UHGV virus genome: UHGV-1377021
Origin: a virus
Length of the DNA stretch: 23,643 bases
Direction: 5' to 3' (one strand)
In this document: positions 1 to 23,643 of the stretch, piece after piece
How positions within the stretch are numbered: position 1 is the first letter of the stretch
Layout: each line of letters starts with the position of its first letter
Made by a program: the position numbers and the translations under genes
Notes under the pieces: generated by a model
The model's database searches: none
The model's input: the letters and a program-made list of their open reading frames with translations, nothing else
What the model was told of the DNA's origin: nothing

Positions 1-153
1 GCCAGCAGGAAGAATACCGCAAGCATATTTTTGGTGAGAGAAAACAGGATGACTGGAGCCTATATGGCTATGGTACCAGGACAAATAAAAACGGATATAG
101 CCTTTACACATATTGAGGAATTCTATGAAACAGACAATTTTCCTCAGGAGTAA
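1..153 (+). CDS. 3' end of an upstream gene (partial, product unknown)
   Basis: Frame 1 is open from the first base of the window to a TAA at 151-153 and overlaps the ninB start; no recognisable motif in the 50 visible codons. Confidence 0.3.
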   Translation, partial: ASRKNTASIFLVRENRMTGAYMAMVPGQIKTDIAFTHIEEFYETDNFPQE

Positions 154-535
154 GCAACAACAGCAAGCCGCAATCAACGCCATCCTCGCAACACCACTCG
201 ATAAAGACAAGCCAGTTACCATCCGCATTACTGACTACAAGCGCAACCTTGACCAGAACGCAAAATTTCACGCGATGCTGGCGGATATCGCACGTCAGGT
301 TCAATGGTGCGATAAATGGTTAAAACCAGAACAATGGAAGGTTTTGTTGATAAGCGGTCATGCAGTGGCAACAAAACAGGAAGCTGATGTTTTGCCCGGC
401 CTTGAAGGCGAATACGTCAACATTCGCGAAAGCAGCGCACAGATGAGCGTGAAGCGCATGGCAAGTCTGATCGAGTACACAACAGCCTGGGCTATTGGTC
501 AGGGTGTCAGATTTACCGACAGGAGGTACGAATGA
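125..535 (+). CDS. ninB: NinB/Orf-family recombination mediator
   Basis: Translation [21 protein letters not shown]...[22 protein letters not shown] resembles lambda NinB as I remember it (same length class, conserved LDQN...W core). The track ORF begins at a TTG at 113; the ATG at 125 is the more likely start. Confidence 0.85.
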
Positions 536-708
536 GACGACAGCGACGAAGTATCACCGACATCATCTGCGAAAACTGCAAATACCTTCCAACGAAACGC
601 TCCAGAAATAAACGCAAACCAATCCCAAAATAATCTGACGTAAAAACCTTCAATTACACGGCTCACCTGTGGGATATCCGGTGGCTAAGACATCGTGCGA
701 GGAAATGA
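532..708 (+). pseudogene. ninE: NinE-like gene interrupted by an in-frame TAA (codon 34)
   Basis: ATG at 532 overlaps the ninB stop (ATGA). It encodes [33 protein letters not shown], then TAA at 631-633, then the same frame continues SDVKTFNYTAHLWDIRWLRHRARK to a TGA at 706-708 that overlaps the next ATG. The N-terminal segment matches my recollection of lambdoid NinE. Confidence 0.5.
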
Positions 709-1070
709 CAATGGATTATTCACAGTTAAGTGATTTTGAAATTAACGTGGCGGTATTCGAAGCCATTCATAACGGATCACCGGATTACAAAGAAGGTGAG
801 AATGGCGCGATGGTGTTTATCTCATTTGAGGGAGACATTGTAAACGGAGACGCAGTTGAAGTAGAAGTTGAGCGCGGATCCTTTAACCCATGCGCAAACC
901 CAGCAGACGCATGGCCGATTATTGAAAAATACAGGATTAGCATTATCAATCTCGATGAAGACGAGTGGGGTGCACGCGGTGTGGCCTACTGTAAATCTAA
1001 GCGAGCTATACATGAAAATCCCCTCCGCGCCGCCATGATTGTCTTTCTCATGATGCAGAGAATCCAATAA
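705..1070 (+). CDS. NinX-like small nin-region protein (hypothetical)
   Basis: 121-codon ORF from the ATG at 705 (MTMDYSQLSDFEINVAVFEAIHNG...), start overlapping the ninE stop; sits where ninX lies in P22-like nin regions. The track ORF starts upstream at 669 without an ATG. Confidence 0.55.
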   Translation: MTMDYSQLSDFEINVAVFEAIHNGSPDYKEGENGAMVFISFEGDIVNGDAVEVEVERGSFNPCANPADAWPIIEKYRISIINLDEDEWGARGVAYCKSKRAIHENPLRAAMIVFLMMQRIQ

Positions 1071-1246
1071 TGCTTAGCCCCTCCCAATCCCTTCAATACC
1101 AGAAAGAAAGCGTCGAGCGGGCTTTAACGTGCGCTAACTGCGGTCAGAAGCTGCATGTGCTGGAAGTTCACGTGTGTGAGCACTGCTGCGCAGAACTGAT
1201 GAGCGATCCGAATAGCTCAATGTACGAGGAAGAAGACGATGAATGA
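1070..1246 (+). CDS. ninF: NinF-like small Cys-rich protein
   Basis: 58-codon ORF MLSPSQSLQYQKESVERALTCANCGQKLHVLEVHVCEHCCAELMSDPNSS... with a CxxC...CxxCC pattern, resembling lambda NinF as remembered; too short to appear in the ORF track. Confidence 0.7.
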   Translation: MLSPSQSLQYQKESVERALTCANCGQKLHVLEVHVCEHCCAELMSDPNSSMYEEEDDE

Positions 1247-1964
1247 GTTAATAAATGGCAATGCCATCAAAATGACAAGCATTGAAATCGCTGAGTTGGT
1301 AGAAAGCCGCCATAGCAATGTAAAAGTATCCATAGATAGATTGGTGAAACGTGGCGTTATCAAGCCTCCTGCATTGCAGCACACTAACATAATCAATGAT
1401 TTAGGTGTTATTACCGGGAAGCGTGATTTCTACGTCTTCGAGGGCGAACAAGGAAAGCGAGACAGCATTATTGTCGTCGCCCAATTGTCGCCGGAATTCA
1501 CCGCTCGTCTTGTTGACCGTTGGCGAGAGCTTGAAGAAACTGCGGTTAATATCCCCAAAACGCTACCAGAAGCGTTGCGCCTTGCTGCTGATCTTGCTGA
1601 GCAGAAAATGCAACTGGAAAACCAGCTCGCAATTGCCGCACCTAAAGTTGAGTTTGCCGATCGCGTTGGCGAGGCCAGCGGAATTTTGATTGGAAACTTT
1701 GCAAAGGTTGTTGGTATTGGTCCAAACAAACTGTTTGCGTGGATGCGCGATCACAAAATCCTTATTGCTTCAGGTTCCCGGCGCAATGTACCAATGCAGG
1801 AATATATGGATCGCGGCTATTTCACAGTGAAAGAAACAGCGGTCAACACAAATCACGGAATACAGATATCGTTCACCACAAAAATCACCGGGCGTGGTCA
1901 ACAGTGGCTGACCAGAAAGCTGCTCGATAACGGAATGCTGAAAGTAACAGGGGAGGCTGCTTAA
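1239..1964 (+). CDS. Phage regulatory protein, Rha-like N-terminus with KilAC/ANT-type C-terminal domain (antirepressor-like)
   Basis: 241 aa; the N-terminus (SIEIAELVESRHSNVKVSIDRL) looks like a Rha-family DNA-binding region and the C-terminal half like a KilA-C/ANT domain. Start could be the ATG at 1239 or 1272. Confidence 0.65.
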   Translation: MNELINGNAIKMTSIEIAELVESRHSNVKVSIDRLVKRGVIKPPALQHTNIINDLGVITGKRDFYVFEGEQGKRDSIIVVAQLSPEFTARLVDRWRELEETAVNIPKTLPEALRLAADLAEQKMQLENQLAIAAPKVEFADRVGEASGILIGNFAKVVGIGPNKLFAWMRDHKILIASGSRRNVPMQEYMDRGYFTVKETAVNTNHGIQISFTTKITGRGQQWLTRKLLDNGMLKVTGEAA

Positions 1965-2254
1965 TGGCTAACCTACGCAAAGAAGCACGCGGCAGAGAAT
2001 GCCAGGTACGTATTTACGGCGTATGCAATGGCAATCCTGAAACTACAGTTCTGGCACATTATCGGATGGCTGGAATTTGCGGAACGGGAATGAAGCCTGA
2101 CGACCTAATCGGCGCATGGGCTTGTAGCGCGTGTCACGATGAAATCGACCGACGCACCCATAATCTCGACAACAAAGACGCCAGACTTTACCACCTCGAA
2201 GGCGTGATCAGGACGCAGGCGATACTACTGAAGGAGGGGAAGATTAAGTCATGA
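1964..2254 (+). CDS. YbcO-like Cys/His-rich protein (DUF1364-type, putative nuclease)
   Basis: 96 aa, RGRECQVRIYGVCNGNPETTVLAHYR...CSACHDEIDRRTH; resembles E. coli DLP12 YbcO as I recall it; start overlaps the preceding stop (TAATG). Confidence 0.7.
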   Translation: MANLRKEARGRECQVRIYGVCNGNPETTVLAHYRMAGICGTGMKPDDLIGAWACSACHDEIDRRTHNLDNKDARLYHLEGVIRTQAILLKEGKIKS

Positions 2255-2613
2255 ATGAATATCAGTTCGTGCTTCCTTACCCGCCGTCGGTGAACACCTA
2301 CTGGCGAAGACGGGGAAGCCAATACTACATCAGCGATAAAGGCCAGAAATACCGAAAAGACGTTCAGCAAATCATCCGCCAACTCAAGTTAGATATTTTC
2401 ACCAAATCACGACTCCGCATCAAAGTCATCGCAGACGTTCCAGACTCCCGCCGCCGCGACCTCGATAACATCCTGAAGGGTTTACTCGACTCCCTTATCC
2501 ACGCCGGATTTGCGGAAGACGACGAGCAATTCGATGACATTCGCGTAATTCGTGGCGTGAAAGTACCAGGCGGACGGCTTGGAATAAAAATCACCGAACT
2601 GGAGAACGTATGA
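2251..2613 (+). CDS. rusA: RusA Holliday-junction resolvase
   Basis: 120 aa with the LPYPPSVNTYWRRRG...DSRRRDLDNILKGLLDSL pattern characteristic of RusA; ATGA overlap with the upstream stop. Confidence 0.85.
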   Translation: MNEYQFVLPYPPSVNTYWRRRGSQYYISDKGQKYRKDVQQIIRQLKLDIFTKSRLRIKVIADVPDSRRRDLDNILKGLLDSLIHAGFAEDDEQFDDIRVIRGVKVPGGRLGIKITELENV

Positions 2614-2798
2614 ACGCCACAATTCAAACGATACCAGAGCTTCTTATCCAGACACGAGGCAATCAGACCGAAGTGGCGAGGATGCTTTCCTGCGCAAGAG
2701 GAACAGTGCTCAAGTACAACCGAGACAGCAAAGGTGAGCGTCACGTAATAGTTAACGGCGTCCTGATGGTCAAACAGGGCAAGAGGGGAAGACGATGA
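2610..2798 (+). CDS. ninH: NinH-like small DNA-binding protein
   Basis: 62 aa, IPELLIQTRGNQTEVARMLSCARGTVLKYNRD...VIVNGVLMV, resembling lambda NinH as remembered; overlapping start/stop with neighbours. Confidence 0.6.
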   Translation: MNATIQTIPELLIQTRGNQTEVARMLSCARGTVLKYNRDSKGERHVIVNGVLMVKQGKRGRR

Positions 2799-3283
2799 GC
2801 ATAAGAGAACTAAACCTCACCAAAGAACAGCACGAGTGGCTGAATGGCTGGCTTGAACTGTGGGGCGCATGGGTTTATTCAGGTCGTCTGGAAAAGCGCA
2901 TGAGCAGCGTAATAGCGAAGTTCATGGAGAGCGTAGAGCCGGGAAGAATTATGACAAGGCCAATGTGTAATGATGATGATGGAATGTTGATTTCTCAGGT
3001 CGTCGATTCCGTCATGTACATTGACAAGAAAGCCTTTGGCATCCTCCTCAGCTACTACGCTCATGGATCTTCCAAGCACGCCATTGCATCTTACTATCAT
3101 CGTGTCGCAAGACCTCGCAAGATGTTATGCCGGGGCGGCGGGCGCATTCAAAAACCATCGCTCGCAACCTGTCGCCGGGAAGTTGACGAAATCCTCAATG
3201 CCTCGTTGTTTATGATTTATCCGGTTCTGGATAGTGCGTTTAAAAACCGGAAACGTGTAGAGAAAATTAAACATGTAGCATAG
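2795..3283 (+). CDS. Q: Late-gene antitermination protein Q (phage 82/21 QuuD type)
   Basis: 162 aa with the WLELWGAWVY...RPMCNDDDGMLISQVV pattern typical of the Q82-type family; last gene before the late promoter and lysis cassette. Confidence 0.75.
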   Translation: MSIRELNLTKEQHEWLNGWLELWGAWVYSGRLEKRMSSVIAKFMESVEPGRIMTRPMCNDDDGMLISQVVDSVMYIDKKAFGILLSYYAHGSSKHAIASYYHRVARPRKMLCRGGGRIQKPSLATCRREVDEILNASLFMIYPVLDSAFKNRKRVEKIKHVA

Positions 3284-3287
3284 AACG

Positions 3288-3325
3288 TGTTGACATCATT
3301 GAGCAAATGAGCAACACTATTCACA
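3288..3325 (+). promoter_or_regulatory. Candidate Q-dependent late promoter (PR'-like) with qut region
   Basis: Exact TTGACA -35 hexamer at 3290-3295 directly after the Q stop; the -10 element is not clean (CACTAT/TATTCA candidates at 19-22 nt spacing). Confidence 0.4.
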
Positions 3326-3331
3326 TAAGCT

Positions 3332-3370
3332 GCCGTTAGTGACTCTTAAGTTGCAACGGTGGCTTTTTTT
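3332..3370 (+). terminator. tR'-like intrinsic terminator just downstream of the late promoter
   Basis: CCGTT(3333-3337)/AACGG(3355-3359) stem with a long loop, followed by GGC and a T7 run (3364-3370). Confidence 0.45.
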
Positions 3371-3448
3371 GTTTGCACAACAGGTAAGAGCATTGAACCC
3401 GCAGACCTCGCGGAATTGGTGAAAGGTGCCGCGCAGTGCTCTTATCGT

Positions 3449-3576
3449 TGTGGTGAAGCTCAATGGCGAGCTAGCAGATAGGCGACAGTGAAAATACTAG
3501 TCATGTAGCTGACCGCCGCGCGTACTGCAATCGGCAGCGCACCGATGGAAGCCGGTTCGATTCCGGCCGCCACAAC
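3449..3576 (+). ncRNA. tRNA-like element (degenerate or interrupted; not a canonical tRNA)
   Basis: Near-consensus T-arm GCCGG-TTCGATT-CCGGC at 3551-3567; 7/7 acceptor pairing between 3449-3455 and 3568-3574; D-arm-like GCTC-AATGGC-GAGC at 3458-3471; anticodon-arm-like stem 3530-3534/3542-3546. But there is about 58 nt extra between D-arm and anticodon arm, no U33, and no CCA. Confidence 0.3.
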
Positions 3577-3585
3577 CCAAACTGA

Positions 3586-3635
3586 GCCGTAGCCACTGGC
3601 TATCCTGAATTCATCAGTGATAGTTACGCTGCGGC
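3586..3635. repeat. 50-nt imperfect palindrome/hairpin centred near a GAATTC site
   Basis: Outer 8-bp stem GCCGTAGC/GCTGCGGC (one G-U), inner 9-bp stem CTATCCTGA/TCAG(T)GATAG with a 1-nt bulge, 5-nt loop ATTCA; no U-tract follows. Confidence 0.5.
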
Positions 3636-3821
3636 CTTCTACACATGACCTTCGTGAAAGCGGTGGCAGGAGGTTGCGCTAACAACCTCATGCCGTTTTG
3701 CCCGTGCATATCGGTCACGAACAAATCTGATTACTAAACACAGTAGCCTGGATTTGTTCTATCAGTAATCGACCTTATTCCTAATTAAATAGAGCAAATC
3801 CCCTCAATGAAGGGGTAGAGC

Positions 3822-4025
3822 ATGTACCGTATGGACAAAATCAGAGAATGGTTCAGTTACAGCTTCGGAGGACTGACTGCGATGGGTGGCATTCTCTCCC
3901 TGAATGACTGGGCTGTCATCATTGGTATTCTTTGTACTGTCGGCACATTTGGCATCAACTGGTACTACAAGCGCAAAGAGCGCGAGGACAGATTGAATGG
4001 CAATGTCACCGGCACTACGAAATAG
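3822..4025 (+). CDS. Holin, small class II/pinholin-like, with a dual-start motif
   Basis: 67 aa beginning M-Y-R-M (two Met separated by a basic residue, as in the lambda S107/S105 dual-start arrangement); two hydrophobic segments, the first Gly-rich ([13 protein letters not shown]), and a charged C-terminus; directly upstream of and overlapping the endolysin. Confidence 0.7.
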
Positions 4026-4500
4026 CGTAATAGCGGCGATAAGTGGCGGGGCTATTGCTATAGCATCTGTGTTAATCACTGGACCAAGTGGTAACGATGG
4101 CCTGGAAGGTGTCAGCTACATACCATACAAAGATATTGTTGGTGTATGGACTGTATGCCACGGACACACCGGAAAAGACATCATGCTCGGTAAAACGTAT
4201 ACCGAAGCAGAATGCAAAGCCCTCCTGAATAAAGACCTTGCCACTGTCGCCAGACAAATTAACCCGTACATCAAAGTCGATATACCGGAAACAACGCGCG
4301 GCGCTCTTTATTCGTTCGTCTATAACGTGGGCGCAGGCAATTTCAGAACATCGACGCTTCTTCGCAAAATCAACCAGGGCGATATCAAGGGCGCATGTGA
4401 TCAGCTACGGCGCTGGACATACGCTGGCGGTAATCAATGGAAAGGACTGATGACTCGCCGTGAGATTGAGCGTGAAGTCTGTTTGTGGGGGAAGCAATGA
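3997..4500 (+). CDS. SAR endolysin (T4-lysozyme-like muramidase with N-terminal signal-anchor-release domain)
   Basis: 167 aa; N-terminal Gly/Ala-rich weakly hydrophobic stretch ([19 protein letters not shown]) followed by a GLEG...YKDIVG...WTVCHGHTG block carrying the E-D-T catalytic arrangement of phage-21-type lysozymes. Confidence 0.85.
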
Positions 4501-4934
4501 GCAGAGTAACCGCGATTATCTCCGCTCTGGTTATCTGCATCATCGTTTGCCTGTCATGGGCTGTTAATCACTACCGTGATAACGCCATCGCCTACAAAGA
4601 GCAGCGCGATAAGGCCGCATCCACAATCGCTGACATGCAGAAGCGTCAGCGTGATGTTGCAGAACTTGACGCCAGATACACAAAGGAGCTTGCTGATGCT
4701 AATGCGACTATCGAAAGTCTCCGTGCTGATGTTTCTGCTGGTCGTAAGCGCCTGCAAGTCTCCGCCACCTGTGCAAAGTCAACGACCGGAGCCAGCGGCA
4801 TGGGCGATGGAGAAAGCCCAAGACTTACAGCAGATGCTGAACTCAATTATTACCGTCTCCGAAGTGGAATCGACAAGATAACCGCGCAGGTTAACTACCT
4901 GCAGGAGTACATCAGGACGCAATGCCTTCGATGA
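4497..4934 (+). CDS. Rz: Rz i-spanin
   Basis: [31 protein letters not shown]... matches lambda Rz from memory: N-terminal TM anchor then coiled-coil-type periplasmic domain. The track ORF starts 4 codons upstream at 4485. Confidence 0.85.
4696..4881 (+). CDS. Rz1: Rz1 o-spanin (lipoprotein) embedded in the +1 frame of Rz
   Basis: [33 protein letters not shown]...: lipoprotein signal with a lipobox Cys and Pro-rich mature region, entirely inside Rz, as in lambda. Confidence 0.75.
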
Positions 4935-5300
4935 TAGCGATAATTTTACTCATCATCCTTCACATCTGGCTCTGTAGACAGGGTGGTGATCACTTCTGGA
5001 GTGAATCCAGATTAAACATCTCATTGCTGATGCTTGATATTGAGCATCTGGCGCGCGGTAAGGGGCTGCGTTGAGATAAGAGCCAGTTCATTACAAAGCC
5101 TATCTACGGGTGGGCTTGATAATGAAACCGGAATTTATTCTGGGCAACCAGTTACGGCAGTACAGCGAAACAACCCAAGCCAGTAAGTGGGGAAATAACA
5201 CTGGCAGCCACTGAAAGATGAACCTCCTGCCTTATGGCAAAAAAGATTCTTTGTGGTGGCGGACTGATGGAAAGACATTCGCTGAATCGATGATGAACAA

Positions 5301-5486
5301 GTGGAAGAGGTTGCTATGGTTTCCGTGAACAAAGATCCGAAGGAAGGCGTTGAATACATCACTGGTGCTGATGGTGTGAAAAGGCCAATGGCTTATTACA
5401 AAGCGGCCGAAGAGAGGGCAAGAATGGAAAATCCCCCTAAATGCGGATCATTTTTCGACATGCTGGACCTTCCATGGAAGTTGTGA
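5301..5486 (+). CDS. Hypothetical small protein
   Basis: 61-codon ORF ending 10 nt before a hairpin plus T-run terminator; no recognisable motif. Confidence 0.3.
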   Translation: MEEVAMVSVNKDPKEGVEYITGADGVKRPMAYYKAAEERARMENPPKCGSFFDMLDLPWKL

Positions 5487-5496
5487 ACAACTAACA

Positions 5497-5518
5497 GGTC
5501 GCTCAGGCGGCCTTTTTT
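5497..5518 (+). terminator. Intrinsic terminator
   Basis: GGTCGC/GCGGCC stem (one G-U) with 4-nt loop TCAG, followed by TTTTTT (5513-5518). Confidence 0.5.
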
Positions 5519-5625
5519 ATTGCCATTACAAAAGCCATTCCCTACAGAGTGGCTTTGATAATGGCTTATACCCTACACGGGATAACTTAACTGATATCCC
5601 TTTTAACGGATAAACGGAGCCAACA

Positions 5626-5868
5626 ATGGCAGAGATTATTCCCATGACTGAAGAACAGAAATTCCAGTTAGAGATTTACAAACTGGTCATGAACCAGAAC
5701 GCAGCCGCAGAAGAAGCATTTCAATTCATTGGCACTGACGAACTGAAGCTTGAGCTATTCAAAATTCACTTCCAGTCAGGTGGCGCTAATTCAGATATCA
5801 CGACCCGCACTATCGAAGCGGTGCGTAAATCGAAGGAAGCGTTAGACCTGTTCACTACCGGAGTGTAA
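5626..5868 (+). CDS. Hypothetical protein (80 aa)
   Basis: ORF with a GGAG-type RBS (ACGGAGCCAACAATG); acidic, predicted helical; no motif recognised. Confidence 0.5.
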   Translation: MAEIIPMTEEQKFQLEIYKLVMNQNAAAEEAFQFIGTDELKLELFKIHFQSGGANSDITTRTIEAVRKSKEALDLFTTGV

Positions 5869-5871
5869 GAG

Positions 5872-6159
5872 ATGACTGAACAAGAAATGCCGAGATACCA
5901 GTGCCACAAAAAAGTTCGCGCCCTGAAGATTGGCTCTATAGAACATAAGCCAAACCCAGATCAGCCTGGTAAGTCTGGCTCTTCTAGTTATGGGGCAATT
6001 ATTCATCCGGATGATAAGAAATACGCAGCATTTGATGTTAGCGCGGAATATATCTGTAAGCACCGACCAATGCCTGGAGGCTATTACGTTGTCTATGAGG
6101 ATGGATATGAATCATATTCTCCTGCTGAGGTATTTGAGTCTGGATATTCAAAATTATAG
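5872..6159 (+). CDS. Hypothetical protein (95 aa)
   Basis: ORF starting 4 nt after the previous stop (GTAAGAGATG); contains a GSSSYG low-complexity stretch and a Tyr-rich C-terminus; no motif recognised. Confidence 0.5.
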   Translation: MTEQEMPRYQCHKKVRALKIGSIEHKPNPDQPGKSGSSSYGAIIHPDDKKYAAFDVSAEYICKHRPMPGGYYVVYEDGYESYSPAEVFESGYSKL

Positions 6160-6168
6160 GAATCCTCT

Positions 6169-6348
6169 ATGACAATCGTCGTTGATCTTGGTAAGGAGAA
6201 GAAATTCCCAATTACTCAAGAGCTATACGAGCGACTTGAAAGCGTCATCCATGATTACGATGGTGAAATCAGTTTATGCGAGGCGATTGGCACACTCGAA
6301 TTGCTGAAGCAGTCACTGATTGAAGGCGCGAAAGAGTCCTCAGCCTGA
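6169..6348 (+). CDS. Hypothetical small protein (59 aa)
   Basis: ATG at 6169 with an AGG RBS, 60 codons to TGA at 6346-6348; below the ORF track's length cutoff. Confidence 0.4.
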   Translation: MTIVVDLGKEKKFPITQELYERLESVIHDYDGEISLCEAIGTLELLKQSLIEGAKESSA

Positions 6349-6365
6349 AATAACAACTAAGTGAG

Positions 6366-6794
6366 ATGAATATGGCGACTGAATCAAAAGCTGGTCGCCC
6401 CTCTGATTATATGCCGGAGGTGGCTGACGATATCTGCTCGTTGCTTTCTTCTGGCGAGAGTTTGCTGAAAGTATGTAAGCGTCCTGGTATGCCGGATAAG
6501 TCCACTGTTTTCCGCTGGTTGGCAAAGCATGAGGATTTTCGCGACAAGTACGCGAAGGCAACTGAGGCACGAGCTGATTCTATTTTCGAAGAGATATTCG
6601 AAATTGCTGACAATGCGATTCCAGATGCTGCTGAAGTGGCAAAGGCAAGACTTCGCGTTGATACACGCAAATGGGCGCTGGCCCGAATGAATCCCCGTAA
6701 GTATGGCGACAAGGTAACTAACGAGCTTGTCGGCAAAGACGGCGGCGCAATTCAGATTGAAACATCACCGATGAGCACTCTATTCGGAAAATGA
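6366..6794 (+). CDS. Terminase small subunit (P22 gp3 / Sf6 gp1 type)
   Basis: 140-142 aa, MATESKAGRPSDYMPEVADDICSLLSSGESLLKVCK...; I recognise this as essentially the Sf6 small terminase sequence. Start may be the ATG at 6366 or 6372. Confidence 0.85.
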   Translation: MNMATESKAGRPSDYMPEVADDICSLLSSGESLLKVCKRPGMPDKSTVFRWLAKHEDFRDKYAKATEARADSIFEEIFEIADNAIPDAAEVAKARLRVDTRKWALARMNPRKYGDKVTNELVGKDGGAIQIETSPMSTLFGK

Positions 6795-18021: not shown

Positions 18022-20018
18022 TGGCTAAAGCATGGAAAGATGTTATCGCCTCTCCACAGTATCAGGCGTTAGCACCAGAACAAAAAGCGCAGGCTCAGGA
18101 GCAATACTTCAATGAAGTCGTGGCCCCGCAAGCCGGAGAAAATGCAGAGCAGGCTAAGCAAGCTTTCTATGCTGCCTATCCATTGCCATCTGTGCGGCCA
18201 GTGGAGACACAACAACCAGTAGCACAGCAACAACCACAGCAAAGCGGATTTATGTCTGATCTTGGTGAAGCAGTAAAAGAGACTGGTCGCGGACTGGTGC
18301 AGGCTGGCGTGAACGTGGCAAACATACCTGCATCAGTTGCCGATGCTGTAACAAGTGCGGCTGCATGGGCTGGCGGTAAACTCGGCATTGGCGATGGTAC
18401 ATATCAACCAGCGCCACGAGTAACAACGCAGGGATTAGAGCAGGATTTTGGCCTTCAGCAAGGCGCGCTGACTCCACAAACGACAGAGGGCCGGGTGTTT
18501 GCTGAAGCATTGCCTTACCTCACTCCTGCTGGCGTTGAGAGAGCGGCAACACAGGCACCAACACTTGCTGGCCGAATTGCTCAGGGGGCAACTCGCCTTC
18601 TCGCAGAAAACGCAGTTGGATCACTTGCTGCAAACAGTATGAAAGATGATGCGGAGGCACTCGCTACCGATTTAGGTGTTGGCGTTCTGGCAGGCGGCGC
18701 TATTAACGCTGCTGGACGTGGATTAGGTGCTGCTTATCGTGGCGTTCGCGGTGCTATTGCGCCAGAAGCGCAGCAAGCTATCAGATTTGCAGAGCGTGAA
18801 GGAGTTCCTCTGCACACCACAGACCTGTTACAACCCACTTCCCGCGTCGGAAAAATGGCGCAGACTACAGCAGAAAATATCCCTCTGGCTGGCACAAGCG
18901 GAATGAGAGCAACGCAACAGGAAGCGAGAAGCCAGTTGGTGCAGAGATTTGCTGATAAATTCGGTGAGTATGATCCAGCGGTTATTATTGACAGCCTTAA
19001 AGCGAAAACATCAGGAATTCGTCGCGCTGCCGGTAATCGACTGGAGCAGGTTCAGAATGCTATGGCTGGAGTAAACATTCAGCCTGCGCGAGCAATTCAG
19101 CAGATTGATACAGAAATATCTAACCTGCAGAAGCTTGGTAAGGTTGCTGATAACGAGACTATTTCAAAACTTCAGTCCTATCGTGATGAGCTTGTTCGCA
19201 ATGCTGGTCCTGATGGTCCGGTAAATCTGGATTTGAAGCAATTAAGCGACCTGCGCAGCCAGTTCAGAATGGACGTGAAGGGTGAGCGACCAGTGTTACC
19301 AAACCGTTCCGATGCTGCCATTCAGCGAGTTTACAAGGCGATGACAGACGACATCAATGGTGCCATTGGTCAGAATCTTGGCAACGATACTCTCCGTAAA
19401 TATCAGCAGGCCAATGCCGTATACGCTGACGAAGCAGCGAAACTAAAGAATACCAGGCTGAAGAATGTTCTCATGAAAGGCGACCTGACGCCGGAAGTTG
19501 TCAACAACATGCTATTCAGCAAGAACAAATCGGAAATTAAGACGCTGTATAACTCAGTTGGTCGTGTTGGCAGAGCGCAAATGCGCAATGGCATCATTGG
19601 AAAGGCGATGGAGAAATCTGGCGGATCCCCTGACCAGTTCCTTCGGCAGCTTAACATCCTGCAAAACCAGACTGGCATCACATTTAAAGGTCAGGAAGCC
19701 GCTTATCTGAAAGGATTGAAAAACTACCTGCAATCCACGCAACAGGCTGCAAAAGCGGCAGTAACAACACCAACAGGGCAGCAAACCATCCCGTTCATTA
19801 TCGGATATGGGACGGCAATGAACCCGGCGACAACTGGCGCAGCAGTAAGCTACGGACTTCTTACTCGCGCCTATGAGAGCGAGCTATTCAGAAATGCAAT
19901 GCTCCGAATGGCAAACACCCCACGCGGATCAACGGCGTTTGAGAAAGCCATGCAGCAGGCGCAAAAGGCCATTAACGCCCTTACTCAGGGTGCCAAGTCT
20001 GATGCGTTGTCAGAATAG
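18021..20018 (+). CDS. Ejection protein (P22 gp16-like)
   Basis: 665 aa ORF in the gp16 position; Q/A-rich low-complexity N-terminal region; start overlaps the upstream stop (TAATG). Confidence 0.7.
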   Translation: MAKAWKDVIASPQYQALAPEQKAQAQEQYFNEVVAPQAGENAEQAKQAFYAAYPLPSVRPVETQQPVAQQQPQQSGFMSDLGEAVKETGRGLVQAGVNVANIPASVADAVTSAAAWAGGKLGIGDGTYQPAPRVTTQGLEQDFGLQQGALTPQTTEGRVFAEALPYLTPAGVERAATQAPTLAGRIAQGATRLLAENAVGSLAANSMKDDAEALATDLGVGVLAGGAINAAGRGLGAAYRGVRGAIAPEAQQAIRFAEREGVPLHTTDLLQPTSRVGKMAQTTAENIPLAGTSGMRATQQEARSQLVQRFADKFGEYDPAVIIDSLKAKTSGIRRAAGNRLEQVQNAMAGVNIQPARAIQQIDTEISNLQKLGKVADNETISKLQSYRDELVRNAGPDGPVNLDLKQLSDLRSQFRMDVKGERPVLPNRSDAAIQRVYKAMTDDINGAIGQNLGNDTLRKYQQANAVYADEAAKLKNTRLKNVLMKGDLTPEVVNNMLFSKNKSEIKTLYNSVGRVGRAQMRNGIIGKAMEKSGGSPDQFLRQLNILQNQTGITFKGQEAAYLKGLKNYLQSTQQAAKAAVTTPTGQQTIPFIIGYGTAMNPATTGAAVSYGLLTRAYESELFRNAMLRMANTPRGSTAFEKAMQQAQKAINALTQGAKSDALSE

Positions 20019-20107
20019 CTTCGCAAACACCAGGAACGTGCAAAAACCAAATATGTAGAACGCAATATTCAGCATATCTCTTTGCATAAATCCTCCGTAA
20101 CGGATGG

Positions 20108-20368
20108 TTAGCTACTGTCTTTTTTATATAGCTTCTTGAGCGTATCAAAGACAATTTTCTTAACCATATCCGATTGTTGTTCTGCCATACGCTCTGCATC
20201 GTCAATGTAAACTGATGCAGAGCTTTGTTTATCCAATGATTCTTCAATCGCTGCAATTATCTCTGAGTTCAGCGACCTGTTATTCATCTTCGCACGCTGC
20301 TTAATTTTCGCGTGGAGTTCATGCGGAAGTCTCAAGTGAAACTGCGCCTCGTCGTATTTGCTGCACAT
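20108..20368 (-). CDS. mnt: Mnt-like ribbon-helix-helix repressor (Arc/MetJ superfamily)
   Basis: 86 aa from the ATG at 20368: QFHLRLPHELHAKIKQRAKMNNRSLNSEIIAAIEESL...NDAERMAEQQSDMVKKIVFDTLKKLYKK closely parallels P22 Mnt as remembered. The track ORF extends to 20560 but the extension has no homology. Confidence 0.75.
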   Translation of the reverse strand: MCSKYDEAQFHLRLPHELHAKIKQRAKMNNRSLNSEIIAAIEESLDKQSSASVYIDDAERMAEQQSDMVKKIVFDTLKKLYKKDSS

Positions 20369-20513
20369 CCTTGATGCCTCACCTAATGGGTGGAATGGCA
20401 TCGTAAAACCTACTGTACAAATCAACAATCGTACCATTTCGGTATATAACAAACGCCAACCGTAGCCATGCTGCGGCGATTCCTTGCATCTGGAGCAAAT
20501 TAAATGACAGACA

Positions 20514-21008
20514 TTATCTAAAACAAGCAAACTCGCCATGATATTTTTCCCTGAATGCAATAGACATTAATTCGGCCAGCTCAATATCATCGGTATACCC
20601 AAGGCAAATAGACTTACCTTTTAGTTTGAACATAACTTTATATGTGTTTTTCCCTTTAAGAAGATGAACTCCTTTTATACCTGTATTGGATGATGAAACG
20701 CTGTTGGTTTTATTCTGACCTCTAGTTACTTCTCTTAGGTTTGAAATTCTATTGTCATTTTTAACCCCGTTAATATGGTCAATTAACCCTTTAGGCCAGC
20801 ATCCTTTCATATAAAACCAAGCAAGTCGGTGGCAAAGATACGATTTTCCATTAATCCGTATTGATAAGTAGTCGGCCTTTGAGTTCGTCTTAAATCCAGC
20901 AACCTTTCCGATACTGGAGCTACCAGAAGCTATCTTCCAAGTGAAGACGCCTGTTTCTGGGTTGTAGTTGAGTGAAGAGGTTAATTCTTTATGAGTAATC
21001 ATATTCAT
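20514..21008 (-). CDS. HNH endonuclease with C-terminal AP2-type DNA-binding domain (homing-endonuclease-like)
   Basis: 164 aa; HNH_3-type motif LIDHINGVKNDNRISNLREVTRGQN followed by an AP2-like segment (GIKGVHLLKGKNTYKVMFKLKGKSICLGYTDDIELAELM); the gene is visibly AT-rich relative to the flanking structural genes. Confidence 0.7.
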   Translation of the reverse strand: MNMITHKELTSSLNYNPETGVFTWKIASGSSSIGKVAGFKTNSKADYLSIRINGKSYLCHRLAWFYMKGCWPKGLIDHINGVKNDNRISNLREVTRGQNKTNSVSSSNTGIKGVHLLKGKNTYKVMFKLKGKSICLGYTDDIELAELMSIAFREKYHGEFACFR

Positions 21009-21028
21009 TCCTTAAATAGAGATTCACT

Positions 21029-23002
21029 ATGTCAAATATTGTGCCAAATGTTATAATTTCAATGCCAAGTCAACTATTTACGTTAGCCAGAAAATTCCAG
21101 GCCGCAAGCAATGGCAAGATATTCATTGGTAAGATAGATTCCGATCCTACGCTCCCACAGAATCAAGTGCAGGTTTATGTAGAGAATGAAGACGGCTCTC
21201 ACGTTCCTGTTTCGCAACCAATCATCATTAATGCTGCTGGATATCCGGTATATAACGGACAGATTGCCAAGTTCGTAACTGTGCAAGGCCATTCTATGGC
21301 TGTTTATGATGCATACGGTGCTCAGCAGTTTTATTTTCCGAATGTTCTGAAGTACGATCCTGACAGATTGCGACAGGATTTAGCGCTTCCAACAGGCGCT
21401 GAGCTTGTAGGCGTGCAACCACAAGGAAATCTTTCGCAAGTCATTCAGTTTGTATCTCCAGAGCAGTTTGGCGCCATCGGAGATGGTACGGTTCATCCAT
21501 TATCTGAGCGTTATGCGACTCTTGCAGCAGCGCAGGCTGTATACCCATTCGTAACATCTCTGACCCAGACAATTGACTGGGCAGCGTGTCAGGCGGCTGA
21601 GAACTATGCGCGTGGGAAATGTCCGGTTCGCTGTCCTTATTATGCTAAATATCATTTCGGAAACAGTGATTATCTTGAGCTTGGAATAAATAGTAAATGG
21701 TTTGGCGGGGTTAATGTTAATCGTGATTCTGGTGGCACCAGAATGATCAGAACTATACCATTATCGAAGCCACCTTTCGGGCAGGATTGCGTTGTTCGCG
21801 TCATGGATGCCACTAAAGCGGGTAGTTCCGATGAGTTCGTGCGAGGAATAGTCTTTGATGGTTTTGTCTTAGATAGGGGTACAGTTAGAAGGGCCGCCAG
21901 CAAAGGGATGGGGACCATCTGCTTTCATGCAAACTATGGTATGGGGATGACGCTAGGATTAATTGCATTTGGTGCAGAATACGGCGTTTTCGGATATAGT
22001 TTTTGGGCGAGTACGGGGTGGCTTAAAATTGATAGTTGTCATAAGGCATTCTGGGCTGATGCAACATTAATCACCCCTGAAAATCCATCGGTTCCTTCAG
22101 GGGCAGTAAATACAACATTTGACTTTGATATAAGAATTGATGCGTGCGTATTTGGATTGGTTCTGAATCGCGTGAAATATTCAAAATTTACAGGGTATAT
22201 TGAAGGGATTGCAGTCAGTAGTTCGTCAGTACCATTCCCAATATATGATAGCGAAAATGAAACTGCAATTGCTATCACAGCTGTGAGGTGCGATAGCGTA
22301 GACATAACCGAAATGGGCATTGAGTACTGGGAAGGTGTTCATGTTTACTCCAACGAATCAACGCTAAGCGTTAACATGTCATGGACTCAGGATAAAACCT
22401 TAAAAAATACTACTGGTAAACATGGCCCTTATCAGTCTGTATCCCAATTAACTGGTGTTACTGAGTTATTCACGCTACCCTCAACAAATAATAGCTATTA
22501 CTATTCTGTTAATAAATCTCTTTTAACATTAAGAAATATGACAGGAGATATGTCAGGTGCTTCCTTTGCAAATACATTCTTGGTGACAGTTGACGCAAAT
22601 GCAAGATTTCTGATGATGAATACAGGAGTTTATTTTGGGTCCTCACGTTTAATAGCGCCAGCAAACTGGGCCAACATTGAATGCATAAACGATCCGTTTA
22701 TGCCTAATTATTTGGTTCCAGAGGGTTATCGTTATGAAGGTAGGGGCCAGTGCACTGCAAGATCTTGGTCCTTGAAAGCGATCAATGGAGGTGATGGAAA
22801 GGTAAGCCTTAATTATGGCTCTGAGATACCTACTGGTTGGGAGCTTATAGATTGGACAGTGCATGTAATAACTGAAAACAAATCTCAAGCCTCATCCATA
22901 GGCATATCATCAGTAAGCAATAATAGTGTGACCTTCCAAACTAATGTTACGTCTGCTGGTTTTTCAATACAATATAAGCTTCGGTTAAGGGTATCTAAAT
23001 AA
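21029..23002 (+). CDS. Tailspike: conserved P22-type N-terminal head-binding domain fused to a divergent C-terminal receptor-binding domain
   Basis: 657 aa; residues 1-~110 (...[29 protein letters not shown]...[15 protein letters not shown]...NVLKYDPD) parallel the P22/Sf6/HK620 tailspike head-binding domain. The rest has an FGAIGDG motif typical of beta-helix glycanases; its C-terminal third is AT-rich. Confidence 0.85.
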
Positions 23003-23007
23003 TAAAT

Positions 23008-23035
23008 AAAAGCCCCTGCGGGGGCTTTTGGTTTT
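23008..23035. terminator. Bidirectional intrinsic terminator between convergent genes
   Basis: AAAGCCCC-TGC-GGGGCTTT hairpin flanked by T-runs on the + strand (TTTTGGTTTT) and by A-runs upstream (T-rich on the minus strand). Confidence 0.6.
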
Positions 23036-23643
23036 AGCTGCATGTCTCGTTCCTGAAAACTGCATGATAGATAGAGCCATTTTTAATTATGGTATAAATA
23101 CCATTCCATCTTTTTACGACACTACCGCATATTTCGCTTGCAGGACCTTTATAACTACCCTTCTCTGCCTTGAAAAAAGGCGATTCTATTTCAGCAAACA
23201 TTCTTGTCGTACTCCACCCTAAGTCAGGGTGAATTATGTCCTTTGCAAATGGATATCTGGTATCAATTCTTTTAGCAATTTGGGGGTATGGAGGATAACC
23301 ATGTATAACCAGTGGTGAGTCAAGGCTTATTTGTGACATATCAGATCGCATCTCTTGGGTTGTCTGAGATTCAAATCGGTACATGCTTTTGGTGAAATTA
23401 ATTAAATTCGTTATTATTGACATGTTAAATATCAATGCAATCATTACTGAGGCGGTTGAAATAATGTTTTTTCTCCATTGCATTAGCGATGCAAAGCATA
23501 GAAGTAACATAACCAGTGAATTGAATCCAATCATAACCCTAGGGTAGTATGCGGGATCCTTAGTCAAGAAAAACATTGCGCAGGAAAATAACAACCCAAA
23601 TGTTATGCAGCAAAAATAAAAGGCAGATTTTAATGTCACATTA
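23034..23643 (-). CDS. Integral membrane protein, 5' end outside the window (possible O-antigen modification enzyme, GtrC-like)
   Basis: Frame is open to the window edge (no ATG at 23639, so the true start lies beyond 23643); at least three TM segments then a soluble C-terminal domain; AT-rich; convergent with the tailspike, where P22-like phages carry gtr or oac genes. Confidence 0.45.
   Translation of the reverse strand, partial: NVTLKSAFYFCCITFGLLFSCAMFFLTKDPAYYPRVMIGFNSLVMLLLCFASLMQWRKNIISTASVMIALIFNMSIITNLINFTKSMYRFESQTTQEMRSDMSQISLDSPLVIHGYPPYPQIAKRIDTRYPFAKDIIHPDLGWSTTRMFAEIESPFFKAEKGSYKGPASEICGSVVKRWNGIYTIIKNGSIYHAVFRNETCS

Follow-up and report, generated by a model that had tools for sequence, protein, structure and literature searches.

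A premature ochre codon in ninE of a P22/Sf6-like phage segment: a probable nonsense mutation in a dispensable nin gene

Background

The ninE frame of UHGV-1377021, a viral DNA stretch of 23,643 nucleotides that was analysed as a whole (the window in the following), is interrupted by an in-frame TAA, and the same frame remains open beyond it. The question raised by this locus is whether the gene has acquired a nonsense mutation, whether the stop codon is read through, or whether the TAA is a sequencing error; these three options were offered by a first-pass annotation made from the sequence alone. Lambda can do without its nin region, and ninE is listed there as non-essential (PMC10695390), and nin genes were also described as non-essential in connection with Shigella phage Sf6, of which one nin-region gene carries a premature nonsense codon (PMC5630979). 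The PHROG families of NinE are labelled 'unknown function', no paper on the function of NinE was found in the literature (searches for 'NinE' were swamped by the word 'nine'), and no relative of NinE was found in the PDB.

Results and Discussion

Layout of the interrupted frame

The start codon of ninE (ATG, 532-534) shares an ATGA with the stop codon of ninB (TGA, 533-535), as the first-pass annotation had described, and translation gave 33 sense codons followed by TAA at 631-633 (Table 1). Beyond the TAA, the frame continues for 24 sense codons (SDVKTFNYTAHLWDIRWLRHRARK), one fewer than the 25 counted previously, and ends with TGA at 706-708, which sits inside another ATGA (705-708). The peptide SDVKTFNYTAHLWDIR belongs to this part 3' of the TAA. 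The sum of the codons (33 + 1 + 24) is 58, in agreement with the earlier estimate of about 58 codons for the ancestral gene.

The NinE-like N-terminus noted at first pass was confirmed with the Pfam profile NinE (PF05322; curated cut-off, 25 bits). The 33-aa product scored 74.6 bits (profile positions 1-33 of 58), and the sequence in which codon 34 was restored to Glu scored 148 bits (positions 1-58 of 58); with these scores, both above the cut-off, the resemblance to NinE is not due to chance. The position of the gene is also that of ninE in the nin region, namely, after ninB/ninD and before ninX/ninF with overlapping stop and start codons. The gene order of the window is ninB, ninE, ninX, ninF, ant/roi, ybcO, rusA, ninH, and Q, and the nin genes of JEP4, Kapi1, and P22 are arranged in the same order. 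However, an uninterrupted reading frame of about 55-63 codons over the whole profile is lacking; since the TAA stands at codon 34 and the full-length homologues have 55-63 aa, the window holds a disrupted ninE and no intact member of the family.

Table 1. Features of the ninE locus in the window (positions are those of the window)
Feature	Position	Strand	Evidence
ninB (recombination mediator)	125..535	+	Pfam NinB positions 1-131 of 131, E 4.5e-54; ORF list
Ribosome-binding site of ninE, AGGAGG	521..526	+	5 nt upstream of ninE ATG; read from sequence
Truncated ninE, 33 codons and TAA	532..633	+	Translation; Pfam NinE
Premature ochre TAA, assigned to G631T; next base T (UAAU)	631..633	+	DNA alignments; comparison with L009-L011
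Orphaned 3' part of ninE, 24 codons (SDVKTFNYTAHLWDIRWLRHRARK) and original TGA	634..708	+	Translation; allele comparison; AlphaFold2 helix 34-57
Ribosome-binding site of ninX, GAGGA	699..703	+	7 nt upstream of ATG 711; read from sequence
ninX	711..1070	+	Pfam Phage_P22_NinX positions 1-114 of 114; alternative start ATG 705
NinF	1070-1246		Pfam profile match

The stop codon stands at a glutamate codon of the relatives

The first-pass annotation had proposed to look for G, as the first letter of a Glu codon, at position 631 in relatives, and codon 34 was GAA or GAG in every intact relative examined. In the DNA alignments, it was GAA in lambda, JEP4, Kapi1, HK630, 720R6, and the closest E. coli prophages, and GAG in P22. 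A scan of IMG/VR with N at the first base of codon 34 gave at least 120 rows, with G at every new locus among the matches listed. Over all loci collected, 126 matches with G were counted against 4 with T, where the 4 T contigs came from a separate, earlier scan of IMG/VR for the TAA. At the protein level, E34 was invariant in the alignment of 35 full-length family members with identity down to 59%.

The closest intact alleles were found in E. coli prophages of 2014C-4587, STEFF_1, and M172-1, which encode a 58-aa protein (WP_000113772.1). From 539 to 807, their DNA equals that of the window except at positions 564 and 631 (prophage alleles L009-L011 in the comparison), and the rare A618 and T654 are common to the window and these prophages. 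They also carry the same ninX and ninF downstream; in contrast to the window, they have GAA at codon 34 and a full-length protein, and the gene upstream of ninE is ninD (34-nt overlap) instead of ninB. Because relatives have G and no position other than 564 and 631 separates the closest alleles from the window in this range, the lesion was assigned to a single G631T transversion. The stop codon thus occupies a sense codon of the relatives, the frame downstream of it is homologous to their C-terminus, and the protein encoded by the orphaned 24 codons is identical to the corresponding part of WP_000113772.1. Of the options named at the outset, it is the nonsense mutation that G at 631 in relatives supports. 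We consider it probable (roughly 0.8) that G631T turned Glu34 (GAA) of a 58-codon ninE into an ochre codon and that this nonsense mutation, by which the function was likely lost, is tolerated. The mutation appears to be recent, since no additional damage has accumulated in the orphaned 3' segment.

Conservation and predicted structure of the part beyond the stop codon

The NinE family is narrow (prophages and phages of Enterobacteriaceae), and its members have 55-63 aa. Relatives with a natural stop codon at this position and no conserved downstream segment would have spoken against an ancestral full-length gene; instead, conservation in the family is highest in the downstream, C-terminal segment. 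In codons 41-52 of 128 ninE sequences, 10 synonymous and 2 non-synonymous variants were counted, and one of these 2 was a stop codon; variation could not be scored in codons 31-40, which the search pattern held constant. These counts point to strong purifying selection on the part of ninE that was lost. The C-terminal motif TFNYTAHLWDIRWLR is retained in Enterobacter homologues of 74% identity, whereas the N-terminal CxxC is not.

The restored NinE was modelled with AlphaFold2. The model was moderately confident (pLDDT, 69.6; pTM, 0.26) and was used for the secondary structure only. Helices were predicted at residues 8-18, 22-25, and 34-57, of which helix 34-57 was the most confident. Residue E34 is the first residue of this helix, so the stop codon removes the whole of it. 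With the loss of the best-conserved part, which is predicted to form a single long helix, the function of NinE is likely lost, although the peptide of 33 aa might still have some activity.

The invariant core of NinE consists of a 12-residue stretch and the C-terminal helix. As for the CxxC (568-579, codons 13-16), it lies in ICENCKY in E. coli-type sequences, and the homologues of the Enterobacter/Salmonella type (P0102-P0126) have IAMDNLIF. Zinc binding by C13 and C16 was considered and rejected, because the Enterobacter-type homologues carry AMDNL there; with this replacement, the CxxC is not a conserved metal site.

The same allele in other phages and prophages

Annotated public records of the Glu34 stop allele (E34*) already exist. 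With an identical 30-nt context around it, the TAA was found in Escherichia phage HK542, in E. coli UTME-6, and in three prophage contigs of IMG/VR, two of them from one genome. In HK542 (NC_019769, YP_007151779.1), as in the window, codon 34 was changed from GAA to TAA in the identical 30-nt context, the orphaned 3' segment is intact, and ninE follows ninB with an ATGA overlap; NinE is annotated there as a protein of 33 aa. The two phages differ in other respects. HK542 is an HK97/HK022-like siphovirus (Wongtaivirus) and the window is from a P22/Sf6-like podovirus; the ninE haplotype of HK542 is F8, N17, G618, and C654 with a 60-codon 3' end of the lambda type, unlike the window, and the gene after ninE is ninF in HK542 and ninX in the window. 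Note that HK542 forms plaques in plating assays (bioRxiv 10.64898/2026.07.10.737580). The ninE of UTME-6 (NZ_CP169023, ACET1L_RS03575) likewise has TAA at codon 34 and was annotated by PGAP as a pseudogene ('internal stop'); its 5' end, its neighbouring genes, and its haplotype (G618/C654) are different from those of the window.

These independently sequenced copies bear on the possibility of a sequencing or assembly error at 631, in which case the real phage would have a Glu codon (GAA) at 631-633 and a ninE of 58 uninterrupted codons. An error would fit the change of only one base relative to the closest intact allele at the TAA and the location of position 631 after a run of four A, as well as the absence of the exact 62-mer of the window from all 5,426 complete E. 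coli genomes and that of the 30-mer around the TAA from the scans of genome_contigs (species-representative genomes) and metagenome_contigs. However, the change is a substitution that alters no homopolymer length and lies outside Dam and Dcm motifs; HK542, UTME-6, and the three IMG/VR contigs yielded the identical allele; and it is common for ninE to be disrupted by nonsense mutations or frameshifts. An error, the main rival of the nonsense mutation, is judged unlikely. As for such other alleles, Q4* (CAG to TAG), W51* (TGG to TAG), and frameshifted C-termini (L037, L123; P0033, P0144, P0150) were observed; the 50-aa form with W51* was present on 227 contigs, complete chromosomes included, and a search of the complete E. 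coli genomes with one W51* 63-mer of a rare haplotype gave no exact match.

E34* is rare. On the common haplotype, it gave 1 exact match in about 3,100 ninE copies of the 5,426 complete E. coli genomes, and E34* on the window haplotype or on G618/T654 gave none. The haplotype of HK542, UTME-6, and the IMG/VR contigs L005 and L008 is G618/C654, against A618/T654 in the window, so that an independent mutation in the window is the simplest account; judging from these linked variants, the lesions of HK542 and of the window probably arose independently. Otherwise, a conversion tract of less than 36 bp or an error would have to be assumed. Single base changes can create a nonsense codon in ninE in 26 ways, and the E34 codon was affected in two or more haplotype backgrounds, slightly above the naive expectation of 1 in 26; the coincidence of two hits is unremarkable. 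L005 and L008 come from the same genome (IMG genome 2558860444), and both have E34* and the same linked variants with different upstream genes, which suggests gene conversion between these co-resident prophages.

A further possibility is that the truncation was selected, that is, that loss of the C-terminal helix is advantageous (e.g., by escape from a NinE-sensing host system, or by avoidance of a cost to the lysogen) or that the 33-aa basic peptide is functional. The presence of E34* on at least two haplotype backgrounds, with different flanking genes as well, its persistence in the viable phage HK542, and its presence in both L005 and L008 would be in line with this. Against it, the allele is very rare overall, and strong purifying selection maintains full-length NinE throughout the family. 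The gene also suffers other, random lesions; with 26 one-step nonsense changes available, two hits on one of them are weak statistics, and gene conversion accounts for the allele being shared by prophages of a single genome. Selection for the truncation is thus very unlikely, and slightly less credence still was given to its more specific form, in which E34* is recurrent on at least two haplotypes and is kept in HK542 for an advantage of helix loss in some hosts or for a functional 33-residue peptide.

The search for further carriers gave some look-alikes. An exact-protein look-up with the 33-aa product gave dozens of apparent carriers, which were rejected because they were 'partial' genes cut by contig ends and not TAA alleles; the genuine carriers in this look-up were only HK542 and possibly some Salmonella entries. 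Many draft assemblies of E. coli and Salmonella break inside ninE (L133-L142, with ends at about 3099-3101), giving partial entries of 28-45 aa. Up to 6 copies of ninE were found per E. coli genome, which makes the gene an assembly-breaking repeat.

Termination at codon 34 and expression of ninX

Since AGGAGG lies 5 nt before the ATG of ninE, the 33-aa peptide should still be translated: this strong start site would still be used, ribosomes would release a basic peptide of 33 residues, and the C-terminal 24 residues would no longer be made, by which NinE would most likely be inactivated. This would be different if the TAA were decoded by readthrough or ochre suppression, in which case some full-length NinE would be made and the gene would be functional. 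The 24 codons past the TAA are still open, with no difference from the closest intact alleles apart from those at 631 and 564, and the downstream frame is likewise open in HK542 and the other carriers of the TAA; an open downstream frame is, however, equally expected for a recent mutation. The stop codon stands in the context AAA-TAA-T, and UAAU is among the most efficient stop signals of E. coli. No tRNA or tmRNA gene was found in the window, and the -1 slip that can be read from the sequence, on CCCAAAA, meets TGA two codons later, so the context offers neither a suppressor tRNA nor a productive frameshift path. The stop codon is also not conserved in relatives, as the counts for complete E. 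coli genomes given above and those for IMG/VR (4 contigs with TAA against more than 120 with G) indicate. From the stop context and the rarity of the TAA allele, the readthrough option of the first-pass annotation is disfavoured, and we regard it as extremely improbable. As for a split gene with a restart, the frame from 634 to 705 contains no ATG, GTG, or TTG codon.

The first-pass annotation had also stated that the TGA of ninE overlaps the ATG of the next gene. The ATGA at 705-708 is present as described, and some depositors use ATG 705 as the start codon of ninX; the RefSeq start of ninX, however, is the equivalent of ATG 711 in the near-identical prophages L009-L011. There are three candidate start codons in one frame, namely, GTG 669, ATG 705 (with the ATGA overlap), and ATG 711 (with its own GAGGA), and public annotations are split between 705 and 711. 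The stretch left untranslated after the TAA of ninE is about 77 nt long and not C-rich, and no promoter-like or terminator-like site was found from 630 to 710. Because ninX keeps a GAGGA of its own, the gap is short and not C-rich, and no terminator-like site is nearby, the nonsense mutation would be expected to exert little polarity on ninX.

The phage that carries the lesion

The window is a P22/Sf6-like (Lederbergvirus-type) segment with a nin region, Q, and genes for lysis, terminase, portal, scaffold, coat, head completion, ejection, and tailspike. The best matches of the whole window had 68-76% coverage and about 97% identity, and the genes tested match Pfam profiles essentially from end to end; the phage looks like an otherwise intact one and not a decaying remnant. 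The nonsense mutation in ninE would be tolerated in such a phage, as the nin region can be lost by lambdoid phages without loss of plaque formation. The lesion is ordinary gene decay of a dispensable accessory gene, and the window provides one more case of an otherwise intact lambdoid phage losing ninE, as with the rest of the nin region. For annotation, ninE should be marked as interrupted by an internal stop codon or called as a 33-aa fragment, and neither be skipped nor be extended silently. The E34* finding itself raises no new question; natural truncations such as those of HK542 and of the window phage could serve as ready-made mutants.

A parallel is found in Sf6, which is, like the phage of the window, a viable P22-like phage (97% identity in the structural genes) with a nonsense codon in a dispensable nin gene. 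The lesion of Sf6 is, however, in gene 51 (dam-like). That the premature nonsense codon of Sf6 was located in ninE was considered and rejected, because gene 52 of Sf6 (annotated as 'HKbB homolog') is an intact NinE of 60 aa. In the gap between Sf6 genes 50 and 52 (L143 353-940; Sf6 31852-32439), a dam-like methylase is split into two ORFs and is unannotated, and this split gene is evidently the Sf6 nin gene with the premature nonsense codon.

Two further regions of the window were noted. Between Q and the holin gene (3283-3822), where Sf6 has tRNA-Asn and tRNA-Thr in the corresponding interval, there is no tRNA gene, and the only terminator-like hairpin found lies on the minus strand (3815-3800). 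An ORF for an HNH_3 endonuclease of 164 aa (20514-21008, minus strand) is located between the ORF for an Arc/Mnt-like repressor (20108-20560, minus strand) and the tailspike gene (21029-23002, plus strand), and may be an insertion of the homing-endonuclease type in the immI/tailspike junction.

Follow-up and report, generated by a model that had tools for sequence, protein, structure and literature searches.

Background

STnc100 (Rfam RF02076) is a small RNA that has been detected in lambdoid and Stx prophages (PMC12370729). Its gene precedes the lysis genes within the late region of lambdoid phages, and in phage 933W we locate it 75 nt after stx2B (207.7 bits). The RNA is multi-branched, is framed by gcaUGGUG-AA ... 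CACCAugc and has a terminator of its own. Real tRNA genes also occur between Q and the lysis genes, in phages L and Sf6 (PMC8022706) and in the equivalent slot of 933W; an initial annotation of the DNA studied here had pointed out that lambdoid phages often carry tRNA genes there.

Phage T4 encodes two small stable RNAs, species 1 (rnaC, 139 nt) and species 2 (rnaD, 119 nt), which adjoin tRNA-Arg in its tRNA cluster and whose function is, to our knowledge, still unknown. Species 1 RNA contains a perfect T arm (CCGGG-UUCGAAU-CCCGG), and its paired 5′ and 3′ ends enclose long inserted hairpins. The tRNA-like domain of tmRNA and YrlA keep the acceptor/T-arm/elbow module and have the anticodon arm replaced; the topology of YrlA is permuted, with both termini of the RNA at its Ro-binding stem. 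The C4 RNA of phages P1 and P7 and the CI RNA of P4 are regulatory RNAs, processed by RNase P, that are released from the leader of the very operon they control. In plant mitochondria, t-elements act as tRNA-like processing signals within longer transcripts (PMC1920247).

The untranslated leaders of lambda-type phages are among the most studied DNA, yet they contain a cassette of about 130 nt that is unannotated. Here we compare one copy of it with the RNAs above.

A tRNA-shaped fold in the late leader

The DNA analysed (the window) is a stretch of 23,643 nt from UHGV virus genome UHGV-1377021. The initial annotation had placed a tRNA-like element at 3449–3576, in the late leader between Q and the holin gene, and open reading frames together with Pfam matches bear out this location, with Q (2795–3283, Pfam Phage_antitermQ) on one side and the holin gene (from 3822), lysozyme and Rz on the other. 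The features of the leader are as follows.

3329–3372, + strand: tR′-type intrinsic terminator of the short late-promoter transcript (stem 3329–3337/3355–3363; T-run 3364–3370)
3376–3382, + strand: single-stranded conserved motif CACAACA, directly 5′ of stem A
3383–3446, + strand: stem A domain, GGUAAGAGCAUUG (3383–3395) paired with CAGUGCUCUUAUC (3434–3446) around a variable interior, from the fold of 3374–3600
3447–3455, + strand: closing (acceptor-like) stem, 5′ strand GUUGUGGUG, paired with 3568–3576
3456–3472, + strand: A8 A9, D arm and U26; D stem GCUC (3458–3461)/GAGC (3468–3471), loop AAUGGC with GG
3473–3529, + strand: extra long arm; basal stem AGCAG (3473–3477)/CUGCA (3525–3529)
3478–3481 and 3518–3524, + strand: conserved internal loop of the long arm, AUAG opposite GCGCGUA
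about 3481–3490 and 3508–3517, + strand: variable inner stem of the long arm, with an 18-nt apical loop
3496–3501, + strand: self-complementary hexamer ACUAGU in the apical loop, a putative kissing-loop dimerisation site
3530–3546, + strand: anticodon-like hairpin (or class-II variable arm); stem AUCGG/CCGAU, 7-nt loop CAGCGCA with A33 and C37
3551–3567, + strand: T arm; stem GCCGG/CCGGC, near-consensus loop UUCGAUU
3568–3576, + strand: closing stem, 3′ strand CGCCACAAC, followed by CCA AAC and not by a free discriminator base plus CCA
3577–3821, + strand: rest of the late leader, ending before the holin start codon (3822), with a hairpin (3800–3815) just upstream of it

The tract 3447–3576 folds into a tRNA-like shape, in which a closing stem of 9 bp encloses a D arm, an extra arm of 57 nt, an anticodon-like hairpin with a 5-bp stem and a 7-nt loop, and a T arm close to consensus. 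Each tRNA-like feature listed in the initial annotation is present where it had been placed: the T arm GCCGG-TTCGATT-CCGGC at 3551–3567, a D-arm-like hairpin (GCTC-AATGGC-GAGC, 3458–3471) and an anticodon-arm-like hairpin (ATCGG-CAGCGCA-CCGAT, 3530–3546) whose loop lacks U33, the base at that position (3536) being A. The acceptor stem, described there as 7 bp and perfectly pairing, is real, with six Watson–Crick pairs and one U3454·G3569 wobble between 3449–3455 and 3568–3574; "perfectly" is a slight overstatement, and the stem extends to 9 bp, since −1:73 and −2:74 also pair and covary. Similarly, the roughly 58 extra nucleotides noted between the D arm and the anticodon arm do exist (57 nt, 3473–3529), although they form a conserved, covarying arm and are not filler. 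With this fifth helix conserved, the molecule has a five-way junction and not the four-way junction of a cloverleaf.

The minimum-free-energy fold of the single sequence gives the tRNA-like shape, and its energy is modestly better than that of shuffled sequences (z = −1.9). Since this value is only −1.9, the case for an above-chance tRNA-like fold is a comparative one, and is made below from homologous sequences.

The upstream boundary of the leader module is tR′, whose sequence at 3329–3372 is identical to that of the "terminator Tr′" annotated in phage HK75; a simple terminator scan missed it because of its 17-nt loop. Downstream of the cassette, alignments show 3577–3821 to be highly conserved with lambda, CUS-3, HK75 and HK629.

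Comparison with tRNA and with other RNA families

The cassette shares with canonical tRNA (RF00005) the stack of acceptor stem and T arm, the T loop UUCGAUU, a D loop with GG, and a 5-bp/7-nt hairpin that a 4-nt linker separates from the T arm, as well as the genomic slot, which phage tRNA-Asn and tRNA-Arg genes also occupy. The T arm with its consensus loop and the D arm with GG are conserved across 44 variants. It differs from tRNA in its 9-bp stem, in which the would-be discriminator base 73 is paired, in having no encoded CCA, in A8 instead of U8, in its CAGCGCA loop (found in nearly all variants), which has neither U33 nor a purine at 37, and in the extra 57-nt arm. The bases that follow the closing stem vary with the context (ACCC, ACAC, CCAC, UCAC, AUCA, UACA) and provide no conserved CCA end.

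Automated searches agree with the initial description of a non-standard tRNA. ARAGORN finds no tRNA gene and no tmRNA in the window; in Rfam searches of the window nothing reaches a gathering score and the tRNA model gives no match at E ≤ 10; and at 16 variant loci no tRNA is called at the cassette at gathering. Because neither program makes a call, because U33, R37 and an encoded CCA are lacking, and because the would-be discriminator base is paired, we conclude that the cassette is not a working tRNA. The kinship with tRNA is visible all the same: in a small sensitive search, the homologue in Pantoea phage PdC23 scores 37.4 bits on the Rfam tRNA model, whose gathering score is 29; ARAGORN calls a tRNA when the long arm is deleted in silico; and on the covariance model of the family the top-scoring real tRNA is tRNA-Asn of phage P1, at 40 bits.

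The two models disagree on which helix is the anticodon arm. On the Rfam tRNA model, the PdC23 long arm takes the place of the anticodon stem, with 45 nt replacing the 7-nt loop, and the short hairpin that of a class-II variable arm, whereas on the family model the anticodon arm of real tRNAs aligns to the short hairpin at 3530–3546. Sequences edited to suit either reading are both accepted by ARAGORN; hence our description of the fold as a five-way junction. An intron in the anticodon loop was considered and discarded, as by inspection no excision of the inner hairpin yields a plausible 7-nt loop with U33 and R37; at 45–48 nt, the insert is also far too small for a group I intron.

STnc100 is the closest named family. 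Its frame resembles the GUUGUGGUG-AA ... CGCCACAAC of the cassette, both RNAs are multi-branched, and the shared xUGGUG-AA...CACCAx frame and late-region location constitute a likeness that is not proof of homology. The STnc100 interior is unrelated, with no T loop, D arm or palindromic loop visible, and its model finds no match within 3250–3850 of the window even at E ≤ 10. T4 species 1 RNA follows the same design, the top half of a tRNA on a foreign body, but it has other inserted arms and no palindromic loop that we noted, lies in a T-even tRNA operon rather than a lambdoid leader, and shows no detectable similarity in sequence or on the family model (12.9 bits, E = 0.22).

The only Rfam signal in the window comes from tmRNA (RF00023), which aligns to the T arm and acceptor stem at 20.2 bits, well short of its gathering score of 47, and skips 316 positions of the model. 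We rejected tmRNA as an identity for the cassette: the alignment is partial and below threshold, and there is no tag reading frame, no pseudoknot and no ARAGORN tmRNA call. Bacterial Y RNA (YrlA, RF02553) has no match in the window at E ≤ 10, and the ends of the cassette form an acceptor-like stem, in contrast to the Ro-binding stem of YrlA. The Rfam C4 model likewise has no match in the window, and we identified no antisense target; by analogy with C4, CI and the t-elements, the cassette may nevertheless be a tRNA-like acceptor structure embedded in a longer transcript, from which it would putatively be processed.

Covariation across the family

We found the cassette at 198 loci, in 76 distinct variants, in phages and prophages of Escherichia, Salmonella, Klebsiella, Enterobacter, Pantoea and Superficieibacter; chance pattern matches, one in the genome-collection scan (L088) and eight in the metagenome scan, were excluded. 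It is not among the families of Rfam 15, no RefSeq feature covers it in the 175 complete E. coli genomes that carry it, and our full-text literature search returned no description of it. Occasionally a copy is wrongly annotated, either as a "tRNA-Ser" of 58 nt or as protein-coding.

For 44 distinct homologues, RNAalifold independently predicts six helices, the same as those of the proposed structure. At 20 of the 38 pairs both sides have changed, a count which overstates the number of independent events, many copies being closely related. Of the alignment cells, 91.8% can pair, against 32–47% when the partners are slid by one to three columns, and none of 500 shuffles attained the observed pairing values. 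Five of the nine pairs of the closing stem show compensatory changes, including the two that lie beyond a tRNA acceptor stem (−1:73 as UA 20, GC 14 and AU 6; −2:74 as GC 38 and AU 4). The T stem is 99.1% paired and covaries at two of its five pairs (CG, UA, AU), and within the long arm covariation is found at three of five basal and nine of ten inner pairs. Other parts hardly vary: in these variants the D-arm segment 3456–3472 is near-invariant (D stem 99.4% paired), and the anticodon-like hairpin is 100% paired with an almost invariant sequence. A further link joins the D and T loops, where base 3464 covaries with base 3561: D-loop position 16/17 and T-loop position 59 hold the same base in 72 of 74 variants, whichever long arm intervenes, a covariation that, from sequence comparison, fits an elbow contact.

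These data bear directly on the first option offered by the initial annotation, namely a decayed or insertion-disrupted tRNA, which would here be a functionless pseudogene with a 57-nt insertion. In its favour, the scaffold is callable as a tRNA by ARAGORN once the arm has been removed in silico, the anticodon-like loop is without U33 and R37, there is no CCA, and real tRNAs sit in the slot elsewhere. Against it, compensatory changes keep all helices, the supposed insertion included, in 198 copies from at least six genera; the loops are invariant over an overall identity range of 73–100%; and the cassette has spread into unrelated contexts. The alignment does not represent a single recent clone, pairwise identity being as low as 73%. 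With every helix-forming segment maintained in this way and the surroundings so diverse, the pattern of substitution is that of a functional RNA and not of a pseudogene, and we regard decay as contradicted by the covariation and scarcely credible.

The long arm and its palindromic loop

Each of the 76 distinct variants, which represent 198 loci, carries a self-complementary hexamer in the loop that tops the long arm, and with few exceptions its offset is unchanged. Five perfect types occur at this offset, ACUAGU in 38 variants, UCUAGA in 17, UCGCGA in 13, GCUAGC in three and ACCGGU in one, while copies of the Enterobacter type have AAUAUU a few bases upstream and the wobble-palindrome UCUGGA at the usual offset. 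A self-complementary loop hexamer that covaries in this manner is the mark of an HIV-1 DIS-type element, and suggests that two copies of the cassette RNA may form a kissing-loop dimer, although the palindrome could also be a feature of the DNA.

Two further candidate motifs of this region were rejected. The internal loop AUAG/GCGCGUA fits, by eye, neither a k-turn nor a sarcin-ricin motif, and a tertiary pairing of the CAGCGCA loop with GCGCGUA (GCGC with GCGC) finds no support in variants such as CAUCGCA, which show no compensating change.

Stem A and the upstream leader

Stem A abuts the closing stem without a linker, the latter beginning where the former finishes. Elsewhere stem A occurs in compensatory variants (GGAGAGAGUAU/GUACUCUCUUC, GGUAAAUCAAU/GUUGGUUUAUC and AGGUAAUGGCA/UGCCAUUACCU), and the domain is also found in lambda and twice in the ban leader of phage P1. 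In most variants with a well-pairing stem A it is preceded by (C/U)A(C/U)AACA, even where the stem sequence is altered. In our window, the CACAAC of this motif (3376–3382) equals that of the 3′ strand of the closing stem (3571–3576) and thereby offers an alternative partner for GUUGUG at 3447–3452. The alternative pairing is used when the upstream segment is folded alone; when the whole region is folded, the motif stays single-stranded.

In one alternative reading, the cassette would belong to a nut-like or rrn-like co-transcriptional module, in which a boxA-like UGCUCUUA and a GU-rich, boxC-like UGUGGUG recruit Nus factors and shield the leader from Rho, CACAAC/GUUGUG/CACAAC forms a strand-exchange folding switch, and the tRNA-like interior is cargo or a folding clamp. 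The octamer UGCUCUUA (3437–3444), within the 3′ strand of stem A, matches the boxA consensus (rrn UGCUCUUUA, lambda CGCUCUUA; PMC2724277). The 5′ strand of the closing stem in N leaders is the GU-rich sequence just 3′ of nutL, the three-segment topology (X, X′, cargo, X) is common to late and N leaders, and the ban operon of P1 has the module too, within its long untranslated leader. Stem A covaries, however, to sequences that are not boxA (variants L052, L024 and L090), which indicates that the pairing, and not boxA, is conserved. For binding of NusB/NusE, moreover, boxA must be single-stranded. In variants of the L090 type the upstream CACAAC would mispair (C·A), whereas the downstream strand covaries (A–U); the upstream repeat is a plausible competing strand, but these variants argue against selection for such pairing. 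As the stem covaries away from boxA, we mention the resemblance in passing only, and consider a nut-like module improbable.

Genomic contexts and the closing-stem slot

The cassette occurs in three contexts. In late-operon leaders it lies as described here. In lambda-type N leaders it forms the tip of the leader hairpin, capping a long stem between nutL and the N ribosome-binding site. In Salmonella Skatevirus it is placed between a sigma-70-like promoter (TTGACA-17-TAGATT) and a terminator-like hairpin, in a unit that contains no ORF and runs antisense to the adjacent tail genes. Coliphage and Skatevirus copies are 95% identical, and from this we take the cassette to move as a discrete unit. 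In phage gmqsjt-1 and in L052, real tRNAs follow it on the same strand, although only six of the 198 copies are near real tRNAs. A search for a conserved neighbouring protein gene or candidate target found none, the contexts ranging over N, holin, terminase and tail genes and HNH endonucleases; with neighbours so varied, no protein partner is suggested.

The same position can hold other structures. In lambda, CUS-3, HK629 and P1, a closing stem of this type surrounds unrelated interiors, and in the three lambdoid phages the place is also the same. Common to all alleles of the slot is the closing stem plus AA; those of CUS-3, HK629, P1, Hafnia and Aeromonas also have a D-like and a T-like hairpin, with loops GGCUGA and AGUUCAGCA respectively, and the second P1 module, which has the same architecture, scores 33.4 bits on the STnc100 model. 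The leader hairpins of N and late operons are, in effect, a shared slot for interchangeable structured RNAs. Since the interiors in lambda, CUS-3 and HK629 are unrelated to it, the interior of the cassette may be dispensable for the role of the slot.

One could regard such a slot as a property of the DNA: a linker for recombination or "boundary sequence" in mosaic lambdoid genomes, or else a site for attachment or homing, whose repeats and palindrome would bind protein. A "bsq3/bsq4 boundary sequence" is annotated beside the slot in phage CUS-3, alleles are exchanged exactly at the closing stem, genes for HNH endonucleases are close by in HK629, BIS08P22 and Enterobacter-type prophages, and tRNA genes are common integration targets. 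Nonetheless, the helices are rich in G·U and U·G pairs (for instance 11 U·G at one acceptor pair and 24 U·G at one long-arm pair), which only RNA of the + strand can tolerate; the T and D loops follow a consensus that is strand-specific; the cassette is always oriented with its operon; and no integrase or transposase is linked to it. We judge a DNA-level element to be very improbable.

The main rival of a tRNA mimic acting in trans is a purely cis-acting processing or insulator signal of the t-element kind, in which only the tRNA-like top half would matter and the excised piece would have no function. It corresponds to the second option of the initial annotation, a tRNA-like processing or stability element of the late transcript, and would explain why the tRNA top half is conserved. 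RNase P, Z or E (or, on the extended stem, RNase III) would cut the leader from the first gene of the operon, so that the lysis or N mRNA would escape the antitermination complex or have its 5′ end and stability set. The positions accord well with this: the cassette always lies on the sense strand, in a leader that immediately precedes the first gene of an operon, and 191 of the 198 copies are in late or N leaders. The hairpin of the lambda N leader is reportedly, from work in D. Court's laboratory, an RNase III site whose cleavage relieves N autorepression. What the slot alleles have in common, the closing stem plus AA and in some cases D- and T-like hairpins, is just the part that RNase P needs, and real tRNAs are found in the same slot of other phages (PMC8022706; 933W). 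A signal in cis does not explain, however, why the long arm, its palindromic loop, the unvarying CAGCGCA hairpin and the AUAG/GCGCGUA internal loop are under selection. In addition, the Skatevirus transcription unit has no downstream ORF for which processing would serve, and a 9-bp stem without RCCA is a poor substrate for RNase P. We consider this rival unlikely, if still a serious one; were it correct, phages would cut their own leaders with tRNA look-alikes, as organelles do.

A model for the cassette RNA

We favour the hypothesis that 3447–3576 is a functional member of an unannotated family of phage tRNA-mimic RNAs of about 130 nt, probably descended from a phage tRNA, and assign to this explanation as a whole, its mechanism included, a probability of about 0.45, somewhat short of even odds. 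According to this hypothesis the cassette keeps the top half of a tRNA, with the acceptor-like stem stacked on the T arm and an elbow of D and T loops, and has lost what decoding and charging require. In exchange, it would have three features foreign to tRNA: the 9-bp closing stem, the invariant anticodon-like hairpin, and the extra arm with its palindromic loop.

The cassette would be transcribed within an operon leader, here in the Q-dependent late transcript downstream of tR′ and elsewhere in the pL/N leader or from its own promoter, and would fold at the tip of the leader hairpin. Host RNA-processing enzymes might then excise it: RNase P could cleave at the closing stem's 5′ junction or, in N leaders, RNase III could cleave the long stem, and 3′ trimming would follow; the same cut would separate the leader from the downstream lysis or N mRNA. 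Excision is plausible, given that the cassette caps the N-leader hairpin and that in late leaders the closing stem starts at the end of stem A, although canonical RNase P cleavage at +1 is disfavoured by the lack of an encoded CCA and by the pairing of −1:73. The product would be a stable L-shaped RNA that could pair with a second copy through its loop palindrome. By acting in trans as a tRNA look-alike, it might occupy or divert a factor that recognises tRNA, such as a tRNA-targeting defence nuclease of the host or a tRNA-handling enzyme. We count the Skatevirus unit, the adjacent tRNAs in gmqsjt-1 and L052 and the discrete mobility of the cassette in favour of a gene-like RNA as opposed to a leader signal alone. 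STnc100, as a detected small RNA, and T4 species 1 RNA, as an annotated stable RNA of 139 nt, may serve by analogy as precedents for a stable phage RNA.

A broader and more speculative proposal, which we think doubtful, is that there exists an undescribed class of dimer-forming tRNA mimics at the tips of leader hairpins, in N leaders between nutL and the N start and in late leaders after tR′. Freed by the host enzymes that process tRNA and rRNA, they would act in trans as decoys or inhibitors of tRNA-recognising factors (anticodon nucleases or other tRNA-directed defences), and the closing stem would be a general "socket" in which structured RNAs (this cassette, the CUS-3, HK629 and lambda alleles, perhaps STnc100) are exchanged under an arms race.

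The cassette defines a well-supported RNA family that is unusual in three respects: it mimics tRNA, it has a five-way junction, and its palindromic loop covaries. If released and active, it would be a phage RNA tool against the host, alongside tRNAs and anti-sRNAs, and might illuminate T4 species 1 RNA and STnc100. As a minor observation, the genome-reduction paper on phage seszw says nothing on tRNA or intergenic regions, and the deletion mutants of this phage in the collection we searched all keep the cassette.

Genomic setting of the leader

By gene content, the window is a lambdoid phage or prophage in which the interval between the antiterminator Q and holin genes forms an untranslated leader of 538 nt.

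Features of the window in and around the late leader
2251-2613, RusA gene
2795-3283, antiterminator Q gene (Pfam Phage_antitermQ)
3329-3337 paired with 3355-3363, T-run after: tR'-type terminator at the start of the leader
3383-3395 paired with 3434-3446, stem A
3447-3576, tRNA-like cassette, closed by 3447-3455 paired with 3568-3576
3800-3815, hairpin CCCCUCAAUGAAGGGG
3822-4025, holin gene
3997-4500, lysozyme gene
4485-4934, Rz gene
6791-8203, large terminase subunit gene

The terminator has the same sequence as the one annotated in phage HK75. Directly 5' of the start codon of the holin gene (3822), the hairpin at 3800-3815 corresponds in position to the structure that precedes lambda S, and it may control holin translation; its weak match to a CRISPR repeat model in a permissive Rfam scan of 3250-3850 is a chance match.

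Structure and covariation of the cassette

The T arm (3551-3567), the D arm (3458-3471) and the anticodon-like hairpin (3530-3546; five base pairs, seven-nucleotide loop CAGCGCA, with A rather than U at position 33) that the initial annotation reported are all in place. Its estimate of about 58 extra nucleotides comes to 57 on counting (3473-3529), and the acceptor-like pairing of 3449-3455 with 3568-3574, which it had called perfect, is present with one U.G wobble among the seven pairs. The minimum-free-energy fold of the single sequence gives the same shape, but its energy only modestly beats that of shuffled sequences (z = -1.9), so that this fold by itself proves little.

Far more is learned from an alignment of 44 distinct variants. 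The closing stem is nine base pairs long, not seven: pair -1:73 occurs as U-A (20 variants), G-C (14) or A-U (6), and pair -2:74 as G-C (38) or A-U (4). The RNA has no free discriminator base, and the 3' flanks of the variants share no conserved CCA. Positions 8 and 9 are AA throughout, and the anticodon-like hairpin (AUCGG-CAGCGCA-CCGAU) is near-invariant. Within the extra arm the basal stem covaries and the inner stem does so strongly (9 of 10 pairs), while an internal loop is kept in sequence (AUAG opposite GCGCGUA) and the apical loop spans 18 nt. From the MAFFT alignment of these variants RNAalifold finds six helices unprompted. With an explicit structure, 91.8% of cells pair, against 32-47% when the partners are slid by one to three columns, although many of the sequences are near kin and cell counts therefore overstate the independent events, which are fewer than the sequences. 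Counting how many pairs covary, and through how many pair types, is more robust: changes on both sides occur in 20 of 38 pairs, and the observed values were not reached in any of 500 shuffles.

The element is a conserved, covarying, tRNA-like RNA of five helices with a conserved loop palindrome. We put at roughly 90% the probability that it belongs to a family of functional, structured RNAs rather than being a pseudogene. A decayed tRNA, one of the options in the initial annotation, is contradicted by the covariation of the helices and is scarcely credible. A reading of the conserved unit as a linker or attachment site acting at the level of DNA conflicts with the abundance of G.U pairs, the strand-specific loop consensus and the fixed orientation, and we consider it very improbable.

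Two further features bear on the shape of the RNA. Of 74 variants, 72 have one and the same nucleotide at 3464 in the D loop (tRNA position 16/17) and at 3561 in the T loop, position 59 (U/U 34, C/C 37, G/G 1), independently of which long arm lies between them; covariation of this same-base kind is not a base pair. In tRNA these positions adjoin in the 'variable pocket' of the elbow, and the pattern would therefore fit an L-shaped fold, with genetic linkage as an alternative. The second feature is a self-complementary hexamer in the apical loop of every variant, at the same offset in nearly all (ACUAGU 38, UCUAGA 17, UCGCGA 13, GCUAGC 3, ACCGGU 1); in copies of the Enterobacter type AAUAUU lies a few bases further upstream, with the wobble-palindrome UCUGGA at the usual offset. 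Since a hexamer in mid-loop cannot pair inside its own hairpin, and since self-complementarity is kept in five types, we infer pairing between copies, which points to a putative kissing-loop homodimer of two cassettes.

Relationship to tRNA

ARAGORN found no tRNA or tmRNA in the window, and no Rfam family reached its gathering threshold there. With Rfam run permissively on 3250-3850, the sole cassette signal was a partial tmRNA alignment (T arm and acceptor) at 20.2 bits, below the threshold of 47. In silico deletion of the 57-nt arm leads ARAGORN to call a tRNA, nominally Arg (GCG), and replacing the interior of the arm by 7 nt leads it to call a class-II tRNA, from which it follows that the tRNA scaffold is intact around one additional arm. 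The homologue in Pantoea phage PdC23 scores 37.4 bits with the Rfam tRNA model (gathering score 29); in that alignment the long arm serves as the anticodon arm, its loop replaced by 45 nt, and the short hairpin takes the part of a class-II variable arm. R1, a covariance model of the cassette family whose E-values are rough, finds a single copy in the window, at 154.5 bits. Its scores for real phage tRNAs run from 17 to 40 bits, with the tRNA anticodon arm matched to the short hairpin; the highest belongs to P1 tRNA-Asn, whose acceptor (GAUGGUG/CACCAUC) is similar to that of the cassette. The two models disagree on the counterpart of the anticodon arm.

Distribution

The block 3434-3576 recurs at 95% identity in the Salmonella Skatevirus phages seszw, Skate, Akira and INT55, at 79-81% in PdC23 and Salmonella phage gmqsjt-1, and at 73% in BIS08P22, a phage of the P22 kind. 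Adding these phage records to what pattern scans recovered from viral, genome and metagenome collections brings the parsable copies to 198, of which 76 are distinct; the patterns derive from the element itself, and the counts favour close relatives. Named hosts are Escherichia, Salmonella, Klebsiella, Enterobacter, Superficieibacter and Pantoea. Among 5,426 complete E. coli genomes, 175 carry the cassette, at 193 places, and the genome records listed have no RNA gene annotated over it. Public records elsewhere mis-annotate it as a 58-nt 'tRNA-Ser' (Salmonella phage vB_CECAV_048, L001 3087-3144), as a 'polyubiquitin-A' CDS (two Escherichia phages, ON470589 and ON470594) or as a 'hypothetical protein'. 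A contig labelled as a Cellvibrionaceae metagenome-assembled genome (L087) is 100% identical to an E. coli prophage leader over the stretch examined, probably through contamination or mis-binning of that assembly.

A slot with exchangeable interiors

When the window is aligned with HK75, CUS-3, HK629 and lambda, the flanks prove near-identical up to ...GUUGUGGUG-AA and from CGCCACAAC... onward, and they enclose at least four interiors, unrelated to one another, within the 9-bp closing stem.

Interiors found in the same slot
Interior 1, tRNA-like cassette: window
Interior 2, 215 nt: CUS-3, IME10, Huey (L002 2068-2286)
Interior 3, 117 nt: HK629, JEP4, E212 (L007 2568-2687)
Interior 4, about 67 nt, closing stem GUUGUGCUG/CAGCACAAC: lambda (L091 558-642)

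The CUS-3 and HK629 interiors each contain two hairpins, one D-like with loop GGCUGA and one T-like with loop AGUUCAGCA. The CUS-3-type frame also occurs in the late leaders of unrelated phages, namely Hafnia phage Meifeng (L151 2501-2713), where tRNA-Arg, tRNA-Thr and holin come next, and Aeromonas phage 62AhydR11PP (L152 2501-2725), where it directly precedes the terminase genes. In these two relatives the GCUGA of the D-like loop is complementary to the UCAGC of the T-like loop. In the ban leader of phage P1 it forms two tandem modules downstream of tRNA-Asn and tRNA-Thr.

Tandem modules in P1 (L153), each with hairpin, ACAAC motif, stem A and closing-stem domain
about 1900-2100, first module
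about 2190-2390, second module

The ORFs annotated there as plp and upl run antisense to these modules and for that reason may not be real genes.

Stem A abuts the closing stem on its upstream side and covaries across phages, almost always preceded by (C/U)A(C/U)AACA. CACAAC is found both 5' of stem A (3376-3382) and in the 3' strand of the closing stem (3571-3576), and either can pair with GUUGUG (3447-3452). Folding the upstream segment by itself yields a hairpin of about 19 bp in which GUUGUG is used; when the full region is folded, the closing stem is preferred. N leaders have the same topology with CCAAAG / CUUUGG / CCAAAG, an arrangement that may act as a switch by strand exchange during transcription.

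A boxA-like sequence, UGCUCUUA (rrn UGCUCUUUA, lambda CGCUCUUA; PMC2724277), occupies 3437-3444 in the 3' strand of stem A, and five bases later the GU-rich UGUGGUG (3449-3455) resembles boxC; the lambda late leader and Skatevirus have UGCUCUUUCC in place of UGCUCUUA. A nut/rrn-like module would account for this boxA-like sequence, for the GU-rich 5' strand of the closing stem and for the strand-exchange topology, but stem A covaries into sequences that are not boxA-like, and we regard such a module as improbable.

Genomic contexts and a proposed processing pathway

The cassette is placed in operon leaders and in one stand-alone unit, and within the common stem its interior is exchangeable. 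Late leaders hold 149 of the 198 copies: 113 resemble the window and 36 have an Enterobacter/Klebsiella-type order (HNH endonuclease gene, hairpin, stem A, cassette, intrinsic terminator, holin, endolysin). HNH homing-endonuclease genes lie near the leader module in HK629 (L007 1929-2441) and in two other loci (L090 435-920, L006 3590-4090); in HK629 and in prophages of the Enterobacter type such a gene is flanked by the late promoter region on one side and a tR'-like hairpin on the other. A further 42 copies lie in N leaders. In one of these (L121), nutL boxA and boxB differ from those of lambda by one base in the stretch compared, and are followed by GGCUUUGGGG-[cassette]-CCACCAAAGCU and the ribosome-binding site of an N-like gene, a layout in which the cassette caps a long leader hairpin whose lambda counterpart encloses a different interior. 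The lambda hairpin is reportedly an RNase III site, cleavage of which relieves N autorepression (work from D. Court's laboratory). The module of Salmonella Skatevirus, bounded by a sigma-70-like promoter (TTGACA-17-TAGATT) and a terminator-like hairpin, lacks any ORF and runs antisense to the tail genes on either side. Real tRNAs follow the cassette on the same strand in gmqsjt-1 and in locus L052, an adjacency that is rare (6 of 198 copies).

We propose, at slightly less than even odds, a composite pathway. The cassette would fold at the tip of the leader hairpin and be released by host processing enzymes, with RNase P cutting at the junction of stem A and the closing stem, RNase III cutting the extended stem in N leaders, and 3' trimming afterwards. 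The RNA thus freed would be L-shaped and stable enough to persist, would dimerise via its palindrome and would act as a tRNA mimic toward some tRNA-recognising factor, and the same cut would sever the leader from the downstream mRNA. A purely cis-acting processing signal would explain the tRNA top half common to all alleles and the leader position, but it leaves unaccounted for both the selection on the long arm, palindrome and invariant hairpin and the Skatevirus unit, which has no downstream gene; we consider it unlikely.

Precedents and the closest named relative

No description of the cassette was found in Rfam 15, RefSeq annotation or the full-text literature searched. Phage tRNA-like small RNAs in a leader or tRNA cluster have precedents in T4 species 1 RNA and STnc100, with the C4 and CI RNAs as further ones, and the cassette is therefore not a new category. 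T4 species 1 RNA (rnaC; 139 nt, beside tRNA-Arg, L224 1409-1547, minus strand) is like the cassette in design: its T arm is perfect, and its paired ends enclose two long inserted hairpins. It folds far better than shuffled sequences (z = -4.6) and may be of one functional class with the cassette, as a mimic of the tRNA top half. With the Rfam model for STnc100, the second P1 module reaches 33 bits and the sequence immediately following stx2B in 933W reaches 207.7 bits, whereas the window cassette itself had no STnc100 match in the permissive scan. These matches, the STnc100 consensus frame (gcaUGGUG-AA...CACCAugc) and the detection of STnc100 as RNA by RT-qPCR in outer-membrane vesicles (PMC12370729) make it the closest named relative of the slot.

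Follow-up and report, generated by a model that had tools for sequence, protein, structure and literature searches.

A conserved RNA stem-loop between tRNA-like cassettes and the lysis genes of lambdoid phages, including lambda

What is the role of a large imperfect hairpin in the untranslated leader of a lambdoid late transcript, where it follows a tRNA-like element and precedes the lysis genes? The hairpin occupies positions 3586-3635 of the window, by which we mean the whole 23,643-nt stretch of the viral genome UHGV-1377021 that was analyzed. The window contains the part of a lambdoid prophage that carries late control and lysis, in the order Q, pR'/tR', tRNA-like cassette, hairpin, a second terminator-like hairpin (T2), and holin, with lysozyme and Rz after holin. 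The hairpin thus lies between Q/tR' and holin. Placement of pR' and Tr' after Q is based on homology to the annotated HK75, and the leader ends in a conserved S-type leader with a small hairpin at the holin ribosome-binding site. The features of this region are as follows, where d is the terminator score described below.

2795-3283, + strand: Q-type late antiterminator gene (Pfam PF06530, E = 1.2e-24)
3327-3370, + strand: tR', the first late terminator, a hairpin with U7, homologous to the annotated Tr' of HK75 (d = +28)
3376-3452, + strand: long stem P1, CACAACAGGUAAGAGCA ... UGCUCUUAUCGUUGUG, with a hypervariable tip; a covarying version is CACAAAGGGAAGAGCG/CGCUCUUCCUUUUGUG
3447-3576, + strand: tRNA-like element with closing stem GUUGUGGUG/CGCCACAAC, D-arm-like GCUCAAUGGCGAGC, and perfect T-arm GCCGGUUCGAUUCCGGC
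3580-3585, + strand: single-stranded spacer AACUGA, nearly invariant over 72 variants; proposed endonuclease cut zone
3586-3593, + strand: 5' strand of the outer stem, GCCGUAGC (RNAfold)
3594-3596, + strand: 5' side of the internal loop, CAC (CCUAA in Klebsiella phages)
3597-3608, + strand: 5' strand of the inner stem, UGGCUAUCCUGA; the Klebsiella lineage differs at the apical pair only
3609-3613, + strand: apical loop AAUUC; GAATTC at 3607-3612 corresponds to the lambda EcoRI site at 44972
3614-3626, + strand: 3' strand of the inner stem, UCAG-U-GAUAGUUA, with bulged U3618
3627, + strand: unpaired C, 3' side of the internal loop; C/U polymorphic, with U in 98 of 249 loci, the commonest variant of the family
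3628-3635, + strand: 3' strand of the outer stem, GCUGCGGC (RNAfold)
3636-3640, + strand: pyrimidine tail CUUCU, the 3' edge of the module; four downstream contexts start after CTTCT
3665-3702, + strand: T2, a terminator-like hairpin, GGCAGGAGGUUG/CAACCUCAUGCC plus GUUUUGCC, also found in hairpin-less HK022-type leaders (d = +10)
3822-4025, + strand: holin gene, the first of the lysis cassette (Pfam PF16080, E = 4.4e-21)

Fold and strand of the hairpin

RNAfold folds the hairpin sequence, GCCGUAGCCACUGGCUAUCCUGAAUUCAUCAGUGAUAGUUACGCUGCGGC, into ((((((((...((((((((((((.....)))).)))))))).)))))))) at -26.7 kcal/mol. The outer stem has 8 bp with one U.G pair, and GCCGUAGC/GCUGCGGC makes G-C at 6 of these 8 positions. 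A 3x1 internal loop, in which 5' CAC faces a single 3' C, leads to an inner stem of 12 bp, arranged as 8 + 4 around bulged U3618, with two G.U pairs and a loop of 5 nt. An earlier note on this DNA had described the outer stem, internal loop, and single bulge in the same way, while the 9 bp it gave for the inner stem fall short of the 12 found here.

The hairpin is real and is more than a product of chance. Dinucleotide shuffles of its sequence gave a mean of -11.2 +/- 2.4 kcal/mol (z = -6.4), and 0 of 200 were as stable. The same fold was recovered from the 81-nt context 3570-3650, the interval for which the earlier note had suggested RNAfold as a check, and it is retained in the minimum-energy fold of the entire 458-nt leader. 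We also scanned 23,594 frames of 50 nt, taken on both strands at every second start position across the window. The exact frame 3586-3635 is more stable than every sampled frame (best other, -26.1; mean, -8.7; 0.1 percentile, -22.5 kcal/mol), and the overlapping frame 3587-3636 folds at -23.7 kcal/mol. An Rfam 15 scan of 3200-3900 at E <= 10 returned no covariance-model match on the hairpin. A coding explanation was rejected since no ORF of more than 37 aa touches the region.

The fold is strongest on the strand that is transcribed. In the sense of the late transcript (+ strand) the RNA folds at -26.7 kcal/mol versus -19.2 kcal/mol for the complement, a gap of 7.5 kcal/mol that arises because U3590.G3631, G3598.U3625, and G3599.U3624 turn into A.C on the other strand. 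Folded as DNA, the two strands reach -10.8 and -8.9 kcal/mol. This pattern points to an RNA-level element of the late-transcript strand rather than the palindromic protein-binding site that had been offered earlier as an alternative. A DNA palindrome that binds a dimeric protein or extrudes into a cruciform would be in keeping with the imperfect inverted repeat around GAATTC and with a + strand DNA fold that exceeds its shuffles (z = -3.7). However, 3 of the 20 pairs would be G.T, and thus A.C mismatches on the opposite strand, the DNA folds are weak, and the 3x1 loop and the bulge shift the arms out of the dyad register expected of a site for a dimeric protein. Klebsiella relatives carry extra loop bases on one arm only, which would disturb the dyad spacing still more. 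With the strand asymmetry of the RNA fold also favoring RNA, we regard a DNA-level role as highly improbable.

Cassette linkage, module edges, and conservation

The variable cassette upstream of the hairpin spans 3376-3576. P1 and the tRNA-like closing stem have GUUGUG in common, and the closing stem covaries with that of lambda, GUUGUGCUG/CAGCACAAC. The perfect T-arm (3551-3567) is followed by an acceptor-like 3' strand (3568-3576) that ends 9 nt 5' of the hairpin, which bears out the earlier description of the hairpin as immediately following a tRNA-like element. ARAGORN with default settings, with or without introns, found no tRNA adjoining the hairpin and made an intron-containing call (3448-3579) at a relaxed threshold only. 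Rfam gave a sub-threshold partial match to the tmRNA T-arm upstream of the hairpin, at 20 bits versus a gathering score of 47.

The linkage of the hairpin to such cassettes is the most informative result of this analysis. The sample consisted of 203 late leaders with an S-type leader, of which 173 contain the hairpin and 30 lack it. Directly upstream of the hairpin, all 173 contain tRNA genes or a P1/P2 pseudo-tRNA cassette: real tRNA genes in 72, with tRNA-Asn(GUU) and tRNA-Thr(UGU) in 71 leaders and Met-Arg-Gly-Thr in one, and a structured pseudo-tRNA cassette in 101. None of the 30 hairpin-less leaders, which are of the HK022 type, has tRNA genes or a pseudo-tRNA cassette. The corresponding Fisher P of about 1e-36 overstates the evidence because the genomes are related and not independent. 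Nevertheless, the linked leaders comprise at least 8 classes of upstream cassette, and the downstream contexts number 4. The register is also maintained, with the CCA end of tRNA-Thr 7 nt 5' of the hairpin (UAACUGA) and the pseudo-tRNA end CACA-A-CCC-A-AACUGA aligning in the same register with the tRNA-Thr end CAGC-A-CCA-U-AACUGA. The hairpin is not obligatory, as Klebsiella phage Kp4882-1 has a cassette but no hairpin.

The hairpin is part of a module, AACUGA + hairpin + CUUCU, that is conserved in lambda, HK75, CUS-3, BTP1, phi458, and Klebsiella phages. The spacer of the module, (C)AAACUGA or UAACUGA, is unpaired and rich in A, with a single U that is missing from the Klebsiella variant AACCGA. 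On the 5' side every upstream cassette joins at (A/C)AACUGA, and on the 3' side homology to other leader types stops right after CUUCU. The first of the four downstream contexts, that of the window itself, is the lambda/P22-type leader with T2. In the phi458 type, CUUCU runs into a U3-7 C-rich sequence, and the holin start follows about 65 nt later with no other terminator between. The Klebsiella type has a canonical terminator about 70 nt 3' of the hairpin, and the fourth context is a single case. Comparison of Kp4882-1 with Klebsiella phage 6 shows that exactly the module is missing, with AAA at both edges, while at another locus (L007) a recombination joint falls within the hairpin loop.

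This module has in part been labeled before, at the level of DNA. CUS-3 annotates the 241 bp from hairpin to holin as "bsq3; boundary sequence," and the window aligns with this bsq3 (L002, 1842-2082) from the hairpin to the holin start. The hairpin makes up the first 50 nt of CUS-3 bsq3, and mosaic joints cluster at its edges, a feature it shares with the bsq of HK620/CUS-3-type phages. In contrast to the element described here, "boundary sequence" is an evolutionary label for the whole 241-bp leader and is silent on RNA structure and tRNA linkage.

The 538-bp leader matches 253 phage records and is also found in prophages of 1,400 of 5,426 complete E. coli genomes. The hairpin itself occurs in hundreds of E. 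coli, Salmonella, and Klebsiella phages, to which the phage records add Shigella. In phage lambda it lies at about 44951-45000 of NC_001416, where there is no annotation, and its tip GAATTC is at 44972-44977; position 44972 is that of lambda's EcoRI site 5. A scan of one genome per species found it in Escherichia and Shimwellia only, plus three metagenome-assembled genomes labeled as unrelated taxa, which may be mis-binned. By inner-stem pattern, the scan of species representatives yielded 6 loci only and no new divergent lineage.

The palindrome that the earlier note expected in close relatives is present, including in lambda and the Klebsiella phages. We collected 283 hairpin matches in 273 loci, representing 72 distinct variants, with 249 E. 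coli-type instances used for the substitution tally and 269 for stability. When the variants are placed on the proposed structure, standard pairs make up 97% of cells. Compensatory changes, which had been proposed as a check, are found in two independent double changes. In the Klebsiella lineage C3588-G3633 has become U-A, and at one E. coli-type locus, the relatives of which have the single disruptive C-to-A, C3605-G3617 has become A-U. Wobble pairs are replaced by Watson-Crick pairs at two positions (U.G to C-G or U-A, and G.U to A-U), the former being U3590.G3631, which is upgraded in some relatives. The Klebsiella hairpin is about 80% identical, folds at -22.9 kcal/mol, and has indels in its apical and internal loops alone. 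Its inner stem matches that of E. coli throughout the lower 11 bp, tandem G.U pairs and bulged U among them; a test for extra conservation of this stem in Klebsiella was not significant (P = 0.19).

The four commonest substitutions (98, 41, 37, and 14 loci) all have a ddG of 0, and 3 of these 4 are at unpaired positions, two of them in the apical loop. Beyond this, the microvariation tells little. Observed compared with possible substitutions showed no significant structure-neutral bias (P = 0.18), and common variants did not disturb the structure less than rare variants did (P = 0.38). In the copy of lambda itself two pairs are broken, and the fold reaches -16.2 kcal/mol. Because of these nonsignificant P values and the broken pairs of lambda, we consider structural selection on the hairpin to be modestly supported, and covariation likewise gives it modest support. 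A relaxation of the hairpin alongside degenerate cassettes was considered and rejected: mean stability is equal across cassette classes, at -23.6 to -25.7 kcal/mol in each (269 instances), and lambda proper is a single outlier.

Terminator character

The tail that follows the window hairpin is CUUCUACACAU, which lacks the U-tract of about 7-8 nt expected of an intrinsic terminator, and a terminator consensus scan of the window did not flag the hairpin. The same scan of phi458 did not flag it either, a result that is uninformative because the scanner cannot handle interrupted stems. We additionally calculated a d'Aubenton-Carafa-type discriminant, d, with modern energies and an approximate threshold of 0. 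The score is -5 for the window hairpin, -11 for the lambda copy, and -13 for the Klebsiella copy, versus +11 to +20 for phi458-type copies, +10 to +18 for T2, and +28 for tR'. The phi458-type tail, CUUCUUUUUUCC, is found in about 50 loci with a T-run of 3 to 7, and a U-tract of the expected kind occurs in these phi458-type relatives only; the lambda tail is CUUUUAC. At best, the window hairpin is a weak terminator that is followed by a proper one, T2, and the earlier statement that it has no downstream U-tract and is not a simple intrinsic terminator is right for this copy. With a U-run behind it, as in the phi458 context, this stem has the look of a real terminator.

The lambda tR' (the 6S RNA terminator) and T2 resemble the hairpin in that they share its strand and its untranslated leader, and Q-modified polymerase transcribes through all three. 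They differ from it in being compact and having true U-tracts (d = +28 and +10, versus -5 for the hairpin). T2 occupies 3665-3694 plus GUUUUGCC and begins 30 nt 3' of the hairpin, and the hairpin, as opposed to T2, is absent from leaders without a tRNA or tRNA-like cassette. The earlier note did not mention the lambda copy, the module flanks, the U-rich-tailed context, or T2 30 nt downstream.

Could the hairpin nonetheless be a leaky intrinsic terminator, either of a tRNA "moron" or as one in a late series of tR', hairpin, and T2? It would then halt Q-less polymerase that had passed tR', keeping the lysis genes silent in lysogens, and be ignored by Q-modified polymerase. The G+C-rich base of the stem abuts the tail directly, as in terminators, and is followed by the conserved CUUCU in all four contexts. 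In host tRNA operons, trailer terminators sit shortly after the tRNA, and the hairpin is 7 nt past the tRNA. The lambda tail CUUUUAC and the phi458-type tail, with its d of +11 to +20 and its position as the sole terminator before holin, also agree with termination. Against this stand the unflagged tail and negative scores of the window, lambda, and Klebsiella copies, the interrupted 50-nt stem, which is unusual among intrinsic terminators, and the variable length of the phi458-type T-run. Since a canonical terminator-like hairpin lies downstream, T2 in the window and another about 70 nt away in Klebsiella phages, the hairpin would be redundant as a terminator, and leaders without the cassette have T2 and not the hairpin. 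We therefore consider a leaky terminator somewhat unlikely as the main explanation. Literature searches on t'R2, lambda Q-S hairpins, HK620/CUS-3 boundary sequences, Stx-phage tRNAs, and lambda end-mapping yielded nothing usable. Tandem late terminators are said to have been described by Luk and Szybalski in 1983, in work that may instead concern the J-b region.

A proposed processing role at the cassette boundary and its rivals

Taking the observed structure, strand, modularity, and cassette linkage together, we infer that the hairpin may be a cis-acting RNA stem-loop of the Q-dependent late transcript that serves processing at the cassette boundary and stabilization of the message, and we assign this reading a probability of roughly 40%. 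The hairpin would mark where, between tR' and the lysis genes, an inserted tRNA or tRNA-like cassette ends on its 3' side. The tRNA or pseudo-tRNA would be excised from the long late RNA, with RNase P cutting on its 5' side and an endonuclease, most likely RNase E, cutting the single-stranded AACUGA spacer. This would leave the hairpin at, or a few nucleotides from, the new 5' end of the holin/late mRNA, where it could shield the processed 5'-monophosphate end against further RNase E attack; it may also insulate folding of the cassette from the leader. As for its origin, it is probably a terminator-type trailer hairpin of a captured tRNA operon that has kept some terminator character. This reading would account for the absence of the hairpin, but not of T2, from leaders without a cassette, for the conservation of spacer and register, for the dispensability of a U-tract, and for the specificity of the pairs to RNA. 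A processing site or stability determinant at the RNA level, as the earlier note suggested, is the natural reading of an element that is strand-specific, noncoding, and cassette-linked, and the present results support it in part.

A stable stem-loop directly 3' of the cut is common among RNase E sites, and mRNAs such as ompA and the processed T4 gene 32 mRNA are protected by stem-loops at their 5' ends. The hairpin resembles these 5' stabilizers (the ompA 5' UTR and T4 gene 32 mRNA, whose RNase E site is just 5' of its hairpin) in lying just 3' of a candidate cleavage zone at the head of a long mRNA. Unlike in those cases, 3-6 nucleotides could stay unpaired after a cut in the candidate spacer, perhaps too many for the 5' end to be protected. 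AACUGA is also a poor fit to the preference of RNase E for U at +2, and AACCGA lacks U altogether. Nor would a role as a 5' cap explain the conserved CUUCU tail, which suits a terminator better. Also to be set against cassette-boundary processing are the Kp4882-1 exception, the weak lambda copy, the lack of significant structure-neutral bias, and the relatedness of the genomes behind the linkage count.

Published accounts touch on excision of the cassette without deciding the matter. According to the phage L genome paper, the tRNAs of late operons might be cut from the late mRNA or made from a promoter of their own, and which of these applies is not known (PMC8022706). The BTP1 transcriptome paper treats the two tRNA genes separately in its listing of the most strongly expressed genes and has the lytic operon start right after them (PMC7067206).

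The spacer need not be the place of the cut. RNase III could instead cut the interrupted duplex of about 20 bp, parting the tRNA cassette from the lysis/late mRNA, with parallels in the E. coli metY-nusA-infB leader and T7 inter-cistronic sites. In the metY operon the RNase III site comes directly after the tRNA, and the hairpin is likewise directly past a tRNA and specific to one RNA strand. RNase III calls for roughly 20-22 bp of mostly continuous dsRNA, and the 8 + 12 bp of the hairpin, with a 3x1 loop and one bulge, are of this size. Its 20 bp form two coaxial helices with a small asymmetric internal loop and would fit the RNase III dimer, for which an in vivo study gives about 22 bp (PMC6212723). 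The sites of metY-nusA-infB, T7 (R1.1-type), and lambda (sib/N-leader) share with the hairpin a duplex of about 20 bp, a small asymmetric internal loop, and a place right after a tRNA in the leader of a phage or operon, but they have no sequence similarity to it, its flanks are conserved, and its cleavage is putative. Conserved single-stranded flanks would be superfluous for RNase III. Furthermore, E. coli K-12, the source of mapped RNase III sites, is without the element in the late region of DLP12, the one cryptic prophage checked, so the K-12 maps of RNase III and RNase E sites are not applicable. An RNase III site is in our estimation rather improbable.

A different view is that the hairpin has no present RNA function. 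It would then be the decayed terminator stem of a captured tRNA operon, persisting as a "boundary sequence" whose homology allows swaps of cassettes and lysis modules. Its place at the 5' edge of the 241-bp bsq3 of CUS-3, the mosaic joints precisely at both hairpin edges and once in the loop, the substitutions without significant structure-neutral bias, and the ability of Kp4882-1 to manage without it are all consistent with such a relic. On the other hand, stability has been held over about 70 variants and every cassette class, and several wobble upgrades accompany the two compensatory double changes. In the Klebsiella lineage, where identity is about 80%, indels are found in loops only and the fold still reaches -22.9 kcal/mol, and in phi458 the hairpin is retained where both flanks have been replaced. 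We consider a relic or recombination linker unlikely.

The hairpin is best placed as an unannotated member of a familiar class, the trailer and processing hairpins at tRNA-mRNA junctions. Like the Rho-independent, RNase E-removed trailer hairpins of tRNA operons, it lies 7 nt after CCA, has a G+C-rich base and a pyrimidine/U-rich tail, and follows a single-stranded spacer open to endonucleolytic cutting. Unlike them, it is inside an antiterminated operon of more than 20 kb, and transcription must therefore run through it; its U-tract is degenerate (CUUCUAC), and its 50-nt stem has an internal loop and a bulge. It is notable chiefly for its presence in lambda and for its strict coupling to tRNA-derived cassettes. 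A broader and more speculative reading, to which we give a similarly low probability as to RNase III cleavage, is that hairpin and cassette form a "tRNA-punctuation" processing module of lambdoid late operons, that of lambda included. On this reading, real and degenerate tRNAs would be kept as RNase P/RNase E signals that trim away the pR', qut, and tR' leader, with the hairpin as a 5' cap dedicated to the mature lysis/late message. A protein might in addition recognize the sequence of the inner stem's lower 11 bp.

Many lambdoid, P22-like, and Stx-type phages have tRNA genes at the head of the late operon. The hairpin is a conserved, mutable element exactly at the tRNA/mRNA junction, so the question of tRNA excision is directly testable in lambda, HK75, and BTP1. 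The module lies just upstream of the lysis genes and could conceivably bear on stx toxin expression. In lambda itself, one of the best-studied genomes, the leader contains about 210 nt of unannotated, structured, tRNA-derived RNA.

The tRNA-like cassette upstream of the big hairpin

A modular structured leader that includes a "tRNA-like element" is common to lambda, HK75, CUS-3, and Klebsiella phages. In the window this cassette lies upstream of the big hairpin, the 50-nt RNA stem-loop at 3586-3635 (+), and it consists of two parts, the stems P1 and P2; across 3376-3576 it is covered by no Rfam family and no tRNA call.

3376-3576, tRNA-like cassette; lambda counterpart at about 44790-44947 of NC_001416
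Cassette part one, P1: long stem CACAACAGGUAAGAGCA ... UGCUCUUAUCGUUGUG with a hypervariable tip
Cassette part two, P2: acceptor-like closing stem GUUGUGGUG ... CGCCACAAC, enclosing variable content
3376-3381, upstream copy of CACAAC
3447-3452, GUUGUG
3571-3576, downstream copy of CACAAC

Both stems covary among phages, with CACAAAGGGAAGAGCG/CGCUCUUCCUUUUGUG as an alternative version of P1 and GUUGUGCUG/CAGCACAAC as the lambda version of P2, and in some phages the tip of P1 contains T-arm-like hairpins. An unusual tRNA set was found in the late leader of one IMG/VR locus (L203), where four tRNA genes (Met-CAT, Arg-TCT, Gly-TCC, and Thr-TGT) upstream of the big hairpin replace the usual Asn and Thr pair.

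The GUUGUG at 3447-3452 could pair either with the upstream CACAAC, which closes P1, or with the downstream CACAAC, which closes P2. Each of these pairings would preclude the other, as in an attenuator. Alternatively, both CACAAC copies could be direct repeats resulting from insertion into a phage tRNA gene.

Polymorphism and recombination at the big hairpin

The hairpin module (AACUGA, the big hairpin, and CUUCU) shows a precise presence/absence polymorphism between Klebsiella phage Kp4882-1 (L135, about 1515-1545) and Klebsiella phage 6 (L127, 2000-2085). The polymorphic segment is about 66 nt long with AAA at either edge, while the two leaders are homologous elsewhere and both carry tRNA and pseudo-tRNA cassettes. 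Another locus, L007 (minus strand, around 5473), is a recombinant with unrelated sequence in place of the 5' half of the hairpin. Since its joint is located in the apical CCTGAATTC of the big hairpin, the loop has acted as a crossover or deletion end-point.

Terminator-like hairpins and other stable folds

3665-3702, T2, compact terminator-like hairpin (GGCAGGAGGUUG/CAACCUCAUGCC plus GUUUUGCC), 30 nt downstream of the big hairpin
3800-3815, small hairpin CCCCUCAAUGAAGGGG directly 5' of the holin start
7649-7698 (+), stable 50-nt local fold, -26.1 kcal/mol
5517-5566 (both strands), stable 50-nt local fold, -24.5/-24.1 kcal/mol
12380-12429 (-), stable 50-nt local fold, -24.6 kcal/mol

Lambda also has T2 (about 45034-45071), as do HK022-type leaders, which are without the big hairpin, and T2 has the appearance of a general second late terminator. 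The phi458-type leader, represented by phage phi458 (L126, 2007-2075) and about 50 IMG/VR loci (L137 and others), has no terminator besides the big hairpin, which here scores as an intrinsic terminator: it is followed by CUUCU with a T-run of 3 to 7 and then by C-rich sequence, with about 65 nt on to the holin start.

The hairpin before the holin start is the counterpart of the CCCCUUAUUGGGGG structure 5' of lambda S, although the holin in the window belongs to a different family (PF16080). The three 50-nt local folds listed above are also exceptionally stable and could represent terminators or structured elements of another kind. Between the end of the Rz gene (4934) and the downstream fold at 5517-5566 there are about 580 nt.

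Follow-up and report, generated by a model that had tools for sequence, protein, structure and literature searches.

The window, by which we mean the whole stretch of 23,643 nucleotides analysed here from UHGV virus genome UHGV-1377021, contains a lambdoid late region. Pfam identifies its genes in the order Q, holin, lysozyme and Rz, all on the + strand: the antiterminator Q gene at 2795–3283 (Phage_antitermQ), the holin gene at 3822–4025 (Phage_holin_2_3), the lysozyme gene at 3997–4500 (Phage_lysozyme) and the Rz gene at 4485–4934 (Phage_lysis). The holin is a class II protein of 67 amino acids whose sequence begins MYRM. Q and holin are separated by a leader of 538 nt (3284–3821), which carries a late terminator of the tR' kind at about 3328–3369.

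ARAGORN found no tRNA or tmRNA gene, and no match to Rfam 15 reached the gathering score. At E ≤ 10, Rfam returned only the late terminator and a sub-threshold tRNA-like fragment at 3520–3578, which lies outside the repeats described below. We also considered a small open reading frame of 30 codons (ATG at 3645, TAA at 3737) and rejected it as coding: the ATG is absent in other upstream types, and in lambda one extra G at 3662 shifts the frame, giving an open reading frame of 12 codons.

The part of the leader nearest the holin gene forms a conserved non-coding block, at about 3650–3801. It is 95–98% identical in lambda, HK022, Sf6, HK75, CUS-3 and BTP1, and it occurs in about 250 further phage records. 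The lambda counterpart (45,017–45,167), with about 96% identity, is the stretch directly upstream of gene S, and the CUS-3 counterpart is annotated as bsq3. Of 5426 complete E. coli genomes, 1108 carry the block, in every case without annotation. More divergent versions are found in P22 and ε34 (74–79% identity), in the N7 type and in a Pseudescherichia type, and these provide variation enough to test structures.

Inverted repeats in the leader and the strand on which they are conserved

The initial annotation drew attention to a 7-bp hairpin, GAGGTTG/CAACCTC (3670–3676/3683–3689), and to two interleaved inverted repeats, with arms A and A' (GAACAAATC, 3719–3727, and GATTTGTTC, 3751–3759) and arms B and B' (GATTACT, 3729–3735, and AGTAATC, 3764–3770). 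Direct reading and a repeat search found all three pairs at exactly these positions. The arms of the hairpin are longer than was described there, at 12 nt each (3665–3676/3683–3694) with one G×A mismatch. Two partners had gone unlisted. Arm A can also pair with 3697–3706, and A' has a second partner further downstream (3750–3762/3789–3801), over 13 nt that comprise 12 Watson–Crick pairs and one U·G. This third copy, A'' (ATAGAGCAAATCC, 3789–3801), pairs with A' (GGATTTGTTC, 3750–3759), and a span of 83 nt holds three occurrences of the 10-mer GGATTTGTTC or its complement. A scan with the palindromic pattern GGATTTGTTC-N-GARCAAATCC returned mostly unrelated Treponema, Kiritimatiellae and other MAGs, together with two useful loci.

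The inverted-repeat content of the leader exceeds chance. Compared with 2000 dinucleotide-preserving shuffles of the 538-nt leader, there are six perfect inverted repeats with arms of 7 nt or longer and loops of no more than 60 nt, where 1.45 are expected (P = 0.005), and two interleaved A-B-A'-B' arrangements, where 0.06 are expected (P = 0.005). For inverted repeats of at least 9 nt the corresponding figures are one and 0.09 (P = 0.083).

Conservation was analysed on the + strand using an alignment of 18 diverse sequences, and on the − strand using a consensus fold (RNAalifold) of 31 diverse representative sequences. The palindrome at 3670–3689 is not there by chance but is a conserved hairpin: in the 18 relatives, two-sided changes preserve pairing at three of the seven base pairs, and at seven of the 12 in the extended stem, which we call HP-III (3665–3694; its loop, CGCTAA, reads UUAGCG on the − strand). 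The sequence of the hairpin arms varies accordingly: lambda has GGAGGTTG/CAACCTCC, the N7 type GGGATACTG/CAGTATCCC and L187 GAATCTG/CAGATTC. A second hairpin, HP-II (3697–3725), is formed by pairing of 3697–3706 with 3716–3725, the latter being most of arm A.

When read as + strand RNA, the 7-bp hairpin is 91% paired and the HP-III stem 88% paired among the 18 relatives, while the columns of HP-II are 74% paired. When read as − strand RNA, 96.8% of cells are paired in HP-III, with four pairs showing two-sided changes, and 99.4% are paired in HP-II, with many G·U pairs and one double change from UA to CG (31 sequences). The consensus fold on this strand predicts exactly HP-II and HP-III and nothing else. 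The − strand structure is 90% paired overall, versus 40–47% when the partners are slid by one to three columns, and in 500 shuffles neither the pairing nor the covariation score ever came up to the observed value.

The character of the mismatches distinguishes the two strands. An A×C mismatch on the + strand is a G·U pair on the − strand, and mismatches of this kind in the hairpins therefore preserve pairing on the − strand. Among 106 unique sequences, the hairpin mismatches on the + strand comprise 109 A×C versus 5 G·U cells. Substitutions in the two conserved hairpins yield 107 G·U cells when the − strand is read, and hardly any when the + strand is read. In an unbiased sample of HP-III haplotypes, changes that create A×C on the + strand fall at eight or nine stem positions, and changes that create G·U fall at two. 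Many of the sequences are closely related, and the number of independent wobble-making events is modest: about 15–16 fit the − strand versus 2 that fit the + strand. The structure conservation index, calculated by RNAalifold from one alignment read both ways, is 0.75 for the − strand versus 0.52 for the + strand. Mutational strand bias is an unlikely source of the wobble asymmetry, given the balance among transitions that fall elsewhere than in the helices (G>A 2, C>T 4, T>C 7, A>G 6), although these numbers are small.

The initial annotation placed the structure in the sense leader of the holin mRNA. The wobble pairs, the pairing of HP-II and the structure conservation index all favour the − strand instead, and an antisense transcript mapped in BTP1, described below, spans the repeats. 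We conclude that the conserved hairpins most likely fold in RNA from the opposite strand, and not in the holin leader.

The predicted antisense transcript and its relation to STnc6010

STnc6010 is a 320-nt − strand noncoding RNA of prophage BTP1 in S. Typhimurium D23580, at 386,640–386,959 (PMC6333337, S2 Table), located between Q (386,021–386,539) and the holin gene S (387,004–387,207) (PMC6333337). Its 5' end, at 386,959, is based on dRNA-seq and lies 45 nt upstream of the holin ATG (PMC6333337, S2 Table and S1 Text). The authors of the D23580 re-annotation state that they used sequence analysis to check promoters and terminators; the BTP1 sRNAs confirmed by northern blotting number four, and STnc6010 is not among them (PMC6333337). 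In lysogens STnc6010 has TPM values of 8–362 over 17 conditions, compared with 10–20 for lytic genes (PMC7067206), though it is partly antisense to two abundant tRNAs and its read counts could be inflated. The authors state that these noncoding RNAs had not been seen in other lambdoid phages (PMC7067206).

The BTP1 leader is approximately 95–97% identical to the window over 3579–3778, corresponding to the 5' 200 nt or so of STnc6010, and near-identity runs on to 3830. In the other direction, the homology stops where the BTP1 tRNA genes lie. The 5' end of STnc6010 maps to position 3778 of the window, equivalent to lambda 45,144; in the − strand sequence TTAGGA|A this is the final A. The whole repeat region (3668–3770) is therefore inside the predicted homologue. 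Sequence homology is accompanied by a secondary structure conserved on the transcribed (−) strand. The element at this locus, a putative prophage antisense RNA, is a homologue of STnc6010, which is annotated and uncharacterised.

The two RNAs have the same place and the same orientation, antisense between Q and holin (Canals et al., 2019; Owen et al., 2020). They differ in their 3' parts: that of STnc6010 is antisense to tRNA-Thr and tRNA-Asn, whereas the window retains only the tRNA-like fragment at 3520–3578. The published record of STnc6010 is without structure, conservation or function. Our literature search found no functional study of STnc6010, of lambda late-leader antisense RNAs or of boundary sequences, and no mention of STnc6010 in the main text of any paper in the library searched. 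A 2025 review gives only OOP and aQ as antisense RNAs of lambda, and none against the late leader.

The predicted start at 3778 is preceded by a −10-like sequence, TATTTAAT (3791–3784). The start context reads TATTTAAT-TAGGA-A in the window and TATTGAAT-TAGGA-A in BTP1. Most lineages keep this arrangement of an A/T-rich hexamer ending in AAT or ATT, followed by TAGGA and A ('NNNAAT-TAGGA-A'), within a loop that is otherwise variable. A consensus scan of 3779–3821 called no σ70 promoter for the antisense RNA, and the candidate recognised by eye is weak (TTCATT-16-TTTAAT, matching 8 of 12 consensus positions).

Minimum free energy folding of the − strand RNA from 3778 predicts three hairpins: HP-I, HP-II and HP-III. 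HP-I (3729–3775) is the 5' hairpin, in which B:B' is extended to about 14 bp (3762–3775 with 3723–3737). It is restricted to lambda-type sequences; 74% of its cells are paired across lineages on the − strand, and P22-type sequences have lost it. HP-II also forms when the STnc6010 sequence of BTP1 is folded, and the P22 version of the antisense RNA folds with z = −5.7.

Directly after HP-III, 104 of 221 related loci, including those of P22 and mEp235, have an intrinsic terminator on the − strand, which we call H0. On the + strand it appears as a hairpin immediately to the left of the block, with an A run before the hairpin. One example reads, on the − strand, GAAGCCCAGCC-AUAG-UGCUGGG-UUUUCUUUU, that is, a stem and then UUUUCUUUU. 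Termination at H0 would give an antisense RNA of about 165 nt. H0 is absent from the window, lambda and BTP1, in what looks like a clean deletion that leaves the RNA in these phages lacking this terminator of its own.

Proposed role and alternative explanations

We propose that the repeats are structural modules of an STnc6010-type antisense RNA, which probably acts in cis as a brake on lysis-gene expression. Taking together the structure, its strand and the homology to a mapped transcript, from which we infer the function, we would give this reading slightly better than even odds (roughly 55%).

In the proposed mechanism, a noncoding block of about 150 nt would be used on both strands. In the window, the − strand transcript would be expressed from a putative promoter, beginning at about 3778 and running leftward, and would fold in order into a lineage-specific 5' hairpin (B:B'), the hairpin at 3725–3697 (containing arm A) and the hairpin at 3694–3665. 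In approximately half of the related phages the rho-independent terminator would come next and release the RNA of about 165 nt, while in the window, lambda and BTP1 the transcript would run on. In the late mRNA, A' would pair with A'', which abuts an sdi-type hairpin expected to partition initiation between the two holin starts. Made in lysogens, the antisense RNA would match over 100 nt of the late leader with perfect complementarity, up to a point about 44 nt short of the holin start. It could pair with late transcripts arising from leakage through the late terminator, or with transcripts of an incoming relative bearing the block. The paired leader might then be cut by a double-strand-specific RNase, or be refolded around A', A'' and sdi beside the ribosome-binding site. 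Holin synthesis would stay off until Q-driven late transcription outnumbers the antisense RNA and runs over its promoter. The block is common to many different phages, and the same RNA could on this model act on incoming relatives, as does STnc6030 of BTP1.

The proposed action has parallels in known systems. Lambda aQ and OOP and BTP1 STnc6030 are also lambdoid cis-antisense RNAs that are made in lysogens and lower a transcript of the lytic pathway, and STnc6030 in addition excludes related phages; their loci are however elsewhere (Q, cII and the tailspike gene, respectively). Type I toxin–antitoxin systems use antisense RNAs as antitoxins, for example Sok, or OrzO, which pairs with the 5' UTR of zorO. 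The mechanism suggested here resembles theirs, in that a small constitutive antisense RNA would pair with the mRNA leader of a small membrane protein that is lethal; type I toxin genes, however, stand alone, whereas the holin gene here is part of a long late operon. Phage mEp235 is viable without the equivalent of about 3702–3773. Most of the element is therefore dispensable for growth, and its role must be accessory.

Extending the proposal beyond the window, we suggest tentatively that lambda and about one fifth of E. coli genomes may carry an unrecognised gene for a structured antisense RNA (lambda about 45,144 to about 45,031), with a start of its own and, in half of the phages, a terminator as well, that could serve as a safety catch on the holin in lysogens and possibly as a cross-phage exclusion factor, with the A/A'/A'' switch as its point of action. 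This wider version is a possibility rather than an expectation. The timing of lambda lysis is a textbook case of post-transcriptional control, whose mapped elements reach no further upstream of the S start codon than −21. If the suggestion is correct, the best-studied temperate phage has an undescribed regulator of its lethal lysis cassette, and about 20% of E. coli genomes, along with many Salmonella prophages, contain the same element. One of the boundary sequences invoked for lambdoid mosaicism would then be explained by a function, and the class of holin-adjacent prophage sRNAs would widen beyond PasA and PasC of the Stx type.

The sense strand of the block has features of its own next to the holin gene. 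A stem-loop with the stem CCCCT/AGGGG (3800–3815) covers the Shine–Dalgarno sequence directly before the dual start of the holin gene (ATG-TAC-CGT-ATG), and is a neighbouring element of the sdi type. Similar structures, with different sequences, are kept before four holin types. In lambda, sdi is located at nt −21 to −7 and governs how accessible the Shine–Dalgarno sequence of the first start is, and the mapped control elements of S lie at −21 to +47 only (bioRxiv 10.1101/2025.05.14.654169). The window resembles this arrangement in having its hairpin on the Shine–Dalgarno sequence before two in-frame starts. It differs in that the repeats are 30–130 nt further upstream, outside the mapped interval, and in that the window holin is of class II and unrelated to lambda S. 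The suggestion in the initial annotation that the position of the repeats indicates control of the lysis genes is thus reasonable, in that the region lies 52–152 nt before a dual-start holin gene with an sdi-like hairpin; its choice of the sense mRNA and of a pseudoknot is not borne out.

Upstream of the sdi-like hairpin, A' and A'' can form the helix I1 (3750–3762 with 3789–3801), which was found by the repeat search and in the minimum free energy fold of the + strand. Its 10-bp core is invariant in 18 diverse relatives. The loop that it encloses is 26 nt long in the window and ranges over 26–32 nt among lineages, in at least eight versions. The only polymorphic pair, U3757·G3794, is either U·G or U-A, which is wobble of the + strand type. 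A'' is upstream of the antisense start; its conservation is therefore not due to the antisense RNA, and I1 could act on the + strand only. The final two or three nucleotides of A'' are at the same time part of the 5' arm of the sdi-like hairpin. A sense-strand helix that would compete with sdi, or stack on it, is a plausible model.

These observations are central to what we consider the best of the alternatives, a sense leader with no pseudoknot in which A' alternates between A and A''. Pairing with A'' would take 2–3 nt from the sdi stem, tuning the stability of sdi and hence the ratio of antiholin to holin. No lineage shows any change in A, A' or A'', while the intervening loops vary, and the minimum free energy fold and the centroid of the + strand pick different partners for A'. 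A further point in its favour is that what follows the block is always a dual-start holin, from one of several unrelated families. Against this, the three arms show no covariation that would demonstrate pairing, mEp235 is viable without A and A', and we found no published effect of sequences upstream of −21. We regard such a switch as possible but on balance doubtful; it could coexist with the antisense RNA.

A different kind of explanation is that the block is purely a recombination linker, whose similarity is kept only by homologous exchange among mosaic lambdoid phages and whose repeats have no RNA function. The homologous 241 bp in CUS-3 are annotated "bsq3; boundary sequence". The concept of boundary sequences in mosaic lambdoid phages reportedly originates with work on HK620 by Clark and colleagues in 2001. 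The block has the properties of such a sequence, being a conserved noncoding stretch at a module junction with non-homologous modules on both sides. Conservation begins abruptly at about 3650, and on the right it ends inside the sdi-like hairpin, at its loop. Relatives have at least three kinds of left flank, and on the right at least four unrelated holin types, most of them with two in-frame starts (MKM, MKKM, MKNM and MYRM/MFRM). Recombinant joints are found inside the block in N7 and L323. Exchange by itself, however, does not explain why versions with 74–79% identity keep both hairpins via compensatory and wobble changes, why the wobble bias is directional, why half of the loci have a dedicated − strand terminator, or why a transcript maps here in BTP1. 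We therefore consider a linker without RNA function to be improbable. A linker role and an RNA role are not mutually exclusive. The bsq3 annotation describes the same DNA at the same module junction, with unrelated genes on either side, and differs from our account in being silent on RNA, strand and structure; the antisense-RNA role and the description as a boundary sequence are compatible.

The antisense RNA might alternatively act in trans, on host mRNAs or sRNAs in the manner of PasA, AgvB or AsxR, and not on the lysis leader. Its predicted architecture resembles that of an sRNA: GAACAAAUCC is kept unchanged close to the 5' end, two hairpins follow, and half of the variants have a terminator. 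STnc6010 is moreover expressed in lysogens. There is a precedent at the same genomic position in PasA and PasC (EcOnc51/52) of EPEC and EHEC, which lie in antisense orientation between the holin gene and its upstream neighbour and have an intrinsic terminator at the end (PMC8550237, Table S6; bioRxiv 10.64898/2026.05.13.724894). These RNAs resemble ours in position and orientation beside the holin–lysozyme operon of lambdoid prophages. They differ in that they bind Hfq, have mapped trans targets, and occur in prophages of the Stx type with another leader. A blastn comparison of the E2348/69 loci with the window leader gave only chance matches of 8–15 nt (E > 1), and the RNA has no similarity to any Rfam family. 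The genome of EPEC E2348/69 itself carries the block, and there is no Hfq RIL-seq entry for the antisense RNA locus (2,611,6xx–2,612,0xx) among the entries listed. No target has been identified, and we think a trans-acting role unlikely.

The remaining models place the function of the repeats in the sense transcript. In the form given in the initial annotation, the late mRNA folds into the hairpin and an A-B-A'-B' pseudoknot, which sets the translation or timing of the holin. The + strand RNA does fold better than shuffled sequences (z = −3.0 and −2.3), its hairpin is 88–91% paired, and the known sdi element is only 40 nt downstream. The A:A' pair (3719–3727/3751–3759) is real: its 6-bp core is 100% paired in the 18 relatives and never varies, and its outer 3 bp are 78% paired. 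Being invariant, and with no covariation, it gives a comparison that says nothing for or against A:A', and each arm has another partner (in HP-II and I1, respectively) that is as well or better conserved. B:B' is paired in 62% of cells. It shows no compensatory change, and at five of its seven pairs every departure is a break. It occurs only in lambda-type sequences and is destroyed in every non-lambda lineage, being absent from P22-type, L032-type and L187-type leaders; the one change in its favour is from A-T to G-C, in N7. An H-type pseudoknot consists of two interleaved helices, and of the two here B:B' is not maintained in relatives. Furthermore, mismatches in the hairpin and in HP-II break pairing on the + strand and keep it on the − strand, a loop of 4 nt would on geometric grounds have to span a 9-bp stem, and the published control elements of lambda S are confined to −21 to +47. 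A pseudoknot in the sense leader is therefore quite unlikely.

Least probable by far is a backup terminator on the sense strand, in which the hairpin at 3665–3694 followed by GUUUUG would stop polymerase not modified by Q before it reaches the holin gene: the stem is G+C-rich and is followed by four U in lambda-type sequences, but it was not flagged by the terminator scan, and the U run is missing in the P22, N7 and L187 types, in which the hairpin is still kept, so that a G+C-rich stem is not combined with a conserved U run. The loop of this hairpin is itself seldom altered. An unbiased scan found the rare variants CGATAA (in BTP1), CCCTAA and CACTAA, and two loci in which the loop is inverted.

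Terminator-like structures antisense to the late genes

The hairpin directly to the left of the conserved non-coding block of the late leader (window 3650–3801), which we call H0, conforms to the rho-independent terminator pattern solely when read antisense to the late genes, and is found at 866–891 in P22 (L004) and 876–899 in mEp235 (L007). It is present in 104 of the 221 related loci; in the window it does not occur at the expected place, around 3648. The H0 stem shows covariation, being found as CCAGC/GCTGG, CCCAGC/GCTGGG and CCCGC/GCGGG. A second terminator-like call falls on the − strand: the complement of sdi, the stem-loop before the holin start, followed by AUUUG(C/U)UC (window 3800–3815; 1035–1050 in P22). 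This could act as a stop for antisense transcription leaving the lysis genes, just before the predicted antisense start at 3778.

Natural variants of the block and unrelated matches

The viable phage mEp235 carries a clean deletion in the middle of the block, equivalent to window positions of approximately 3702–3773, from which the repeat arms A (3719–3727), B (3729–3735), A' (3751–3759) and B' (3764–3770) are lost, while hairpin 1 (3670–3689), H0, arm A'' (3789–3801) and sdi are retained. In two contigs (L247 and L346), the loop and inner stem of hairpin 1 are flipped in place, giving GGAGGTTG-TTAGCG-CAACCTC; such an in-place inversion is what would be produced by template switching across the palindrome.

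Three further contigs (L116, L212 and L249) contain TTTTTGGAATTTTTTTT repeats fused to lambda sequence that starts within the hairpin loop (GCGCTAACAACC...), which looks like contamination of public assemblies by the lambda control strand from Oxford Nanopore. The pattern scan of genome contigs (L130–L209) found GGATTTGTTC, followed after 18–48 nt by GAACAAATCC, in many contigs from Treponema, Kiritimatiellae and other MAGs, with several copies per genome; these matches represent a different palindromic repeat that is unrelated to the phage block.

The leader upstream of the block

The fragment at window 3520–3578 resembles a tRNA T-arm and acceptor, scoring 20.2 bits against the Rfam tmRNA model, which is below the gathering score, and ARAGORN calls no tRNA within it. 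It looks like a decayed tRNA module, because tRNA-Asn and tRNA-Thr occupy the equivalent place in the Salmonella prophage BTP1 and in a prophage of E2348/69. On the basis of the text of PMC7067206, tRNA processing just to the left of the block may generate the 5' end of the sense leader in BTP1 (L342).

Immediately past the late terminator, the leader also contains an 11-nt inverted repeat, TAAGAGCATTG (window 3385–3395) and CAGTGCTCTTA (3434–3444), which is found in lambda as well.

Follow-up and report, generated by a model that had tools for sequence, protein, structure and literature searches.

The three small ORFs located between the lysis cassette and the small terminase gene of the virus genome UHGV-1377021 (ORF80, ORF95 and ORF59, of 80, 95 and 59 aa) are dispensable cargo and not core packaging genes. 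The window, i.e., the whole stretch of DNA analyzed, comprises 23,643 nucleotides. The original prediction had named a role as core packaging genes as the finding that would speak against it. Such a role is contradicted by a presence/absence survey of related loci, since 41 of 79 loci contain no gene in the slot upstream of the small terminase, the slot content is not tied to the terminase type and orf80 deletions in phage P22 are viable. Beyond this, the three ORFs may represent the cargo of a late-operon anti-defence island, within which ORF95 would be a candidate anti-signalling protein. This is the reading that we tentatively favor.

All three ORFs were confirmed on the + strand at the predicted positions (Table 1). 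Each has an ATG start and, in line with the plausible ribosome-binding sites noted before, a purine-rich Shine-Dalgarno-like stretch 7–12 nt upstream. Judged from homology they are real genes and not chance ORFs, since ORF80 matches PF10834, ORF59 matches phrog_3546 and ORF95 has hundreds of homologues at the protein level. The predicted location downstream of terminator-like hairpins and upstream of the small terminase was borne out as well. Here, an intrinsic-terminator-like hairpin (5496–5513) forms the upstream edge of a conserved boundary sequence containing a second, long hairpin, and the small terminase gene, which starts 17 nt downstream of ORF59, is the downstream boundary of a variable slot. 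Of the ~2,500 complete E. coli genomes with a match anywhere to the query, many match this boundary sequence alone, at 89–100% identity. An Rfam scan of 4900–6500 gave only sub-threshold chance matches, and the boundary sequence has no Rfam family. A promoter scan of 4800–6500 revealed no sigma-70-like promoter, which suggests that the three ORFs are most likely transcribed by antiterminated read-through within the late operon; a terminator scan found no terminator between ORF80, ORF95 and ORF59. None of the ORFs had a significant match in NCBIfam or PADLOC. The GC content dips slightly over ORF95; the base composition is not informative.

Table 1. Features of the lysis–terminase junction (positions in the window).
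Feature	Position	Strand	Evidence or remark
50-aa Sf6-gp65-like ORF	4922–5074	+	Upstream half of the junction (Rz to terminator, 4922–5486)
61-aa ORF, phrog_5425	5301–5486	+	Upstream half of the junction (Rz to terminator)
Intrinsic-terminator-like hairpin AGGTCGC-TCAG-GCGGCCT, then T-run	5496–5521 (hairpin and T-run also given as 5496–5513)	+	Terminator scan, RNA fold
Conserved non-coding boundary sequence with long hairpin (~5522–5565)	5514–5614	+	RNA fold, z = −6.0
ORF80, 80 aa, DUF2560 protein, conserved anchor gene of the junction	5626–5868	+	PF10834, phrog_571
ORF95, 95 aa, stand-alone Dec-OB-like domain protein, cassette between orf80 and orf59c	5872–6159	+	Insertion boundaries, homology
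ORF95 TAG stop and in-frame linker GAA TCC TCT before the ORF59 ATG	6157–6168	+	Sequence
ORF59, 59 aa, small mostly helical protein, optional slot occupant	6169–6348	+	phrog_3546
Sf6-type small terminase subunit	6366–6794	+	PF20901 (E = 8e-45), phrog_1482

The original prediction had recognized none of the three ORFs, but two of them have long been catalogued. ORF80 is P22 orf80, HK620 hkbM, Sf6 gp67 and phage L orf118, and the protein is 97–100% identical to the DUF2560 proteins of P22, HK620 and Sf6. It matches Pfam DUF2560 (PF10834) over profile positions 1–72 of 72 (E = 1e-43, 147.7 bits, cut-off 25), and its family was found in 178 phage records. The AF2 model predicts four helices (pLDDT 77). 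For P22, viable orf80 deletions have been reported, which shows that this gene is non-essential (PMC11016777; bioRxiv 10.1101/2023.08.15.553423). ORF59 corresponds to P22 orf59c, HK620 hkbN and Sf6 gp68, with about 88–96% identity (96% to P22 over residues 4–59), and matches phrog_3546 over positions 1–59 of 59 (E = 2e-41). Its first few codons differ from these counterparts. A relative with 47% identity is present in an Erwinia phage, and the family comprises 45 phage records and 70 protein clusters, all from Enterobacterales; the family of ORF80 is likewise narrow and restricted to this order. A relationship of ORF59c to Sequestin as a divergent member was rejected (hhalign probability 0.2%).

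The order orf80–orf59c and its place directly upstream of the small terminase are common to P22, HK620, Sf6 and the phage studied here. In the three known phages the orf80 stop adjoins the orf59c start. In contrast, the window carries ORF95 as a 300-bp cassette, placed exactly between this stop and this start as seen from the insertion boundaries. ORF95 lacks the classical moron architecture with an own promoter and terminator; the insertion is gene-precise within the late operon.

The survey covered 79 IMG/VR loci with a near-identical DUF2560 gene, and the slot was defined as the interval from DUF2560 to the small terminase. Besides the empty slots, orf59c alone occurs in 14 loci, ORF95 followed by orf59c in 10 (eight with a P22-type and two with an Sf6-type small terminase), orf129 and/or Dec in eight, including one locus with orf59c followed by Dec, and other contents in six; ORF59 is found in 28 of the 79 loci. 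The slot content is independent of the small-terminase type, and both types occur with each content. Since the slot is often empty and both unrelated small-terminase types occur, ORF95 is neither needed for packaging nor matched to it. The complete trio ORF80-ORF95-ORF59 is present in only 49 of 5,426 complete E. coli genomes. The junction, proposed to be variable, thus turned out to be hypervariable. Anti-defence-type small proteins, which had been suspected at this site, are indeed encoded there in close relatives: in the half between Rz and the terminator these phages carry genes for Acb4 (PF13876), Tad2 fusions or an Acb2/Tad1 hairpin protein, and Acb4 (Sf6 gp66) is located at the junction in 17 of 72 relatives' loci. 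Rha or KilA-N genes occur at that position as well.

ORF95 has no match in Pfam, NCBIfam or PADLOC and belongs to a large family, with homologues of 37–54% identity in Ralstonia, Pseudomonas, Klebsiella and Burkholderia phages. Among clusters at 50% identity, 3,093 representatives were found at E ≤ 1e-10 and 4,985 at E ≤ 1e-3, the latter being an upper bound because the top match, P0283 (4,188 aa, 28 stretches), is a repeat-adhesin and was discarded as a false positive. Aromatic and basic positions are strongly conserved, namely H12-K13, K19, H64 and the Tyr-rich motif GGYYVVYxDGYxSxSPxxFExGY, and this conservation throughout thousands of clusters argues that ORF95 is not neutral. In the phages Dolphis, LASTA, PCSE1 and BCSR129 the family is found among small early or accessory genes. 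A literature search using the PHROG number, the peptide motif and the Tad2/DUF2829 fusion yielded no description of the domain.

The main argument for a role in anti-signalling comes from domain fusions. Within the ORF95 family, 16 of 144 representatives are fused to domains of four sponge families, i.e., Sequestin (PF21825, six), Acb4 (PF13876, four), Tad2 (PF11195, three) and Acb2/Tad1 (PF24729, three). When 100 extensions were clustered, the largest partner clusters were Acb4-like and Sequestin, with seven members each, and 63 were singletons of unknown nature. Such sponge fusions are also present in the cultured phages Klebsiella LASTA and Burkholderia BCSR129 and in one ENA contig. Sequestin itself was found through its fusion to known sponges (bioRxiv 10.1101/2025.07.12.664507), and the ORF95 family displays the same pattern, with short phage proteins that repeatedly occur in fusion with known sponge domains. 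Since the family has no Pfam model, the Pfam-based fusion search for Sequestin was blind to it. Like Sequestin, Acb4, Tad2 and Acb2/Tad1, the members of the ORF95 family are short, phage-encoded and either stand alone or are fused to these domains. Furthermore, ORF95 sits in an accessory hot spot that in sister phages holds Acb4, Tad2-fusion and Acb2/Tad1 genes. By sequence or fold, ORF95 does not belong to Tad1, Tad2, Acb2, Acb4, Sequestin, Lockin or TadIV-1.

A related arrangement is seen in the same lysis–terminase junction of P22-like prophages (L044 and L048), which encode phrog_872-type proteins consisting of an N-terminal domain and Tad2. Whole-length ORF95 matches phrog_872 with E = 3e-9, and the N-terminal ~75 residues of these proteins share the C-terminal motif DGYxSxSPxxFExxY of ORF95. 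In contrast to ORF95, their domain is shorter, lacks the middle segment and is always fused to Tad2 in the junction, whereas ORF95 of the window stands alone.

ORF95 can also be joined naturally to its downstream neighbor. ORF95 and ORF59 share one reading frame and are separated by the TAG stop and three codons only. In some prophages this TAG is changed to CAG or GAG, which gives rise to a 158-aa ORF95::ORF59 fusion (proteins P0001–P0005); the single base change was verified in the DNA of two loci (L091 and L092). Because one base change fuses both into a single viable protein, ORF59 probably works together with ORF95 or as a neighboring independent accessory unit.

Taken as a whole, the favored reading would be as follows. 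The region between the lysis cassette and the small terminase would be a recombination-prone accessory island in the late operon of a P22/Sf6-like phage, and all three ORFs would be transcribed late by Q-antiterminated read-through of the 5496–5513 terminator. ORF95 would adopt a small OB-type β-barrel fold, homologous to the capsid-binding domain of the decoration protein Dec of phage L but with another conserved surface, and would probably act as a homo-oligomer. Its function would most likely be counter-defence, by binding an immune signal derived from nucleotides or some other conserved component of the host or of a defence system, since fusions to Sequestin, Acb4, Tad2 and Acb2/Tad1 domains, which have that role, recur among its relatives. 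ORF95 is therefore a candidate by its domain fusions and neighborhood, and ORF80 and ORF59 are candidates by location alone; it is the location that would place ORF80 in the same accessory class. Several observations weigh against this reading. ORF95 has no match to a known sponge family by sequence or fold, its only detectable structural relative is a capsid decoration protein, the fusions may partly reflect that small accessory genes lie side by side in phage genomes, most of the clustered extensions are singletons, and expression from the late operon would not be the obvious timing for an inhibitor that acts early, yet the Acb4 homologue Sf6 gp66 is located in the same operon.

Alternatively, the three ORFs might be near-neutral hitch-hikers or fulfill accessory roles outside immune signalling, such as superinfection exclusion, lysis timing or host physiology, which we regard as rather unlikely. 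The patchy distribution and the dispensability of the genes would fit to this, as would the narrow, Enterobacterales-only families of ORF80 and ORF59. Furthermore, P22 carries the ORFan pid at the same junction, and pid derepresses the dgo operon of the host (PMC3573128). However, neutrality of ORF95 is excluded by its conservation, the three ORF sequences show no obvious membrane segment or signal peptide, unlike typical exclusion proteins, and the scanned region contains no promoter-like site for expression from the prophage.

OB folds commonly bind oligonucleotides. Due to this, ORF95 could be a nucleic-acid-binding protein of phage DNA or RNA metabolism or regulation, which for example binds ssDNA or RNA or serves as a packaging accessory, with ORF80 and ORF59 as small regulators of late functions. 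The adjoining terminase, the position of the homologue of Salmonella phage PCSE1 between helicase and MazG/ligase genes and the occurrence of the ORF95 motif in a MazG-like PHROG would be in line with this. Nevertheless, it appears quite improbable, since half of the close relatives have an empty slot, ORF95 is found with both unrelated small-terminase types and replication genes are not consistent neighbors of the family. The neighbors from DNA metabolism do not discriminate here, because SSB and RecA genes likewise lie scattered within the anti-signalling hot spots of N4-like phages (bioRxiv 10.64898/2026.06.04.730250).

The profile and structure searches suggested by the original prediction were successful for ORF95 and led to Dec; for ORF80 the search of the PDB with the model gave nothing below E = 3.8. 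ORF95 is a remote homologue of the Dec OB-fold domain (hhalign probability 85.6–93.7%, score 43 vs. 11 ± 2 for shuffled sequences), and Foldseek with the low-confidence AF2 model (pLDDT 60) returned Dec (6e3c) as top PDB match. Residues 5–95 of ORF95 align to about 9–91 of Dec, with the common core positions P-x-Y, V-x-A-L-x-I, K-P-x-x-G-G-Y and A-F-E-x-x-Y-T. As a control, orf129 of phage L was rejected as a relative (hhalign 0.1%). These data could mean that ORF95 is a Dec-like decoration or cement protein, made late and attached via its OB domain to the outside of the mature capsid, possibly oligomerized through ORF59. The position in the late operon, the location of dec directly upstream of the small terminase in the same slot in phage L and IMG/VR loci, the natural fusion to the helical ORF59 as a potential oligomerization module and the annotation of the homologue in Pseudomonas phage Dolphis as 'capsid decoration protein' would support this.

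However, ORF95 ends at the OB domain, where the three-stranded β-helix trimer spike of Dec (residues 78/92–134) starts, and the helical ORF59 is unrelated to this spike. The capsid-contact residues of Dec at site 1, K30 and Y49 (PMC6449081), align to E24 and D55 in columns that are variable in the ORF95 family, and Dec has none of the family signature residues H12, K13, Y72, Y75, D77, Y79, S81, S83 and P84. While Dec occurs as a near-invariant orphan in Salmonella P22-like phages, the ORF95 family comprises thousands of clusters, is highly conserved across phages with unrelated capsids, lies mostly in non-structural gene arrays and is frequently fused to cytoplasmic sponge domains. The sites that Dec occupies on the mature capsid are quasi-three-fold. 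Phage Bas106 encodes an ORF95 with 97% identity and a coat protein that aligns to that of the window over 147 aa with only 29% identity, and Ralstonia phage GP4 encodes an ORF95 homologue, yet its 3.7 Å capsid structure shows only gp2 and gp1 (PMC9698820). A decoration function of ORF95 is thus very improbable.

Extending the anti-defence reading, the ORF95 family might be a new and very widespread OB-fold anti-signalling family of sponges or other inhibitors (~3,000–5,000 clusters, no Pfam entry). Here, Dec would be an exapted offshoot that acquired its tail-fibre-like trimer spike within this slot, and ORF59c, possibly also DUF2560, would be further undescribed anti-defence units. This extension is possible, and we consider it doubtful. 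If ORF95 indeed acts in anti-signalling, the few phage sponges and inhibitors known so far would be joined by a large and structurally distinct family. First relatives and an evolutionary origin would then be available for the 'novel OB-fold' of Dec, and the P22-like lysis–terminase junction would become an anti-defence island in well-developed genetic systems, such as P22, Sf6, HK620 and the BASEL phage Bas106. Even if the anti-signalling reading fails, the survey settles the three ORFs as dispensable cargo.

ORF59c-like domains on distant ORF95 relatives gave marginal HMM matches only and were dropped; the best of these matches, P0033, groups with the Acb4-like tails upon clustering.

The original prediction of three consecutive + strand ORFs between the lysis cassette, whose endolysin and Rz genes extend to 4934, and the small terminase was confirmed with exact coordinates (see table). 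In addition, ORF95 and ORF59 share one reading frame and are separated only by a TAG stop and three codons, which had not been noted.

Features of the lysis-terminase junction
Feature	Position	Strand	Description
50-aa ORF	4922-5074	+	hydrophobic, Sf6-gp65-like; between Rz and terminator
61-aa ORF	5301-5486	+	phrog_5425; between Rz and terminator
Terminator-like GC hairpin with T-run	5496-5513		upstream of the trio
Second, long hairpin	~5522-5565		upstream of the trio
ORF80	5626-5868	+	80 aa; ATG start, Shine-Dalgarno-like purine stretch 5'
ORF95	5872-6159	+	95 aa; ATG start, Shine-Dalgarno-like purine stretch 5'
ORF59	6169-6348	+	59 aa; ATG start, Shine-Dalgarno-like purine stretch 5'
Sf6-type small terminase	starts 17 bases downstream of the trio		PF20901, E 8e-45

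ORF80 and ORF59 are previously known genes lacking an assigned function, and the variability of the junction is, in principle, known as well. DNA and protein comparison identified ORF80, a full-length DUF2560 protein (PF10834, 147.7 bits; phrog_571), as P22 orf80, HK620 hkbM and Sf6 gp67, and ORF59 (phrog_3546) as P22 orf59c, HK620 hkbN and Sf6 gp68, all at the matching position. Both families are narrow (92 and 70 clusters at 90% identity, respectively) and essentially all members belong to Enterobacterales. The AF2 model of ORF80 is a four-helix protein (pLDDT 77) with no fold match in the PDB. A P22 phage deleted from orf25 to orf80 is viable (PMC11016777). ORF80 would be an accessory protein. 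A relationship of ORF59 to Sequestin was ruled out by comparison.

In P22, the stop of orf80 directly meets the start of orf59c. The window and phage Bas106, however, contain an extra 300 bp, which in the alignment is exactly ORF95, with the insertion junction within the first few orf59c codons. ORF95 is therefore a gene-precise cassette, which is new. Among 80 IMG/VR loci with a near-identical DUF2560 gene, the downstream small terminase was found in 79. Here, the slot between both genes is empty in 41 loci and contains orf59c alone in 14, ORF95 followed by orf59c in 10 (small terminase of P22-type in eight, of Sf6-type in two), orf129 with or without Dec in five, Dec alone in two, orf59c followed by Dec in one, a 162-aa gene as in phage Dewey in two and other small ORFs in four. 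The complete trio is present in only 49 of 5,426 complete E. coli genomes, pieces of the region in about 2,500. The trio is therefore dispensable, independent of the terminase type and does not consist of core packaging genes; the original prediction had named conserved core packaging genes as the contrary outcome, and the survey shows the opposite. Very probably, it represents a dispensable accessory island. In Bas106, orf80 is reduced to its 3' third (residues 49-80; L001:3000-3100), which is fused to the end of a Rha-like gene, with ORF95 and ORF59 intact behind it, so that loss of DUF2560 with retention of the pair is possible.

Since the promoter scan found no promoter-like site and the Q-dependent late promoter is located upstream of the lysis genes according to the Sf6 annotation, the trio would be transcribed late via read-through of the terminator at 5496-5513. 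The long hairpin lies in a 143-nt stretch with an RNA fold z of -6.0, which has no match in Rfam. Non-coding 5514-5614 (~100 bp, 5' of ORF80) is 89-100% identical in many of the ~2,500 complete E. coli genomes that match the query at all, frequently in the absence of the downstream genes, and looks like a module-boundary sequence or cis element. The conserved sequence reaches into 5626-5710, and HK97-like phages retain just the first 27-28 codons of orf80 (phrog_23132).

ORF95 itself has no match in Pfam, NCBIfam or PADLOC, and a literature search found no published description of its family. A profile of 79 homologues, searched against representatives of 50%-identity clusters, retrieved 4,985 representatives at E<=1e-3 and 3,093 at E<=1e-10. 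The best-scoring match, P0283 (4,188 aa), is a false positive, a giant repeat-adhesin whose 28 repeats (…DGSYSYTPAPNFNGTD…) mimic the DGYxSYSPA motif, and is to be left out of family counts. Invariant or near-invariant are P7, Y9, C11, H12, K13, V15, A17, L18, K19, I20, H64 and P66, followed by G69-G70-Y71-Y72-V73-V74-Y75, D77-G78-Y79, S81, S83-P84-A85, F88-E89 and G91-Y92.

The sole solved structure with a profile relationship to ORF95 is Dec, the decoration protein of phage L (6E3C; E 1.2 in a PDB-wide hmmsearch). Profile-sequence comparison aligned ORF95 residues 6-95 to Dec residues 10-91, which span its complete OB-fold domain, with 85.6% probability, and a broader profile of 137 sequences raised this to 93.7% (E 1.9e-7, score 43.4), whereas 100 shuffled Dec sequences scored 11.1 +- 2.1 (maximum 19.6). 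Direct BLASTP gave E 0.002, and the low-confidence AF2 model of ORF95 (pLDDT 60) had 6e3c as its top PDB match in Foldseek (E 8.7e-3, prob 1.0, 75 columns). ORF95 is thus concluded to be distantly homologous to the OB domain of Dec, which ties this fold for the first time to a very large unannotated family. Dec itself, an orphan, shows at least 95% identity across all 65 phage records and is restricted to Salmonella P22-like phages, consistent with a derived offshoot of the larger ORF95 family.

The family is recurrently fused to four families of phage proteins that sequester immune signals (sponges), which is also new. Of 136 full-domain representatives, 55 stand alone, while extensions of at least 40 aa are N-terminal in 25 and C-terminal in 57. 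A Pfam scan of 144 representatives identified PF21825 (6), PF13876 (4), DUF551 (3), Tad2-like PF11195 (3) and the Acb2/Tad1 hairpin PF24729 (3) as partners. When 100 extensions were clustered, Acb4-like and PF21825 were the biggest groups (7 each), with ORF59c (5, confined to close relatives), self-duplication (4), Tad2 (3) and Acb2/Tad1 (3) behind them. PF13876 represents the Acb4 family of anti-CBASS sponges (bioRxiv 10.1101/2024.12.30.630793), and PF21825 is the anti-Thoeris sponge Sequestin, found through its fusion to Tad2 and Acb4 (bioRxiv 10.1101/2025.07.12.664507); lacking a Pfam model, the ORF95 family was invisible to the Pfam-based fusion query of the latter study. The fusions are real and not assembly artefacts: ORF95-domain::Sequestin proteins are encoded by the phages LASTA (gp52; Klebsiella) and BCSR129 (QRE00484; Burkholderia) and by a further ENA contig. 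The family is set apart from Lockin, Acb5, TadIV-1 and RyR-like sponges by their descriptions. P0286 and P0419 carry two tandem ORF95 domains per polypeptide, compatible with a domain normally acting as an oligomer.

The region between Rz and DUF2560 bears out the general idea of the original prediction that the junction is a variable site for host-takeover, anti-defence or exclusion factors. An Sf6 gp66-like Acb4 homologue (PF13876, E 4e-35) is present in 17 of 72 surveyed loci with Rz found, which include three of the 10 ORF95-bearing loci. The prophage loci L044 (2676-3197) and L048 (2718-3197) encode phrog_872 proteins with a Tad2-like C-terminal part (PF11195) and the ORF95 motif in the N-terminal 75 residues (hhalign 93.5%); ORF95 itself matches phrog_872 with E 3e-9. 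L033 (2923-3207) encodes an Acb2/Tad1 hairpin protein, and the remaining contents are Rha, KilA-N, DUF551 and T5orf172 genes. The Acb4, Tad2-fusion and Acb2/Tad1 genes of the IMG/VR P22-like prophages have no anti-defence annotation in the records examined. Both small ORFs between Rz and the terminator recur in related loci, and the 61-aa ORF occupies the position of gp66 in Sf6.

ORF59 is linked to ORF95 by five database proteins of 158 aa, which are ORF95-(Q/E)ESS-ORF59 fusions. In L091 (NCBI assembly) and L092 (independent Logan assembly), TAG to CAG is the sole junction difference, and the fused gene lies within the DUF2560-to-terminase slot. A single polypeptide can thus contain both proteins in a working, or at minimum a tolerated, form, which hints at joint action without proving it. 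The split form predominates by far (275 versus 1-2 member sequences per cluster), ORF95 occurs without ORF59 in Dewey, and ORF59 without ORF95 is common.

Taken together, ORF95 would be a small cytoplasmic OB-fold protein that binds an immune signal of nucleotide type, or else another conserved component of defence, through its conserved His/Lys and tyrosine residues and most likely in oligomeric form, with ORF59 as a putative partner or neighbouring independent unit. A counter-defence role has an even chance, and an anti-defence island with ORF95 as candidate signal binder, as a whole, falls just short of that; a sponge in the strict sense is rather doubtful. Due to the recurrent sponge fusions, the prediction is specific and cheap to test in model phages. 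Other accessory or near-neutral roles are unlikely, and a role in nucleic-acid metabolism is somewhat more so.

Least likely is a Dec-like capsid-binding protein, and a decoration function of ORF95 is improbable. For this role would speak that dec occupies the slot of ORF95 in phage L, directly upstream of the small terminase and after the DUF2560 gene (orf118) and orf129. However, ORF95 ends where the trimerising beta-helix of Dec starts, and Dec lacks the signature residues of the family. K30 and Y49 of Dec, mutation of which lowers capsid binding (PMC6449081), align with E24 and D55 of ORF95 in variable columns. Furthermore, ORF95 is 97% identical in Bas106, yet the coat proteins of Bas106 and the window share only 29% identity over 147 residues. 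In Dolphis (Pseudomonas), LASTA, PCSE1 (Salmonella) and BCSR129, the homologues lie among small early/accessory genes or beside DNA-metabolism genes. Ralstonia phage GP4 has its homologue between portal and major head genes, and the 3.7 Å structure of its capsid shows gp2 and, as cement, the Ig-like gp1 but no further protein (PMC9698820).

In GP4, gp05-gp04 (L004:4001-4500), the ORF95 homologue and a CsrA-like regulator gene inside the head gene cluster, are an unusual combination of apparent cargo genes between portal and major head. In Dewey, ORF95 is followed by CDS0077 (L010:2800-3288), a 162-aa protein annotated 'peptidase HslV family protein', without a Pfam match and unrelated to the equally long small terminase. 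This 162-aa protein also fills the post-DUF2560 slot in the IMG/VR loci L033 and L081. Orf129 of phage L (L003:1989-2378), located between DUF2560 and dec, has no Pfam match; with its HExxH-like motif 'HECAH', it is possibly a small accessory protein resembling metallopeptidases.

Follow-up and report, generated by a model that had tools for sequence, protein, structure and literature searches.

In phage P22, the immI region, located between genes 16 and 9, carries sieA, orf59a, mnt, arc, sar and ant. A preliminary description of the DNA analysed here (UHGV virus genome UHGV-1377021, a stretch of 23,643 nt, hereafter the window) started from this layout, which agrees with the P22 record. An arrangement with mnt alone was known earlier for ST64T/ST104, where it counts among the variants of the hypervariable 'ant moron', and this reduced form of immI is a frequent variant and no novelty of the window (PMC2629481).

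Among the free-standing homing endonucleases of phages, flanks are co-converted and different endonuclease genes occur at one locus (PMC2988022, PMC2790892). The free-standing HNH homing endonucleases of phages, such as T4 MobA-MobE, with 'intronless homing' as for SegF/SegG, are stand-alone nuclease ORFs that separate or border conserved genes, are present in some related phages and absent from others, are flanked by a co-conversion tract and have different endonuclease genes in their place in relatives (PMC2988022, PMC2790892). Escherichia phage vB_EcoP_Kapi1 (MT813197) encodes an 'HNH endonuclease', Kapi1_066, that matches the nuclease of the window in family, architecture and strand and lies at the same junction, after ATGACAGACATTA and upstream of the tailspike. 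The two differ in that the proteins are only 42% identical and that the altered tailspike segment is about 75 nt in Kapi1 versus 150 nt in the window; in Kapi1, the HNH gene adjoins a full Arc-Arc-antirepressor module. Literature searches on HNH genes with tailspikes or P22-like phages, and on Kapi1 with endonucleases, turned up no paper on the element.

The window resembles P22 immI in the placement of the interval between genes 16 and 9, in a Mnt homologue with both domains and in a region upstream of mnt that is co-linear with the P22 Pmnt/O_mnt. It differs in that arc, ant, sar and sieA are missing and that the recognition residues of Mnt and the candidate operator are not those of P22. 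The features of the locus are as follows.

18021-20018, plus strand: P22 gp16-type DNA transfer (ejection) protein (PHROG 770 'DNA transfer protein', 6e-238)
20108-20368, minus strand: mnt homologue, 86 aa (Pfam Arc 7.7e-15, Repressor_Mnt 8.9e-15)
20373-20402, unstranded: inverted repeat GATGCC-N18-GGCATC over the mnt Shine-Dalgarno (repeat search)
20400-20428, minus strand: Pmnt-like candidate promoter TTGTTG-17 nt-TACGAT, 7/12 matches (positional homology to P22)
20431-20445, unstranded: candidate Mnt operator GTACCATTTCGGTAT (TACC-N5-GGTA), at a position homologous to P22 O_mnt
20459-20503, plus strand: boundary sequence upstream of the tailspike ('bsq1', annotated as such in CUS-3)
20504-20516, plus strand: ATGACAGACATTA, the 13 nt left over from the original start of the tailspike (alignment of empty and filled sites)
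20514-21008, minus strand: HNH endonuclease (HNH_3, I-HmuI-like), 164 aa (Pfam HNH_3 4.3e-15; PHROG 99 6e-61)
20517-21178, unstranded: mobile cassette of 662 nt, comprising the HNH gene, a 20-nt spacer and the foreign first 150 nt of the tailspike ORF
21029-21178, plus strand: foreign 5' tailspike segment, codons 1-50 (identity profile, tblastn)
21029-23002, plus strand: tailspike, 657 aa, with a chimeric head-binding domain (Pfam Head_binding, residues 1-113, P22 type)
21035-21062, minus strand: candidate HNH promoter TTGAAA-16 nt-AATATT, directed toward HNH (consensus scan, 9/12 matches)

The positions of mnt, of the HNH gene and of the divergent tailspike gene, 20 nt away, are those of the preliminary description. 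It is probable, judging from sequence comparison, that the locus combines an mnt-only interval with an independent cassette that encodes a free-standing homing endonuclease of the HNH-AP2 type. We regard it as almost certain that this mobile cassette was acquired separately and has nothing to do with the loss of arc and ant.

The interval itself is the ordinary mnt-only version of the variable gene 16-tailspike interval of P22-like phages. The gp16-type gene, with which the variable 'ant moron' interval is bordered on the left, is 96% identical in nucleotide sequence to Sf6 gene 13. Homologues of arc, ant and sieA are absent from the interval, as the preliminary description had reported, and by tblastn also from the whole 23.6-kb window: in these searches, five Ant and three Arc queries gave no match better than E = 0.04, and an Rfam scan of 19900-21300 matched no RNA family. 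Just 145 nt separate mnt from the HNH stop codon. The same mnt-only interval, free of HNH, is found in phages IME10 and Sf101 and in 238 of the 5426 complete E. coli genomes; in Gally, mnt adjoins the tailspike too, and the interval holds two further genes.

The insertion point of the cassette is nucleotide 13 of the tailspike ORF, which lies outside immI, on the right-hand side of the conserved boundary sequence. The boundary sequence, which follows ant in CUS-3 and Kapi1, ends with the original ribosome-binding site of the tailspike, GGAGCAAATTAA, and is common to filled and empty sites. The intact, cassette-free tailspike start reads GGAGCAAATTAAATGACAGACATTACAGCCAATGTG...; empty sites have ATGACAGACATTA followed by CAGCC and filled sites ATGACAGACATTA followed by TCTAAAAC, that is, the insertion is clean. 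Together with the next bases, the 13-nt remnant makes a 5-codon mini-ORF (20504-20521); the HNH stop codon is complementary to the final three bases of the remnant. In the window, no match to the intact 31-nt empty-site sequence exists even when 3 mismatches are allowed, so that the carrier allele is devoid of an intact copy, a feature of self-protection if this sequence is the target.

Over 21029-21178, the tailspike gene is 53-63% identical in nucleotide sequence to E. coli-type alleles, followed by an abrupt switch to 93-100%. The protein encoded by this segment is 82-86% identical to its counterparts in the Proteus phages Brookers and BPM-V3 and about 71% to those of E. coli phages (tblastn), and GC content is 0.335-0.405 across 20500-21100, whereas gene 16 has about 0.50. 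Both the tailspike fragment, with its likeness to Proteus phages, and the low GC indicate a foreign origin of the cassette. Synonymous recoding of the tailspike 5' end was considered and rejected, given about 17 amino-acid changes in 50 codons and the resemblance to Proteus phages. Because the cassette brings a replacement for the first 150 nt, the tailspike stays intact, and the foreign segment is presumably an immune version of the nuclease target. The candidate HNH promoter lies inside this segment, which would explain why the segment always travels with the HNH gene; the consensus scan found 6 promoter-like sites in the region, barely above the shuffled expectation of 3.4 +/- 1.9. The scan placed no promoter between mnt and HNH and identified no terminators. 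Farther downstream, the receptor-binding domain of the tailspike has no close nucleotide match among deposited phages, megablast matches stopping near 21383.

The HNH protein scores 55.5 bits against HNH_3 (PF13392; cut-off 24.8) and belongs to PHROG 99, labelled 'HNH endonuclease'; PGAP-annotated copies begin at the second ATG (21002), which yields 162 aa. The preliminary description had named a lack of conservation of the HNH motif residues as contrary to its reading; in alignments of 44-48 homologues, D77, H78, N86, N90 and N102 are invariant. All 12 complete copies examined have an unbroken ORF with at most 2 amino-acid changes. In the predicted architecture, an N-terminal beta domain is joined to a C-terminal DNA-binding domain of the AP2 fold. 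The AP2 label holds on the predicted structure (AF2 model, pLDDT 93.5), in which strands 114-117, 122-129 and 132-139 and helix 142-156 form an AP2-type sheet on a helix, and Foldseek returns I-HmuI first and then plant AP2/ERF domains (TEM1, ERF1, WRI1; probability 0.95-0.99, rmsd 1.3-1.8 A over 46-55 residues). The label fails with Pfam, where AP2 has no match in the window protein even at E<10; Kapi1_066 has a weak match under the cut-off (27.6 bits versus 33.3), and PF00847 (AP2) is precomputed in about half of the homologues. NCBIfam matched nothing, and the scan of GTDB species-representative genomes recovered only distant relatives (37-42% identity) from unrelated taxa and is thus uninformative on the HNH lineage of the window.

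The closest solved structure is that of I-HmuI from Bacillus phage SPO1 (PDB 1u3e; sequence E 7.7e-4; Foldseek probability 1.00 over 109 columns). The two proteins share the D-H...N...N catalytic arrangement, the HNH residues aligning to I-HmuI D74-H75...N, with only 27% identity over the aligned part. They differ in that I-HmuI is encoded in an intron and ends in a helix-turn-helix domain, whereas the nuclease of the window is free-standing and ends in an AP2-type domain. Enzymes of the I-HmuI type nick DNA rather than cut both strands.

The cassette is present, and complete in every case, in 7 of the 5426 E. coli genomes, and is thus rare beside the 238 with the HNH-free mnt-tailspike junction; in IMG/VR, 23 junctions are filled versus more than 120 that are empty. 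Its copies are 99.0-100% identical to each other. Immediately beyond it, identity among carriers drops to 80-92% over 190 nt of the head-binding domain, and the receptor domains are unrelated, about 12 unrelated types being linked to the cassette. Compared with the cassette-free background, tailspike nucleotides 1-150 are 99.6% identical among carriers versus 93.9%, and nucleotides 151-340 are 88% identical versus 87.9%. The left flanks are unrelated in most pairs and near-identical only among the three carriers of mnt-arc-ant. The immI neighbours vary: the identical HNH protein adjoins an intact mnt-arc-ant(-sieA) in 7 of the 8 NCBI contigs listed, and the cassette stands beside mnt-arc-ant modules in E. 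coli WP4-S18, ET734 and K71-77, beside a P63C antirepressor in one background, beside mnt alone in the window and in L167, and beside no immI genes at all in YZ22PE165, where left homology extends over about 27 nt only.

Altogether, three HNH-AP2 lineages occupy the identical tailspike junction. The altered tailspike 5' ends that accompany them are about 36, 75 and 150 nt long and overlap only around the insertion point, nucleotides 8-36 of the tailspike being altered in all three. The Kapi1-type HNH is found in 15 of the 5426 E. coli genomes, and this lineage and that of the window together account for about 2% (22 of roughly 1,100) of the E. coli genomes with a P22-like tailspike junction.

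The cassette thus displays the traits by which free-standing homing genes are recognized, namely, presence/absence at one site and near-identical copies in divergent backgrounds with a bounded flank tract. The preliminary description had viewed the HNH gene as a foreign, mobile element of the homing type, and the precise presence/absence polymorphism and the near-identical copies in unrelated backgrounds bear this out. By analogy, the behaviour of the cassette appears to match that of the documented free-standing phage homing endonucleases, and it is like T4 MobA-MobE and SegF/SegG in all the respects listed above. It is unlike them in that it resides in temperate P22-like phages or prophages, DNA binding is assigned to an AP2 fold, nuclease activity is putative, and the insertion lies within the first codons of an essential structural gene, which is offset by the replacement 5' end that the cassette carries.

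From these patterns we infer nuclease cleavage, its target position, biased inheritance and the promoters, in the following scenario. The cassette carries the minus-strand nuclease gene and the replacement tailspike 5' end, together with a weak new ribosome-binding site and probably a promoter for the nuclease. When a carrier phage or prophage meets a related cassette-free phage, the nuclease would nick or cut the conserved sequence around the tailspike start, and the lesion would then be repaired with the carrier's cassette as template, through the boundary sequence to its left and the conserved head-binding region to its right. Two things would protect the carrier: its copy of the site is split by the insertion, and the 5' end of its tailspike gene is diverged. 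An active nuclease would mean a selfish DNA-cutting element at the very boundary where P22-like phages swap tailspikes. Some of the mosaicism and host-range switching of these well-studied temperate phages would then have a concrete mechanism, and the cassette would be a compact case of homing into an essential gene by an element that brings a replacement for the displaced piece. We hold more tentatively, and on the whole doubt, a broader proposition: P22-like phages may have, at nucleotide 13 of the tailspike ORF, a dedicated homing-endonuclease hotspot for which at least three HNH-AP2 lineages compete, breaks at the moron-tailspike junction driving the exchange of the tailspike receptor-binding module (hence serotype host range) and of immI across Escherichia, Shigella, Salmonella and Morganellaceae. 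Under such a hotspot, the Proteus-like tailspike fragment would be the footprint of a cross-family transfer.

The strongest competitor of homing, although an unlikely one, is that the cassette is a passive passenger, its HNH protein inactive or irrelevant to its spread, shuffled along with tailspike modules by ordinary homologous recombination. Both the tailspike and the interval are established hotspots of recombination (PMC2629481), and modular recombination alone could move the cassette; furthermore, the cassette is linked to about 12 different receptor domains, as would be expected of unlinked tailspike alleles, and the low frequency of the cassette does not suggest strong drive. However, the intact, nearly invariant ORF with its conserved catalytic residues, the homogeneity that stops sharply at nucleotide 150 with background diversity right after, and the three HNH lineages at one site, each with altered target-proximal sequence, are hard to explain without nuclease-linked selection.

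Somewhat less likely still, the nuclease might serve as an exclusion weapon, made by the prophage to cut the tailspike start of incoming relatives, with homing as a by-product. The cassette does occupy the moron region, where P22 has sieA and other prophage-expressed genes, its HNH gene is oriented against the late operon, with transcription probably from its own candidate promoter, and the PADLOC 'homing endonuclease' model matches the protein weakly (5.6e-7). The mechanism would nevertheless be identical to that of homing, the two being inseparable at the sequence level, and some prophages have the cassette together with sieA. That three deeply diverged lineages have an identical left junction could also be due to a single insertion long ago, after which the element descended vertically and its gene was replaced, instead of to repeated homing.

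The preliminary description offered two further possibilities, neither of which the comparisons support. A domesticated nuclease with expression tied to Mnt is very improbable: HNH precedes mnt on the minus strand and no terminator-like site separates the two genes, so that read-through from HNH into mnt is possible in the window genome, but three unrelated Mnt/Arc types accompany the cassette in different genomes and some copies have no such partner, its presumed promoter is at the end farthest from mnt, and the sole operator-like site is downstream of HNH rather than at the HNH promoter. There is next to no chance that the endonuclease invaded or replaced arc-ant(-sieA), remodelling immI and orphaning Mnt, as the missing genes and the HNH gene between mnt and the tailspike had suggested, because HNH-free mnt-only junctions are common, the empty and filled sites show that the insertion falls past the boundary sequence, within the tailspike ORF, and the finding that the preliminary description itself had named as contrary to this idea, the same HNH gene in phages that possess arc and ant, is in substance what the mnt-arc-ant carriers, and also YZ22PE165 with no immI genes, present. 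For annotation, the absence of arc and ant should accordingly be treated as unrelated to the HNH gene.

Mnt of the window is 49% identical to P22 Mnt and has both P22-type parts, the ribbon-helix-helix N-terminus and the Mnt tetramerisation C-terminus; in the alignment of Mnt classes, the beta-strand residues are QFHLRLP in the window and HFNFRMP in P22. The preliminary description left Mnt without an obvious adjacent target, an interpretation that conflicts with an operator-like palindrome upstream of mnt at the position of P22 O_mnt. The palindrome search it proposed identifies the candidate operator GTACCATTTCGGTAT at 20431-20445, conserved within the Mnt class: among the window-type mnt-tailspike intergenic sequences, of which 13 are distinct (17 loci), every one keeps it, a single variant differing at the central base, and in most relatives it reads TACCG-TTT-CGGTA. 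At the equivalent place, P22-like Mnt loci have AAGACCAC-N-GTGGTC, and the P22-type O_mnt (GGTCCACGGTGGACC) is absent upstream of the window mnt. The arms of the candidate are only 4-5 bp, a weak consensus match, and no second copy beyond chance is present in the window, for example, near the Rha/ANT-domain gene 1239-1964.

The annotated Pmnt of P22, TTGAGA-17-TATCAT, is at the position equivalent to 20400-20428, which by this positional homology appears to be a Pmnt-like promoter; the site scores below the threshold of the consensus promoter scan. Mnt thus apparently retains its own promoter/operator region, in the form of candidate sites, and would most likely regulate itself and any rightward transcription from the region upstream of mnt; annotation of mnt-only phages should take this apparent control region into account. 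The inverted repeat at 20373-20402 was also considered as the Mnt operator and rejected: it covers the mnt Shine-Dalgarno, and its arms are kept in both Mnt classes (Gally, M9, IME10 and IMG/VR loci) despite the differing recognition residues, so that a role in the mRNA, possibly as a hairpin, or another role is likelier.

The window corresponds to the late region of a Lederbergvirus of the Sf6/HK620 kind; most of 6372-20088 shows 95-97% nucleotide identity to Sf6, Gally and HK620. The genes around the tailspike start are the following:

18021-20018, gp16-type ejection gene, preceding the interval
20108-20368, minus strand, mnt homolog, 86 aa (Pfam Arc and Repressor_Mnt; 49% identical to P22 Mnt)
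20514-21008, minus strand, HNH ORF, 164 aa (Pfam HNH_3, 4.3e-15; PHROG 99 'HNH endonuclease')
21029, plus strand, start of the tailspike gene

The same interval of P22 (immI) holds sieA, orf59a, mnt, arc, sar and ant. No homologs of arc, ant or sieA are detectable anywhere in the window, and the GC content is 0.34-0.40 across 20500-21100 vs about 0.50 in gene 16. The preliminary description of the locus, including the Mnt homolog, the HNH gene, the low GC, the missing genes and the P22 layout, is accurate. The longest mnt-containing ORF (20108-20560, minus strand) starts with TTG at 20560, encodes 150 aa and overlaps the 3' end of the HNH gene; P22 Mnt and the PGAP calls favor the 86-aa form as the probable product. 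In some phage records, such as that of Sf101, the annotated protein has 97 aa and begins with the ATG corresponding to 20401.

The HNH gene belongs to a cassette (20517-21178) that also includes a 20-nt spacer and a foreign first 150 nt of the tailspike ORF. We aligned the window with empty sites, that is, tailspike-start junctions lacking an HNH cassette (M9, CUS-3), and with filled sites (E. coli ET479 and YZ22PE165, phage Kapi1). The empty sites read ...GGAGCAAATTAA/ATGACAGACATTACAGCCAATGTG... (slash, junction), with the tailspike start after a ribosome-binding site, whereas the filled sites read ...GGAGCAAATTAAATGACAGACATTA/TCTAAAAC..., then the minus-strand HNH gene, the spacer and a new tailspike start, ATGTCAAATATTGTGCCA... 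The cassette has therefore entered the tailspike ORF at nucleotide 13. This point is outside immI and lies rightward of a conserved boundary sequence, which the CUS-3 annotation names bsq1. The window contains no intact copy of the empty-site sequence, and the old ribosome-binding site with 13 nt of the old tailspike start persists at 20492-20516. The proposal that the HNH gene replaced or invaded an arc-ant segment is contradicted by this position within the tailspike ORF, as well as by the common occurrence of mnt-only intervals without HNH and of the cassette beside full mnt-arc-ant modules. The surviving tailspike ATG left of the cassette opens a mini-ORF of 5 codons (ATGACAGACATTATCTAA, 20504-20521) that overlaps the HNH stop codon. 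Within the cassette, the tailspike has a new ribosome-binding site (21009-21028, TAGAGATTCACTATG) far weaker than the original GGAGCAAATTAAATG; tailspike translation may be reduced as a result, a possible cost to the carrier.

Intervals with mnt alone are ordinary and were documented previously. The epsilon34 genome paper already termed the gene 16-tailspike interval the 'ant moron', with ten types among sixteen genomes, mnt-only in ST64T, ST104 and Para1 and wholly missing in Sf6 (PMC2629481). In IME10 and Sf101, mnt is the sole gene between gene 16 and the tailspike; in Gally, it abuts the tailspike, with two more genes upstream of mnt. The HNH-free mnt-tailspike arrangement is also present in E. 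coli M9, and this junction occurs in 238 of 5426 complete E. coli genomes (502-nt probe, coverage at least 80%). Among the 140 IMG/VR loci that share the tailspike junction and have a left flank of at least 450 nt, 37 encode a Mnt homolog no more than 450 nt from the tailspike ribosome-binding site.

The cassette itself is found in 7 of 5426 E. coli genomes, complete every time and 99.1-99.5% identical to the window (657-nt probe, 20514-21170). Its context includes complete mnt-arc-ant modules (WP4-S18, ET734, K71-77), a P63C antirepressor gene (ET479) and a locus wholly missing the immI genes (YZ22PE165). The exact HNH protein is encoded on at least 23 NCBI contigs, and in 7 of the 8 shown, an Arc/Mnt-type repressor gene and an antirepressor gene adjoin HNH (both Mnt-type and Arc genes in six, sieA in three); one (L167) has the mnt-only layout of the window at 97.2% identity, with another receptor domain. 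In pairwise comparisons, cassettes are 99.0-100% identical and the following 190 nt of the head-binding domain 80-92%. The receptor-binding parts show no relationship, nor do the left flanks in most pairs; the three mnt-arc-ant carriers are the exception, with left flanks that are near-identical. Across tailspike nt 1-150 and 151-340, identity is 99.6% and 88.0% among carriers vs 93.9% and 87.9% among 104 distinct cassette-free alleles, so that the homogeneity breaks off abruptly where the cassette ends. About 12 unrelated receptor-binding domains are joined to window-type cassettes (12 loci with enough tailspike sequence), and the HNH ORF is intact in all 12 complete copies examined, with at most 2 amino-acid differences from the window. 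Codon 44 (20877-20879) encodes Lys in the window vs Gln in 11 of 11 other complete copies compared; some contigs with the Lys44 protein have P22-type endorhamnosidase tailspikes, which suggests Salmonella prophages.

Nucleotides 1-150 of the tailspike ORF are 53-63% identical to E. coli-type alleles, with a jump to 93-100% beyond. The 50 encoded residues are nearest to the tailspikes of Proteus phages Brookers and BPM-V3 (82-86%, vs about 71% to E. coli phages), and the nucleotide sequence is distinct from both sets of alleles. Taken together with the low GC, this divergence and affinity point to an unsampled low-GC P22-like phage as the probable source.

This anatomy matches that of the free-standing homing endonucleases of T-even phages, for which flank co-conversion, marker exclusion and replacement of one endonuclease gene by another at the same locus are described (PMC2988022; PMC2790892). 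Beyond the observed anatomy and distribution, we infer four steps. The enzyme would nick or cut the conserved tailspike start of relatives without the cassette; repair using the carrier as template would copy the cassette; the carrier would be immune, its site being split and its own tailspike 5' end diverged; and the carried 150 nt would restore the essential tailspike gene and probably also hold the HNH promoter, for which TTGAAA-16-AATATT (21062-21035, a weak consensus match) in the foreign segment is a candidate. The earlier interpretation is partly supported: near-identical cassettes amid unrelated flanks and clean filled and empty sites favor a mobile, homing-type element, but not one that replaced arc-ant. 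Passive spread through ordinary modular recombination is the main rival, and sequence alone cannot distinguish homing from an exclusion role in lysogens. Domestication of the nuclease under Mnt-linked control is unlikely, because the candidate Mnt operator lies downstream of HNH and the cassette occurs with other or no Mnt/Arc types.

A pattern scan of IMG/VR yielded 23 filled vs at least 120 empty junctions. Filled sites are of three types:

window type
Kapi1 type, 42% protein identity, in 15 of 5426 E. coli genomes
third HNH-AP2 type, about 170-184 aa, in two IMG/VR loci, L028 and L033 (L033 junction at 10525, oriented as in the window)

All three are joined at the identical base, and the stop codon of each is a TAA made by the ATTA of the remnant. 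The altered tailspike 5' ends span about 150, 75 and 36 nt in the window, Kapi1 and third types, respectively, and only about nt 8-36, flanking the insertion point, are altered in all three. In L028 and L033, the insertion follows ATGACAGACATTA and the changed tailspike start reads MTDSINANV...; L028 lacks immI genes between gene 16 and HNH. The shared site of three HNH-AP2 lineages and its possible role in tailspike module exchange may merit a short follow-up. The phage most like the window overall, vB_EcoP-683R2 (ON470594), encodes a 45%-identical HNH homolog in its lysis region (32056-32532); this endonuclease family is therefore not confined to a single locus in P22-like phages.

By sequence, the nearest solved structure to the HNH protein is I-HmuI, an HNH homing/nicking endonuclease; PADLOC gives a weak 'homing endonuclease' match. 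The AP2 label was not recoverable by Pfam for the window protein, but is upheld by its AF2 model (pLDDT 93.5), which matches first I-HmuI and then plant AP2/ERF domains (probability 0.95-0.99), and by PF00847 in about half of the homologs. The HNH motif is conserved, with D77, H78, N86, N90 and N102 invariant in 44-48 homologs. Identity to the nearest relatives beyond the 98-99% cluster does not exceed 52%.

Directly upstream of mnt, a stretch of 77 nt is co-linear with the P22 Pmnt/O_mnt region. Loci with Mnt beside the tailspike fall into two classes, both with a palindrome at the O_mnt position: AAGACCAC-N-GTGGTC, near P22's AGGTCCACGGTGGACCT, in loci with a P22-like Mnt (DDPQFNLRLP), and GTACC-RTTTC-GGTAT in the window class (DEAQFHLRLP/T). 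The latter, at 20431-20445, is the sole such site in the window and is kept, apart from one central-base variant, in 13 of 13 distinct intergenic sequences from the 17 loci of its class, whereas neighboring bases vary; a Pmnt-like TTGTTG-17-TACGAT adjoins it. These features, the candidate operator among them, contradict the view that Mnt has no obvious adjacent target. Judging from these sequences, Mnt is not orphaned in the window and most likely regulates itself and prevents rightward transcription from the region. An inverted repeat, GATGCC-N18-GGCATC (20373-20402), encloses the mnt Shine-Dalgarno; the two Mnt classes share its arms but vary in its interior, and it may form an mRNA hairpin limiting mnt translation.

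Elsewhere, the nin region encodes a 241-aa Rha/ANT(KilAC)-domain 'antirepressor-like' protein (1239-1964, plus strand) between NinX and YbcO/RusA, which is not a P22 Ant homolog and has no Mnt-operator-like site near it. The receptor-binding part of the tailspike (21380 to 23002) is AT-rich (GC 0.34-0.45), without a close nucleotide match among deposited phages. After the tailspike, a gene for a GtrC/Wzy-like membrane protein (23034-23639, minus strand; PHROG 4829, weak Wzy_C) extends to the window end.

Follow-up and report, generated by a model that had tools for sequence, protein, structure and literature searches.

The right end of the window (the whole 23,643-nucleotide stretch UHGV-1377021 that was analysed) very probably belongs to a P22-like temperate E. 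coli phage of the Sf6/HK620 type, and it carries a cassette in which a tailspike gene converges on the 3' part of a gtrC gene. We put forward tentatively, with somewhat less than even confidence, a further reading, that the receptor-binding body of the tailspike (RBD) and gtrC form a matched 'attack plus immunity' cassette that moves as a unit across tail adaptors, morphotypes and genera. Both types of gene are well known; the particular pair found here is uncharacterised, and no current concept is challenged by it. The features on which the argument turns are these:

20514-21008, minus strand: HNH endonuclease gene (PF13392, E=4e-15)
21029-23002, plus strand: tailspike gene, a complete ORF of 657 aa
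21029-21367, plus strand: P22/Sf6-type head-binding (tail-adaptor) domain, tailspike aa 1-113 (PF09008)
21368-21706, plus strand: linker and conserved N-terminal beta-helix cap, aa 114-226, the putative left homology arm of the cassette
21707-23002, plus strand: variable low-GC (41%) beta-helix body with C-terminal beta-sandwich, aa 227-657, the predicted specificity-determining part
23007-23030, both strands: intrinsic terminator hairpin, bidirectional, separating the tailspike gene from the convergent gtrC
23034-23643, minus strand: gtrC, 3' part only (codons 272-473, the full gene having 473; stop codon 23034-23036), truncated where the contig ends

The phage assignment rests on the backbone, which is 96-97% identical in nucleotide sequence to Sf6 and HK620, and on the placement of the tailspike gene. 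A 665-aa ORF at 18021-20018 lies inside a block with that same identity to the Sf6/HK620 DNA-transfer genes, and is followed by mnt, HNH and tailspike, so that the tailspike gene comes after the ejection-protein genes and the mnt region, as in P22-like genomes. The HNH gene has been inserted immediately upstream of the tailspike gene and divergent from it; a boundary sequence (20459-20516) that abuts the tailspike start in loci L001-L003 lies in the window on the far side of HNH, a gene which we mention as context for the left mosaic joint. The closest relative, E. coli prophage L001, is 99.1% identical to window positions 21170-23643 over the shared 2.47 kb. It occupies the intS/yfdC insertion site: beyond its tailspike the order is gtrC-gtrB-gtrA-integrase-yfdC-mlaA-fadL, and this flank matches the intS region of the E. 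coli chromosome with 99.4% identity. At the megablast level the tailspike/gtrC pair was found in none of 5,426 complete E. coli genomes, and it is present in a few dozen draft assemblies. An Rfam scan of the whole window gave no match.

The tailspike is chimeric, as the earlier note had proposed, with a P22-type adaptor joined to an unrelated beta-helix RBD whose closest relatives bear other adaptors. PF09008 (Head_binding) matches aa 1-113 over its 113-position model (E=2e-64). A PDB sequence search aligned Sf6 gp14 (7sg7) with aa 1-119 at E=1e-58, the Sf6 and P22 head-binding domains in the PDB giving E=1e-58 to 2e-39. Sequence resemblance to the tailspikes of Sf6 and P22 ends at aa 113-119, in keeping with the change of domain that had been placed near residue 115. 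The FGAIGDG motif named in the same note occupies aa 147-153 (window 21467-21487); the block around it shows no variation, or almost none, among 78 homologues, and the invariant columns of the homologue alignment run from P144 to W224. Residues 141-202 resemble LKA1 gp49 (4RU4) and phi297 (4RU5). Within E. coli, the P22-like tailspike of L010 has 91.8% nucleotide identity up to L001 position 10678, which is window position 21706, and the EC2 and SW0716xx tailspikes are 96.3% identical over tailspike nucleotides 142-576. The first 141 nucleotides differ from L001 at 60 positions, with a recombination breakpoint at 21169/21170.

What does the rest of the tailspike do? The tailspike has a right-handed parallel beta-helix of the receptor-binding/depolymerase kind. 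RBD relatives at 82-90% identity are found in Cronobacter, Yersinia and Pantoea, where the N-terminal adaptor is PF18668; among phage records the best are Proteus phage depolymerases, at 64% amino acid identity. Known structures of like fold, AS12 gp42 of an Acinetobacter phage (6EU4), CBA120 TSP2 (5W6P) and Pseudomonas LKA1 gp49 (4RU4), show 12-18% identity over the fold, so that neither catalytic type (hydrolase or lyase) nor substrate is transferable from them, and with the LKA1 lyase the sequence similarity covers the N-terminal cap only. The invariance of four acidic residues, D371, E392, E411 and E432, hints that they may be catalytic. A search for a tailspike of defined specificity matching over its full length, the result against which the earlier note had staked its reading of the RBD, found none, and NCBIfam gave no match for the tailspike or for the convergent gtrC fragment. 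We infer that residues ~227-657 bind and cleave host O-antigen.

The convergent ORF is open for 202 codons (36.7% GC), the 3' 43% of gtrC, and encodes three hydrophobic transmembrane segments and then a soluble tail of ~115 aa; in a serotype-specific GT-C glucosyltransferase these correspond to the final three membrane-spanning helices and the alpha/beta domain at the C-terminus. A word-indexed protein search with the 202-aa fragment came back empty, so an exhaustive HMMER search was needed, in which the fragment proved 100% identical to residues 272-473 of a 473-aa protein, P0121. Full-length P0121 matches PF14264 at E=2e-22 (80 bits, against a gathering score of 30). The fragment alone does not match PF14264; the model covers P0121 aa 24-315 and the fragment begins at aa 272. 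The predicted model of P0121 matches GT-C transferases; the protein has their multi-pass membrane fold, and its first extracytoplasmic loop contains the conserved acidic motif. In L001 and in the Yersinia kristensenii prophage L008, gtrC is the third gene of a prophage gtrA-gtrB-gtrC operon; because the window ends inside gtrC, gtrB and gtrA are supplied here from L001. The proposal that the membrane gene modifies O-antigen, and so belongs to polysaccharide modification, is thus upheld by the PF14264 match, the GT-C fold and the neighbouring gtrB and gtrA of L001. The earlier suggestion had been gtr or oac: the gtr half stands, the gene being the 3' part of gtrC, and the Oac/acyltransferase-3 acetylase was rejected, as neither the fragment nor P0121 has such a Pfam match. 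Judged by its family, GtrC would take glucose from Und-P-Glc and transfer it to one particular sugar of the O-unit. Upstream of gtrA, where paired GATC sites were sought as a signature of Dam/OxyR phase variation, L001 has two and L008 none.

This GtrC belongs to a rare subfamily, of which a set of 1.84 billion proteins contains only 15 representatives, and the nearest GtrC outside its own cluster is 41-43% identical. No match was obtained with tblastn of the 202-aa fragment against phage records, with an exact 34-mer from gtrC in viral_contigs, or in a PDB sequence search with the full-length protein, and no characterised close sequence relative was found.

Several known systems are instructive. 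Sf6 and HK620, of the Lederbergvirus type, share the virion genes (96-97% nucleotide identity), and the head-binding domain is ~80% identical to that of Sf6 gp14, but their RBD sequences differ from the one here; nucleotide homology to the window ends at 20088 for Sf6 and at 21364 for HK620, within or before the head-binding segment. At the corresponding position Sf6 has oac, an acetyltransferase gene, rather than a gtr operon. Salmonella BTP1/P22 (Kintz et al. 2015, PMC4413052) is alike in having a P22-type head-binding tailspike convergent with gtrC-gtrB-gtrA beside an integrase gene, and in having a GtrC that modifies the O-antigen targeted by the tailspike. The BTP1/P22 endorhamnosidase, however, is unrelated to the present RBD, similarity ending at aa ~113-119, and the GtrC here differs in being of a rare PF14264 subfamily and in having an E. 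coli host. The Shigella flexneri GtrII-type proteins (PF14264) and the E. coli prophage gtr clusters (PMC7685785) are similar in length (~470-480 aa), in GT-C fold, and in their prophage-borne gtrABC operons.

Where are the ends of the cassette? Between L001 and L010 conservation is confined to 9956-10678 and 13467-14844, and comparisons of this kind delimit a swappable cassette that runs from tailspike aa ~227 to the end of that gene and on through the terminator and gtrC. Its conserved arms are tailspike aa 1-226 and, at the opposite end, gtrB/gtrA. The joints mapped are the adaptor/RBD junction at aa 114/126, the cap end at ~aa 226, the bidirectional terminator and the gtrC/gtrB boundary. 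The terminator is also a recombination joint: homology with Cronobacter locus L006 stops at window position 23029.

Is the pairing of RBD and gtrC meaningful? One might think that the two are neighbours by shared position only, tailspike and modification genes assorting independently and having been acquired in two separate events. We consider this unlikely, though there is evidence for it. At the point where the Cronobacter homology stops, exactly at the terminator, a different modifying gene comes next: after the Cronobacter RBD (90%) come an unrelated gene of 606 aa, an EamA-like gene and a GT2 gene. Cronobacter and Kosakonia share the 606-aa gene at 92% identity, and the RBDs that go with it there are only 59% identical to each other. 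GtrC relatives occur next to an unrelated tailspike (one relative at 33%; locus L014) and, in one case, with no tailspike. The pairing is absent in other places too: beyond an E. coli RBD at 61% lies an unrelated gene of 506 aa, and in the P0006 context a P22-like tailspike of the present RBD family (67%) has small ORFs after it but no gtr genes. Against independent assortment, the variable block between the conserved arms in E. coli holds RBD and gtrC together, and the block is common to the window and L001 at 99% even though their upstream genes differ. The Y. kristensenii prophage L008 has the same pair behind a different tail adaptor, collinear with the E. coli cassette in one 4.3-kb alignment. 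Four of the six GtrC-subfamily members examined adjoin the same RBD family, and the RBD and GtrC amino acid identities track each other (99.6/99.5 in L001, 89/82 in L008, 42/43 in L004 and 40/32 in L015). In at least five E. coli assemblies the accession numbers of GtrC and tailspike are consecutive. E. coli assemblies with the pair include those of proteins EFO4421365/66, MCA7800556/57, WP_063082171/70, EGB9124927/28 and MEX1726134/33, and a Y. kristensenii assembly is GCA_001153365.1. When E. coli is compared with Yersinia, divergence at 4-fold sites is 0.57 for RBD, 0.44 for gtrC, 0.64 for gtrB and 0.72 for gtrA, which would fit a history that RBD and gtrC have shared more recently than gtrAB. 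As to morphotype, the E. coli phage is a P22-like podovirus, and the tail genes of the Y. kristensenii prophage indicate a tape-measure-type tail. The pairing is, in sum, frequent and not obligatory, and the joint acquisition proposed earlier survives for this lineage, where the cassette holds both genes and Yersinia has the pair; elsewhere RBD and modifying gene re-assort.

Base composition suggests a different account, in which the whole module was imported recently from a genus of genuinely low GC, for instance Proteus, Morganella or Providencia. GC was computed in 500-bp windows, with positions 1-20000 as backbone (n=196; mean 0.491, sd 0.025, minimum 0.436). The tailspike 3' end and the convergent gene are AT-rich, as had been claimed: every 500-bp window from 22001 to the end has GC of 0.376-0.400, below the backbone minimum, and the RBD/gtrC region as a whole is at 37-41% against 49.1%. 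The low-GC part of the tailspike begins at ~aa 200-226, not at aa 115, since aa 114-200 are at 52% and linker plus cap at 48-52% overall. The 41% GC of the RBD body against the 49% backbone would suit an import, as would the Proteus phage depolymerases already mentioned and the Proteus and Morganella proteins among the RBD matches. The closest relatives, however, are those of Cronobacter, Yersinia and Pantoea, not Proteus, and the conserved head-binding segment (41.6%) and the mnt/HNH region (0.356-0.416 over 20201-21000) are equally low. Moreover, gtrC is at 33-39% beside host or phage DNA of ~46-60%, so that its low GC is a trait of the family rather than a donor signature. A low-GC source is therefore not demonstrated, gtrC being low in all hosts examined, and we regard such an import as improbable, slightly more so than independent assortment. 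Only for the RBD does the GC, which is 41-43% here, 41.5% in Yersinia and 47.7% in Cronobacter, hint at a history in moderately low-GC Enterobacterales. The membrane protein might, finally, be a Wzy-type O-antigen polymerase or ligase, with seroconversion through a changed polymerisation linkage. Phages epsilon15 and D3 encode O-antigen polymerases that change the linkage, and the window fragment does give a weak Wzy_C (PF04932) match (E=0.0023, 18.1 bits). That score is below the gathering score of 31.7, the match is absent for full-length P0121, which matches only PF14264 GtrII, and the GT-C model and third place in the L001 operon add to the case; a Wzy identity is effectively refuted.

How would a matched RBD-gtrC cassette work? 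The Gtr mechanism, and the serogroup specificity and prophage location of GtrC in E. coli, have been described (PMC7685785, PMC11194591). By the established pathway, GtrB would make undecaprenyl-phosphate-glucose, GtrA would flip it to the periplasm, and GtrC would then place this glucose on one of the O-unit sugars. Such glucosylation would alter the receptor seen by the tailspike, and the lysogen would in consequence be seroconverted and protected from superinfection. In BTP1, GtrC shields O-antigen from the tailspike that this phage encodes convergently (PMC4413052), and by analogy the lysogen here is possibly protected from its own tailspike. The conserved flanks, tailspike aa 1-226 and gtrB/gtrA, could act as homology arms for exchange of the cassette, with the terminator as a second joint at which the RBD and gtrC halves could be swapped independently.

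Tailspike/gtr modules set the O-serotype range of temperate phages and the serotype change of their lysogens, and they bear on serotyping, vaccine antigens and the host range of phages used in therapy. The present locus adds one specificity pair and a clean, mapped example of cassette exchange. If the matched cassette is true, the E. coli and Yersinia hosts would share an O-antigen backbone; if it is true generally, one would be able to predict from the GtrC partner which O-antigen an uncharacterised tailspike targets, and the reverse.

The right end of the window is laid out as follows:

20108-20560, minus strand: mnt ORF, 150 aa from a TTG start
20514-21008, minus strand: HNH endonuclease gene (PF13392), between a conserved boundary sequence and the tailspike start, divergent from the tailspike gene across a 20-nt gap
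21029-23002, plus strand: tailspike ORF, 657 aa
23007-23030, both strands: intrinsic terminator, a GC-rich hairpin between an A-run and a T-run
stop codon 23034-23036 to the window edge, minus strand: 3' part of gtrC, 202 codons, convergent with the tailspike ORF

The minus-strand gene is truncated by the contig end, not by mutation. Sf6, HK620 and related E. coli and Shigella P22-like phages are 96-97% identical to most of the window, and this identity ends within the tailspike gene. Pfam Head_binding covers tailspike residues 1-113 (E=2e-64), and the solved Sf6 and P22 tailspikes align to residues 1-119 only; the rest of the protein has no match in Pfam or NCBIfam. An AlphaFold2 model built from 78 homologues (mean pLDDT 89.3) shows a right-handed parallel beta-helix, then a C-terminal beta-sandwich. 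The FGAIGDG motif (aa 147-153), invariant across the family, lies in the beta-helix cap, the sole part that resembles LKA1 gp49 and phi297 gp61 in sequence. Further along, the invariant acidic residues D371, E392, E411 and E432 may be candidates for catalysis. The tailspike is a chimera, as the earlier note had proposed, of a P22-type adaptor (aa 1-113) and an unrelated beta-helix receptor-binding domain (RBD) whose nearest relatives carry a PF18668 adaptor: those of Cronobacter malonaticus (89% amino acid identity), Yersinia kristensenii (87%) and Pantoea (82%). RBDs of Proteus phage depolymerases (~64%) and E. coli phage ZCEC5 (~50%) follow, with no adaptor recorded. A 97%-identical full-length tailspike belongs to a cluster of 43 sequences, whose named members are all E. 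coli; at the megablast level, the variable part had no match in phage records or in the 5,426 complete genomes of E. coli.

What is the convergent gene? The window fragment encodes three hydrophobic helices followed by some 115 aa of soluble tail, and by itself gives only a sub-threshold Wzy_C match (18.1 bits versus a cut-off of 31.7). A word-indexed protein search with the fragment returned no match, though a 100%-identical protein is present in the 50%-representative library, so that negatives from this search do not amount to absence. An exhaustive HMMER search of 1.84 billion proteins yielded 15 representatives, and with the best of them, P0121 (473 aa), the fragment shares 100% identity over residues 272-473. 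P0121 matches PF14264, 'Glucosyl transferase GtrII', with 80 bits (cut-off 30); NCBI annotates members of its cluster as 'glucosyltransferase domain-containing protein [Escherichia coli]'. In the GtrC family alignment the block D31-D32...R35...W43...G47-R48-P49, close to the N-terminus, is invariant, and the C-terminal domain has two near-invariant cysteines, C443 and C472, which fit an extracytoplasmic location that we infer for this domain.

The closest relative, L001 (a 46.7-kb Logan contig), aligns with window 21170-23643 at 99.1% nucleotide identity without gaps, spanning the RBD, the terminator and gtrC. After its tailspike come gtrC (473 aa, PF14264), gtrB (307 aa, PF00535), gtrA (120 aa, PF04138), integrase, yfdC, mlaA and fadL, and the integrase-side flank matches the E. 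coli chromosome at intS with 99.4% identity. Consecutive accession numbers for GtrC and tailspike recur in five or more independent assemblies of E. coli. The gene order, the intS flank and the consecutive accessions bear out the prediction that a gtr or oac gene would lie here, and it is gtrC. Many Salmonella gtr operons have paired-GATC Dam/OxyR phase-variation switches; L001 has only two GATC sites upstream of gtrA (14707-14859), in no obvious paired arrangement, and L008, the Yersinia locus, has none there.

Are the RBD and gtrC inherited as a unit? The loci compare as follows.

RBD and following genes in the comparison loci
L001, E. coli, P22-like: RBD 99.6% to the window; then GtrC 99.5%
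L008, Y. kristensenii, PF18668 adaptor, tape-measure-type tail genes: RBD 89%; GtrC 82%, GtrB 83%, GtrA 72%
L004, high-GC host, PF18668 adaptor: RBD 42%; GtrC 43%, gtrAB absent nearby
L015, PF18668 adaptor: RBD 40%; GtrC 32%
L006, C. malonaticus: RBD 90%; unrelated 606-aa gene, EamA-like 112-aa gene, GT2
L012, Kosakonia cowanii, P22-like: RBD 60%; same 606-aa gene, 92% to the L006 copy
L010, E. coli, P22-like: RBD 61%; unrelated 506-aa gene, GtrB, GtrA
L014, PF18668 adaptor: RBD unrelated; GtrC 33%
L013, chromosomal-looking gtrABC, no tailspike: GtrC 32%

L001 and L010 share two conserved stretches only, L001 9956-10678 (tailspike aa 1-226; 91.8%) and 13467-14844 (gtrB and gtrA; 96.4%), and the variable block between them, from about 21707 onward in the window, holds the RBD body and gtrC. 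L008 and L001 are collinear over a single 4.3-kb alignment, from RBD residue ~131 to the end of gtrA, with E. coli-Yersinia four-fold-site divergence of 0.57 in the RBD and 0.44 in gtrC, and higher in gtrB (0.64) and gtrA (0.72). Joint acquisition of the pair, as first suggested, accords with the single variable block and the collinear Yersinia pair, but the RBD has other partners in Cronobacter, Kosakonia and L010. Nucleotide homology with Cronobacter stops exactly at the terminator, which is a second joint for exchange of the cassette halves. In sum, the two genes are linked but not obligatorily so, and the cassette is often inherited whole.

In L006 (7043-10163) and L012 (6977-10097), gtrCBA is replaced by genes for a 606-aa protein lacking a Pfam match, a 112-aa EamA-like protein and a 316-aa GT2. 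This set is 92-97% identical between Cronobacter and Kosakonia, against only 59% for their RBDs, and seems to be a different system of O-antigen modification, with three components of which one is an EamA-type flippase. The 506-aa gene at the gtrC position of L010 (6976-8496) lies upstream of near-identical gtrB and gtrA (GtrB 98% to L001); its product, with no Pfam match and no BLAST similarity to GtrC, is probably another serotype-specific transferase family missed by Pfam. P0122, the GtrC relative (43%) in L004 (5758-7443), has an integrase gene and a 56-aa ORF beside it, where the host DNA is ~60% GC. No gtrA or gtrB was seen near it, and it is either an orphan dependent on gtrAB elsewhere or an operon remnant.

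Base composition was the ground for proposing a low-GC source. In 500-bp windows, backbone GC (1-20000, n=196) averages 0.491 (sd 0.025, minimum 0.436), and from 22001 onward all windows, at 0.376-0.400, fall below that minimum, so the AT-richness is real and well beyond the backbone range. It does not begin at residue 115: codons 114-200 are 52% GC and the drop starts at about residues 200-226. The head-binding segment is 41.6% GC, and the adjoining mnt/HNH region is low too. In all five tailspike-linked loci gtrC is 33-39% GC, regardless of neighbouring host or phage DNA of ~46% to 60%; in chromosomal-looking L013 it is 42.6%, with the flank at 53.8%. The low GC of gtrC is therefore a family property, uninformative on donor, and import of the module from a low-GC source is not borne out. 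RBD GC is more variable (window 41-43%, Yersinia 41.5%, Cronobacter 47.7%, L004 48.4%); a history partly in moderately low-GC Enterobacterales is plausible, with no nameable donor.

The left side is mosaic as well. Despite the 99% shared block, the upstream genes differ, mnt and HNH in the window versus arc, arc and antirepressor in L001. The boundary sequence (20459-20516) abuts the tailspike start in L001 and in two further loci, L002 and L003, and nucleotides 1-141 of the tailspike gene (21029-21169) have 60 differences from L001 versus 19 in the next 1,833. This divergent stretch right beside the HNH gene looks like a co-conversion tract left by homing-type insertion. An HNH gene is annotated at the matching place in phage Kapi1, and L004 has an HNH_3+AP2 gene near its tail genes, 40% identical to the window's. 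Arc/Mnt homology covers only residues 71-146 of the mnt ORF; its real start is likely an ATG at ~20368, giving 86 aa, the length of Mnt in L010. The tailspike genes of E. coli EC2 and SW0716xx match window 21170-21604 (tailspike nt 142-576) at 96.3% identity but are different in their distal parts. Sequence comparison suggests a further joint near residue 192, where the beta-helix cap ends and the GC drop sets in.

In the Gtr pathway, GtrB charges undecaprenyl phosphate with glucose, GtrA flips the charged lipid to the periplasm, and GtrC puts the glucose on a specific O-unit sugar (PMC7685785, PMC11194591). The identities and order of the gtr genes are shown for L001, and going by the established pathway they would carry out the same three steps. 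The gtr operon of phage BTP1 is reported to be constitutively expressed (PMC4413052), and the L001-type operon, with its few GATC sites, may be too. In BTP1, GtrC is reported to shield the O-antigen from the tailspike encoded convergently with it (PMC4413052), and most likely the same logic would apply here. The observation in the earlier note stands, and its interpretation, the low-GC donor apart, was essentially right. The module is well known and this locus is an uncharacterised instance of it, in a family already correctly annotated by NCBI; the point of mild interest is a cleanly mapped cassette common to different phage types and genera.
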